In this document: one piece after another, positions 1-64,000 of the stretch
Numbering within the stretch: position 1 is the stretch's first letter
Layout of the letters: every line of letters starts with the position of its first letter
Origin: Octopus sinensis
Lineage: Eukaryota
Assembly: GCF_006345805.1 (NCBI RefSeq)
Contig: NW_021833741.1
Span: 1-64,000 of the forward strand
Length of the DNA stretch: 64,000 nucleotides
Direction: 5' to 3'
The notes under the pieces: generated by a model
Told to the model about the DNA's origin: nothing
Databases searched by the model: none
The model's input: only the letters and a program-made list of their open reading frames with translations
Translations under genes and position numbers: made by a program

Positions 1-464
1 TGTAATTGTAGTAGCAGCATCCGTAGAAGCGAAGAAATACCAACCCCAAAGCCAAATGTAAGGAATGGTACTTAATTAGGAAATCAATAGCTAAAGTTGC
101 CGAAGAATATGTCTTGCTAATGTTTTCTCGGAGAATCAGATCCGTCTTTAATTCTTTCTAAAATGTCTCTTATGTATCAATAGCTCTGAAATATGTCTTA
201 ATGATGTACGGCTTGCTCCTCTCAAATATCACTCTGGCCAGTTATACATGTGTATGTGTCTCTGTATTCGGATACACACACACACACACACACATGCACA
301 CGCGTATGCATATGTGTGTGTGTGTGTGTTTTATTTTGAAAAAATAAGCCCCCTAATGGTGTCTTAAATTGCCCAACACTTATTCATTTATAAACGTTCA
401 ACATACGAGCATATACCACTTACACGTACACACCCACGCACACATCATTATGTATGTATGTATG

Positions 465-511
<47 letters not shown>

Positions 512-564
512 CATGCATGTGGGGGTGTGTGTGTAGCCAGTGAAACTAATACCAACCCTAGGGG

Positions 565-603
565 TGTGACTGAAGTGCCATCTGATGGCAGAAAAATTTC
601 GCA
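565..603 (+). ncRNA. Degenerate hammerhead-like motif
   Basis: TGTGA-CTGAAG-TGCCATC(T)GATGGCA-GAAA-AATT-TCGCA: stems I and II pair, core lacks A9; short island between (TA)n arrays. Confidence 0.3.
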
Positions 604-616
604 AAAGATCCCAAAA

Positions 617-662
<46 letters not shown>

Positions 663-665
663 GTA

Positions 666-696
<31 letters not shown>

Positions 697-909
697 ATAT
701 ATATATATATGTATATAATGTATATATGTATAATATGTATATATGTATATATATATATGTATATATATAGTTGTATAAAATAGATGGCTAGATAACTAAA
801 CAAACCGTGTAATTTTATATATAAATAATATTACATCTTTCTCAGGAATTGGCAGGATAATATCCTGTTTCTTTACGGATCACTGAGGAAGTGTAACATA
901 ATAATAATG

Positions 910-968
<59 letters not shown>

Positions 969-1377
969 TATAGTAACAATAATAATAATAATCGTGGTGG
1001 ATTGGAAGAATTTTTTGAGATTGAGATAAAATATGTTGCAGTATTTAGTTACGATCCTCTAGGTTAAAAGTTCAAATCCCACCACGTCTTTTATCTTTCC
1101 AGTCTTGATGATAAAATGAAAGTCCGTGGATATGGGATCGATACGGATTCAATCAATGACCACTCAATTGATTTGTGAGATTATTTCCCCACACTGACAC
1201 CCGTGCTCACCTACTCACATACACACTGTGACATCTAACATACCAATATTACATATACACACCAACTCCCATACGCCCACTAAGAAATGTCATCATATTT
1301 CCACACTTGTATATATATACGTGTGTGTGCGTGTGTGTATAAGTATGTATATATATATATATATATATATATTGTAA

Positions 1378-1465
<88 letters not shown>

Positions 1466-1482
1466 ATATATCTATCTATCCA

Positions 1483-1536
<54 letters not shown>

Positions 1537-1560
1537 ATATATATATGTGTGTGTGTGTGT

Positions 1561-1591
<31 letters not shown>

Positions 1592-1714
1592 GTGCTTTTA
1601 TTTTAAGATATATTATTGAATTTTGTTCGAATTTTTATTGAAAAATTACGTATCTTTATATATATTTATATTTTCTTATAAGATAATATACGTACATTTA
1701 TTTAATTATTTTAT

Positions 1715-1799
1715 TGGACCTGATGAGTGACTATATTGAAATTGAATTGATGTTACTGTTATCAGTTTGAAAATATATCCACGAAACACTTGTAGTCTA
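1715..1799 (+). ncRNA. Type I hammerhead ribozyme motif (extended stem II)
   Basis: TGGAC-CTGATGA-GTG..CAC-GAAA-CACTTG-TA-GTCTA: intact core, stem I TGGAC/GTCTA, GUA cleavage triplet at 1792-1794. Confidence 0.7.
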
Positions 1800-1947
1800 T
1801 TTAGTAATTATATACTATCTATTTATTATTTCGTGCTTTATTTAGTTCTAGTGAAATGTTTTATCGTATATTTGATTTTTTTTATATGGTATGATTACTT
1901 ATATCATTGTTGAATTGCTACATGGTTCTTCTCTAATTCATATACAT

Positions 1948-2013
<66 letters not shown>

Positions 2014-2337
2014 AAACACCATTTACACCTATTTTCTAACTTTCTGTTAGTTTATTTTTACATTTCTTTTACAACGGGTATGAAGGTTTAGATACCTGTG
2101 GAGTATCTCCTTCTCCCATTATAATTGTTCTGTAGTTTCAAGGAGTTGGAACGGGTCACCGATTTGTGACGTCCGTGCGATGCGAGGTGATGAGAGTGAC
2201 TCCTTAGTACATCACACGATCGATAAATAGAACAATGCATATATGTGTCAGAGGGAAATAAGAGACATAACCGAATAGAATGTTTAAGAGAAGATTTATT
2301 GATATGTTAACATGTGTGATTGTGTGCGCGTCATATA

Positions 2338-2731
2338 TCTCTCTATATAAAGCTGAATTTGTCTGTGTATGGAAGGTTTGGTAGCCTTCAACTAACACTA
2401 TCTCCCCCGAGACCCTGCGGCGCAAGTTGACCAAAATTGAGAGTATGATAGAAGAAGGCTTGCTCTTCCTCCCGTAGAAGATAAAATTGAAATCAGATCA
2501 TGTTAACATCAAAAATTATTTACATCAAAAAGGTGCTTTTTTTTTCTATGAAAATCCCTATATTTTACGATTTCTTTTACTGTTGTGTCGCCAATTTTCG
2601 GTGTATTTCAACCAGAAAAATGTTCACTTAAAGAGAATAACAAGCTACGTAATGCAAAATTTTTACTTTTCAAAAATTCCATTTCTAAACGGTCGAAACA
2701 AACCCGAGCACCGTCGGGCGATACTGCTAAT
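2338..2731 (+). mobile_element. Non-autonomous Helitron-like element
   Basis: Starts TCTCTCTATATAAA; ends with hairpin CCCGAGCACCGTCGGG then ACTGCTAAT; 3' end nearly identical to 41908-41939, which ends CTAGT. Confidence 0.55.
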
Positions 2732-2926
2732 ATAGAATAATAGACTGGCCGTCATAAGAATAAGATGTATGCGTGTGTACTTAGATAGAAATATAAGGGT
2801 GAACATTTCTATGTGCGATGTTGGATATATTTGATGTCCGTCTGGTATGTTGAATTTTGTTCATTTTTATGAGTCTTGATTATGCCTGCACTGACAATTA
2901 GAAAGTAGACGTCGTAGCTTGAGGCA

Positions 2927-2973
<47 letters not shown>

Positions 2974-3106
2974 ATTTATATTTATACACGCTCACACTCT
3001 ATTGGTGTGTATTACTATATTAACCCATGTGATGTTATCACAATGGTACATACCTATACACACACGCACACATAAACAAGCACGTAAATACACGCACACA
3101 TATATT

Positions 3107-3155
<49 letters not shown>

Positions 3156-3244
3156 ATATATATAAATATATATGTATGCATGCATGTATGTATGTATGTA
3201 TGTATGTATGCATGCATGCATGCATGTATGTGTGTGTGTGTGTA

Positions 3245-3802
3245 TAGTAGAAATTTATAGGAAAACAACAGACGAAGACTGATGTATGAACAACAAGCAC
3301 TATATTAGTTTGACGCTCGGGAAAAATGAAAAAGTCTTTAACGTTTCAAGCCTTTGCTCTTCAACAGGAACGGAACACGAGAAAATAAACAGAATGAAAA
3401 AAACTGTAGATTCAGCGGTCAACATAAATCCATCCATCCATCCATCCATCCATCCATCATCATCCATCCATCAATCCATACATACATACATACATAATAC
3501 ATATATATATATATATATATATACATGTATATTATATATAAAATATATATGTATGCATGCATGTAGTATGTATGTATGATGTATGCATGCATGCATGCAT
3601 GTATGTGTTGTGTGTGTATAGTAGAAATTTATAGGAAAACAACAGACGAAGACTGATGTATGAACAACAAGCAATTATATTAGTTTGACGCTCGGGAAAA
3701 ATGAAAAAGTCTTAACGTTTCAAGCCTTTGCTCTTCAACAGGAACGGACACGAGAAAATAAACAGAAGAAAAAAACTGTAGATTTCAGCGGTCAACATAA
3801 AT
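3245..3802 (-). repeat. Tandem duplication (about 374 bp period) of a PLE 3'-end/pLTR fragment with HHR-like motif
   Basis: 3245-3430 matches 3619-3802; minus strand has CTGTTGAAGAGCAAAGGCTTGAAACGTTAAAGAC (about 3334-3372 and 3708-3745), related to the PLE 3' end at 47632-47800. Confidence 0.7.
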
Positions 3803-3871
3803 CCATCCATCCATCCATCCATCCATCCATCCATCCATCCATCCATACATACATACATACATACATATATG

Positions 3872-3938
<67 letters not shown>

Positions 3939-4752
3939 GTATATATGTATGTATGTATGCATACATAAATGTCCCCACACACACAAACATACACGCACAT
4001 ATATGTGTGTGTGTATGTTCATGTATCTTTGTCATCGCGATGATCGTGATGGTGACGGCGAAGAAAGTATAGAGAACAGTAACGATGGTGGTGTTGGTGT
4101 TGCTGGTTCCGTTTCTTCGCCATTCTCTGCTTCAGACTAAACGTGATGTCGTTTCATACAACCAAAAGTATCATCAGGTCGAAGTAATTAAATTTCTAAT
4201 TACTGAATCATCGTTATTGATTAGTGTCGTGGCTTTCATCTTTGTTTTGACAAGATACAGGGTCGAGTCAGTGGGAGGGGAGGCGGTGGATGAAATGATG
4301 ACGGATGAGTGTGTGTGCGTGGGGGGAGTAGATGTGATTGTGTCGATTGTGTTGGGGGAGATATCGAAGATAATGGGGGGGGGAGTGACTATCGCAATGA
4401 GTGTGGTGGCAGTGGTGGTGGTGGTGTGGATAATGATATGCTGTTGATTATATTCATGATGGTGATGACATTGATGATGATGATGAAATATGAAGATGGT
4501 GGTAGAGGTGATGGTAGGGGTGGTGACAATGGTAGTGGTCGCGGTGATAATGATTACGATGATGATGATGATGATGATAATGGTGATGATGGACATGCTA
4601 TTGATGATGAGGTATGATGATGAAGGCGATAAGGATGAAAATAACGATAGTACAGATGACGATGATAATGATGATAATTATGACAATTTTCGAACTGCCG
4701 ATGCTTTGAGGAAAACCAAAGTTGTTGTTGTTGCTATTATTATCAAAACGAT

Positions 4753-4938
4753 GAGCTGTCAGAATTCTTTAGTACACCGGATTAAGTGCTTAGTGGCATT
4801 TCGTCCATGTTTACGTCCTGAATTCAAATTCCACCGAGGTCGACTTTGCCTTTCATCCTTTCGGGATCGACAAAATAAGTACCAGTTGACACTGGGATCA
4901 ATATAATCGACTACCCACCCTTCCCCGAAATTGTTGGC
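4753..4938 (+). mobile_element. tRNA-derived SINE, family A
   Basis: GAGCTG..AGAA..TTAG..TTCAAATTCC..GAGGTCGACTTTGCCTTTCATCCTTTCGGG..AAGTACCAGTT; recurs many times in the window. Confidence 0.8.
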
Positions 4939-4954
4939 ATTAAACTAAAATTTG

Positions 4955-5283
<329 letters not shown>

Positions 5284-5334
5284 AAATCATAATCATCATC
5301 ATCATCATCATTATTATTATTATTATTATCATTA

Positions 5335-5375
<41 letters not shown>

Positions 5376-6151
5376 TATTATTATTATTATCATCATCGTC
5401 ATACGATACTCTCCTTCCTCACCCCAAACAAATATGGCTGCCCTTCCTCTGGAAGCATTATATGATCATGCATACATCCTTCCTCTACAAATATCCCATT
5501 ACAAAGTGCTAGGTCCTTGTGATCGATAAAATAACCGGTTTTCCCAAATTAATCGGAATGATTGATAAATATTCTGATTGAAGATAAAGGCTGATGAAAA
5601 ACCCTATTTTAAATTACAAAAAAGATTATTTAATAATTAGTTTCCATTATTCTACATACTTAATTAGCAGAATTTTTTTTATTCAATCGCATTCCATACC
5701 ATTCCAGTCAACCCGAGAAAAAAAAAATTCCTCAGTTGAAATGGTTTTTCTCTCTCTTTTTCTTTTCAAAATTATCGAAATTTTCAGCAGCCATTTTATT
5801 GTTAGATCTGAAATCATTTGTGGGGGCCACGGACCGTCAGTGTCTTTGCACATTTCTGTTCGTTGATTCATAACCACATGTCACTATTAAGATGGATTAA
5901 CCGAATCGTCAGAACATTCGACTATTGGCATAAAGACCCCACCGACATACTACAGAATATGTTCCGACTCAGGAGTCCACATGAAAAACCTTTTAAACCG
6001 AATCCAAAAGCGAAATATCCGACTAAATATTTAAGTTCAAATGTTTCCGAGGTCGATTTTTACTTTGATCCTTCCAGGAATCGATAAAATTAAGTTCCAA
6101 TCAAATCCTAGGGGGTTCGATATAATCGATATTTTCCAGTTTCCATGTGAA

Positions 6152-6490
6152 GGCGTATGGCTCAGTGGTTAGAGCGTCGGGCTCACAACCATGAAGTTGT
6201 GAGTTCGATTCCCGGACAGGGCTACATGTGGTGTTCTTGAGCAAGACACTTTATTTTCCCATTGCTCCAGTTCACTCAGCTGTAGAAATGAGATGTGACG
6301 TCACAGGTGCCAAGCTGTATCGGCCCCTTTGCCTTCCCATTGAATAACATCGGTGGCGTGGAGAGGAGAGGCTGGTATGCATGGGCAACTGCTGGTCTTC
6401 CATAAACAACCTTGCCCCGGACTTATGCCCCAGAAGGGAACTTTCTAGGTGCAATCCCATGGTCATTCATGACCGAAAAGGGTCATTACC
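6152..6490 (+). mobile_element. tRNA-derived SINE, family C
   Basis: A box TGGCTCAGTGG, B box GTTCGATTCC, non-tRNA body; partial reverse copy near 15170-15257. Confidence 0.75.
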
Positions 6491-7129
6491 CTTATATCCA
6501 GGTACCTACCTGAATATGTTTCCGTCTCTAAGGGTTGGAAATCAAAGTAAAATAGAATACATTTCATGTAAACATGTGTAAATTGATACAGTCGGTTGAA
6601 GTGACCCCAGTATATGACTGTGTGTGTTTATTTCATCTGTCCCAGGAAGATGACAGACAAAGGTAACTTCGGTGAAAATTGAACTCAAGATGAACAGGGA
6701 CAAAACTAAGTACCATACAACACTTGACCCACTACTTTTGAACAACAATAGCAAGAAGAAGAAGACGAAGAAGAAGACGAAGAAGAAGAAGAAGAAGAAG
6801 AGAAGAAGAAGACGAAGACGAAGAAGAAGAAGAAGAAGAAGAAGAAGACATAAGAGCAGTGATTTTAAGGGGTGAGTCAAGTTGATTTAATCGACCCAGT
6901 ACTTGATTGGTTGTTTATCGAACTCGAAACAACGAAAGGCAAGGTCGATATTGGAAGGATAAAAAGTGAAGTGGATTTCGGTGAAAATGGAATTGAGAAC
7001 AAACTCGAAAATATCTTTAAAAAACTTGATAACCTTTGCTTGCCATAACGGACAAAATTTATATTCATCTCGTTTGTTGTCTGCAGTCAATCATCATGAG
7101 GTGGAGGTGGGGGGGGGACAGACGGACAC

Positions 7130-7198
7130 ACTTCCGGTGACGTCACGTGACATTACCTAGTCTAGACGATAACCGTTGATCTGTGTTGCGTTGCGTCA
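7130..7198. promoter_or_regulatory. Composite ETS/CRE/E-box motif
   Basis: ACTTCCGG-TGACGTCA overlapping CACGTG (7130-7151), plus half-CRE TTGCGTCA at 7191-7198. Confidence 0.25.
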
Positions 7199-8327
7199 CT
7201 GACAGCTTGGACTTGTGTGGTAATATTAATGGATGGTCACAGAGTACAGGGAAACACACGTGCACACACACACACACACACATAAATGCCTGCACGCATA
7301 CATATAATGCATGTATATGTACATGTATACACATATGTGTGCACATATATATATTTATACATACATACATATATACTTACATAAGCACACACTCATACAT
7401 ACACATATATATGTGCATATATGTAATGTATATATGTAATGTGTATGTGTGTATATATATATATAATATTATAATATGCGTATATACATACATATATACG
7501 CATATACACACACACATACGCATGAATATATTTATACATATACATACGTACATACGCAAGCACAAGCATTCATATTACGCACATCTCCCTTCCTCACCCT
7601 GTCCCTCACTACATGTGTGTGTATGTGCGAGTGTGCATGGCGAGTGTATCATTGTGTATGTGTATGTTTCTATGTGTGCGTGCACTCGCATACTAACACA
7701 GAAGCGCATATAATGTCAAACAGTGATGTTTCCGAGCGGCTGTCCACAGGCGCCAGCGGGAGCATAGTGCTTGAAATCTACACTGGTGTCTGCTCTAAAA
7801 TTACATTGACGCATTTAGAAACACATGTATGCACTCCCCGACAACATTACGACAGGTATGTATATATAATCACAACAAAAGATAACATAAAAGCCACTTA
7901 TTTCCTTTTATATATACTGCCTTCTGGTGTTATTACCCTTGGGTGTATATAATACATGTGTATAGAATTGCGGGGTATATCACAAGCCAATGGATATCAC
8001 AAGCAAATAAACACACCGCGAAAATATATAAACATTGCGATATACATATACAATATGTTATATACCTCTTGTATTGATGTTACTTTTATCGGTAGGAATA
8101 TATGTATGTGACTGTCTGTCTGTCTGTCTGTATGTTCATCTCTGTTTCTCTATGTCTATCTATACATAGCATACATACATATATACACACATACATACAC
8201 TTATCTACATGTGTATAGAGCGAGATAAATGCGTGAGGAGACTCAAAGAGAGATGTCTGCGTGCGTATACATACATACATACATACATACATAGATATAT
8301 ACATACATACATACACACATACATATA

Positions 8328-8371
<44 letters not shown>

Positions 8372-8400
8372 CATATATATACATACATATATGTAAATAC

Positions 8401-8443
<43 letters not shown>

Positions 8444-8540
8444 TGTATTATATATATATATATGTATTATATATATATGTCTTATATATAGATATATATA
8501 TATATTATATATATATATTATATATATATATTATATATGT

Positions 8541-8578
<38 letters not shown>

Positions 8579-9001
8579 ATATATTATATATATGTATATA
8601 TATGTATATAGATATCTATATGTTAATATATATATATATATATATATATATGTGTATGTATGTATGTATATATATGGCCGCGCGTGAATCTCTCGCCTAG
8701 ACACACGCGCACAGAGTTAGGTTTATTTTATAATTAGTTCTTTCACGGTGAAATCAAATACCTCCATCGGCATCACTCCCACACAGAAATAAAAAAATAT
8801 AAGAAAAAAACCCAGAAAGCCCAAACATAACACTCTTCTAAAACAAGATGTCAGCTGCTCCGACACAACCCTAAACAGGCGTCCACCCTCCATTATTACC
8901 CTATTCTTTTCTTCTCCCTGTTAACGTCCCGTTATCGCCTTAAAAGAAAATCCCAATTTCCAAGTTTGCCACAAAGACAAAAAGATAGAAACTTTTTGTT
9001 T

Positions 9002-9075
<74 letters not shown>

Positions 9076-9687
9076 TGTAGTAGTAAAGCATTCACGATAA
9101 AACCTCATAAGCTCATTCTATGAATCTGCCTTCAGCTTCAGTTGAATGCGGGACGGGAATCATTACAACAATTCTGGCCTTCCATGGTGTACTTCATTCA
9201 TCCAGAGTTTAACAACGGCCCTCAATACCTCAACGCATTAATCTTAAGACTCTGTGGGAAGATGTGAGTCGGTTTTGACATGAGCTTCGTTACTCACCGC
9301 TCCTCAAGCCATCGCAGTTATTGGAAATTTGGAATGCATCACTCTGAAGACATGAGAAGGATCTGCACAGAACCGTCTCCTTTTTCTCCGGTTATTCTGT
9401 TGGTCCCGATTGAAGTTTCCGCATTATGGCATAACCAAAGCCATGTTTGTGTGGGATTTTTACCATTTTCTCCTTCATTCTCCACTTTGTCCCACCTACG
9501 TCCAATGCCTACTATATACGATACAAAGGATCGAACCACAAGCCAGTCGCATGCAGTAACAACTTGAAAAGTTCTTAACTCGTGTTCGAACTTAATATAT
9601 GCTTCAGAAAACAAAAGGGTCAGTCGAGTGCAGAGCATAACAGAAAATTAAATAAATGACAGAGGAATAAGAAATTTCATTAGGTTA

Positions 9688-9817
9688 CAGCTGTTTTGGT
9701 TACAAGATGCAATGCACTCATAGTGGAGTGTTTGTGTAAGCTCCGATAAAGCTCGAAAGTGAGACAGACACAAGCACTCAACTATGAGTGCATTGCATCT
9801 TGTAGTAGAAACAGCTG
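9688..9817. repeat. Hairpin with about 50-bp arms containing decayed HHR halves
   Basis: 9688-9737 is the reverse complement of 9768-9817 with few mismatches; arm end GAAACAGCTG resembles HHR GAAA plus palindromic stem III. Confidence 0.75.
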
Positions 9818-10029
9818 CAAGCTAAGTTCGTGACATAATGGGTCTTTCTTTTATCATTACATTACTTTCTCTCTCCCTCTCTCTCTCTCTCTCTCCCTCT
9901 CTCCCTCTCTCTCTCTCTCACCCCCTCTCTCTCTCTCTCCTCCTGCTTCCATTTCCTGAGCGCCTATTAATAATAATACTGTAATTGTTCCATTGTTGTT
10001 GTTTTTTTGTTTTCCCGTTGGATTAAAAT

Positions 10030-10063
<34 letters not shown>

Positions 10064-10180
10064 ATATATGTAGGTAAATGAATTATCCTAGTATGGATAA
10101 TTCGGTTAATCGATACCTGGGTAGCAAATTCACTTCAGAAAATCTTCGTTCGACTCCATTCTTTCATTTATTCACATATA

Positions 10181-10225
<45 letters not shown>

Positions 10226-10329
10226 TTAATTATATCTGTAGTAAATATTAACATACATACACACACCATGTATGTCCATCTGTGTGCGTGCATGTGTATG
10301 TTTTGTGTGTGTGTATGTATATACATGCC

Positions 10330-10392
<63 letters not shown>

Positions 10393-10452
10393 TACGGAGA
10401 TGTACTTGCATAGTAAGTGACCTGATCTGAGATCGTGTGCTGGAACGAAAAC

Positions 10453-10581
10453 AATTGCAGCGTGGAAGATGTTTATAAGCATTTAAAGCAGACAAAAACA
10501 GATTCACTTCACATTTAAATTTTTTATTTAAAACGATTTTTTGTGTTTTAATGGCTGATAAACACCTTCCACGCTGCAATT
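10453..10581. repeat. Inverted repeat, MITE-like
   Basis: AATTGCAGCGTGGAAGATGTTTAT... versus ...ATAAACACCTTCCACGCTGCAATT. Confidence 0.7.
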
Positions 10582-10604
10582 ATTCACACACACACACACA
10601 CACA

Positions 10605-10675
<71 letters not shown>

Positions 10676-10849
10676 AGATTCAGGTAATATTACGTCTGAT
10701 GATGCAAGATAATAGGTAAATACAATTGCTGCTCAAGGTTGATTTGGTGCCGAGACTGCAACTTGAACTGCAACCAAAAGCCGGGATCTTGTAACTGTTT
10801 AATGACGACTGTCAGTTTAACCATTGAGCAGCTATATGTATAACAGAAT

Positions 10850-11300
10850 AAAAGTATAAACAGGCAAACAACTGGTATACGGTTAAACTACGACATTTGA
10901 ACATGATCGTTGAGTTGTTACCTGAGTATAGACTATAAAAAAGAAGGAAATAATCGGGGTGGGGGCAGATAGTCTCTTACAGCTGTTTCAAGGATAGATG
11001 CGCAGATAGCGCATCTCTTGCAAAACCAATTAAAGATTTCTACTAAATCTCTCTCTCATTCTCCATTCGATGATGGACAAATTGCTTCAATATGGCTAGT
11101 TTTGGTTCATAAATGCATCACCTGCGCATCTATTCTCGAAATAGCCGAGGCTTTCTGCACACCACTTTGCTTCTTGCCTTCGCAGGATCGAAACTCAGCC
11201 ATCACGTTTAAAGATGTGTTACAATCTAAGCTGATCCCAGTCGTTTGCCCGTATATATTTCTATTCCATAATATAATATATATCGGCCTGTTTGCCTGGC
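10850..11300 (-). pseudogene. Possible decayed PLE 3' end (GIY-YIG-like relic plus HHR 3' half)
   Basis: Minus frame IYII..NIYGQTTGISL resembles GIY-YIG; downstream GAAACAGCTGTAAGAG near 10974-10989. Confidence 0.3.
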
Positions 11301-12157
11301 CAGCAAGGTGGCATGATCCAAAAGCTAAAACGATGCAGGTCGCATTGTGACCAGCGATGTATAACAACATCCTATAGTCTGGTCGATCACGTGATAAACA
11401 CAGCACACACACAGGTGCACTACACACCGTATGACGCAAAATAGAGCATAATATATAAATATAAGCATTGATGATGATGATGGTGGAGGTGGTAGAGGAT
11501 GTGGTAGTGGAGGTGGTTGTGGTGGTGGTGGTGGTGGCAATGGTGATGGTGGTCATAATCATATTCATAATGATGGAGATAATGATGTTAATGATTGTGA
11601 TGATGGTGATGATGATGGTGGTGATGATGATGATGATGTAGCAGTCAGTGATAAAGTTAATTGTGAAGTGTTGATGTGTAGACGGCAGTAACGACGTGTG
11701 TGTGTGTGTGTGTCTGCATGTATGTGTGTGTACGTGTGTGCGTGTGTGTGCCTGTGTGTGTGTGTGTGTATGTGTGTGTAGCGGAAGTGGCGAGGTAAAT
11801 AAAATAAATGGTTGTATGAGATGGCAAGGAGTTTGGTGGTATAATAGATGTCGGTGGGGGGTGGAGGGGAGGTGTAGGTTGGGAGAGGTGGACTTTGATG
11901 GTGGCGGCGGCGGCGGCGGCGAAGCTGGAAGGTGTTTGAGGTGAGATGTTTGTGAAAGAAAACACAGTTAAAACCCCCTTTCTTCCTCCTCCTCTTCTTC
12001 TTCCTCCTACTCCTACTCCTGCATGTCTTCCTACTCCCCCTTTCACCCCCGCAGGTCTGACTCATCAACTTTATCTCCCTGTAGTGTTGTTCTTTGGGAA
12101 GCCTTATGGGTTTGTTAAGGATGAAAGGGGTCAAGAACGATAAAGGTAAAAGGAGAC

Positions 12158-12195
<38 letters not shown>

Positions 12196-12889
12196 AAAGG
12201 AGTAGGGAGAAAGAGAGAGAGAGAGATTAGAGGGAGTGAGAGGTTACAGAAAACAGATAGAGTGAGAGAGCAGAAAGAGAGAAAAAGAGACAGAATAGAG
12301 AGAATGGAGACGAAGAGTAGAGAGGAGAATAGAGAGAAGGGAGAGAGAGAAAGGAGAAAGAGAGCTGAGAGAGAGAGAGAGAGGGTGGTGGTGGTGGTGG
12401 TGGAGAAAGAATGTAGAAAGAAAAAAAGTGAAATCAAAGACGGAAAGAGAGGCAAGTAAAATTGGCTGCTATTGGCTGCAGGTAAGGATTCTTTGAAGAG
12501 ATCCATAATCAATGACTTTCCAACCATGAAAGTCACATCTTTTATTCATAGCCCAGCCACCGGATTAGGGATAGGGTTAGGATTAGGGTTACGCTTACAT
12601 CATCCCACCTATCCTTTTCTAAGACGGCGATCTAGTAAACGAGATGGAATTTGGCTGCTCTTTCTAACTGCTTAAGTGACCGCCTAGAATGTGTGACGAA
12701 AAAAGCTAAGACAAAGGACACTAAAATAATAATAATGATAATAATAATAATAATGATAATAATAATAAGCTGAAGGGAAAACCAAGTGTCCAGTGCGTGT
12801 GTTTAATTGGCAAAAATATGACCCTCCCCAAATATAAGAATATATTACCTGTTTCTCCGTGGATCGAGAAAATAATCCTTACTAGTGGA

Positions 12890-13272
12890 GGGCCAAGGCC
12901 TCATGTGTGGGGGAAGGAGACTTGTCGATTACATCGACACCAGGGTTTCATTGGTATTTAATTTATCAACTCCGAAAGGATGAAAGGCAACGTTGACTTC
13001 GGTGGAATTTGAACTCACAACGTAGCGACGGGCAAAATACCTATTTCTTTTCTACCCACAAGGGGCTAAACACAGAGAGGACAAACATGGACAGACAAAC
13101 GGATTAAGTCGATTATATCGACCCCAGTGCGTAACTGGTATTTATTTAATCGACCCCGAAAGGATGAAAGGCAAAGTCAACCTCGGCAGAATTTGAACTC
13201 AGAACGTAGCGGCAGACGAGATACCGCTAAGCATTTCGACCAGCGTGCTAACGTTTCTGCCAGCTCGCTGCC
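12890..13272 (-). mobile_element. SINE family A, one full and one partial copy in tandem
   Basis: Reverse complement of the family A consensus twice (GAAAGGATGAAAGGCAA..GGAATTTGAACTC at about 12975 and 13160). Confidence 0.85.
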
Positions 13273-13646
13273 GTTTGGATCAAGAAAATAATGAACAGCT
13301 TCAACCAACTTTCGACTGTTTCAATTTGTATCTACATAACTGTATGTGAATGCACGTGAATCTCTCTATATCTGCAAATATGGAAGCATGTTTATAAGAG
13401 TGCAGCGTGTGTGTGTGTTTTGTATTTGTGTATGTTAAGCGGTAGTCTGGAAAAGTTAAAAGAGTTTTCAAGCAGAAACAGTTATTCCGATTTCATTAAA
13501 TTTAGTGTCAGAGCGAAACTGAGGAGAGGAATGTAGTGATGCCGTTGTCAGAATTCGGTGATGAGGCTTTGTTTCTTGGAAACATGGTCCTTTAGAGGAA
13601 GATTATAAGACACAGCATATAGACATTTCAAAATGTAACCAATATG

Positions 13647-14050
13647 AGTGGCTGTGTAGTAAGTAGCTTGCTTACGAACCACATGGTCCTGGGTTCTGTC
13701 CCACTGCGTGGCACCTTGGGCAAGTGTATTCTACTATAGCCTCGGGCCGACCAAAGCCTTGAGAGTGGATTTGGTAGACGGAAACTGAAAGAAGCCCGTC
13801 GTATATATGTATATATATGTATATATGTTTGTGTGTGTATATGCTTGTATGTCCGTGTTTGTCCCCCCAACATCGCTTCACAACCCATGCTGGTGCGTTT
13901 ACGTCCCCATAACTTAGCGGTTCGGCAAAAGAGACCAATAGAATAAGTACTAGGCTTACAAAGAATAAGTCCTGGGGTGGATTTGCTCGACTAGAGGCGG
14001 TGCTCCAGTATGGTCACAGTCAAATGACTGAAACAAGTAAAAGAGTAAAA
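13647..14050 (+). mobile_element. tRNA-derived SINE, family B (internal microsatellite, LINE-like tail)
   Basis: GAGTGGCTGTGTAGTAAG..GGTTC..CCCACTGCGTGGCACCTTGGGCAAG; 3' tail GGCGGTGCTCCAG..CTGAAACAAGTAAAAGAG. Confidence 0.85.
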
Positions 14051-14099
14051 GCGCAACATGTGAATCGTTGGCGATTTTTTTCCCTCCGTTTTCCTTTTC

Positions 14100-14250
14100 T
14101 CTCGGATTTCCCTCCGGCTGCCTGGATTCCTAAGCATCACCAACTGTGGCTATGAATATTACCCAATCGTGCCATTCTTGGTCCACCCTTTGGTCTCCTA
14201 CCGGTTGGAGGGGCTGCAAGAACCCGTCCTCTGATTCTTTTATGCAACTT
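14100..14250 (-). pseudogene. RTE-like LINE C-terminal fragment
   Basis: RVLAAPPTGRRPKGGPRMARLGNI resembles the RTE 'GxRPRGRPxxRW' tail. Confidence 0.5.
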
Positions 14251-15371
14251 CCTAATCCCCCGTCTGTAGTAATTCCTCAGCTGGACAAGCCCCAAACTTC
14301 TGGTAAATTGAGGCGAGGAGGGATACTTGCTAATTGTATTGTTGGGAAAGTGCCACATGTTAATCCAAAGATAATCTAGTTCTTTAGCGACCCTGCACTG
14401 ATTAACGAAGATTAATATTAACGAACCCACCCCCACTCTGCCGCGCACATTCCCCACTAATGGGTTAAATAAATAAATAAATAAATAAATAAAAGGGTGA
14501 GGGTTTGGTTGTCGGGAATCGGTGAATTATCAATTATAATTTCTTTTATTTGACTGGAAGGCTTGATTGCAACAACAACAACAACAACAAGTGCAGGGTG
14601 CAACAACAACAACGAGTAACAATACAAGAGACGAAGTCTGAGCAAACAGAAGCCATTGACATTGATTGGATGAAGCAAAATAATAGAGCCGGAGGGCGGG
14701 GGGTGAGGTGGGGAATGCTAAGGAATGGTGGTAGTTAGAGGTAATGGAATAACTGGGGAAGGAGTAAGTGGGGTCGGTGACGCAGGTTGCGGTGGGAGGT
14801 TGATATTTAGAAAGTGATAATGATGACGATGATCATGATGGTGGTGGTGATGATGACAGGGACATGAGGATGAGTATGAAGATGATGATGATGATGACGA
14901 CGACGATGATAGTGATGATGATGATGATGAAAACGACGACTACGATGATGATGCTGATGCTGATGATGAGTATGATGATGATGATGATGAGTATGGTGAT
15001 GTTACGAAGATGCTGCCGTTACAGATGTAGCCCAACATTGTGCAGAAAACACTACTGTAACGGCTGAAAACTGAGTTCGGTCTAACTGCACAACTGACTA
15101 CCACCCGGGGGCAATGGGTCACTCTCAAACGATCAGTGATTTCGACCTCTTTGAAATACAGTTACAACTCATTTTTGCCAGCTGAGTAGACTGGAGCAAC
15201 GTGAAATGAAGTGTCTTGCTCAAGCACACAACGCGTCGCCGGGAATCGAACTCACGGCTTTACACACAAACACACACATACATACACACACACACATATG
15301 TGTGTAACATATGGTATAATTATAAACGGCAAATTTTAGCTATTTCTCTGCAGACTGAAAATATGACGATA

Positions 15372-15415
15372 ACCTTTATCGATTTTCGAACCTTATTGAG
15401 TTCTCATCAGCGGCG
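15372..15415 (-). ncRNA. Hammerhead-like motif
   Basis: Minus: CTGATGA-GAAC(TCAATAAG)GTTC-GAAA-ATCGATA; intact core and stem II, palindromic ATCGAT, weak stem I. Confidence 0.5.
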
Positions 15416-15913
15416 TCTACAACATTCTGACAAATCTCCAGAGAAACAATCAACCAAACTGTTTATATACTCAACAAATGCAGCAGTTTCTCTATGAATG
15501 AGTCCCTAATTTGCATACCGAAAGTGTTTAACACCAGTGGCTCTGTCAACGGGGATCTTAGTCCACACAGTATCAAGGTATGATATAATATATACGTATA
15601 TATACAGTCTCTTTTACTCGTTTCAGTTATGCGGCTGCGGTCATATTGGAGCACCGCCGTGGTCTCTCTGGCTTCCTCAGTCTGAGGCATTTCACATCAC
15701 AACTCCTATATGTTTCCTATGTCCCAGCTGATGGAGTGGATGACGCCTTTGATACAATAAAACGGCGGCCAGTTCAAGCATTTGTATAACACTCAATGTA
15801 GAAATTAGGCACCAACCCTTCTAGAGTTTTCCATATGTAGGATATTACATATCTGTCACACCTTCGATCTAGGGAGTAAAGTTGCAATTTTTTTTAGCTT
15901 ATACATACATACA

Positions 15914-15944
<31 letters not shown>

Positions 15945-15946
<2 letters not shown>

Positions 15947-16745
15947 TATTATCTACCGATGAGACAACGATGTTGCAGCTAGGACACTCTATAATGAAAT
16001 CCGTCGAAAGTATAAACCCGAGGACAAAGAAATAAAAACTCACAATATGGTAGAAGCCATAGCCACTCATAATAAAAACGCGCACTGGTGGAATGTCCCA
16101 GTGAAAAGATCAACAAAATGTAAGCACAACAGACCTGATATAATGATTTGCGATAGAGAAGAAAAAACTGTGCACAGTTGTGGAAATTAGCTGACCAGTG
16201 GATAATAACATAAAACTGAAGATCTATGCTGAACTATTGAGAAATCTGCAGTTACTCTATCCAGATTACAAGTTCAGGTTTATACCTGTAATTATTGGAG
16301 TCCTGGGATATGTAATACATTGCCTAAATACCAATCTTGAGAAATTAGGCTTCTCAAAACCAGAAAGGAGAAAGCTGATTCGAAGACTACAGATCCAATC
16401 CATTAGTTGAACTGTAAAAATCTGTAAAACTTTCCAGAAGTTTATCATTTAAATATATATGAGCATGTCTAGATATGCAACTATATGCATGAGAATACAT
16501 ACATAAAGCGAAACATACAAATCTGGACATATACATTTATATATGCATACAAACATACATACATACATACATACATGCATAGATACATACATACATGCAA
16601 AAATACATACATACATAGATACATGCATACATACATACAAATATACCCTGTTGTTGATGTTGAAATTCCAATGAAGAAGTCTTGATCTAGGTTAGAAACC
16701 GGTTCTTTCTCTTTTGGCAAGAAATCTTGAAATAAACTGAATAAT
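15945..16745 (+). mobile_element. 3' fragment of REL-endonuclease LINE (R4/Dong-like) with 3' UTR
   Basis: Frameshifted WWNVPV..KCKHNRPDIMI..VVEIS..YAELLRNLQLLYPDYKFRFIPVIIG, matching restriction-like endonuclease motifs; (TACA)n upstream. Confidence 0.75.
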
Positions 16746-17452
16746 GACATACACACACACACACGCACACGCACACGCGTGTGTGTTTACGTACGCGCGT
16801 CTCAATGTACTAATAGATAGTTAGGAGACTGTAGTCAAGATATTGGTATGCACCAACCGACCTACCGACCTCCCATCCTACCTCCCCGCCACCGACCAAT
16901 GACATAAGGCGGATGCATTGTCCATTGTTCGAACACTTTGGCTGGCGTCGTCCGGTCGATGTTCGGTCAAGAATATACACAGGACCCTTCATAATACCGT
17001 TTCCGCCACAACTTAGCATTTCTCCTCGACAAAAGCACAATGCCAAACCTTTACTGACAGACGGAAAGAAGTGCGAATGTTCTAATGTGTGTCTGTATGT
17101 ATGTATGTATGTATGTATGTATGTATGTATGTTTGTATGTATGTATGTGTGTGTGTATGTATGTATGTGTGCGCGTATATGTATGTGTGTATGTGTCTGT
17201 GTATGTATGTGTGTACGTATGTGTGTGTATATGTGTGTATGTCTGTATGTATATATGTATGTACGTATGTATGTATGTGTGAGTGTGTGTGTGTGCATGT
17301 AGATATAAATTATTCATATTTAAATGAATATATGTAGATATAAACATACAGACATATTGATTGACACACACACGCACATACAGTTATATGTATGTAATGG
17401 TTTATATTCTATTCATACTCATATCCATAGATATTTATATATATATACATAC

Positions 17453-17487
<35 letters not shown>

Positions 17488-18160
17488 TGTATGCATGCAT
17501 GCATGCATGCATGTATGTATGTATGCATGTATGTATGTATGTATGTATGTATGTATGTATGTATGTATGTATGTATGTGTATAGATATATCAATATCTAA
17601 GTGTACACGCACTCTTACACACACACACTTACGCACACGCGTTTTTGCTTTCTCATCGCGGTTGAGTAGAAGAAAATGGGGGGTGGGTGTGGGGAGAGGT
17701 GGTGTAGAATGTAACCTTGTTGACAATTTGGTCAAGTGGCTTCCGAAGGAAATTTCCAAAATCTAGAAGTAATAAATAACCAGGGAAAAGGAAAAAGAAA
17801 AAGGAAAACTAATGAAACTTCTCATTTGAAGAAAGGTCCGACCTCTACCACCACAAACACACACACACACACACACCACACACACACACACACAGAGAGA
17901 CACACACACACAGACACACATACACACACACACACAGACACACACACACACAGACACACAGACAGACAGACACACACACACACATACACACACACACACA
18001 CACACACAGACACACACACAGACACACACACACATACACACACACAGACACACACACTATACACAGACTCATATATGCAAATATGTATGTATATATATTA
18101 ATGTATGTATACATAAATGTACGCATATATACGGATATATACATATACACATACACACGT

Positions 18161-18195
<35 letters not shown>

Positions 18196-18198
<3 letters not shown>

Positions 18199-18435
18199 AA
18201 TGAGTACACACACACACACGCAATGGAGTGTAACCTTGAGCTCAAATATATATGTGCCCTCTCACATACATATACAGATGCACAACTACTCATAACTACA
18301 CTCACACATACAAAGCCCACAAACACGTACACACACGCAACGCATATGCACACACATATTTGTACTCAAGTGCATACGCATATTTCAGCAGCCTGAAGAA
18401 ATACGAAAGCATTTGATAAAGAGACGAGGACATTC

Positions 18436-18473
<38 letters not shown>

Positions 18474-18742
18474 TAATAATAATAATATAGTAATTCGGGA
18501 AATAATGTCAAGAAGGGAAATGCTGAAGGTGTGATCAACAAAGTAAACACGCAATTGTGTGCCTATATATATATGTGTGTGTATATATATATATATATAC
18601 ATACATATATATATATATATGAATACATATATATGTATATATATATATATATGTATATATATACATATATATATATGTGTGTGTGTGTGAACACACATAT
18701 TTCTCTAATTCTATTTCATGTCAAAATAAAACTGTGTATCTA

Positions 18743-18783
<41 letters not shown>

Positions 18784-19031
18784 TATATATCGAAATGAGT
18801 ACACACACACACACACGCAATGGAGTGTAACCTTGAGCTCAAATATATATGTGCCCTCTCACATACATATACAGATGCACAACTACTCATAACTACACTC
18901 ACACATACAAAGCCCACAAACACGTACACACACGCAACGCATATGCACACACATATTTGTACTCAAGTGCATACGCATATTCAGCAGCCTGAAGAAATAC
19001 GAAAGCATTTGATAAAGAGACGAGGACATTC

Positions 19032-19075
<44 letters not shown>

Positions 19076-19339
19076 TAATAATAATAGTAATTCGGGAAAT
19101 AATGTCAAGAAGGGAAATGCTGAAGGTGTGATCAACAAAGTAAACACGCAATTGTGTGCCTATATATATATGTGTGTGTATATATATATATATATACATA
19201 CATATATATATATATATGAATACATATATATGTATATATATATATATATGTATATATATACATATATATATATGTGTGTGTGTGTGAACACACATATTTC
19301 TCTAATTCTATTTCATGTCAAAATAAAACTGTGTATCTA

Positions 19340-19343
<4 letters not shown>
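18196..19343. repeat. Near-identical tandem duplication, about 595 bp period
   Basis: 18196-18745 matches 18791-19343; junction lies in (TA)n. Confidence 0.9.
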
Positions 19344-19378
<35 letters not shown>

Positions 19379-19610
19379 ACGTACACATACACATTTAAAT
19401 AGAACACACACATACACACACACCTACCTACCCACACCTTCCTGTGTACTCAACAAAAGTCAAAAGAGAGTCCGTTGTTTGAATTTTCTATTACAAGAAA
19501 CGAATGTCTAAATTTAGAACTCGCGAACTTCCTTTCGTCGTCCATAATTCGATCAATTCCTTGTTTGATATTTAAATAGATTTGGTACAATTTACATTAA
19601 TTACGATGGG

Positions 19611-19660
<50 letters not shown>

Positions 19661-19989
19661 GTGGGGGTTTCATGTTCAGTGAACAAGTCATCAGCATTCG
19701 CTAACCCCTTTTTCCCTCCAAAGCTACTCCTTAAAAATGTAAATAAACCTGGTGACTAACCTATCTCATTTGCATAAAGTTATATGATTGACAAGCAGAC
19801 ATTATTGACTCCTCGGCCGCCAATGCACTGAAGGTTATGAATAAATATTTATGCGGAGCCATATCGTTCTGTAATCTTGCAAGTAACATTGGAGCCAGCT
19901 GGTTCAATTCCAGACCCAATCTGCCGAAAAGGTCCACGTGGGCCACATCTCGTAGTGATAAAAATACGTGTAAATGAGTTGATTTGTTT

Positions 19990-20570
19990 ACCGCTTCCTA
20001 ACCACGTGATTTCGGGTTCAGTCCCACTGTGTGACACCTTGGAGAAGTGCCTTCTACTATAGCCTGGCCTCGGGAACTCCAGTGCCTTGGGAAGGAATTT
20101 GATAGACGGAAACTGTGTGGAGGCCCGTCGTACAACATGCTCTTTGTCTATCTCCTTAACTTCTTGAAGATTTTAGGTAAAATTATACTAATGTGTCCTG
20201 TTTTAATTTAATTAAATTCTATGTTTTTGTGCAGCTGAAGATTGCTCTACATTTTAAACTGATGTAATGAAATGATTGCATTCAATTAAATGGAGTTGCA
20301 TGAAACGATCATACTGCATTACCTCTGGATATCGTTGTTGCTTATTTTGATTTATATATTTATATATATATGGGTGTGTGTGTAATTTGTGTTTGTGTTT
20401 GTCCTTCCACCAATTGGCAACTGGTGTTGGTTCGTTTACGTCTCTATAACCTTGTGCGTCGGCAAATGAGACCGAAGAATAAATAGCAGACTTAAAATAA
20501 TTACTAGGGTCGACTTGTTCGGCGGTGCTCCAGCATGACCACTGTCCAGTGGCTGAAACAAGGAAAAAAG
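19990..20570 (+). mobile_element. SINE family B, diverged and interrupted
   Basis: 5' half at about 19990-20130 and 3' half at about 20390-20570. Confidence 0.65.
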
Positions 20571-20589
20571 CAGTATATATCTTCATGTC

Positions 20590-20620
<31 letters not shown>

Positions 20621-21781
20621 CCATCCATCCATCCATCCATCCATCCATCCATCCATCCATCCATACATACATACATACATACATACATACATACATACAT
20701 AAACACATACAGTCCCAGGCAGTGGCTCTCATAGCTTTTGATCTTTGCTTATTGGAAGTGTTATCATGTACATTGTTTTGTCTTGGTATAAAAGATGGGC
20801 GACAGCAAATATTCTGCTCAATACCACAGATTTGCTTGTCAATCATATAACCAGTTGACCATGCCCCTTAGTGGTTGACGATATGTGCATCTCTGATCAC
20901 GAGCAGAAGTAGTGGCGAAGCATCATAGCCATGTGTTGGGAGGAATTCTTTGGGGTTTGGATAATTCACCATTGGAAACATCAGATAATTTGGGGTTTGG
21001 ATAATTCACCTTTGAAAACATCCTTAAACACCCCTTATTCAGGGACCTTTTGAGTGGGATGGCCTACTCCACCCGAAGAAGATTTTAACTGGGTCCCACC
21101 CGCAAAGTCATGTGCTGTTTCTCAGAGAAACCAAGAACTCATAGCAGCGACCATATATATTTTGTTTGTGTCGTGGCTCCAGTTAAGTTTTTGCTGATTA
21201 ACACTTAAAATTCATTATTGTAGTAAATTAATTTGAACGGCGAAATTCGAAGCAGATATAACTATAAATAACAGCGTGTAGAATTTTGGTTAAAACCCCC
21301 AATACATGCTATTATTTGTAGCTTTATCTACTTCGAATTTCATCGTTCTAAGTAATTTATTTCATATCTCACAAACTTTCTGAATTCTTATAAAGTAAAC
21401 AACTTTCGTTGTAGTTTTTTCAATATTGAGTATCTTTTTTAACAAAATGGTCCCATCACCTCAGAGATTCGAACCTCTTGAGATGCTTGTAACTATCTGT
21501 ACTCCAATGAATGCGCTGGTCGGGAATTTATGGAGACAACCCGCAAAACTCTCCCCGAAAGTAATATCAGGGAAGGTATGTGTTGAGGGTGTCTTTGTTG
21601 ATATTGTCGAAGTCAACATCAATGGACGTCACCGAAGACATAAAGCAGATTATTCAGTGGCTCAGTGACCTTTAGTTTCGTACTTTGTACTTTTCAAACT
21701 CTGATAAATGCATTCGCATGAAACTCTTGAGAGCTCTTTGATTAATAAATATGCATTATATATATGTCTATTGGTCGCACG

Positions 21782-21833
<52 letters not shown>

Positions 21834-21871
21834 CTCTCTCTCTCTCTCTCTCACACACTCTCTCTCTCACA

Positions 21872-21911
<40 letters not shown>

Positions 21912-23286
21912 TACACACACACACACACACAATTTAATAAAGTGTGATTTGTCTGCATGTGATTTAAGGTTTCTGGCAGAGACCCGGCTCGTCCAGGCTC
22001 AGATTACCGAATAGAGAAATACAAAAAAGGCAAGATGGCTGCTAGAAAATGGGCTGCCATTGGTGAAGGCTGATCACATGGTGTTGTTAGAAGTGAGACA
22101 GGCATTGCAGCGATATTAGATGCACATATATATCACAAAGTCACCATGCATCATACCATTCTATATTTGATAGTGGAGATAGGGGTGGGAGGGAATTTGA
22201 CTGTTGTTTCTAGCAGTTCCACTGATCACATAAATACGCCGTCGTTGATGGTGGTGGTCGTGGTTGTTGTTTAACTCTAGGGCAACATTGATGGAGCGGA
22301 CCGAAGACGTTCCATCCAGGACCATCCTGTCCGTTTCCTAAAGGCACAAACCACGGCTTTCGTTATCCAACTGTCCACTATTCTTAACAGGGCGGGGTGT
22401 GATCAAGGGGCGGATTGGTGATGGCGGGCGTAGTGGCGCTGCTGAGGGTAACGGCTGACGGTGGACACACACACACACACACACACACACATATGTCGAT
22501 ATATACTTATATACACACAAACGTACATGTGTGTATACTCCGCCACACACGCACATGCATACAATGGAGAAGGTGGTGATGGTGGTGGTTATTATGGTGG
22601 GAACGGTGGAGCAGCTGGGGCTGGGATGGCGATGTTGGCGGTGCAGATGTCGATTATATAAAGAGGTGATGTCGGTGCAGATGGTATTTACGTATAGAGG
22701 CGGCGGCGGCGGCGGCACATTTGGTTGCAAAGGTTGAGGCATTGTTGCAGCCGGTGTAATAATTGCCAGACAAGGTAAAGTGCAGTTAGTCACTAATTCT
22801 GTGACATAATCGTGTTACTGAGAACAGTAATACAGAAAAAAGGAGGGAGGGATGGGAGGGGGTAGAGCTGGAGCAAGGCGAGACGGCAGGGTGGTGGAGG
22901 TGGTGGTGGTGGTGTTGGTGGCGGTGAGGAGTCAGTCAATGGCGACCACGGAACAAAGCCAGACATCGCAAACTTTCGATCTCACCACGCCCATCACCAC
23001 TTTCTCACTTTCGCCACTCAATCTCTTTCTCTCTTTCTCTCTCTCTACTTATCGTTCCTGGTTGCCGTACGTACGTACGTACGTATGCATGTATGTATGT
23101 ATGCTCGTATGAATGTATGTATGTATGTGTGTGTATGTATGTATGTATGAATGTATGTATGTATGTATGTATGTATGTATGTATGTATGTGTGTGTATGT
23201 ATGTATGTACGTACGAATGTGTGTATGTATTATGTATGCATGCATGTCCGCATGTATGTATGTATGTATGTATGTATGTATGTATG

Positions 23287-23349
<63 letters not shown>

Positions 23350-23429
23350 GCATACATATAGGTATACATATATGTACGTATACACATATGTGTATATACA
23401 TGCCTATATTTAATAAAGCTGATTCATAA

Positions 23430-23628
23430 GGCGGCGGTGAATAGCTGGCAGAAACGTTAGCATACCGGGCGAAATGCTTAGCGGTATTTCATGTCTTTAC
23501 GTTCTGAGTTCAAATTCCGCCGAGGTCGACTTTGCCTCTCATAAATTAAGTACCAGTTGCGTACTGGGGTCGATCTAATCGCCTGGCCCGCTCCTCCAAA
23601 ATTTCGGGCCTTGTGCCTAGAGTAGAAG
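23430..23628 (+). mobile_element. SINE family A
   Basis: GGCGGCG..GCTGGCAGAAACGTTAGC..GAGTTCAAATTCCGCCGAGGTCGAC. Confidence 0.85.
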
Positions 23629-23726
23629 AGAATATATGTGTGTACTTGTATATATATAGATATACAGGTATATGTATATATACATATAAGCATACACACA
23701 CACACACACACACACAAACACACACA

Positions 23727-23765
<39 letters not shown>

Positions 23766-24274
23766 ACACATATATATACATATGTCTATGCATATACATA
23801 TATTTTATACCTGTGTATGTTTATACATGTATGCGTGTGTATTCGTGTGCGCATGTGCACACACACACACGCGCGCATGATTGGCTCTTTCTCCCTACAT
23901 TCTCTCTCTCTTCCTTTCTCTCTCTCTCTCTCACTCTCTCCCCCTCTCCCTTTAACTCCTTGTCTTCCGGCATCTTTGTCTGCCTCCCTGGCTTCATCTC
24001 TAACTCTTAGCTATCTCCTTTGTTCAAGACTTCACGTATCAGACCATGCTGGAGCACCATGCTTTACCCACTCTCCCCTCACTCCCCTAATCCTTCTTTC
24101 GAGAGTTGCCTCTTCCCCCCCCCTGTTTCCACATGTTTCCTTAGTTTTCTCGTCCCCATGATGATAATGATGATGATGATGATGATGACGATTTTAAAAG
24201 TTTGTTTTTCTTTCTGTTGAAGTTAATTTGTTATTGTTGTTGTCGACATTTGAATCAGGCATTGTTTTATGTCA

Positions 24275-24305
<31 letters not shown>

Positions 24306-24307
24306 CT

Positions 24308-24550
24308 TTCTACTAAAGGCGAAAGGCCTGAAATTTGGTGGTGGTGGTGGTGGTAGGATGGGATGTGGGCGGATTGAGTAAGTCAATATATATATATATA
24401 TAGACCCCAACGTTCAACTGGTATTTATTTTATCGACCACCGAAAGGATGAAAGGCAAAGTCGACCTCGGTGGAATTCGAACTCAGAACGTAAAGACAGA
24501 CGGAATACTATTAAGCATTTTACCCGGCATGCTAACGATTCTACCAGCTC
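24308..24550 (-). mobile_element. SINE family A
   Basis: Reverse complement of the family A consensus. Confidence 0.8.
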
Positions 24551-26140
24551 ACAGAACAACAACAACAACAACAGCAATAATAATAATAATGATGATGATG
24601 ATGATGATAATAATAATAATAGTAATAGTAATAATGAAGACAACAACAACAACGAATGTGGTCGTTGGTTATGGCGTCGTCTGCTATCAGACTTACGTCA
24701 TTGTTGGACGGCGACAAGATGAAAGCGAGACAGGGCAGAAGACTTAGAAAGATAAAGACGCGAACGTGGACGAAGACAAAGACTGAGAGGAGGAGGAGGA
24801 GGCGATTTGAAAGTGAAAGTGAAAGTGAGATGGAGGAAACAAAGGAAAGGTAGGAGCACAGTAAGAGAGAGAGAGAGAGAGAGGTTGGGGAGAGAGAGAG
24901 GAGAGTGAAGGGAGGTGACATATTCATTACAATATCGCCAAAGATCAAAGTTAATTGATTTCACGTTTTTCCTTAGATCTGTTTAATCACAACTACGACC
25001 GCCACTTGTATTACCACGGTGATGATGATGATGATAATTGCCCCACAACCACCACCACCACCACCACCGTCGCGCCGCCATCATCATCATCATCGTCGTC
25101 GTCGTCATCGTCGTCATCATCGTCACCATCATCTCATTGATTAAACATTCAATTGAAAGATATATATTCCTTCGTATTAAAAACAACCTCAAATACACGA
25201 ACAAATACGCAAGCCACGAAGTTTCACATTCGCGCACGAGCACAGTGATTCATATCTCCGAATATTCCATAAAAGCAAAAAGCAAAACAAGAAACTCAGC
25301 TCGGTTTAGTATTGAAACCACGACATTGAAATCATTAAGAAACGTTTCCTCATCGTCAATATCACCAGATATTCGATAATAACGCCTTCAAATTTTCGTA
25401 TCCACTGCCCCAAATTTGGTCGTAGCCTGCTATAACAGATATAAAGTTAGTAAACATCTACAGCTACCCTCTAAAATCTATCTGTACGAGATAACTAGGA
25501 GTATTGTATATCAATGTTTAGAAACTACCAACGACACTCTAAAAACTTAACGTCGGTGGGACCTCAGACCTCTTTAAATAACGCTTCCTATATTCTGTTG
25601 TGTCTGGGGAGAGTCCTTTTCTTTTTGTGCCTTATAATGTAACACACTCACCGGTGAAATTTCTACTTATTTCTTATTTTTTTATTTTCCTAAAATTTTC
25701 GCTGCGTCTTGCAACTTTTTCAATAGTCTTGACTCTGTCCGTTATTTACACTGCGTTCCCTTTTGTTTGTTTGTGCACATGTCTGTGGGTCAGTGTGTGT
25801 GTGTGCCTATGCATGCATGTACGTATGTATGCATGTGTATGTATATATGTGTGTGTATGCATATGTATATATGTATGTGTGTGCATCTGTATGTATGTAT
25901 CCTGCATATTCATGTGCTTGTATGTCCGTGTTTGTGTACTTTTTATGTATGTGTGTGTGAGAGCGTGTGTTTGTATATGTATGCACCTCTGTGTCCTTGT
26001 GTGAAGTAAAGTGTGTGTGTGTGTATATATGGTCATGTGTTTCACTCTTCCATTTGCGTATGTGTGCTTGTCTGTTCATATAACCTATCTACCTATCCGT
26101 CTGTATGTTGATCTGTTTATTTTCATATCCATATGCTTAC

Positions 26141-26199
<59 letters not shown>

Positions 26200-27187
26200 G
26201 CTTCCTATATGACTTCCTATATTAGCTTGTTAAAACATAATAATACACCACATCATCTTAAATGGAGAATACTTTCAAAATGTTTCTTATAGTCATTGTA
26301 CAATGGAAGCGTGACATCCTTTCATCTAAGGCCCCATTTCTCAACTGCCATTCAAAAGATTCCGAGCTACATTCAGACAAAATTTAAGTCGTTTGCATTT
26401 TACAAATCGATTATTTAATATCACGAAAGATGCGCGACTGTACATTAGTTTGTGTGTTTATGCATTATTCTGTCCTATATTCCATTCATAAAATATCTCA
26501 CGTTCTTAATCCTTAGCGAATAGTCTGTCACCTTCTCCATTATTTAAGACTTGAAATCGATAAACATTAAGTTTGAAGTTTCTGCTGCTGCTTTGTTATT
26601 TTCGAAGCATTGTAGGTTACACATGTCTTGAGCAGATGAACATCCTACAGAACCGGGTCGAACAACATACTGCAATTAAAACGAAGGCTTTTTGGATAAG
26701 CATCGAAGTAGAGCTAATTTTATCACAGCTCTTCATAGACGTTGACCGGTTAAAGAAGATGGTGTTGCCAAAAATCTCACTATTAATATCTTATAACACA
26801 CATGACATGTTGCAATAGAGCTTTACTAAAGGTAGATTTCCGAGCAATGCTACTCTTCTGGCATGGAATAAACCGTTTTACAAGCGCCAACACATTCATA
26901 CCCCGTACGAGGGCCAAGTCCGTAACAATGGACAAGAGCTTTCCATCTGCATTTGATTATCACGAATATGGAGAGACTGTTGTGGGAGCCATTTTATTCA
27001 ACAAGATGTGGGTTTTCAAGGGCCGGGCGAAAGCTCAATTACCTCATGTGACTCTCACCAACAAAAATAAGTAAACTAGTGACCGGCCCGCTGGACACCT
27101 AAAACCAACGAAGCTATTGATCATGTTATGTCTATTTGTACTTTTACATGTGTAAATATACTTATGTGCCCGCACTCTCTCTCTGTG

Positions 27188-27248
<61 letters not shown>

Positions 27249-27295
27249 ATGTATATATATATGTGTGTGTGTGTGTGTGTATGTATATATATATG

Positions 27296-27354
<59 letters not shown>

Positions 27355-27364
27355 ATATATATAT

Positions 27365-27420
<56 letters not shown>

Positions 27421-27424
<4 letters not shown>

Positions 27425-28588
27425 AGAATGAATGTTTTTATATATAATGAACGTGAAATACAGGAGGGACGAACACGGAACACAGACAAATCATTCGAAG
27501 CCTTCAATCTTCAGTCAGACACACCGAATCATCATAGCAAATTTCGGCTGTTCAATTCTGATATTTGCTCCAACTCGGCCAGCCCCAAGAAAAAAAACTA
27601 AGCTGTAAGCATTAGATTTCTTGGTAGAAGACAGGAATGTGAACGCACAAGACGGATGTAAATACAAGAGACGAAAACGAAATTGAAAACAGTAATGAAT
27701 AAACAAAATATATATAACGGTGGTTGTCATACGACTTTAGAACAAATGAGACAAAAACAACAACAACATAGCTGGCGTAGAAATAATTACCGTTTCGGTA
27801 GCGGGGACACATGTTGGTCGAGATACGATGGCCAACAGAATGGTTTAAGAAGCAGCAGGTTGCAGGAGAGAGAGAGAAAGAGAGACAGAGAGAGAGGGAA
27901 TCAAAGAGGGTGGAAGGCAGGGGACAGAATCAGTGACCAAGAGAAAAGGAGAAAGAAGGGATTAAGGAGGATGGGAGGAAGAGGGGAGGAGGATGGGAGG
28001 AAGAGAGGAAGAATCGGAGGGCGCCAAAAAGTTTGGTGAAGAAGCAATGGCGGGTAGGAAAGACAGTGTGTATAGAGTCGTGCAGGGTTAAAATTGGACA
28101 AACAAACGGGGGGGGGGGGGTGCACGTAACGCCGCAATAATATAAGAATGAATGTTTTTATATATAATGAACGTGAAATACAGGAAGGGACGAACACGGA
28201 ACACAGACAAATCATTCGAAGCCTTCAATCTTCAGTCAGACACCGAATCATCATAGCAAATTCGGCTGTTCAATTCTGATATTTGCTCCAACTCGGCCAG
28301 CCCCAGAAAAAAAAACTAAGCTGTAAGCATTAGATTTCTTGGTAGAAGACAGGAATGTGAACGCACAGACGGATGTAAAAAACAAGAGACGAAAACGAAA
28401 TTGAAAACAGTAATGAATAAACAAAATATATATAACGGTGGTTGTCATACGACTTTAGACCAAATGAGACAAAAACAACAACACATAGCTGGCGTAGAAA
28501 TAATTACCGTTTCGGTAGCGGGGACACATGTTGGTCGAGATACGAAGGCAACAGAATGGTTTAAGAAGCAGCAGTTGCAGGAGAGAGA
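27421..28588. mobile_element. Non-coding element with about 450-bp direct repeats, flanked by (TA)n
   Basis: 27421-27870 matches 28141-28588, separated by a purine-rich spacer. Confidence 0.55.
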
Positions 28589-28628
28589 GGTATATATATA
28601 TATATATATACATATATATGTATATATA

Positions 28629-28702
<74 letters not shown>

Positions 28703-30063
28703 GTATATATATATCTATATATATATGTTTAACTTTCAGGAACTAAAGAATATTTTTACGTTGGACTTTCCTCCATCGAAATAAAGAAAAAAAAACGCAT
28801 GGCTAACCAATTTTTTATTATTTATATTAATAAACGTAATACTACAGGTCTTAGTTAGTAAACTAATTTGGCATCTCAAAGACTGTAATAAACAATTTTC
28901 TTTGCATGGGAAAATTTTTTCAAAGGGGATTCTTTTTGCTCTCTTTGTCTCTTTGTCCGGACGAACAACTATTCATCCTTTTTTTCCAAACACACACTGG
29001 TCATCGCCTATAAAGAGCGTGTTTACATGTGTTTACATTGGAAAAAAACACACTTTCAGCTATTTCGAATATTAGTTGCAACTTTCGCTTTATTCTTTTC
29101 ATCCAAGATTGTTCGTCTTCGTTGATGACCAGAGTTTCTTCGATGACGTCATCATTCGTACCCGACATTAGTTCTCTCAATATAGCTGATGTAGAATTCC
29201 CACCAAACGCATTGCCCGACTTGTAGAAGATAGTGAGTGTCTGGCGATATTCCATGTGCCAGGTGCCCAGTCTTGGTTTTTTCCCTGAATTATGACTGCG
29301 TTCCATTAAGGAAATGAGCTACGCGAAAAAGTGTCTCACAAACAGTAACCGCTTTCCGCCCCCCCCCCCAAAAAAAAGTCAGCAGATAGTCTAGCCTCAG
29401 GGTGTTCTCAGCCTCGGCATGCCGAATCCATCTTCCAGAAAATGCTAGCAAAAGACGCACCGCTTGATCACTAGAGCTCCTCCATTCCACATGAAATGGG
29501 GACTGGAGAATAGCTCAACGCTCAGGAGGTAAGTTATGCAGAAGGCGATGTAAGCATTTGCCGGTTCTGCTCGACATTGCCCAAATAGTTTCCTCTCTGG
29601 TCATTTCTGAGTGAAGGTTGCCACAATGTTCGTAACCTCGTTCAGGCTTCTGACCAACAGGGATCAGGGCCGAAAAAGATGCCGAGCTGTTTGACCAGTT
29701 CATCTGCTCAGCGACTTTCGATGCTATCCAACGGCATAAACTTACCTGTGCAGGTGTCGAGCAGTAGCTGGAGAGCCAGCACATACAGAAGAAACGAGCG
29801 GGGAGATCGCTAACGGACCGAACGGAAGTGGCGATTTACTTTGAACGGTGGATAAGCGCCTCTCTAAGTCTGTGCATTGCGGCGATCCAGTGTATGAAAA
29901 TCGGCTGCTTTTAGGGCAAAAAGGAGGAGGAGAGAATGTGAGCGTATGTGCGTGTATGTTATGTATGTATATATATATCTGTTTCTACATAAATAACACA
30001 CACACACACATATATATGTATGTATATATTATATGTATATATGTGTATATATACATATATATG

Positions 30064-30112
<49 letters not shown>

Positions 30113-30119
30113 TATATAT

Positions 30120-30160
<41 letters not shown>

Positions 30161-30282
30161 TATATGTTACAATGTATATATATATATGTTACATATATAT
30201 ATATATAATGTACTGTATATATATATGTTACATATATATATAATGTATATATATATATATATATATAATATATGTATATATA

Positions 30283-30360
<78 letters not shown>

Positions 30361-32519
30361 CATGTATATATACTATATATATATATACACGCCACAGTTC
30401 ATAGGCTGAATAAACAAAGAGTTAAGTTGAACATTAAAATATAAATAACAACAACAAATGTTTCTAGAACCTTCTGGAAAATTCGATTGTTCCCATTTGA
30501 CAGGCGGCCCCTACACCCCCCCCCCGTCGCCCATTTACTTTATCAAACGATCCATTTAGCTCTAAACCATCACTAAAAGCCCCATAATCGTAGCAAAGAA
30601 AGAATCACAAGACAACATCACTTATCCTCCCCATTAACAGCATCCGTTAGACAGCAGCAGATATGGTTGTCAATGGCGACGCTATGTATGTCTTCTGTCT
30701 TGAAAACAACAACAATATATAAATTTAGAATGAACAACAACAACAACAACAGCACTTATGGCCTGGACAGATTAAGTTCAATGACCCTCTCTGATTCGTC
30801 TTCGTTTACCGATTCCAACAACAATCGCCGCCAATTCTTCACAAATCTCCACTGTTTCACACGCTCCTATTTTTTTATTGTTTTATTTCGCACAGACATA
30901 CAGACAGACAGGCTGAAAGAATGGAAAAGAAGAGAAAATATGGCATACACACACTGACGCATGTGTTGGAGACATACGCATACGCGACACACACACACAC
31001 ACAAAAGCAGAATGCAAAACTTGCCACGTAAAATCTATTGATTTAGACCCATTAAAATGTGCGTTGTGAAGTTCATGCCTGTCTAGTTTCCACACACACA
31101 TATACACACAAACAGACACACACTGAATCACACACACACATGCACAAGTTAAAATTGTTTCCAAATATACAGAAACAACGAATATTGACTGAATAAAGGA
31201 CTCAAGACAGACATAAAAAACCAATATTTATTATAAATTTGTTGATAGTGACTTCGAATTTTCGCAGGAGGTTGCTTGCTTATTGAAATGTAATAAATAT
31301 TTAAAGACACGACCGAACGACGGTTAAATATTCTAAAAGCTTTTTTAACCCTTTCAAAACAAGAAGGGAACAACAAATAATAGGGTCCGAGATATAAGAA
31401 CTCTGTTGCTTGGTTTAGTCAGTGTACTGCGGCCATACTGGGGCTGGGCACCGCCTCGAGGATACCTGTAATATAGGTGGGATGGCGGTAGGGCGAAACG
31501 GTACGTGCTGAACTGACATCTTGGGAAATGAAATGTCACCCAGCATCTTAAAAAGACAAAAAGAATGTAGAGAATAATGTAATATGGAAATGTATGAATC
31601 TAAGATGAGATGGTCACGGCTGGAACATCTTTGATCATTATAAAAATGTCAGTTCAGAAACAAACTGGGAACTAACAACAACAACGACATCACCATCAAC
31701 AAAAATATCAACAAAAAAATAACAGCAGCAACAGCAACAACAACAGTAACGACAGACTGACTAGAAATAAGCCAACGAAAGAGCTTCTATGTGGTCATTT
31801 GACGGCTGAAAAGAGCAACCAAACCTCCCTCAAATTACTCACTGGCATCTTTAAAAACGAAGGACACATTGGGCATCGTAGTCGGAGATATTCAAAAAGA
31901 TTAAACAACCATTATTGGAACATATTTGACTGTAGGCTTTGTGGATAGGGCTTGACCTGGGGCTAAATAATTACAACAATAAGAGCAACATTGATCAACA
32001 CTCTTAATCTAATCGAAAGCAAGAAAGAAAGAGAGAGAGAGAGGGAGAGGGGGAGAGGGGTAGGTGAGAGAGAAAGAAGAACTATATACTAAACTAGGAG
32101 TAGAACTCAATATTGAATAATTGCAAGAAGCGAAGGAATGGCAATCCTAGAAAGGACAAACCCGAAGCCTTATCAATGCCTTATAAATCCTAAATCAGCA
32201 AAAAATTTATTGAGTCTCTTGGACTTCATTGAAGAGATTCTGGATAAAATAAACCGTTATTGGTGTGTTTTAGGATCTCCATATTTATCTTAGGATTGGC
32301 AGGACAAAAGAGTGCAAACGGAACGGACAGTGAGGAGAGGATGAGGAGAGAGAGAGGGAGAGAGAAAGAAAGAGTTTAAAATGGAGGGGGGGATAAATGA
32401 TAAGGAGTGTTCGACAGATAAATATAAATATATAAGAAGAAAAAGAATGAAAAAAAATTGAGAGGGGAAGAAATTATAGAGAGATAGTTAGCAATATCAA
32501 AAGAAATGGAAAGAAAGAG

Positions 32520-32554
<35 letters not shown>

Positions 32555-33771
32555 ATCACAAAGACCATTTATTATTTGTTTATTTAAAGAATTAATCCGT
32601 GTGTACACTTCATTGAAATATTTGCATATTTCCGGTCCAATGGCGGCGGTATCGATTTTAATGGCACAGATTTAACTGGGTGTCACGTTTGTTTGCCAGA
32701 CTGCGAGGCACGTGTGTCAAGGGTGACACCAAGATGAAACACAGAAAGACAGACAGACAGACACACCACACACACGCGCGCACACACGCATACACATTTA
32801 TATAGACATAGATAAATAGAAAATGAGAAAAGAGAGATAACGATAGAGAGAATGGAAAAGAAAAGTGACATGAAAGGAAGGCAGAATGACAAGATGGAAG
32901 TATTTGACGGTAACACCGGAAATCGTCTGTTAGGCTGATGACGTCATTGCTCAGTAAACATTTTGGAAATCTAAACTAACGAAGACTTCTTTCTTTCCTC
33001 TCTTCTTCACTTCTATTTGTTGTATAACCGGAAACGGAAGAAGTCACGACAAATAAAACTGTCGTCTGCTTACAATCAATTCGACAAACATTCCCAGTAT
33101 TTCAAAGAGTCGGTCGTTATGGCGATAGTATCGGCTGCAAGTTTAATCAATGGCAAGGATTTGATAGAAATAGTTAAAACAAGGAAGAACTAAAGAAGAA
33201 AAAAGCAAAGACCGAGAAGGCATGCTTGCCATGGCATCTCACATAATTTTCAGCCATAAATATATATATTTCAGCCATAAATATATCTAAATATATCTAA
33301 ATATATCTAAATATATGTTTTCAGCCATAAATATAACTATGACTACATTAAGTAAATGTGCCCTTTTTTATTTTTAAATATGTTTTGGTGTGATTTGATA
33401 TCTAGATCGCAATTTAATAGATAAATCATGAATTGACACAAAGACCCCCATTTAATGCAGATCATTAGATATATCGATGGCCATCATCGCTTCGTAGTTG
33501 CTTTCCCATCTGTCACTTTCCTTTGCCAGATGGTCAACATAGTTGGTGGTCATCGTTATATTCTTCTGATCTTTTTTTATGTAATTTTGCAGCCGAGCCT
33601 TTTATGGCGTTCTTTTGTGTGATTTCCTCTTTTACAGCCGAAGAGGTACGATTTATTACGACAATCTTGAACAACACACACACACACACACACTACATAT
33701 ATATATATATACACACACACACATACACACACTACATATATACACATATACATATATAACTAGATGTATAT

Positions 33772-33821
<50 letters not shown>

Positions 33822-33825
33822 CACA

Positions 33826-34697
33826 CACGGTGTGGTGAATAAATTGTCGTCTAGATTACGCAAAAATGAAAATAACACTGACGTCTCATTTTAACAGATA
33901 TGTTTACCAAAGTTACATTAAAATATCTTGAAATCCTAAAGAGTAAATTTATTCAATAAAATCGCCGTTGGCTTCAACCACGGCCTCCAGACGGCTTTAG
34001 AATTTCCTACAACTCTTCTGGGTGGTCTCCTTGTTTAAGTTGGTAAATGCTGCTATAATTCTTGCCTTCAGTTCATCTTTGGTGTTACAAGGAGTTTTGT
34101 TGGTCTCTCATTCAACTGCGCCCCACACGTAGTAACTAAGGGGGTTGCAGCTTGGGGAGTTTGGTAGCCAGATGTTAGGGGTGATGTGGCCACAGAAATT
34201 GTCAGACAGCCATGACTGGGTTCTCCTGTGACATAGTCCAGAGTCCTGTTGCCAGACATAGGGTCTTCCAGCAGCTACCCTCTCGACTCAGGGCAGCACT
34301 ACCTCCTCCAGGCAGTTGATGTAGGCCTCTGTGTTGAGTGTGAGGCCGTGTGGGGAGATGAATGGAGGCATAACGTCATCATCACTATAGTGACCGCTCA
34401 TCATCACTTTCGTTATCCCCATTAGTCTCATCCAACTCTTTCTGAATCCTTTGCACTCTCCTCAGATTCACACCCAAACACTCTGAAATGTTTGTATTGG
34501 AGCTTCCGGCGTGAATGCCAAGCAATACAGCACGTCGTTTCCAAATTTCTGGCTGAGTTAATTGTATCATGGTGTTGTTTTTCTCACAGACGGTGCCCAA
34601 CCGACCATACTATAGTGTATTGTCGACAAAATCAAAAACAGTGCATATGCGCAAAATTAAAAATATAGAATGGTGACAATTTATCTATCGCACCCTG
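33826..34697 (-). mobile_element. Internally deleted Tc1/mariner transposon (maT/DD37D-like)
   Basis: Imperfect TIRs CACGGTGTGGTGAATAAATTGTC / GACAATTTATCTATCGCACCCTG+TA; minus frames give YVWQQDSG..IWLPNSPSCNP..YYVWGAVE..RLEAVVEANGDFIE with stops; N-terminal HTH-like piece at 34385-34570. Confidence 0.85.
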
Positions 34698-34705
34698 TAT
34701 GTATG

Positions 34706-34761
<56 letters not shown>

Positions 34762-35014
34762 TATACATGTATACACACATACTTATACATGTACACATAC
34801 ACACATATAAATGCAAACACACATACCACGATGTGAAAATAATTTTTCCAGTTTCTTTAAGCTATCATTAAGAACCAGAACTTTCTGACATAAATCTTAC
34901 ACCCACATCCATATATACGTACATGCACATATATACACATATATACGTACATCCAAATATACACATATTTACAATACATACAAACATACATATTTGTGCA
35001 TTACATAAAGAGAA

Positions 35015-35400
35015 TTAATCTGTTCCTTTTCAAAGCTAGACCATTTCTCATTAGATATGCTTTTCCCGTGTGTGAGCACGTAAGTGGCCTTTGGGTACCA
35101 AGAACTGTTTGAAATTTGCATTACAAGCAGTGCAAATATATGTCTCACATGAAGTTGTACCATGTTGTTTGTCTGGTCTGATTTGTGGATGTTTAAATGC
35201 CTTTTCAGAGCAGTACAGGACTGGTATATCTTATAACAAAGATGGCATGAGACCGTATCTCCTGGAATGATGTGCAAATGACACGAATGACACAAAACCA
35301 TGTAGGATGAGTTTTCAGATGCGAAAACTCATGTGGTAAGATTTTTTTTTCTGGAAATTCTTGCCACATGTTTAGTAAGATGTTATCTCCCCATAGTTCT
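35015..35400 (-). pseudogene. Decayed C2H2 zinc-finger cluster, probably a LINE C-terminus
   Basis: Different frames give TCGKNFQKKKSYH, CHLCYKIYQSCTALKRHLNIH and CTACNANFKQFLVPKGHLRAH. Confidence 0.55.
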
Positions 35401-36041
35401 CGTTTCATACTTCAAAATCCCTTACTTTAGGCAAGATCTTTTTTTGCCATTCATTTCTGCCAAGATCAATAGACTCCCTATCTGCCTGGGGTGGGGCGTT
35501 CAACCCCCTCAACCGTATTAAATCGCCAGCCCCACCCCCATCTGACTGGAAACTAGATTAGTGTGAATTAATGAAATTTATGCTCTCTCCAAAACACACA
35601 TACATATATGCAAATATGTGTGTGTGTTTGTTTGCTTGTGTGCGTGCGTGTGCGTGTTTACGTGTGTGCAGTTTAAAATTGCACTTGGTGCTTTCTTCCA
35701 TTGCATCTGCAGTATCAGTTCTGATAAAACTTTCTGAGATGCTTAAGTGGTTTTAGAAAAAAAAACGGTCTTTAGATATTACACCTCGCAACATCCTTGC
35801 AGCAACTGGAAGCTTTCACAGAAAATTTAATTTTGGAAGGGTGTATCTCAGAATGAATGAGATAAGAGGAAGCTTAAGTTCAGTGCAAACAGCTTTTGGG
35901 ATTTCGAATGTTATTATTCAGACTGTATCTATTAAATAACGGAAGTAAATATATCAACCAAGTGCTCAAATATGAAGTGAATAATACCTCGTGGGTCGGC
36001 AGTGAACTCTTCAAAAAGTACTCAGTTCTCGACGAGTTGCC

Positions 36042-36210
36042 ATGCCAACCCAAAAGTACAGTCTCCCAAAGGCAGTTTTCTCTGCTGAACTGTGTCGGGG
36101 CAGGAGGAGCCGTAGTGGCCGGAGTCTGCGATACAGGGATGTGCTGAAGAGACATATGAAGGACTCTGGCATTTCCCCCGACACCTGGGAGGAGAAGGCC
36201 CTGCACCAAT
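36042..36210 (+). pseudogene. RTE-clade LINE C-terminal fragment
   Basis: LPKAVFSAELCRGRRSRSGRSLRYRDVLKRHMKDSGISPDTWEEKA matches the RTE post-RT motif. Confidence 0.75.
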
Positions 36211-36227
36211 CACTGAATCTCGTAATT

Positions 36228-36282
<55 letters not shown>

Positions 36283-36396
36283 ATATATAATATTATATAT
36301 ATATTATATATATATATATATTATATAATATATATATATATATATATGTATTATATATATATATTATATATATATATACATATATATATAGTATAT

Positions 36397-36439
<43 letters not shown>

Positions 36440-36446
<7 letters not shown>

Positions 36447-36605
36447 TGCATCTGTGTTTCTCCCCTCCTGCATTGCTTGACAAGCGATGATGGTATGTTT
36501 ACGTTCCCGTAACTTAGCGGTTCGGCAAAATAGAATATATACTAGGCTTACAAAGAATAAGTCCTGGGGTCGATTTGCTCTTCTAAAGGTGGAGATCCAG
36601 CATGG
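36440..36605 (+). mobile_element. SINE family B 3' half
   Basis: CGTAACTTAGCGGTTCGGCAAAA..AAGAATAAGTCCTGGGGTCGATTTG. Confidence 0.75.
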
Positions 36606-36609
36606 ATAT

Positions 36610-36648
<39 letters not shown>

Positions 36649-36659
36649 TGTATCAAACT

Positions 36660-36705
36660 AGTCTGATAAGTGCTAACGCACGAAACTCTCGGGGCTTGAG
36701 TCACT
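36660..36705 (+). ncRNA. Hammerhead motif with G8A substitution
   Basis: AGT-CTGATAA-GTGC(TAAC)GCAC-GAAA-CTC(9 nt)GAG-TC-ACT; all three stems pair; GUC triplet. Confidence 0.65.
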
Positions 36706-36778
36706 CTGTGACTTCTGCCAAATATTAACAAAGATATACATATACTCTTATTTTGAAAACTATTTGCATCACCATACC

Positions 36779-36821
<43 letters not shown>

Positions 36822-36830
36822 TATATAATA

Positions 36831-36875
<45 letters not shown>

Positions 36876-36990
36876 ACACACACACATACATGCAGATGTA
36901 AACCTTTCTAAAAAGTTTACCGTTTTTGTATATGTCCAGACATGCATCGAGAATGTATGAGATTTCGTACATGAAACAAACCCTAGAAAT

Positions 36991-37057
<67 letters not shown>

Positions 37058-37339
37058 CATCTATCGTGTTGATGCTGATGGAATTCCAGTGGGGCTTCAA
37101 TGTTGCTTACAAAACCGGTTCTGCAAGTAAATCAAAATAATAACATATATATAGATTAATCCACATACACATAAATAAATATTTCCGTCCACCCATCCAT
37201 ATAAACGTACACACCCACACACCCATGCACACGAAACACAAGGAGACAGTTTCATGTGCAATGGAAAGGACAAAAAACACCATGCAAACAAACAACAAAA
37301 AGCAATATGGAAGTGTGCAATATGAAGTATGGATGTATG

Positions 37340-38385
<1,046 letters not shown>

Positions 38386-38503
38386 TAAATAAAATAGGAA
38401 AAATTGCGTTTCCCCTCGCAAGTAGGTATCACTTGTTGAAAAGACATGCAACACATCATCGTGCGGCTGTTATGATAGTCATTAGGTGTGGAATGCGAAC
38501 ACG

Positions 38504-38538
<35 letters not shown>

Positions 38539-38893
38539 TGGACAGGAGAGACAGATAGAGAGAGGTAGAGAAAGCGAGAGAGAGAGACAAAAAGAAATGC
38601 GAGAGCGCGAGAGGGAGGTGGTGGGGGAATACGCGAAGCAAGCAACATGTCCGCCATGACAAAAGATTATCTGTCACGGTTGATTGGTGAGGGAATGTTA
38701 AAGACGAAGCTATGCGCTCTGATGCTCTGATACGGTCACCGTCACCGCCGTGACGTCACCATAACTGCGCTCTACATATTTCATCTCTTTGTCATAACTT
38801 TTCCTTTTGTCTGCCGCGTCTGTCTGTCTTTTGCGTGTCTGTCTGTCTGCCTGTCTTTTTGATCCTTTATACTTTCACTTCTTTATCTTTGCC

Positions 38894-38927
<34 letters not shown>

Positions 38928-39619
38928 ACTCTCTTTCTCTTTCATAGTATCACTCCCTCTTTCCCTCTCTCATCATTACTTCCTTACTTCTCTCTCTCTC
39001 TTCACCATTGGACTCTCCATCTCTCTTCCCACTCCCTCTATCTTTCTATAACAATCCCGCAATCTCCTTTTCTCTCTGTCTTTCTCCCTCTCTATCCCTC
39101 TTCCTTCATCTCTCTCTCTCTCTCTCTCTCCACCACATTTGCATGTCTCTTGTATACCCCCACCCAATGCATAATATTACAGGGTGATGGTCACCAAGAC
39201 ATTAAGAGACATTCCAGTGATATGATGAAGAGGAGGGGGGGACAAAGATGAGAGGGATATTTTTATGGTGGATTAGAGATAGGGGTACAGTGATTGCTTT
39301 GGGCGATGGTGGTGGTGATGGTGGTTGTGACGGGGGTGGTGATGGTGATGAAGGTGGTGATGATGGTGGTGGTGATGGTGATGGTGGTGAGGGGTGGGAT
39401 GGGGACAGTGGCGGCGGCGGTGAGGGTGATGATGACATGGTAGTTGACGTGGTTGTGGTGTTGGTGATGATGGTGATGATGATGATGATGATGTCATAGT
39501 GAAGATGGCAGTGATGGTGGTGGGGATGGCAATGATGATGATGTTGATGATAATTGTGATGGTAGTGATGATGACGATGGTTGTATTGAGATTAACTGTA
39601 ATTCGTTTAACCTCCCCCC

Positions 39620-40230
39620 CAGGTCACCCCCTGATCAAGCAGACTAAACATCAAAGACATTCCAACCACGACCGTCACTTATTATTCAGTGTGTCTATCT
39701 AGAACCTCAGCAACAATTGTGTTCGTCCTTCCTTTTCTTTTAAAGGCGGTAGAGACATGAAGGAGATTTGACTGCTATGTCTGGCTGGCTAATTGACCAG
39801 GTAGAGGCTTTCGCATTGACCAGGGGAATCTGTGGTTATTGTTGTTGTTGTGCTATTGTATAGCCCCAGGTCAGACCTGATTCAGCAGACCCATGATCCA
39901 AAGGTGACCATCCCATATTTTTAGTACAGCACCAATACATCCTTCCCTTATCTAAGACGTTAACGTGTGATTTGGGGGCGATTTTGCTACTATGTCTTGC
40001 AGGCTGGTCGACTGACTCCTTAGAATCTCTCCCCGTTGCTACCGTTGCTGCTTAACCCTCAGTCAGCTGACACCTAACAAAGACACACACTACTGCATGA
40101 CAAAGGGCATTCCAGCCATGACCATCTCATCTCATTTCTATATCTAGAACTACGTTATCCAATTTGTCCTTCAATTTTTGAAGATACGTTCTCGAGGAGA
40201 TCTGGCTGCTATTTCTTCCCAGTTACTACA
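39620..40230 (+). repeat. Three diverged copies of an old dispersed repeat
   Basis: CCCCAGGTCA..CTGAT..AGCAGAC..CAAAG..ATTCCA.CCATGACCATC..GGAGATTTG.CTGCTAT at about 39620, 39865 and 40060; related pieces near 31800 and 55300-55700. Confidence 0.5.
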
Positions 40231-40285
40231 TCATGCGAAAACTTCTGCGTTTGCCAGACGCACATAAAGCTGTTGCTGCATCTTC

Positions 40286-40333
<48 letters not shown>

Positions 40334-41014
40334 TGCATTTAATTTTTTTTCAGCTTATTCATTCTATGTAAATCCCCTCACTTTATGTCCGTCTTTGTAT
40401 TGTCGCCTCCCCCCACTCATACATCACCCTGATGGCAAATAAAAAAACCCTCATCATCATCATCATCATCATCAATGTCATCATTGTTATTATTATTATT
40501 ATTAATATCAGTGCACATTCCTTCACAGCTTTATATATATATATATATATTTTTTAATATATATAATTTATTGATCTATATATTATCTCCCGCCCCTCAG
40601 CGCTTCCCTCCTCCCTACCCATCCTCCTCCTCCTTCTCTTCCCCCCTCACCACCACCACCACCACCACCACCATCACCGTCACACCCACCGCCGGCACCG
40701 CCGCCACCGCCGCCACCGCCGCCACCGCCGCCACCGCCGCCACCGCCGCCACCATTTCTATATATTTCCCTCTACTTTTTACCACCAGTTGTGGAGTTTG
40801 AGTTCTGGAATGTCTTCTTTGAAGTGGTTTTATGGGGCTGAAAATAGCTGTTGGGGGGTTTAGGGCGGAGGAGGTGGCGGCAGCGGCGGTGGTGGCAGTG
40901 GTGGTGGTGGTTAGTGTGATTTCATGTCGGATAAAGAAAAGAAAATGGAGAAAATAACACAAAAAACACCCCATAACAACAAAATCTCCGCCGATTAACA
41001 ACATTAAAGTACTT

Positions 41015-41046
<32 letters not shown>

Positions 41047-41427
41047 CATACACATATATACAATTGCTCACATACACGTGCGCGCAGACATCTCAATCTA
41101 TTTCTGCCATTTCTGTGACACCACCACCACCACCACCACCACCACTATCACCACCACCACCACCTCCACCACCACTTCGTATCCAAAATCAACATGTCAG
41201 TGTAACCCCGTCACCTGAGCAATGTCCCCCTCCTCTCCCCGACCCCCGCCCCCAAACCTGCATCCTTTATATTTATTGAAAAGCATATCGACAGACAGAC
41301 AGACAGGCATAACCGCCGGGAAGTTATTTCATAAAGACATTTAGGTTGATGTACAACATCAACATTACGAGTAGGAGGTCGGTAGGAACCAGTGCTACCA
41401 CGACCATCACCATATACATATACATAT

Positions 41428-41939
41428 ATATATATAAAACTGTAGTTGTGTGAGTGTCTGTCTCCTTCGATTTAGATTCCTAACTACTCCCACATTTTGC
41501 GGTGCAGTTTAACCAAATTCGGGTATCTTATAGTCGTGATTCATATCGAGCCCGTCTGAGTATTAGCGCGCGTCTACGATGAGTCTACGATTTTAAAAAT
41601 AATTTAACATCATTTTTTATTCCATTTTAATGCATAATTTTTCGTGTGTCGATGGCGGCGGAGTTGGCGTCCATGGTCACACCTGCACCTGTTTGCTTCT
41701 CCCCCTTCTTCCCTCCCTCGTGAAGCTGTGGGGAAGGGAGTGTAAGGAAATCAACGTCGTAAAGCGTTGTCAAGGAGACCAGCGTTCTTTTAGAACAACG
41801 ACTTCATGGCTTGAAGACACCAAAACAGAAATGGCTAAGAAAGCCCGAATTGGCATCTATAAGGGAAGTAACTCTCTAAAAATGCTTATATAGTTATTTC
41901 CCTTACAAACCCGAGCAACGCCGGGCGATACTGCTAGTA
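41428..41939 (+). mobile_element. Non-autonomous Helitron-like element
   Basis: 5' TATATATAAAA; subterminal hairpin CCCGAGCAACGCCGGG followed by CTAG|T. Confidence 0.7.
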
Positions 41940-41976
41940 TATATATATATATATATACATATATATATAGGCTTAG

Positions 41977-42375
41977 GAGTGGCTGTGTGGTAAGTAGCTT
42001 GCTTGCCAACCACATGGTTCCCAGTTCAGTCCCACTGCGTGGCACCTTGGGCAAGTGTCTTCTACTATAGCCACCGGTCGACCAAATCCTTGTGTGTGGA
42101 TTTGGTAGACGGAAACTGAGAGAAGCCCGTCGTTTATACGTGTATATATATATATACATGTATATGTGTGTGTGTGTTTGTAAGTTTGTGTTTGTCCCCC
42201 CCAGCATCACTTGACAACCGATGCTGGTGCGTTTACGTCTCCGTTTGGCAAAAGAGACCGATAGAATAAGTACTAGTCTTACAAAGAATAAGTCCTGGGG
42301 TCGATTTGCTCAACTAAAGGCGGTGTTCCAGCATGGCCGCAGTCACCTGACTGAAACAAGTAAAAAGAGTAAAAG
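41977..42375 (+). mobile_element. SINE family B
   Basis: Full head-microsatellite-tail structure, as at 13647. Confidence 0.85.
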
Positions 42376-42391
42376 ATATATATATATATAT

Positions 42392-42517
42392 CTGAAGAGC
42401 GTAGGCTCGAAACGTTAAAGACTTTTTTATTTATATTTCCCTAGCGCCATACTAATTCAATTGTTTGTTTGTTTCCCACCTGCCTTCGTCTTTTGTCTAT
42501 TTTCATAAGCTTCCCGT

Positions 42518-42519
<2 letters not shown>
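42392..42519 (+). mobile_element. 5'-truncated PLE 3' end starting within the HHR motif
   Basis: TGAAGAGCGTAGGCTCGAAACGTTAAAGAC..AAGCTTCCCGTTATA is the reverse-complement homolog of 47632-47790; repeated at 43192-43320. Confidence 0.75.
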
Positions 42520-42549
<30 letters not shown>

Positions 42550-42777
42550 ATTAAAATTAATATGACCAGCAACATACACACACACACATACGCACATATA
42601 CAGACATGTGTATATTTATACATACATACATATGTATAAACATATATGTGTGTGTGTATATATAAGTATATATATATATATATATATATCTATACATACA
42701 TATATATGTGTATGTGAATATATATGTAGAAATATATATATATATATAATATATATATACATATATATATAGGCTTA

Positions 42778-43175
42778 GGAGTGGCTGTGTGGTAAGTAGC
42801 TTGCTTGCCAACCACATGGTTCCCAGTTCAGTCCCACTGCGTGGCACCTTGGGCAAGTGTCTTCTACTATAGCCACCGGTCGACCAAATCCTTGTGTGTG
42901 GATTTGGTAGACGGAAACTGAGAGAAGCCCGTCGTTTATACGTGTATATATATATATACATGTATATGTGTGTGTGTTTGTAAGTTTGTGTTTGTCCCCC
43001 CCAGCATCACTTGACAACCGATGCTGGTGCGTTTACGTCTCCGTTTGGCAAAAGAGACCGATAGAATAAGTACTAGTCTTACAAAGAATAAGTCCTGGGG
43101 TCGATTTGCTCAACTAAAGGCGGTGTTCCAGCATGGCCGCAGTCACCTGACTGAAACAAGTAAAAAGAGTAAAAG
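42778..43175 (+). mobile_element. SINE family B (duplicate)
   Basis: Copy of 41977-42375. Confidence 0.85.
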
Positions 43176-43320
43176 ATATATATATATATATCTGAAGAGC
43201 GTAGGCTCGAAACGTTAAAGACTTGTTTTATTTATATTTCCCTAGCGCCATACTAATTCAATTGTTTGTTTGTTTCCCACCTGCCTTCGTCTTTTGTCTA
43301 TTTTCATAAAGCTTCCCGTT

Positions 43321-43351
<31 letters not shown>

Positions 43352-43534
43352 CTATTAAAATTAATATGACCAGCAACATACACACACACACATACGCACA
43401 TATACAGACATGTGTATATTTATACATACATACATATGTATAAACATATATGTGTGTGTGTATATATAAGTATATATATATATTATATATATATCTATAC
43501 ATACATATATATGTGTATGTGAATATATATGTAG

Positions 43535-43580
<46 letters not shown>

Positions 43581-43669
43581 TATATATATGCGTGTGTGTG
43601 TGTGTGTGTGTACATATCTATATACATATATATATATAAATAGATGTATACTTTATTTAAAGCAGCAGA

Positions 43670-43789
43670 AAATTCAACAAAACCTGTTACTCTGAGTTTC
43701 ACGTTGCCATTCGTCGGACAGTTTTTTCTAGCAAAAACTGTCCGACGAACGGCAACGTGAAACTCAGAGTAACAAGTTTTGTTGAATTT
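43670..43789. ncRNA. Near-perfect palindrome with divergent HHR motifs on both strands
   Basis: Plus 43738-43776: CTGT-CCGACGA-ACG(GCAA)CGT-GAAA-CTCAGAG-TA-ACA; mirror copy on minus 43684-43721; U4C core variant. Confidence 0.7.
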
Positions 43790-43973
43790 AAATAAAGCAT
43801 ATTACTCTACCACTGGTATTTGAGTACTCTTTTTTCCACCTTGTTTCACATTTATGTGTTTACTCCGGTATATAGATGTATATACATATATGTATGTATG
43901 TATGTATGTATGTACGTATGTATGCATGTATATATATATATGTATGTATGTATGTATGTATATATATATATAT

Positions 43974-44663
43974 TTTTTTTCTAGTTTCAGCTCAGAGCTG
44001 CGGCCATGCTGATGCACCGCCGTGTTGTGCTACACTGTTATTACGAAGAACCTCGTCTAATATGTGGCACTTGGTGAAGAATGGAGTTTGATACAGCTAC
44101 TCTCATTTGCACCTCTTGCCGTGAGGTAGGTTCATCTGGGACTCTCGACAGGAAGATGGCCAGCCTTGATTTAAAAACCGCTACATCTACTTTGTGCAAG
44201 TTCCTCAGACTCTTTGGGAGAATATTAAAAAGCTGTGGGCCCTTGAAATCCAGTCTGTTGCAGAAGCTGGTCCTGAAGCGTGATGGCATTACTGGGATCT
44301 TTGGCACTATGCAGTGTCGTCCCGTTCTAGCATTGGTGTAGCTTACAATGCCAAAATTTGGCACAATTCCTTCCAGGATCTTCCAGACATATATTACTGC
44401 ATACCTCTCCCGTCTTCTCTCCAGGGAGTAGAGTCTTAGCTGTTTCAACCTTTCCCAGTAGCTTAGCCGTTGCAAAGAGACGATTTTCTTTGTGAATCTT
44501 CTCTGGATTGCTTCAAGGTCCGCTGTTAATTTTACACTGGTGGGTGACCATAGCTGTGAGCAGTAATCCAGGCGGCTGAGGACGAATATCCGCCAGAGGA
44601 CCATCATGGTTTTCTTATCTCTGGTTCTGAATGTTCTTAGGATCCACCCAGCCAGTCGTCTGC
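43974..44663 (-). mobile_element. 3' fragment of CR1/L2-group LINE (ORF2 C-terminus plus tail)
   Basis: ORF 44041-44607: SRLDYCSQLWSP..LEAIQRRFTK..SYWERLKQLRLYSLERRRER; truncated at (TA)n. Confidence 0.9.
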
Positions 44664-45615
44664 ATATATATATATATATATATATATATAGATATATATA
44701 CCTAGTGAAGCCTTACTATAGCGTCGTAAATTTATCGGTTGCTATATCCAGTAAATATTGGTGCATTGTCGCACCACTATACTATATTTATACTTCTCCC
44801 TTTTCGGTGCTTTATTTGACTGGAAAGTGATGCATTTATTTTGCAAAATTTAATTTTTCATTGAAAACTTTTTCACTGTTCTCGGTTCTGTCAACCGTTA
44901 GGCGTTCATGCGAGTCTACTGGCATTGATGTAGCAACATTTGAAATATTATCCAGGTAAATCAAATTTACGGTAACAAACGTGTTTGAAGAGTCTGAAAC
45001 CTAGGTACTGGATTATCTAATTCTGGGTTGTCCATTTATCTAATGTTCTTCCTGGAGGTAAGACGAACGTTTTTATGTTTGTTGTCCTCACATGTCTTTG
45101 CCAGTATATACACAGTGAAGCTTTACTATAGAGTCGTAAATTTATCAATTGCTATTTCCAGTAAACATAGGTGCCTTGTTTACCACTACTCTCTCTCCTT
45201 CCCTCTCTCTCTCTCTTACTCTCTCTCTCCCTCTCTCTCTCTTACTCTCCCTCTCCCTCTCTCTCTCTCTTTCTATATATATATATATACATGTATTCAT
45301 ATACATGTATACATACACAATCTACGTGTGTGCTTTTATGCATCAAGTGCCTATATGAGAGGATCTCTTAAGACTAATGGTGTAATATATGGTTTTCTAA
45401 CAAGACATCCACGTTGAGTTGGATATAAAAATTGCATTTTATACTTGTGCATGTGTGTGTACGTATGTATGTATATATATCGTAAATATGAGGGTAATAA
45501 ATTAGAATAATTAATTAATAAAAGTCAGGAGACATAACATATTTTTAAAGATAAAAAGTGTATAAAATATTTTTCGGTACATATTTGAAACTATATAATT
45601 ATTCATTAATTAGCG

Positions 45616-45685
45616 ATCTCACTGACGATCTACAGATTCCAAATTTGTTTATTTGGCAATTAACAGAGAAACTCGAGTTCGGGAT
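45616..45685 (+). ncRNA. Type I hammerhead motif
   Basis: ATCTCA-CTGACGA-TCT..AGA-GAAA-CTCGAG-TT-CGGGAT; palindromic stem III AACTCGAGTT; GUU triplet; first stem I pair mismatched. Confidence 0.6.
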
Positions 45686-45848
45686 TAACTAATTAACTTT
45701 TTGTTCGTTCTGGAGTTATAACAGCGTACTTCATGAATTCATTTTCTCTTGGTTTGGGTTTTAACTGCACTTTCTAGCATGTATGGAGTTCTGCCAAAGG
45801 TCTCCTCTCTGTGCATTAAAAATATTTATACACTTATATATTTTAAAT

Positions 45849-45935
<87 letters not shown>

Positions 45936-46087
45936 ATAATATCAATAATATAAATATATGCATATATACATACATATATGTACATACCTACATATATAAA
46001 AAAGCAACTATATGAAAGCATTATTACTGTTAAAAACTGTAATAACGAGGCAGTTTGCAAGACTTCTACCTTAATAGGAATAATATT

Positions 46088-46774
46088 AAATATTTGAATA
46101 AAAGAAGGGTAAAAATACCGCTTGCCAAAGATGAAAGCGAGAGCTTTAAAAAACCACCAATCCTGCGATAAAATACACAGACGAGCAACGCAGTGAACAC
46201 TTGAAAAAATAGGCCTACCTTCAGGATGGAATTTGAAAGTGGTTTACATACCCCAATATCAATTGATTTCATGCTGTGCATGAGAAAATATGCTTTGCAA
46301 TCTTCAGTTGGAGATAGTAACATCTATTTCTAAAATATTCATAACGTCAACTCGATTGTGTTTCGAACTTTAAACGTCCCGCTCCGTTCAAAGAGAAAAC
46401 TATCGTAAACAATAAAAATAGCAAATATATGAAAGCATAATTACTGTTAAAAACTGTAATAATGAGGCGGTTAGCAAGACTTCTACCTTAATAGGTATAA
46501 TATTAAATATTTGAATAAAAGAAACGCACTCGAGTTGACGTAGTGAATATTTTAGAAAAGATTGCAAAGCATGTTTTCTCATGCACAGCATGAAATCAAT
46601 TGATATTGGGGGTATGTAAACTATCCTCAAATTCCATCCTGAAGGTAGGCCTATTTTTTCAAGTGTTCACTGCGTTGCTCGTCTATGTATTTTATCGCAG
46701 GATTGGTGGGTTTTGAAGCTTTCGCTTTCATCTTTGGCAAGCGGTATTTTTATCCTTCTTTTATTCAAATATTT
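46088..46774. repeat. Long inverted repeat (about 250-bp arms) with overlapping direct repeat
   Basis: 46088-46354 versus 46530-46774 inverted; about 46005-46106 versus 46420-46522 direct. Confidence 0.9.
46253..46311 (-). ncRNA. Type I hammerhead motif
   Basis: Minus: CCAA-CTGAAGA-TTGC..GCAT-GAAA-TCAATTGA-TA-TTGG; palindromic stem III. Confidence 0.65.
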
Positions 46775-47583
46775 ATCTACGTATATATGTATATATACAT
46801 GCATATATGGGTACAGGACATAAAAAAAACGTAGACAAAATGTGAAACGAGAACATAAAGAAAAAAAAAACAAATAGAGGAACGAGACATGCAACATAAA
46901 GAACATTCCCTTCATCAGTTGTCCCCTGTTTTATCTACTCCGCGTTTCGAAGGTAAGAAGAAGACGCGAGTTCATTTAAATAGTCCTTCCCGCAAAGCAA
47001 ATTAAGTAAAATTTGGGATTTTTTGCGGAGAGTGAAAGTGGTAACAAAAACAGGACAGTGAGAACAAAACTGTAAAAACAAACGGTGAGGGCCTGTTAAG
47101 CCAAGACGATGAGAAGTGCTGAAGGCTGGGAAACGAGCTTTGAGAAGAGACAGGCAAATGCACGTCTTGTCTTTAGGAAGGAAGTGGAAGAAAGAAGGAT
47201 GGATGACCGTTTGTCACGTGTGAGCAAGGAGAGAGTCAAGGAGGAAGAGTGAGAGAGAGAGGGGAAAGGGTGGAAGAGAAAAACAGAAAGGAAGAAGAAC
47301 AAGAGAGGGAGATAGACAAAACGTCCCTAAAATAAATTAATTCACGTTCTCGAATTATCACAATTCTTATGACGTCAGTAATATATATATGTTGTTAAAT
47401 TCTCGAAATCCGAGACTAGAAAAACAGCCAACAACTGATGAAGGGTCGTTCTTTGTGTTGTTTATTTTGTTTTCCATTTGTGTCTTTCGTTGTTCGAAAA
47501 AATAGTTCATATTCCATTTGCTCGTGCTTCGTATTTTTATTTACATATTTCTTTCTTTACGTCCTGTGCCCACGTATGCTTAT

Positions 47584-47631
<48 letters not shown>

Positions 47632-47635
<4 letters not shown>

Positions 47636-50600
47636 CGGAAGCTTTATGAAAATAGACAAAAGACGAAGGCAGGTTTACGGAAATAACCAAAAGACGAAGG
47701 TAGGTGGAATACAAACAAATTGTATTAGTATGGCGCTCAGGAAATATAAATAAAACCAGTCTTTAACGTTTCGAGCCTCGCTTTCAACAGAAAGATACAC
47801 AGAGAAAAACCCGAAAGAAGGAGAGAAAAAATATGCGTGCAGAGGCTAGCGAATCAACATGGCGATCTGATTTCGGCCAGAGTCAAAGATCAAACGTGAG
47901 ACGCAAGAGCGAAATTAGGGGAGATAATAGGGTTGAATGACCTCGCTCCAACATAAGTGTGTGTGTGTGTGTATGAGGAGAGTGTGTGTGTGTGTGTATG
48001 AGAGGTCTGGACGTGTGTATGTATATATGATGTGATGTGTAAAGTCGTATGGTGTAGTGTAGAGAGAGGAGATGAGGGAAGAGGGGGTAAGGGTGAGGGG
48101 GAGAGAAAGAAAGGGGAGAAGGAAAGGGGAGAAGGAAAGGGGAGAAGGAAAGGGGAGAAGAGGTGGGGGAAAGGGGAGAAGGAAGGAGAGGAGAAGAGGA
48201 GGGGAGAGGAGGAGGGAGGAGAGAGGGAGAAGGGGAGAGAGAGAGAAGGGGAGTGAGGGAGCAGAGAGAAAGAGGAAGGGGAAGAGGGAAGAAGAGGGGA
48301 GGGAGAAAGAGGGAAGAAGGAAGAGGAGTAGGGGTGAAAGGATGAAGGACTGAAGAGAAGTAGGGGTCTCGGGGGGGGAGGTTAGATGATGAGGGGGAGA
48401 GGGGGTTAGATGAGGAAGGGGGGAGAGTTGAGACCAAATGGCGTATAAGAGCGAAGAAGAAGATTAATTCCGTTCACGGGCGCAACGGGAATCCGAATGG
48501 CCTCTGTGTAAGGACAAACCGAACACAGACAGGTGTTGCAAGGAGTGACCGGGTAGCGGAAATGCGTGAGACCGTGTGTCGTTCGCAAGGCGGATGTCAC
48601 GAAGGTGTTCCGCGAACCGGTCAGCCAAGCGGCGTCCCGTTTGTCCGATGTACAGGAATGAAGAGAGAGCAAGAGACGCAATAGATAATATTGCTGGAGG
48701 TGCAGGTGAAGGTGTTGATGATGGCTATAGGGGTCGATGATGGGTGCCAGTGAGGAGGGTGTGTGTTGGAGAGGTAAGGGCAAGTGCGGCAACGTGGGCG
48801 GGAGCAGGGGGAACGAGCCAGGTTGGGAGGTAGGGTCAGGGAAGGAGCTATGGACCAAAAGGCTCGAAGGTTATGGCTCGTTTGAAAGAGGGGAGGGGTC
48901 GGTTAGGGAAAGGTGTGAAGTGGACGGGTCGGACTGGAGATGACGGAAAGCTCGAAGAATGGTGCGTTGAAGAGGTAGGGTCGTGGGGTGGTAAGTGAGG
49001 GGAAAAGGAAGGCGGAGACTACAGGGCGGGTTCGGGGAGAGAGCAGATACACGTCCACGGAACGTGCTCTGGCAGGGCGGTGTGGATAGTGGTGAGGGGG
49101 TATCCACGTAGGATGAAGTGGTGAGCCATACGTTGAGACTGAGTCTCAAAGTCATGGTCGTCACTACAGAGCCTACGTAGACGGAGGAATTGGGAATAGG
49201 GGATGGAAAGCTTGGTGTGTTCTGGTGGGAGGAGAGAAAGTTGAGGTATGAGTGTGAGTCTGTGTGTTTGTAGTGAATGGAGGTGGTAGAGTGGAGTGAA
49301 GAATGCTAACCGAAATGTCGAGGAAGGAGACAGAGGTGTTGGAGATAGTGGAAGTGAAGTGGAGGGCTGGATGGAAAGATTGAACGAAAGAGAGGAAGGA
49401 ATCTAGATGTTCACGGGAGAGTGAGGTGGCACCGATAATGTCGTCAATGTAACAACCATATAGTTCAGGAGTGGGACCAGTGAAATTAGAGAATATTTGG
49501 GCCTCAACATAGCCAACGAACAGGTTCGCATAGTTGGGGCCCATTGGCGTTCCCATGGCCACTCCCGAGATCTGGTGGTAGAACTCGCCCGTGAACGAGA
49601 AGCAGTTAAGAGTAAGGACAAGTTCGGCCAGACGAATGAGTGTGGAGGTGTCAGGTTCAGGGTTGGAGCGGAGGTGAAGAAAGTGTTGAAGTGCCTGCAG
49701 TCCTTCGTGGTGAGGGATAACGGTATAGAGGCTCTGAATGTCCATAGTAAAAAGGATTTTGGAGGAGCCGGGAGGAAAGGAGAAAGAGTTGAAAAGCCGG
49801 AGAGCATGGTTGGTATCGTGGATGTGGGGGGAAGAGACGCCACTAGGGGGGCAAGGACACGGTCGAGGTATTTAGAGATGAGCTCCGTGGGGCATTACAG
49901 GCGGAGACGATGGGGGGCGCCAGGTGTTGGGTTTGTGGATTTTGGGGAGGAAGTAAATGGTGGGGGTACGTGGGGTTCGCACAATTAGGTTTGAATGTGT
50001 TGGTGGGGGAGACGGGAGGGCGAGATGAGGTCGCGGACAGTAGAGGATACCGTCTGTTAGTAGCTACGTGTGGGGTTAGAGCAGAGGGAGTAGAAGGAGG
50101 TGTCATTGAGTTGGCGGAGAGCCTCGGCCCTGTAGAGGTCCGCGCGCCACACCACTACAGCTCTACCCTTGTCAGCCGGTTTGATGATAATGTCAGCGCG
50201 CCGTTGGAGGGAACGAAGAGCCGAGAGCTCGGCCGGGGATGTGTTGAGGCGGCGTTGGCGCCTGGAGAAGTTGAACCGCTCCAATGCACGCTGACAAGCG
50301 CCCGCGAAAAGATTCACTGCTAGGAACTGGCCAGGGGCAGGCGTCCACGGGGATGGTCGGCGGCCCAGATCAGTGAAGCAGTCCTCTTCGTTGGATGTGG
50401 GTGGTGAGTCGCGGAAATGCGCACCCAACCGGACGCGGCGCACAAAGCTGTGGACATCAACTCGCGTCTGGAATTCCTTACAGGATGGAGTGAGGGGGAT
50501 GAAACGCAGACCCCTACCAAGGACGGAGCGTTCCGCCGCAGAGAGGGGAAGATCGGGGGGAATGGTAACAACAGACGGAAGTGGAGAAGGGGTGGGTGGA

Positions 50601-50731
50601 ATAGAAGTAGGAGGGGTGGTAGGGCTCGTGGAGGTCTGAGGGGGAGGGATTGGGGAGGTGTGGGGTGGTGGTTGGGAGGGGCAGTAGGGTTAGGTGTAGG
50701 TGGATGGAGCCTATCAGGAGGGGAGAAGGGG
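47632..50731 (-). mobile_element. Penelope-like retroelement (RT + GIY-YIG), frameshifted, flanked by (TA)n
   Basis: Across frames: LSAAERSVLGRGLRFIP, IIIKPADKG, PKIHKP..PIVS, DIQSLYTVIP, GVAMGTPMGPNYANLF, YIDD; GIY-YIG NIIYC..YIGQTGRRLADRFAEH..FGLN at about 48420-48710; CT-rich 3' UTR with HHR. Confidence 0.95.
47760..47795 (-). ncRNA. Minimal HHR-like motif in PLE 3' repeat (A6U variant)
   Basis: TCTTT-CTGTTGA-AAGC(GAG)GCTC-GAAA-CG-TT-AAAGA; palindromic AACGTT stem III. Confidence 0.6.
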
Positions 50732-50738
50732 TTATATA

Positions 50739-50769
<31 letters not shown>

Positions 50770-50907
50770 TGTGTGTGCGTGTAATAAGCATATACCTGAT
50801 ATATATATATATATATTATATATATATATATATATTGATAAAACGGTAAGATAACAAAAGAAAGAAAGAGCCCTCAATATTATGTAAATAGAGGAAATTT
50901 ATCTATC

Positions 50908-51079
50908 CAATATGTTACATTACTCGGTAGTCAAGATAAACTCTGAGTTTCAGATGCCGAAGTGGAAATCCACAACACCATCTCTTCGGTTATCTGGCTA
51001 TTTCAAATAGCCAGATAACCGATTTCCACTTCGGCATCTGAAACTCAGAGTTTTATGTGACTACCGAGTAATGTAACAT

Positions 51080-51083
<4 letters not shown>
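50908..51083. ncRNA. Palindrome with HHR-like motif on the minus arm
   Basis: Centre near 51004; minus 50935-50994: GATAA-CCGAAGA-GATG..CATCT-GAAA-CTCAGAG-TT-TATC; right arm lacks 17 nt spanning the core. Confidence 0.65.
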
Positions 51084-51131
<48 letters not shown>

Positions 51132-51234
51132 CAAAATAAGCAACAAGGATTTTGATTTTAATCATCTTATTTTAATTTATATGGATAATACCATACTAAA
51201 TTCTGGTGCCTTCAACTTAAGTACCATATTCATC

Positions 51235-51285
<51 letters not shown>

Positions 51286-51373
51286 AATTAAACTTATATT
51301 GGATGTAAAGTAGCACGGTTTTCCCACTCCATTTCACCTTGTCACAAGTAATGACAGGACAGAATGAAGAGAA

Positions 51374-51421
<48 letters not shown>

Positions 51422-51473
51422 GGAGAGAGGAGATCTGCTGCAACAAAAATAACTTCGTCTAGAACGGTATCCT

Positions 51474-51509
<36 letters not shown>

Positions 51510-52680
51510 CATTATCGTCAACAATAGCTACAACAGCAACAACAACAACAACAACAACAACTGTGGGCGCAACAGCGGCAGCAACAGCCACAGCCACCAC
51601 CTGAGCAGCAATATGAACAACATTAGCGAAACATCGTCTGAAAAAGAGCAGCAGCAAAAGCGGTGCCGCCGACGCCGCCATCAGCAGCAAATATTGGCAG
51701 AACAATAGCAACAAGCACAACAACAAGTGAAGAGGCAACAGAAGAAGCAACAGAATGTTCGCCGAAATGACGCCCCCCCTCCCCTCTACCCTCCATAACA
51801 ATCCCCCAGCACCTTCCCTCCCACCCCTCTTCTAACTCCCGTCTGCCCACCTCCACCCTCTTCTTGCTCTCCCCTCTCTGTCATCCGTCGAAATCTCTTC
51901 ATCACCCTCCGCGCCACCCCCACCCCCGCCCCCTCCACCTACAACTTACAGCTTCCCAGCTACATCACAATCTGTGTGTCAGCATCACATTAAGATCGCT
52001 TGTGGTGGTGGTGGTGGTGGTGGTGGTGGTAGTGGGCAGAGGGGAGAGAGACAGAGAAAGAAGGAGAGAAAGAAAGGCAGCAACAGGGATGAGAGTGAAA
52101 TAAAGATGACGAAGGCGGCGTCGGTGGTGGTGGAGGTAGTGGTGGTGGTGGTGGCGGTGGTGGTGGTGGAGGTGGTGGTTATGGTTTCAAAAAGGAGGAT
52201 ATGTGTTGTGTTGTGTTGTGTTGTGAAGTGATCGTTTTGACATTCCAAGGTGATTGCTCATCTGGCTGGCTGAGGTTCGAAACCGTGCAAATCCCCTCCA
52301 CCCCATGCACCGTCGTTTGTCTTTAGTTTTATCTCTCTTATGTTTGCCGTCTCCCCCGCCTCCTCCTCCTCCTTTTCACATGATCCACTCCCTTTATCGC
52401 TTTCTTTGATATGCATACATCCTCATCTACATACATACATATATACACACACAAACACGTATATCTGTAAGTACATATTAATATTTATATTTATACATAC
52501 ATACATATTTATAGATAGGTTAAATACACGCATATATATACATACATACACAGACACACACACGCACACACACAGATATATGACAAAGCTTCTACTCAGT
52601 TTCCACCCGGGGATTGAACCCGAGACGTTGAAGTTTCTTATGCACACAACCATATCTGCACCTGTATATGTATGCATATA

Positions 52681-52796
<116 letters not shown>

Positions 52797-53149
52797 TGTA
52801 TGTATATACATTCATGCTCACACACACACGCGTAAATATATATATGCATGTGTTTGCAGATGTATATGTATATGTCAGTATGCAGTTATGTATGTATAAG
52901 ATGTCCATATGCATCTTATCTGTATGTTTTTACGGGGTGGTCAAACATTAGTGGTAGGAAGGAAGGCAAGTATCCTCGAATCTGAGATCTGGCAACAGAC
53001 TGGAGTCCCCTAAAGGTACCAGAGTATCAGGTGGCAATGATAAGGTGGGCGATAGATTAAGTCTAGCATCCACTTGTATCTTGGCGAAATTTGAACCCAC
53101 AAACAAAAAACTGGCACAATAGACGTTTCCACTTGACCACCGTTCTAAT

Positions 53150-53285
53150 AATCTTCCTTTATTTATCGATCCTGGAAGGAAGAAACGATAAGTTGATCTC
53201 GGTAAGATTTTTACTTTAAAAGTAAAGTGTAGAAATAAATACCGCAACGTATTCCGTCCAGTGCTCTACCGACGCAGCCAATACG
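53150..53285 (-). mobile_element. Diverged SINE family A
   Basis: TTTATCGATCC.GGAAGGA.GAAA..AAGTTGATCTCGG. Confidence 0.5.
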
Positions 53286-53813
53286 ATAACTGAATACATG
53301 GTAATCGGGCGTATAATAAATAACTGGGTGTATATTAGATATCTGGATGTATAATAAATAAGAGTCGGTATAATAAATGCATTTACATTTTATCAGTTGA
53401 CGTGTAATAGGCAACAGGGTATATGATAATAGCAGGGTGTACAATGAATAACTGGAGATTTAATAAATCGCTGCGTGTATAATTGATGACTGAATAATAG
53501 CGAGTGTAAAATAGATAATTGAATATATAATATATAACCGTGTATAATATAATAGATAGATGGGTGTATATAATAGATGGGTGGGTATATATAATAGATG
53601 GGTGAGTGTATATAATAGATAGATGGGTGTATAGTAAATATAGTTGAGAAGAGTTTGTTTTTATGAATGAGTTTAGTTGTCGGTCGATGTGGCTCAACTC
53701 GACGCTTGAACCACAACAGTTTTGATGAACAGTGGTCATGGAATGACCGAGAGGAGTGGTGGAGTTAAGGATGAAGGCGGCAAGGGTATGATGTAGGGAT
53801 GCTAGGGAAGAGA

Positions 53814-53894
<81 letters not shown>

Positions 53895-56177
53895 GAGAGA
53901 GAGAGAGAGAGCACAGAGTCAGAGAGAGGAAGGTGATTGATGTGAAGGGAAGGGATGAGCTAAGGATACAGGGAGCTGGTGTGCTTCATGGTGTGACGGT
54001 CGCATTGGGGGATAATCAACGACAGAGTGGCAGACACAGTTACAAACAGACAAATGGTTGCGATGAAGAAAAGGAGAGAGACTCTAGGCTGGGGTTATAT
54101 GACCACATTGGAGGAAATGGAGGTGTGGGTTCATACCAGGAGGTGTGGAGGTTCGTAGTTGGAAAATGAATTATCGTTCACTAGAATTAGTAGGTCACCT
54201 CTGGATTGTGATTGTAGTGTTGAGGAACTCCCCAAATGGTTGGATGGAGGGAGGAATTGTCATGCAAAAATGTTTAGGATGACACGACTGTTTTGATTAT
54301 CGAATAAGTGTTGGCAGATGCGATCAGTCTGAAAGTGAGTGGGATTACGTATAGATAACGGGTGGATGGTGGTTTGTAATGAAGTAAATTAGATTAGCGG
54401 AAATGAAAGTGATCGGAAATTTAGGCAGTGTATTCGATTTGTGAAGATAGAGACGGCGGACTTTCCAGGTGGGGGTGTTTGCGGATGAAAGAAGTCTTGA
54501 GCAGATGGACGAATAAAAATTTGTCTTATTTGAAAAAAGTAGTGACCGTTCAGGGAAAATAAAGTTGTCAATATAATGGGCGTACAACTCATGGGTAGTG
54601 TAAGCGCATTGAGCAAAAATTGGGTGCACAAGGTAACCAACAAAAAATGATGTAATTGGGGTTATCTTCGTGCCATCTTAAGGCAAGACAACACTGCTTT
54701 GTTGCCGGGAGACCCATGGGTCTTGGAGGTTCACTATTAATCTATATGTGCTGGGATTGTGCATGTAGGAACCCCAGTGCCAGTGTTTTGCCTTGGGGCT
54801 CGATACTGGTGTTCAGGCGGTTCTGACACCCAATTCATGGCGCAACACTTGATAAGAGTGTAACAGTTACAGCAGAAGGAAAAACACTTTACGGTGAGGT
54901 CACAAAATCTCACAACATCATTAAACATATTATGAAAAGCTCTGAAGTCCTTTCTGGACATCATACTACATTCCGCACGTCTCGTATATATAAACTGAGT
55001 TTACTTTATCAGTGATGATCAGGCACCAGAGTGGCCCTGGGCATCAGAATGGGCCTCAATGGCACCAACTTGTTTGCTTGATACACTTAGGCCCAGATCT
55101 TTGCCCAATGCACTCGCCAGAACCATCAGCTATACTAGTGGTTGTATCGATAAGTTATCGGCACTTCTTCCCTCAACAGAGAGCTGCACATTTCCTTCCC
55201 CACACTCCTCAACAGGGCCCAGCCTTCATCACATTGGAATTCCAGCAACTTACATTGTATCCTATATTGAATATACTCAGAATTTAAAACAGTAAGGTAT
55301 GATTTAAAGGAAATTTGACAGCTATTTCTAGCAAATCGACTTCCTTCGTTGTAGCTCCTTCGTAGGATCATCACTGTACGAGTATTATCACATCTTGGTC
55401 AAATCTGATCAGCTGATTTAGCATCACAGCCATTCCAAGGATGACCACTTGTACGACGTCCTTCCTGTTTTTGGAACGTGTTTTTCTCGGTTATCTAGTT
55501 GCTATTTCAATCAGTTTTCAATCATTTAGAAGTGAGTCCACCAAGATGCGTCTAAATGATTGACAGACCTGCAAGAAATAGCAGACAAACCTCCTTCAGT
55601 TTATCCCCCCCCCCTCGTATTAAAAAGACATATTCATACATATTGAATAATGTGGTTCAAGTGTTCGTTGTAGAGAGGAAAAATACAGCTGGATCACTTT
55701 TGTTTATATGTCTGATCCGTTTGGACTGGCCGAGGGTTAAACTACAATAACGAAATTTCAGCAAGAGACAACGATAGCAACAACAATAGCAGCAGCAGCA
55801 ATAACAAAAAGAATTACAACAACAAATACAACAGCACCGCTAACAATAACAATAAAAACGACAACAGTAACAACAACCAAATCAATAACACAGCTAGCAG
55901 ACACAACAAATACAACAACAGCAGTAACAGCAACAATAAAATCAATAACAACTGCAACAATAACAGCAACAACAACAACAACAACAATCCTCAGCGCTTC
56001 AACAATAACAACTTAGGCATTTCTTGAGCACATGTTAAACATGTTGTAAGCATTATGAACATTTATTTTATGTGTTATGACATTATGACATGATCTCTGT
56101 TTGCTGGATTTCAAAGACGCTAGTTTTACGGGGTGGGGAGGTGGCTAATACTCCCTCACTCTCTCACTCTTTTTACA

Positions 56178-56233
<56 letters not shown>

Positions 56234-56477
56234 ATTCTCTCTCCATGTATGTACCTATTTCTGTATATGTGTATATACACATATATATGTATATATATAT
56301 AGATATGAATATATACATACATACACATATATCTATGGGCTTATCTATTTCCCTCTCTCTATATATAAATTATGTAAGCGTATCTCTACACAGACACAGA
56401 CACGCACACACACACACATATGTAGATGGGCATGTGTGTGTAAGTTTGTGTGTACATATATGTATAAGTACAAGTAC

Positions 56478-56516
<39 letters not shown>

Positions 56517-57383
56517 TTGTGTTGCTGTTTTCTTTCTTTTTCTGTTTGTTTGTTGTAATTTTCGTGCAGATAGAGTTAATAGCAATAATAAAAGACAGAG
56601 ATTTTACTCTGATTCGTGTGATAAAGCGACAATGGGAAACTCGGAGTAAAGTCGGTGTAAAATTTCATTTTACATACGTCTGTGAGTGTGTGTGTGCGCA
56701 TGCGCGCACGTGTGTATGTGCGTCTGTGGTAATGGGAAACTCGGATTAAAATTGGTGTAAAATCTCATTTTATATACGTGTGTGGTATGTGTATGTGTGT
56801 GTACGTGTGTGTGTGCATGTGTGTGTGCGGTTGTGATATAATAGGGATTACGTAATCCGAAGCGTGGTTTCGCTTGGTCAGTCGACCATAGACGCGGACA
56901 GTTTCAAAAGTAATAAAATGACGGTAGGTGGCGTAATTGGCGCAAATCGTTGGTTATCATCTGTTATGCATCAGAGAATGGAGTCGGATGAGGGCCTTTT
57001 TTTTAATTCACAAGGAAGATTCTAGTATGTTGATGTCAGTGATGACGATGGTAGTGATAGTGGTGGTGGTGGTGGTGGTGGTGGTCATAACGGCAGGGCG
57101 ATGCACGGCGTGAAACGTCTCTGTGATGCAGAAGTTGCAAGACTGATTAATTCATAAATACCAGCACCTTGTCTAACACTATCTCCAAGATACTGGTGGC
57201 TTCTTTTCGTGCTTCAAGCTATTCAAATATGATTTGAAAGTATTATGTCCTTATCATTATGATGGCTGCACGAGCTTTCGTCTGGTGTAGGCGCCATCTG
57301 AGAGGGTGCTCCACAAACCTTTGGCAGTTTGCTGATGTTATTGATGGGAAAGACAGTAAGTGAAATATACCCTTTTCTCCTGT

Positions 57384-57680
57384 GGAGGCACATGACCTAG
57401 TGGTTAGAGCAGCGGACTCGCGGTCGAGGGATTTCGAGTTCGAATCTCAGACCGGGCGATGTGTGTGTTTATGACCGAAACACTTAAGCTCCACGCAGTT
57501 CCAGCAGAAAGTAATGGCGAACTTCTGCTGACTCTTTCGCCACAACTTTCTCTCACTCTTTCCTCCTGCACCTTGCAGCTCACCTGCGACGGACCGGCGT
57601 CCAGTCCAGGTGGGGAACCTATACGCCAAGAAAACCGGGGAACCGGCCCTTATGAGCCAGGCGTGGCTCGAGAAGGAAGA
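57384..57680 (+). mobile_element. tRNA-derived SINE, family D
   Basis: A box TGACCTAGTGG, B box GTTCGAATCT; body CACAACTTTCTCTCAC shared with 58670-59020. Confidence 0.75.
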
Positions 57681-57709
57681 GCAAAACTCTATCTTTCAGC
57701 AAAATGCAT

Positions 57710-58238
57710 GGCAACTGTAACGTACATTACTATTTTATAGACTTTATCGCCATTCGGGAAAATATTTTCCGGTCAGTGAGAAGAAATTTCTTACAAGACT
57801 AATTTTGAATAATATCCACTTTCCGGGTATTATTCGGGTGTTGTTGTTTGTTTGCCAAGTATTTTATTCTCTCTTGCTATCTGCTACATGTAATGGTTCA
57901 TTCAACCTTCATTGAAGGTGGGTTCTTCCGAGAACAATGTAATTGTCCGCGATTTGCTAGAACATGTTTAGTGATGTTTATTGTGTAATTGCATTAGCTG
58001 TTGATGCACCATGGGGTAGCGTTAGGTTCCTTGAAGAACTCATACGAACTAATTTTGATTCCTTAACAAATGCTCAAATTCTTTGAGAATTAAAAAAGTT
58101 AACATTTTATCCCGATTCCTTGCGGGCGATATCCGTCTTCTGCACCCCCGACACACAGTCAGTGGTGAATCATCTTATATTACTTTCAAATCCGATCACG
58201 TGTACAGACGACCGACCGAGTGAAACCATGGTCTCGGT
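57710..58238 (-). pseudogene. Possible highly decayed PLE fragment with adjacent HHR relic
   Basis: Minus frames KEPNATPWCINS and NFFSLTGKYFP..YSC resemble PLE post-RT motifs; plus 58211-58238 ACCGA-CCGAGT-GAAA-CCATGG-TC-TCGGT. Confidence 0.35.
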
Positions 58239-58405
58239 TATGTAATCTATTTTTAATTTGCATATATTAACATATATTAAAGCATATAAATATACATTAG
58301 ATTACACACCGTTCCAAAATAAATTTGTATTGAACACTTTTATGTTTTTATTACAATATAATGATCACACACATATGTATATGTATATGTACACACACGC
58401 ACACA

Positions 58406-58443
<38 letters not shown>

Positions 58444-58447
58444 ACAC

Positions 58448-58481
<34 letters not shown>

Positions 58482-58669
58482 CATACACACAGACACATGT
58501 ATATATATATATATATATTTAAAGGGAGAATTCACAAGAAAACAAAAGACGAAGACGGATGGTGTAGACAACAAACATGTATTACTATAACATATCTTTA
58601 TATCTATATATGTGCGTGTATACACATACATATATATAGATATATCTATATATGTATATATATCCTTCG

Positions 58670-59020
58670 CGGCACTCCGTCGGTTGCAACGGAACAGCCT
58701 GCTCGTGAAATTAACGTGCAAGTGGCTGAGCACTCCACAGACACGTGTACCCTTAACGTAGTTCTCGGGGGAGATTCAGCGTGACACAGAGTGTGACAAG
58801 GGTGGCCCTTTGAAATACAGGTACAACAGAAACAGGAAGAAAGGGTGAGAGAAAGTTGTGGTGAAAGAGTACAGTAAAGTTCACCACCACCCGCTGCTGG
58901 AGCCTCGAGGAGCTTTAGGTGTTTTTGGTCAATAAATACTCTCAACGCCCGGTCTGGGAATCGAAACCGCGATCCTATGACCATGAGTCTGCTGCCTTAA
59001 ACACTGGGCCACTGCGCCTC
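58670..59020 (-). mobile_element. SINE family D
   Basis: Minus head GGAGGCGCAGTGGCCCAGTG..TTCGATTCCCAGACCGGGCG. Confidence 0.75.
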
Positions 59021-59023
59021 CAG

Positions 59024-59081
<58 letters not shown>

Positions 59082-59386
59082 CGTACATATACATATATAC
59101 ATATGTATGCATATATATATACATATATATGCATATATATACATATATATGTATATATATATATACATATATATATATGTACATATGTACATATATATAC
59201 ATATATATATATACACACATATATACATTCATACATATATATATGTATGTATATATATACGCACACATATATACATACAAACATGCATACATATACATAT
59301 ATATGTATATATACTATATACATACATGCATACATATATATACATATATATATATATATATATTATAATATATATATATATGTATG

Positions 59387-59441
<55 letters not shown>

Positions 59442-60619
59442 ATGTATATATATTATATATTATATATATATGTATATATGTATATATATATGTATATTAT
59501 AATTATATATGTATATATTGTATATATATATGTTATATATATATATATGTATATCTATATGTATATATATATATATATGTATGTATACAGTGCTTTTCAA
59601 ACAGAAGAATAAACAATCATAACAATAATAAACAAAAACAAGAGTCACCCCCACCCCCCAACAACAACAACGACGACAACAACAAAAACGACCCCTTCTA
59701 CCTTCAATTAGACGGATAACCTACTGAATAAAGACGGGTAGACTAATTGGTAAGTTAGCAGGCTACGTCTCCTCCACTTCCTCCTCCTCCTTCTCATCAT
59801 CCACCCGAGATTCGCGGAACGAAATATGACCACCCAGACAGTTAAAGATGGAAACGTATCTTGCGGGTGGGGAAGACGTGTGCTTGTGTGTGTGTATGTG
59901 TATGTGTTTGCGTGTGTGTGTGTGCGTGTGTGTATGTGTGAGAATGATGGTTGTGTTGGTGTGAGGGGTGGCTTTGGGCGGCGGGGTGGCAGCAAGGGTT
60001 GGCGTTTCGGAGTTCTTTATTAATGGGTCGAAAAGAGAGAGAAGACCGTCTTACAAACAATGTTTCGTCTTTCTTTTACTGCAATGGCGGCGGCGGTGGC
60101 GGCGGCGTTTCTCCTGTCGTAACAACAACAACAAAAATCATAGCAATTAATTAATTGAAGAGACACGGTCATATATTCACACCGTCCGCCTCACCTCCCA
60201 CCCGTTTTGTGTGGAGTAAGCTTCGTAACACTGCCAGCGGGGTGGTGGGTGGATGGACCCCCACCCCCACCCCCACCACCACCACCACCACCCATCGTTT
60301 CTTGTATTTGTTCTCACATTTTGTCTCTCTTTCTTTCTTTCTTTCTTTCTTTCCTACTTCCTTTCTTTCCTCCCTCCCTATCCTAACCCTAACCCTTACT
60401 CTATATTACAGAACAGTCCGACATTGTTATTCTGGATCCTTTATACACCACCCCCACCCCCACCCACACCACCCACCACCACACCCACCACCCCACCCCA
60501 GTCTTTTAAAATATATTTTTTCACTTTCTTTAAATCAGCTTTAGATACCCCCCAACCCACACCCGTCTCATACTTTCATTATTTCAAAGTCTTCTGGGAA
60601 TTTTGCAGTTTTCTATTGA

Positions 60620-60628
60620 TATCTATCC

Positions 60629-60698
<70 letters not shown>

Positions 60699-60784
60699 AT
60701 CTATCCATCTATCTACCTACCTATCTATCTATCTACTATCTATCTATCTGTTTTGTTTATCTATCTATCTATCTATCTACCTAC

Positions 60785-60816
<32 letters not shown>

Positions 60817-60824
60817 ATCTATCC

Positions 60825-60883
<59 letters not shown>

Positions 60884-60987
60884 CATCTATCTATCCATCC
60901 ATCTATCTATCTATCTATCTATCTATCTATTTATCTATCTATCTGTCTATCTATCTCTGTCTGTCTATCTATCTATCTATCTATCTT

Positions 60988-61061
<74 letters not shown>

Positions 61062-61078
61062 CATCTATCTATCCATCC

Positions 61079-61114
<36 letters not shown>

Positions 61115-61172
61115 GCCTGTCTGCCTGTCTGTCTGTCTGTCTGTCTGCCTGTCTGTCTGTCTGTCTGTCTGT
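60620..61172. repeat. (TCTA)n/(TCTG)n microsatellite
   Basis: Direct inspection. Confidence 0.95.
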
Positions 61173-61486
61173 CGCCACTAATCCATCATACTCTCTCCCG
61201 CCCCTACCCGCTTACAAGCCTATATATTCGTTAATATATTCAAGTCGGGATGTATTGTGTAACAATAGTGTATTATGGTGTGCAGCAGATATTTTCGTCG
61301 TACGTAAACCATCAACTCGCACGTCCACCCGGCCAAGCAGGCGGAATGGCTGGCAGGCGGGCGAGCGGGCGGGCGGGCAGGCGGACAACCAACGGTTTGG
61401 TCCAAGAACCAGACAACCCGACAGTCATTTAATTTCTTATATTTCTTTGTCTGTGTGTCTGTCACCGCTTTCTCTAATCAGGGGGT

Positions 61487-61517
<31 letters not shown>

Positions 61518-61894
61518 GAAGAGTGAAAGAGAGAGAGAAAGGAAGAGAGAAAGAGAGAGAGAGAGGAAGAGTGAAAGAGAGAGAGAAAGGAAGAGAGAAA
61601 GAGAGAGAGAGAGAGGAAGAGTGAAAGAGAGAGAGAAAGGAAGAGAGAAAGAAAGAGAGAGAGAGAGAAAGATTGAGAAAGAGAGAGAGAAAGAGTGGGA
61701 GAGACAGAGAAAGAGAAAAAGAGAAAGTAAGTGTGAGAAAGAGAGAGAATAAGAGAGAAAGAAAGAAAGAGAAAGGGTGAAAGAGAGAGAGAAAGTAAGA
61801 GAGAGGAAGAGAGAAAGAGAGAGACAGAGCGAGACAGAAAGAGAGTGAGAGGAAGAAAGAGAGAGGGGAGAGAGACAGCTGACTTTATAAATTC

Positions 61895-62090
61895 TTTTAT
61901 TCTTTTACTTGTTCCAGTCATTTTTGACTGCGGCCATGCTGGAGCACCGTCTTTAGTCGAACAACTCGACCCCAGGACTTATTCTTTCTAAGCCTAGTAC
62001 TTATTCTATCGGGCCCTTCTGCCGAACCGCTAAGTTACGAGGACGTAAACACACCAGCGTCGGTTGTCAAGCGATGGTGGGGACAAACAC
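61895..62090 (-). mobile_element. SINE family B 3' half
   Basis: Reverse complement of the family B tail and body. Confidence 0.8.
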
Positions 62091-62325
62091 ACACACAAAT
62101 ACATACATACATATACATACATACATACATATACATACATATATATATACACACACATATTCGAATTGAGGAGTAGATAGACAGCCGACAACTCGTCCTG
62201 TTTTCCATTTTTTTTTCTTGTTTATGTATTTCACTTGTTTTTCCCTTCGTTTGTTTACGTATTTCATGTTACGTGCACAGTTGGTGACGTCCTGTACCCA
62301 TATATGCATTTATATATATATTATA

Positions 62326-62363
<38 letters not shown>

Positions 62364-62389
62364 GCTATCTATATCTATCTATATCTATC

Positions 62390-62425
<36 letters not shown>

Positions 62426-62489
62426 AATCTATATCTATCTCTCTCTCTCTATATATATATATATACATGCATATATATATACATACATG

Positions 62490-62551
<62 letters not shown>

Positions 62552-62690
62552 CAATTAAGATTCAAGCGAGTTCAATTGAATTCACATGAATATGTACTTA
62601 ACTTGGATGCCCGGAATCTATATGGTGTTAACCATACGACAAGGTGGGGTGATTACAATAGGAAAAAAGCAACAAGAATGGATCAATATA

Positions 62691-62775
62691 TCGGTACAAT
62701 TGTTTCGTACGAAGACATCTTTAATAAGGCTACAAAAATTGCAGTAAATATAGGTGGCTCGTACTCATCAGCCGA
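62691..62775 (-). ncRNA. Type I hammerhead ribozyme (left arm of inverted repeat)
   Basis: Minus: TCGG-CTGATGA-GTACGA..TCGTAC-GAAA-CAATTG-TA-CCGA. Confidence 0.85.
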
Positions 62776-63006
62776 AAAAACATCTTCACATTCATCTTCA
62801 CTTTCATCTTCACTTTCATCTTCACTTTCTGGAAAACTAAGAGGTTTTGAAAATTTTTTTTAAAAACCTGATATATGACTGTGTAATACTAATTGAACTT
62901 TTAGAAACCAATTTGTTATCTAAATTCTCATTTTTATAGAACTTTCCATGATGTTTCACGAGTGTAACATTACCCCCTTTGATGTTTGGGAATCTCGGGT
63001 GTTTTT

Positions 63007-63091
63007 TCGGCTGATGAGTACGAGCCACCTATATTTACTGCAATTTTTGTAGCCTTATTAAAGATGTCTTTGTACGAAACAATTGTACCGA
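63007..63091 (+). ncRNA. Type I hammerhead ribozyme (right arm of inverted repeat)
   Basis: TCGG-CTGATGA-GTAC..GTAC-GAAA-CAATTG-TA-CCGA; canonical core; GUA at 63085-63087. Confidence 0.85.
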
Positions 63092-63128
63092 TATATTGAT
63101 CATTCTTTTCTTGTTGCTTTTTCGTTCC

Positions 63129-63162
<34 letters not shown>

Positions 63163-63282
63163 ATATAGATATATAATATATATATATATAATATATATAT
63201 ATAATTATATATATTATATATATGTATATATATTTATATATGTATATATTTATATATATTATATATAATTTATATATATATG

Positions 63283-63337
<55 letters not shown>

Positions 63338-63338
<1 letters not shown>

Positions 63339-63599
63339 CGTACATATGTTTCTTTTCTGGCTTTTATTAGACAGTTTATTTCAATGCATAATTGATGTAA
63401 TATGTATGTCAATTAGCCTTCTTCAGCCGCGCACAATTACCACTCCAAGGACATGTATTACATTACTGTCCAAACCTATAATGTAATACATGTCCTGGAG
63501 TGGTAATAGTGCGCGGCTGAAGAAGGCTATTGACATACATATTACATCATTATGCATTGATATAAACTGTTTAATAAAAGCCAGAAACATATGTACCGC
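63338..63599. ncRNA. Hairpin (about 125-bp arms, 13-nt loop) with HHR motifs on both strands
   Basis: Plus 63513-63599: GCGG-CTGAAGA-AGGCT..AGCCA-GAAA-CATATG-TA-CCGC; mirror on minus 63338-63430 with small indels. Confidence 0.8.
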
Positions 63600-63674
63600 T
63601 AAATCCTTTGCATCCTGTTTTTTCTTTTGATATATATATATATATATATATCATATATATATATATATATATAT

Positions 63675-64000
63675 GACTTTCTGAAGGATAGAAGTCAGGT
63701 GGTAGTAGCCACTTCCACTAACACGCAAATAGTGAGCGGTCTTCAGCAGGGCACTGTTTTGGACCACTACTGTTCATAATGGCCCTCTCAGACATGCCCT
63801 CAGTCATGCAGAGAGCCACGATCACAAGTTATGCAGATGATACAAAAGTTTCACAGGCAATACAGAACCCTGAAGACACTAAGCACCTGCAATGTGAGCT
63901 GGACAAAATTTACAAGTGGGCTGAAAAGAATAGCATGCAGTTCAATGCTGAAAAGTTTCAAGCTCTATGCTATCAGCACGCAAAACTAAATGCAATACCC
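63675..64000 (+). mobile_element. 5'-truncated LINE reverse transcriptase (CR1/L2 group), runs off the window
   Basis: SGLQQGTV/GPLLFIMALSDMP..SYADDTKV..LQCELDKIYKWAEKNSMQFNAEK (one frameshift); begins after (TA)n. Confidence 0.9.

Follow-up and report, generated by a model that had tools for sequence, protein, structure and literature searches.

An inverted, 5'-truncated copy accompanied by a tail on one side only is described as typical of insertions of Penelope-like elements (PLEs) (Craig et al. 2021, PMC8557442), and the same layout has been described for Penelope (Arkhipova et al. 2013, PMC3846280; Schostak et al. 2008, PMC2377424). PLEs of the Hydra clade are characterized by DKT, CxCX5C, and CxxC/CxH motifs, a (TA)n target, and a hammerhead close to the 3' end; the listing for Penelope-13_HM gives an inverted, 5'-truncated copy and one hammerhead per strand, and helix III of Penelope-2_NV is given as acaa-gt-ttgt (PMC8557442). 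Dual hammerhead motifs on opposite strands, 100 to 700 bp apart, have already been published (Cervera and de la Pena 2014, PMC4209133), and PLE minimal hammerheads with a palindromic helix III are described as weak and dimer dependent, with an inactive monomer (PMC4209133). In vitro, two internal start sites of reverse transcription define the tail of the Poseidon element PAc (Frangieh et al. 2024, PMC11167929); both strands are cut and extended, and insertion proceeds without need of cleavage (PMC11167929). Non-LTR retrozymes consist of direct tandem repeats of 150 to 450 bp with one hammerhead each (PMC7229834), and retrozymes are described as direct tandems in other sources also (PMC6765202; bioRxiv 10.64898/2026.07.22.740005). 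An earlier note on the DNA considered here started from the premise that known retrozymes have direct repeats, which agrees with these published descriptions (PMC7229834).

Within the window (the whole 64,000-nt stretch of Octopus sinensis DNA that was analyzed), inverted-repeat arms of 102 nt at 62681-62782 and 63000-63101 are 99% complementary, with a sole mismatch at 63071, and are separated by 217 nt; the arms continue with small indels out to about 62661 and 63128. The inverted repeat with a spacer of about 217 bp that the earlier note placed at 62663-62782 and 63000-63122 was thus found. The extent it gave for the unit (62663..63122) is right for the repeat and wrong at the boundaries, as a tail of about 110 nt, reaching left to about 62549, had been overlooked; the whole unit covers 62549-63128 (580 bp) and is asymmetric, the tail being carried by the left arm alone. 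When a 471-nt RNA was folded, the energy was -229.5 kcal/mol (z -27.9), and 0 of 100 shuffles were as good.

The unit comprises a tailed half on the minus strand (62549-62784) and an untailed half on the plus strand (62810-63128). On the left, a (TA)n target tract (62489..62548, start approximate) borders the tail (62549..62660, minus strand), which spans about 110 nt between two fixed end sites, is about 5 nt shorter than the usual end, and has the sequence of the 5' UTR of the full-length element. It is followed by the inverted 5'-truncated copy of the element 3' end, the hammerhead arm of the tailed half (62661..62784, minus strand), and by the inner junction (62781..62828, plus strand), where CATC is common to both halves and precedes four copies of a 12-mer that is present as two imperfect copies in the parent. 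This arrangement suggests that the junction may have been made by microhomology joining (CATC) with slippage. The "spacer" (62810..62999, plus strand) is the element 3' UTR and is collinear with the right arm, and the untailed element 3' end (63000..63128, plus strand) terminates at the inner of the two fixed sites, with TTCC followed by TA, next to a (TA)n-rich target tract (63129..63337). Both flanks are (TA)n, where a target-site duplication cannot be read, and the inner junction is devoid of (TA)n.

Each arm carries a type I hammerhead motif (CUGAUGA/GAAA/GUA) with a stem I of 4 bp, a stem II of 7 bp, a loop II of 44 nt, and a helix III of 2 bp inside the 8-nt palindrome ACAAUUGU, and both motifs face outward. 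The plus-strand motif (63007..63091) has stem I at 63007-63010/63088-63091, the core at 63011-63017, stem II at 63018-63024/63069-63075, the 44-nt loop II, palindromic helix III at 63079-63086, and a predicted cut after 63087, the position predicted from the motif in the earlier note also; the minus-strand motif (62691..62775) has its core start at 62771 and its predicted cut 3' of 62695. Under a relaxed motif definition the window yields 4 matches, against none across 50 block-shuffled versions, and no hammerhead family is present among the best 150 of 324 Rfam matches. The description of a fully canonical ribozyme on each strand therefore stands for the core on both arms and needs amendment for helix III, which is short, palindromic, and of the dimer type; the stem II insertion of roughly 50 nt is indeed a long loop, measured at 44 nt. 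Resemblance to the minimal hammerheads of PLEs (PMC4209133) extends to a helix II of 7 to 8 bp, a helix I of 4 to 5 bp, and the palindromic helix III, whereas the long loop II with an internal hairpin and the lack of a bulged base before stem II differ from those described.

A transcript of the unit had been expected to form a hairpin ending in a self-cleavage site. The hairpin is upheld and the site is not, as the whole sense hammerhead lies within the paired arm; on either strand, transcription reaches the antisense partner first, which pairs with the sense motif over its full length. For a read-through RNA of either polarity, the predicted energetic cost of adopting the hammerhead fold is 126 to 133 kcal/mol, and for isolated arms it is 5 to 10 kcal/mol, so that both hammerheads of a read-through RNA are predicted to be locked in the hairpin. 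The helix III palindrome could also form an 8-bp intermolecular duplex (-6.4 kcal/mol). Parts of the family are covered by contigs from three runs guessed to be RNA and from one run without a label, and these contigs are uninformative on the window copy; none of those listed spans the whole stretch.

The parent was found by a sequence search with the unit across the 2.7-Gb assembly, which returned 1584 first-look candidates, 40 of which were scored. In most of these 40 the right arm and spacer were matched as a single piece, which indicates that they are collinear in the parent and that it is the left arm that was added. Upstream, copies run on into a long element, and spacer plus right arm form the 3' end of a PLE of about 4.2 kb, in which some 600 nt separate the end of the ORF from the pLTR. 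A coding end on the minus strand of spacer plus left arm was considered and rejected; that strand holds a 59-codon open stretch, but the parent ORF is on the other strand. A full-length copy elsewhere in the assembly (L031, G000:C7:97837500-97844300) has the order inverted 397-nt pLTR, 5' UTR, 257-aa frame, in-frame stop, 779 aa, 3' UTR, arm, and tail, the tail being identical to the 5' UTR and the inverted, untailed pLTR at the 5' end being 99% identical to the 3' pLTR. The full-length unit starts exactly at the equivalent of the inner end site, abutting the inverted untailed pLTR. Such a layout would be expected if twin priming had acted on a tandem transcript. A source copy with an intact ORF was not seen, and the best one (L031) has one in-frame stop.

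Pfam matched 0 of 3 ORF pieces and gave one weak RVT_1 match with 21 aligned sequences, and PDB searches by sequence and by profile returned no match for the ORF; 34 protein relatives were found, most of them labelled PF26215. The 779-aa piece was modeled with a mean pLDDT of 62.9, its Asn-rich parts being disordered. The model resembles reverse transcriptases, of which telomerase is one (6zdp; Z 11.5, rmsd 2.8, 172 aligned), and its residues 651-756 matched the GIY-YIG domain of I-TevI (1ln0; Z 8.2, rmsd 2.6, 89 aligned). These features of endonuclease-positive PLEs are present: a predicted reverse transcriptase followed by a C-terminal GIY-YIG domain in one frame (L031, with one stop), a pLTR carrying a type I hammerhead, 5' truncation, an adjacent inverted copy, and a tail at one end that is the element's 5' start.

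Motifs of the L031 protein (RWR, DKT, YRDD, CNCRIKSKC, CQLC, and CIH), matched by eye to the published alignment rather than placed in a tree, fit the Hydra clade (Craig et al. 2021). DKT replaces DKG (VPADKTGN), the linker has the CxCX5C form (CNCRIKSKC), CxxC (CQLC) and CxH (CIH) surround the conserved E and N, and insertion is into (TA)n. The element shares motifs, (TA)n target, and a hammerhead near the 3' end with Penelope-13_HM, Penelope-2_NV, and Hydra-1_Obim. It differs from the Hydra-clade PLEs described (PMC8557442) in unit length (about 4.2 kb versus <3 kb, size being a general trait and not a diagnostic motif), in tail (about 120 nt versus 30 to 40), and in having RWR rather than RWK (RIRWR at the aligned position in L031, RWK in most relatives), and from the listed Hydra motifs in loop II (44 nt versus 3 to 10 nt). 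The greater length is attributable to two Asn-rich inserts in the L031 ORF (27% Asn), which are absent from most relatives. The hammerhead core sequence is absent from the supplement of Craig et al. 2021 (PMC8557442), and the element appears to represent a new Hydra-like family of known architecture.

An exact search of the assembly with a core 30-mer gave 78 matches (control, 0) that correspond to 64 sites, all of which were examined; duplicated insertions, with the same junction and flanks, were counted once or flagged. Fourteen of the 64 sites are divergent pairs, no two of which have the same spacing (range, 57 to 4546 nt); recurrence of the whole unit with fixed boundaries, a check that the earlier note had proposed, is thus not observed, the junctions being variable. 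The outer ends lie at either of two fixed sites: an inner site (TTCC then TA), which lies 33 to 35 nt beyond the hammerhead cut site in the RNA, and an outer site about 120 nt further on (AAACCG then TA), which is sometimes a few bases short. TA-rich flanks were found at 72 of 93 and 57 of 75 ends (129 of 168 in total). Larger duplications (G000:C6:12.68-12.85 Mb; C30 and C9833) repeat one two-ended and one single-ended insertion.

Two outward-facing ends are present at 28 of the 64 sites, and in all 28 one end is tailed and the other untailed. The remaining 36 sites are single ended, 18 tailed (four of which are duplicates of one locus) and 18 untailed; from these 18:18 singles, the chance of 28 one-of-each pairs among 28, were the ends independent, is about 4e-9. 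Searches with tail patterns returned 10 and 86 matches, from which 50 loci outside the 64-site set were scored, with four more C6 duplicates left out. Twenty of these 50 are two-ended, all with one end of each kind (L176 and L178 are one duplicated locus), which brings the tailed-plus-untailed pairing to 48 of 48 two-ended copies. One tandem and one tail-to-tail pair occur among the 50 tail-anchored loci and no divergent tailed pair does, this set being one that cannot reveal untailed pairs.

Inner junctions of the 28 two-ended copies, as defined by BLAST edges, overlap by 1 to 14 nt in 15, leave a gap of 0 to 6 nt in 6 and of 18 to 25 nt in 2 (one being the window copy), and have >500 nt between the scored halves in 5. 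The further-reaching half is the untailed one in 15 of 28 and the tailed one in 7, the two being equal within 5 nt in 6. Subfamily variants agree between halves in 28 of 28 insertions at one site (14.6 expected) and in 9 of 9 (3.2 expected) and 21 of 23 (11.9 expected) at other diagnostic sites, and in 26 of 27 the distance between the halves of one insertion is smaller than the mean distance between insertions; the same comparison on 7 loci alone is weak, and homopolymer indel sites are not concordant. Likeness of the arms could also stem from later gene conversion. Inner junctions recur on the hammerhead's own palindromes (about TTCGTACGAA and ACAATTGT) in L098, L138, L146, L162, L170, L175, and L142, giving minimal fold-backs without a complete ribozyme. 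Six other loci (L070, L073, L075, L093, L113, and L019) have an inverted internal segment at the 5' junction instead of a second end, and these internal inversions resemble LINE-1 twin-priming inversions.

None of the 162 halves starts at the hammerhead cut site. Five or six of the 162 start 3 nt beyond it, at ATATAT microhomology, and 12 of 95 tailed halves start at the inner site; the idea that 5' ends cluster at the cut or at the edge of stem I was considered and rejected, as starts instead rise smoothly toward the 3' end. Because both end sites lie 3' of the cut, halves running through it were presumably copied from uncut or re-ligated RNA.

The PLE origin of the window unit is near certain, and the earlier suggestion of a PLE inverted-pLTR product is supported by the full-length parent, the two-ended copies, and the fold matches to reverse transcriptase and GIY-YIG domains. 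Very probably, the unit is a dead 580-bp insertion in which two 5'-truncated copies of the PLE 3' end stand head to head, likely from one event with two target-primed starts of reverse transcription. Observed features are the parent element, outer ends at two fixed sites, an inner junction that varies among copies, the pairing of one tail with no tail, and subfamily variants shared by the halves; paired priming from two fixed RNA sites, which we infer from them, is the probable source of the pairing and of the shared variants. The GIY-YIG domain would nick both strands of the (TA)n tract, one free end would prime at the inner RNA site, and the other would prime at the outer site about 120 nt further. 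Both cDNAs would copy through an uncut or re-ligated hammerhead and stop early, and their 3' ends would be joined through microhomology, in the window copy CATC with slippage. The template may be one RNA read twice, two repeats of a tandem RNA, or two RNAs; L031 would fit a tandem. The two hammerheads are then passengers of end duplication. Counted against this explanation are the 36 of 64 sites with one end and the 5 of 28 two-ended copies with >500 nt between the scored halves.

Paired priming of this kind is like the in vitro reaction of Poseidon PAc (PMC11167929) in its two start sites bracketing the tail, its AT-rich target, its cutting and extension of both strands, and its uncut RNA template. 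The start sites are in the ORF there and in the 5' UTR here, and no coupling of strand to site was seen there in vitro. With Poseidon start sites not differing between the strands (PMC11167929), the one-of-each coupling is unexplained by that published biochemistry. It is conceivable, if rather doubtful, that Hydra-clade PLEs undergo obligatory twin priming by a dimeric reverse transcriptase-endonuclease that uses two fixed RNA sites once each and never the same site twice, with the helix III palindrome pairing two pLTR copies rather than cutting.

The rival that survives best, though unlikely, keeps the PLE origin and attributes the inversion to a palindrome at which a single cDNA primes itself (snap-back), or at which self-priming occurs on an antisense template. 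For rotifer Penelope, palindromes of this kind led to the proposal of antisense-template self-priming (PMC3846280), and both the recurrence of junctions on the motif palindromes and the 6 of 28 copies with inner ends equal within 5 nt are in its favor; a single folded cDNA, however, predicts that the tailed half is always the longer, which is contradicted by the 15 copies with a longer untailed half, and the two outer ends resemble priming sites in being precise and facing (TA)n. A pair of independent insertions into one (TA)n tract and a local inversion-duplication at a later time are both disfavored and very improbable: the (TA)n targeting makes clustering possible, yet the inner junction of the window copy has no (TA)n, the copies are always divergent with one end of each type, and their halves have subfamily variants in common. 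The idea of a separate class of non-autonomous ribozyme element, rod-like and ambisense, mobile as a unit and self-cleaving in both polarities, is largely refuted and barely credible, for although the hairpin is real, each strand has a hammerhead core, and the layout recurs genome-wide, there is no fixed junction, the spacer is plain parent 3' UTR, the ends are asymmetric, the predicted costs of the ribozyme fold given above indicate that arm pairing would abolish it, and with divergent ribozymes neither strand can yield a released monomer. The variable junctions and the predicted effect of arm pairing correspond to both outcomes that the earlier note had named as refuting.

Other classes of small element were also considered. 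An ambisense viroid-like rod is a fixed unit whose two polarities each contain a ribozyme that can fold, and a MITE has symmetric terminal inverted repeats and a uniform length; here the unit is not fixed and the ribozyme fold is buried by arm pairing, and the ends are always asymmetric and the lengths vary. Non-LTR retrozymes (PMC7229834; bioRxiv 10.64898/2026.07.22.740005) are similar in their type I hammerhead, small size, and pLTR-related sequence, but they are direct tandems that release monomers and circles, whereas the unit is an inverted, variably truncated stump. Parallels are also found in the Penelope elements of D. virilis (PMC2377424) and Adineta vaga (PMC3846280), which have head-to-head repeats of variable size with a tail on one, palindromes at the junction, and Asn-rich ORF inserts. 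They belong to another clade, and the tail is optional there and obligatory on exactly one half here.

Further hammerhead families occur in the window. A second fold-back family adjoins the unit at 63338-63625, with a hammerhead at 63513-63599 (plus strand), the helix III palindrome ACATATGT, and a loop II of about 45 to 50 nt; the window copy has a decayed inverted mate on its left, with the end cut short. This family (1294 first-look candidates) is unrelated in sequence to the main unit, and its link to a C-terminal endonuclease region (47% identity with the L031 protein) comes from one locus, L202. Both ends are present in 14 of its 23 loci, with tailed and untailed ends paired in 14 of 14 and a tail of about 70 to 75 nt. 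The third family (1420 first-look candidates) has a motif at 1716-1800 (plus strand) in a repeat at about 1590-1950, a long loop II, and a helix III that is ACACGTGT in 5 relatives and decayed in the window copy; in L184 a related reverse transcriptase frame lies just downstream (31 to 41% identity). Across the three window families, the helix III palindrome is kept despite changes (ACAAUUGU, ACACGUGU, and ACAUAUGU), and loop II is 44 to 50 nt throughout. A broken LINE-type reverse transcriptase fragment (YADD) at about 63680-64000 (plus strand) runs off the end of the window.

Inverted 5'-truncated copies, a one-sided tail, and hammerheads on opposite strands are already published for PLEs, and the window unit as an object is ordinary, having the known layout of a PLE insertion. 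Added here are the rule of one tailed and one untailed end (48 of 48, and 14 of 14 in the neighboring family) and the subfamily variants shared between halves (28 of 28); this pairing of ends and the hammerheads with a long loop are the parts worth keeping. Caution is called for with divergent hammerhead pairs of animal genomes, which are PLE stumps and not ambisense viroid-like RNAs. The presence of one end of each kind in two families is a genomic constraint on how PLE inverted pLTRs and the tail form.

Follow-up and report, generated by a model that had tools for sequence, protein, structure and literature searches.

The question raised by this locus is what has placed, near the end of a 64,000-nt stretch of Octopus sinensis DNA (the window, meaning the whole stretch that was analysed), a long palindrome with hammerhead ribozyme sequence in both arms, beside a second hairpin at 62663-63122. 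A first-pass annotation of the window had taken the two hairpins for unrelated sequences of one recurrent double-ribozyme design, and had suggested fold-back priming as one way in which the reverse transcriptase (RT) of a Penelope-like element (PLE) could make them. The hairpin at 63338-63599 is a genuine feature, and we are close to certain that it is an inverted stub of a PLE. Our fuller reading, to which we give a probability of roughly 85%, is that it consists of two oppositely oriented 3' ends of a Hydra-clade PLE, joined at their truncated 5' ends within (TA)n sequence and likely made by two separate primings on one RNA.

In self-alignment, 63338-63599 matches its own reverse complement over its entire length, with inverted arms (63338-63465 and 63470-63599) about 91% alike around a 4-nt centre, and its minimum free energy of -182.9 kcal/mol lies far below that of 60 dinucleotide shuffles (-52.0 +/- 4.1 kcal/mol), so that the inverted repeat described at the outset stands. 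The extent first assigned to it is right for the left arm only, since the end of the right arm lies at about 63632, 36-39 nt beyond the cut site, next to a TA run. The left arm is without the +7 to +39 end and without the tail, and stops 6 nt past the cut site, also in a TA run; the reported TA flanks are thus found at both ends, and TA runs are present at the 3' ends of nearly all printed copies of both hairpin families. The features of the region are as follows.

63129-63337, no strand: (TA)n-rich tract, read from the sequence, separating the first hairpin from the hairpin at 63338; insertion target of both families
63338-63465, minus strand: left arm, an inverted 5'-truncated pLTR piece, element about -119 to +6 from the hammerhead cut site
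63338-63430, minus strand: left hammerhead, damaged, with CUGAAGA at 63426-63420, GAAA at 63352-63349 and GUA ending at 63341
63466-63469, no strand: hairpin centre, 4 nt, matched by neither arm's template, microhomology absent
63470-63632, plus strand: right arm, a 5'-truncated pLTR piece, element about -127 to +37/+39, with a short, tail-less 3' end
63513-63599, plus strand: type I hammerhead of the right arm, core intact, cut predicted after 63595, activity predicted
63524-63583, plus strand: stem II region, flanking A at 63524 and A at 63583, 4-bp helix, 50-nt insert
63630-63674, no strand: (TA)n tract at the right end, read from the sequence

When the centre is delimited by exact extension instead, 10 nt remain, 6 of which fit the family save for one adjacent substitution. 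No remnant of the left arm's tail was found elsewhere in the window, and tblastn found no PLE coding sequence within it. LINE-type reverse transcriptase fragments occur at 44044-44712 and at 63675-64000, the second beginning directly after the hairpin's TA run and continuing beyond the window end.

A palindrome in an assembly can be an artefact of a missed adapter or a fold-back read, and several of the differences between the arms are single-base indels in runs, as such an origin might leave. The centre is spanned by none of the contigs from small shares of four sequencing runs, which is silent either way on the junction or on expression; the family itself is present in contigs of each of the four runs. 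Yet the arms differ by about 9%, a 5-nt duplication included, the outer flanks are not mirrored, and 25 of 72 family loci are built alike, their one-sided tails being something that no assembly error would produce. We therefore consider an assembly origin the least probable of all the explanations weighed here.

The two divergent hammerheads first reported in this palindrome fared differently, the right one being intact and of type I and the left one broken. In the right arm the type I core (CUGANGA, GAAA, NUH) is present with stems I to III: stem I at 63513-63516/63596-63599, CUGAAGA at 63517-63523, an extra A at 63524, stem II as GGCU (63525-63528) and AGCC (63579-63582) around the 50-nt insert, an extra A at 63583, GAAA at 63584-63587, a 2-bp stem III with a palindromic loop, and the GUA site with its predicted cut after 63595. 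The long stem II insert, palindromic stem III and GUA site of the original description are all to be seen here, and the minimum free energy fold of the isolated right hammerhead is hammerhead-shaped. The left arm lacks an intact stem I and an intact junction of stem II with the core; between stem II and GAAA there is a 5-nt duplication, at about 63353-63357, and the 3' strand of stem I is one C short. Because of this duplication and missing C, the left hammerhead was missed by a motif scan of both window strands, whose matches were the right-arm one (core at 63517), the two in the neighbouring hairpin and a further one at 46307. Rfam gave no hammerhead match at E<=10 in 62600-63700, a miss that the long stem II insert probably explains, and Rfam's miRNA matches, driven by microsatellites and hairpins and under gathering scores, were rejected as uninformative.

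Over 65 arms of the family the core is nearly invariant, with variation at N7. Pairing in stems I, II and III reaches 96, 99 and 100% across 19 distinct copies drawn from three subfamilies. The fourth stem II pair is U-A in 9 of these copies, C-G in 6 and U-G in 4; this is one inherited change, and therefore gives only modest covariation support. The non-canonical base of stem II, an A and an A flanking GGCT/AGCC, had been correctly observed and extends subfamily-wide. The base before G12 is an extra A throughout the window's subfamily and an extra C in sister subfamilies, and the A/A base is therefore real and inherited, not damage. The G10.1-C11.1 pair stacked directly on G12, highly conserved in the PLE hammerhead consensus given in PMC4209133, is absent from the right hammerhead. 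A natural hammerhead with a mismatch at 10.1-11.1, U-U, is described in PMC3088659, and the A-A (or A-C) opposition that a Hydra subfamily shows at this helix base would make it a candidate natural variant of the hammerhead core. The stem III palindrome is computed to be able to form a dimer helix of -9.0 kcal/mol. An AATAAA at 63573-63578, inside the stem II insert and 17 nt before the cut site, may act as a poly(A) signal; the insert of the neighbouring hairpin contains ATTAAA. In plus-strand read-through RNA the hammerhead is forced at -80.2 kcal/mol against -184.1 kcal/mol for the free fold, and with this cost of about 104 kcal/mol it is predicted to be buried. As each strand carries one of the hammerheads, the two are predicted to be paired off with each other in read-through RNA. 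Folding thus predicts a hammerhead silenced by pairing inside the hairpin, and the role of the motif is likely to be in the full-length element, in 3' processing of the transcript. The hammerhead of the PLE Poseidon is dispensable for insertion in vitro (PMC11167929).

The element behind the hairpin was sought in the window's own genome (2.72 Gb), where a similarity search gave 784 first-look candidates, the exact core 21-mer occurred 1807 times (reversed control, 0) and the whole hammerhead motif 1918 times. Copies are 5'-truncated and have two fixed 3' ends, which lie about +39 and about +110 relative to the cut site and both run into (TA)n, and long copies have at least 2 kb of microsatellite-rich sequence upstream of the 3' end, then an ORF. 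The hammerhead marks the element's 3' end. At one locus (L091) a 736-aa open stretch, P0002, holds a YRDD RT and an endonuclease, with a sister-subfamily hammerhead 2.2 kb downstream. At another (L079) an RT at 70% and an endonuclease at 79% to P0002 are joined to the window's own hammerhead subtype, with an arm at 90%, so that PLE coding sequence and this hammerhead, a link that the first-pass annotation had proposed to look for, stand at one locus. Loci picked by their endonuclease have a hammerhead arm downstream in the same orientation in 16 of 20 cases, within the stretch fetched. The family has the features of an EN+ PLE: a single ORF encodes a PLE-type RT and then a C-terminal GIY-YIG endonuclease and is linked to the 3' end, and 5'-truncated copies carry an inverted pLTR with the tail at one end, the window copy itself being tail-less. 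The near-invariance of the core and this link to a PLE agree with the retroelement origin proposed earlier. Among the copies found, none was full-length with a direct pLTR ahead of it, the longest ones ending within the N-terminus, and target-site duplications are unreadable in TA tracts. Pfam returned no family for P0001 or P0002; P0097, a homologue of P0002, matches PF01541 (GIY-YIG) at 1e-5. Further palindromic inserts lie inside or beside long family copies at TA runs of the 3' UTR (L032, reverse strand, 6418-6802; L031, 6229-6390; L034, 3478-3823).

P0002 has 1592 relatives at E<=1e-20, an Argonauta homologue among them, and a motif survey of 121 proteins (P0002 and 120 relatives) very probably places the element in the Hydra clade, as far as protein and RNA motifs can tell. 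According to the definitions in PMC8557442, Hydra elements have DKT in place of DKG, a CxCX5C linker, CxxC and CxH beside E and N, and no CCHH, whereas Neptune and Nematis have DKG, a CX2-5CxxC linker and the CCHH motif. In the survey, DK[TS] was found in 117/121 proteins and DKG in 0/121, P0002 reading PADKT; the linker CxC-x4-6-C-x5-C was found in 119/121, P0002 included. CxxC beside the conserved E (119/121) and CxH beside N (118/121) are both present in P0002, and the cysteine pair between GIY and YIG (CCHH) in none of the 121 proteins, P0002 included. An N-terminal RWK motif is a further mark given for Hydra; RW[KR] was seen in 83/121, the family of the neighbouring hairpin having RWR and the copies of the window's family being truncated at or before this motif. 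The canonical hammerhead and the (TA)n insertion preference are those of Hydra, and P0002 follows the Hydra rows of the supplementary alignment of PMC8557442 in a comparison by eye. Neptune, the first label given, was ruled out by the absence of DKG (0/121) and of the cysteine pair (0/121), and the Nematis definition is equally at odds with them. One cephalopod Hydra family is listed in the supplement of PMC8557442, Hydra-1_Obim, from Octopus bimaculoides.

The word "unrelated", used of the neighbouring hairpin, is right for the hairpin DNA, where the best local match is 20 nt, and wrong for the elements: the RT of the neighbour's family is 61-63% identical to P0002 (61% over 382 aa) and the endonuclease 45-46%, and it is therefore the pLTRs that have diverged and not the proteins. 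The neighbour's family has 187 exact core matches genome-wide, and its ORF is enclosed by two long two-armed loci. With RT and endonuclease linked to both hairpins, the suggestion that a PLE RT produced both, in a form recurring across families, is borne out. That the two adjacent hairpins form one unit was rejected on their joint occurrence, the other family's end lying beside 1/61 loci of the window's family and 0/38 the other way; both families end in TA tracts, and the adjacency is best explained by shared TA targeting. A pairing as in the window is seen at L147 (716-1013), where about 25 nt of TA separate a window-family end from the tail belonging to a relative of the neighbour's family. 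The first hairpin, with its full extent of 62551-63129, has the tail on its left arm (to about 62551) and a short right end, and represents a second PLE family of Hydra type. Long asparagine-rich inserts interrupt the ORF of this family (L202, L209) and resemble those that PMC3846280 describes in rotifer Penelopes. At L210 (G000:C6:12687583-12850388), nine cores of this family, all on one strand and 17-26 kb apart, mark a hairpin insertion that a large tandem duplication has carried along.

How common the two-armed form is, and whether it has a fixed layout, was read from the first 100 exact core matches on the largest contig, which gave 72 loci. Divergent pairs were present at 25/72, convergent pairs at none and a single exact core at 46/72, and 3/28 close pairs were on the same strand. 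The spacing of divergent pairs ranges from 79 to 4731 bp, and the hairpin centres therefore vary freely: they differ from copy to copy, the comparison that the first-pass annotation had proposed, and no common centre was found between sampled hairpins, re-fetched or locally duplicated loci aside. Long pairs enclose the ORF, and four loci have an inverted arm of insufficient length for a hammerhead. Any pair with both arms longer than about 85 nt will carry two hammerheads; nothing points to design. These data bear on the proposal of a purpose-built non-coding element whose two divergent hammerheads cooperate, for instance in releasing or circularising the hairpin RNA, in a design recurring in unrelated families. 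The presence of two such families in one window, the two exact cores at 25/72 loci, the conserved core and the covarying stem II would all agree with it, but the centre differs in every copy, the spacing is wide, the long pairs enclose an ORF, and the left hammerhead is broken here. In addition, forcing the fold in read-through RNA carries the high cost given above, and, lying on opposite strands, the two hammerheads cannot both be sense in a single transcript. We regard such an element as highly improbable, and the common double-ribozyme design inferred at first sight is contradicted by the varying centres, the single cores at 46/72 loci, the four inverted arms without a hammerhead and the opposite strands. 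The reverse generalisation, that every insertion hides a second arm, is likewise unsupported as a rule: among 31 single-core loci, with 0.7-1.5 kb fetched, one had an inverted tail-only piece and one an inverted arm without a core. Two loci taken as single-core turned out to be two-armed, at 2.5 and 4.2 kb.

The preferred reading, that of two joined PLE 3' ends, is informed further by the tails. A tail of about 70 nt is present on exactly one arm, the other arm being short, in 29/29 divergent pairs (25 from the exact list and 4 from flanks), and again in 3/3 further pairs, making 32/32 among pairs picked by pattern. The same holds for 13/13 two-armed loci from the similarity search, for a family total of 45/45, and for 22/22 loci of the neighbour's family (18 listed pairs, 3 from flanks and the window's own), a set in which one tail-less arm ends at about +15. 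The only two-armed locus seen without a tail on either arm is the window copy at 63338-63632, and to this copy the rule of one-sided tails therefore applies only with a later deletion. Single-core loci have the tail in 10/31 cases, counted by eye, so that independent choice of the two ends would give discordant arms at most half the time.

Arm lengths were compared in 24 cleanly mapped pairs, 5/29 having been dropped with more than 35 nt unexplained by the mapping. The lengths correlate (rho 0.63, p 0.001) and are within 15% of each other in 13/24 pairs, against a shuffled mean of 4.2. With a margin of more than 5 nt, the 5' reach is greater for the tail-less arm in 14/24 pairs and for the tailed arm in 7/24; by exact extension the figures are 12/22 and 10/22. 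Arms are also more alike within than between loci, with 2.1 against 4.7 substitutions per 105 nt in 24 sister-subfamily pairs (p 0.0004) and 2.2 against 4.5 in 5 pairs of the window's subfamily (p = 0.06). In two loci, L024 and L035, the arms barely overlap or do not overlap. Exact microhomology of at least 3 nt was found at 2/23 junctions, and is absent from the window copy, and BLAST extension gave a junction overlap of at least 3 nt in 8/24.

The published hypothesis for inverted arms is self-priming (PMC3846280), in which one strand of the same element folds back to prime the inverted arm and the endonuclease would trim the hairpin intermediate on one strand to leave a one-sided tail. The near-equal arms in 13/24 pairs and their greater likeness within a locus are what this predicts, as is the BLAST junction overlap in 8/24; palindromes at inverted junctions are reported in PMC3846280, and a one-sided tail could result if either strand of a free hairpin were nicked. 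However, a folded-back, target-primed cDNA contains its own copy, so that the tailed arm should always reach further 5', and it is the tail-less arm that does so in 14/24 pairs (12/22 by exact extension). Moreover, the arms of L024 and L035, almost or entirely without overlap, could form no stem, and exact microhomology is scarce. Only the free-hairpin version survives, covering most cases but not the non-overlapping ones. Fold-back priming, raised for this locus from the start, is thus a poor fit to the family data, and we judge it unlikely, though far less so than a designed element.

The one-sided tail, the correlated arm lengths and the tail-less arms that often reach further 5' together favour two primings over fold-back, and on these sequence comparisons a two-priming mechanism on one RNA seems to us somewhat the better account. 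In such a mechanism the endonuclease would nick both strands of the TA target, and each nick would prime reverse transcription on the same RNA, from the outer start (+110) in one case and from the inner start (+39) in the other. The two cDNAs would stop, often near the same place, and end joining with little homology would unite them; the two hammerheads would be a by-product of arms longer than about 85 nt. In the window copy, the end and tail of the left arm would later have disappeared into the TA tract, and the left hammerhead would have decayed. Two primings at two fixed starts of one RNA would account for the one-sided tail, the variants common to both arms, their similar lengths and the non-overlapping arms. 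The likeness of arms could also stem from later gene conversion, and equal lengths from later spacer loss. The Poseidon PLE protein cuts and extends both target strands in vitro and starts at two internal sites bounding the tail (PMC11167929), a result with which the two-start interpretation agrees. The strict form, in which a dimer of the PLE protein would nick both strands and obligatorily make one outer and one inner start on the same template, with co-stopping and end joining of the cDNAs, we hold at even odds. If it is true, a one-sided tail is the rule for two-armed insertions and the published self-priming model is wrong. In the titles and abstract openings returned by our searches on PLE inversion and octopus PLE hammerheads, a scope with subscription journals mostly outside it, no twin-priming model for PLE inversion was found.

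Other palindromes occur in the window. A third hammerhead-bearing inverted structure lies at 45999-46775, with a type I motif on the minus strand (46307-46257) and TA flanks; its inverted arm spans 46521-46775 (86%), and its tail may be the direct repeat at 45999-46106/46416-46523. The palindromes at 43670-43789 and 50897-51094 share the arm motif CTGAGTTTC/GAAACTCAG and adjoin TA runs; they are probably stubs of another PLE group with centres inside the hammerhead. Older palindromes (75-78%) lie at 9680-9825 and 21224-21359, and near-identical local duplications (97-100%) at 27425-28580, 41970-43324 and 3246-3800 are possibly assembly duplications.

The layout is known, and the family is a new one of a known clade; the locus itself is an ordinary decayed stub from a family of well over a thousand copies, with a layout described in 2013, 2014 and 2021. 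What is added beyond the published layout is that the tail is on one arm only in all the pairs counted, that arm lengths are correlated and that the tail-less arm often reaches further 5'. Its value lies in data on how PLEs form tandem and inverted structures, which is named as an open point in PMC8557442: the tail counts (45/45 and 22/22), the correlated arm lengths and the often longer tail-less arms give predictions testable in the in vitro system of PMC11167929. The analysis also adds two uncatalogued Hydra-clade families, and it warns annotators against taking such hairpins for MITEs, miRNA precursors or designed double ribozymes.

Among known systems, the Hydra clade described by Craig et al. 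2021 (PMC8557442), Hydra-1_Obim included, is alike in DKT, the CxC-x5-C linker, CxxC and CxH and the lack of CCHH, and also in the C-terminal GIY-YIG-type domain, the canonical hammerhead near the 3' end and the (TA)n targets. Compared with the clade as presented there, the window's family differs in a 3' UTR of at least 2 kb rich in microsatellites, asparagine-rich ORF inserts, the 50-nt stem II insert and a tail of about 70 nt instead of 30-40; the hammerhead of Hydra-1_Obim differs from the window's, and neither of the window's core 12-mers occurs in the supplement text of PMC8557442. The minimal PLE hammerheads of Cervera and de la Pena 2014 (PMC4209133), among which dual hammerheads 100-700 bp apart on opposite strands are reported, are likewise of type I, with a short stem I, an extra nucleotide after A9 and a small palindromic stem III suited to dimers; the window's subfamily differs from those described there in the extra A before G12 (an extra C in its sisters) and in a stem II insert of 40-56 nt. 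Animal non-LTR retrozymes (bioRxiv 10.64898/2026.07.22.740005; PMC7229834) similarly carry a type I hammerhead in a PLE-derived non-coding repeat, but they are described as head-to-tail tandem units, whereas here 3/28 close pairs are on the same strand and the sequence belongs to a coding element as its 3' end. A retrozyme was thus rejected, the hammerhead end being linked to an ORF and the pairs being mostly divergent. Poseidon of Anolis (Frangieh et al. 2024, PMC11167929) resembles the present family in its two tail-bounding RT starts, in the cutting and extension of both strands and in a hammerhead upstream of the starts; it belongs to a different clade, and inverted arms are not modelled in the account given there. 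Inverted 5'-truncated copies with the tail at one end are described in PMC8557442 (Fig. 2 legend), PMC3846280 and the curation guide PMC8969392, and the inverted pLTR insertions of Arkhipova et al. 2013 (PMC3846280) and Craig et al. 2021 are alike in head-to-head arms, one-sided tail and AT-rich target. In those accounts the tail is optional and self-priming is proposed, whereas here the tail is one-sided in all two-armed loci examined except the window copy.
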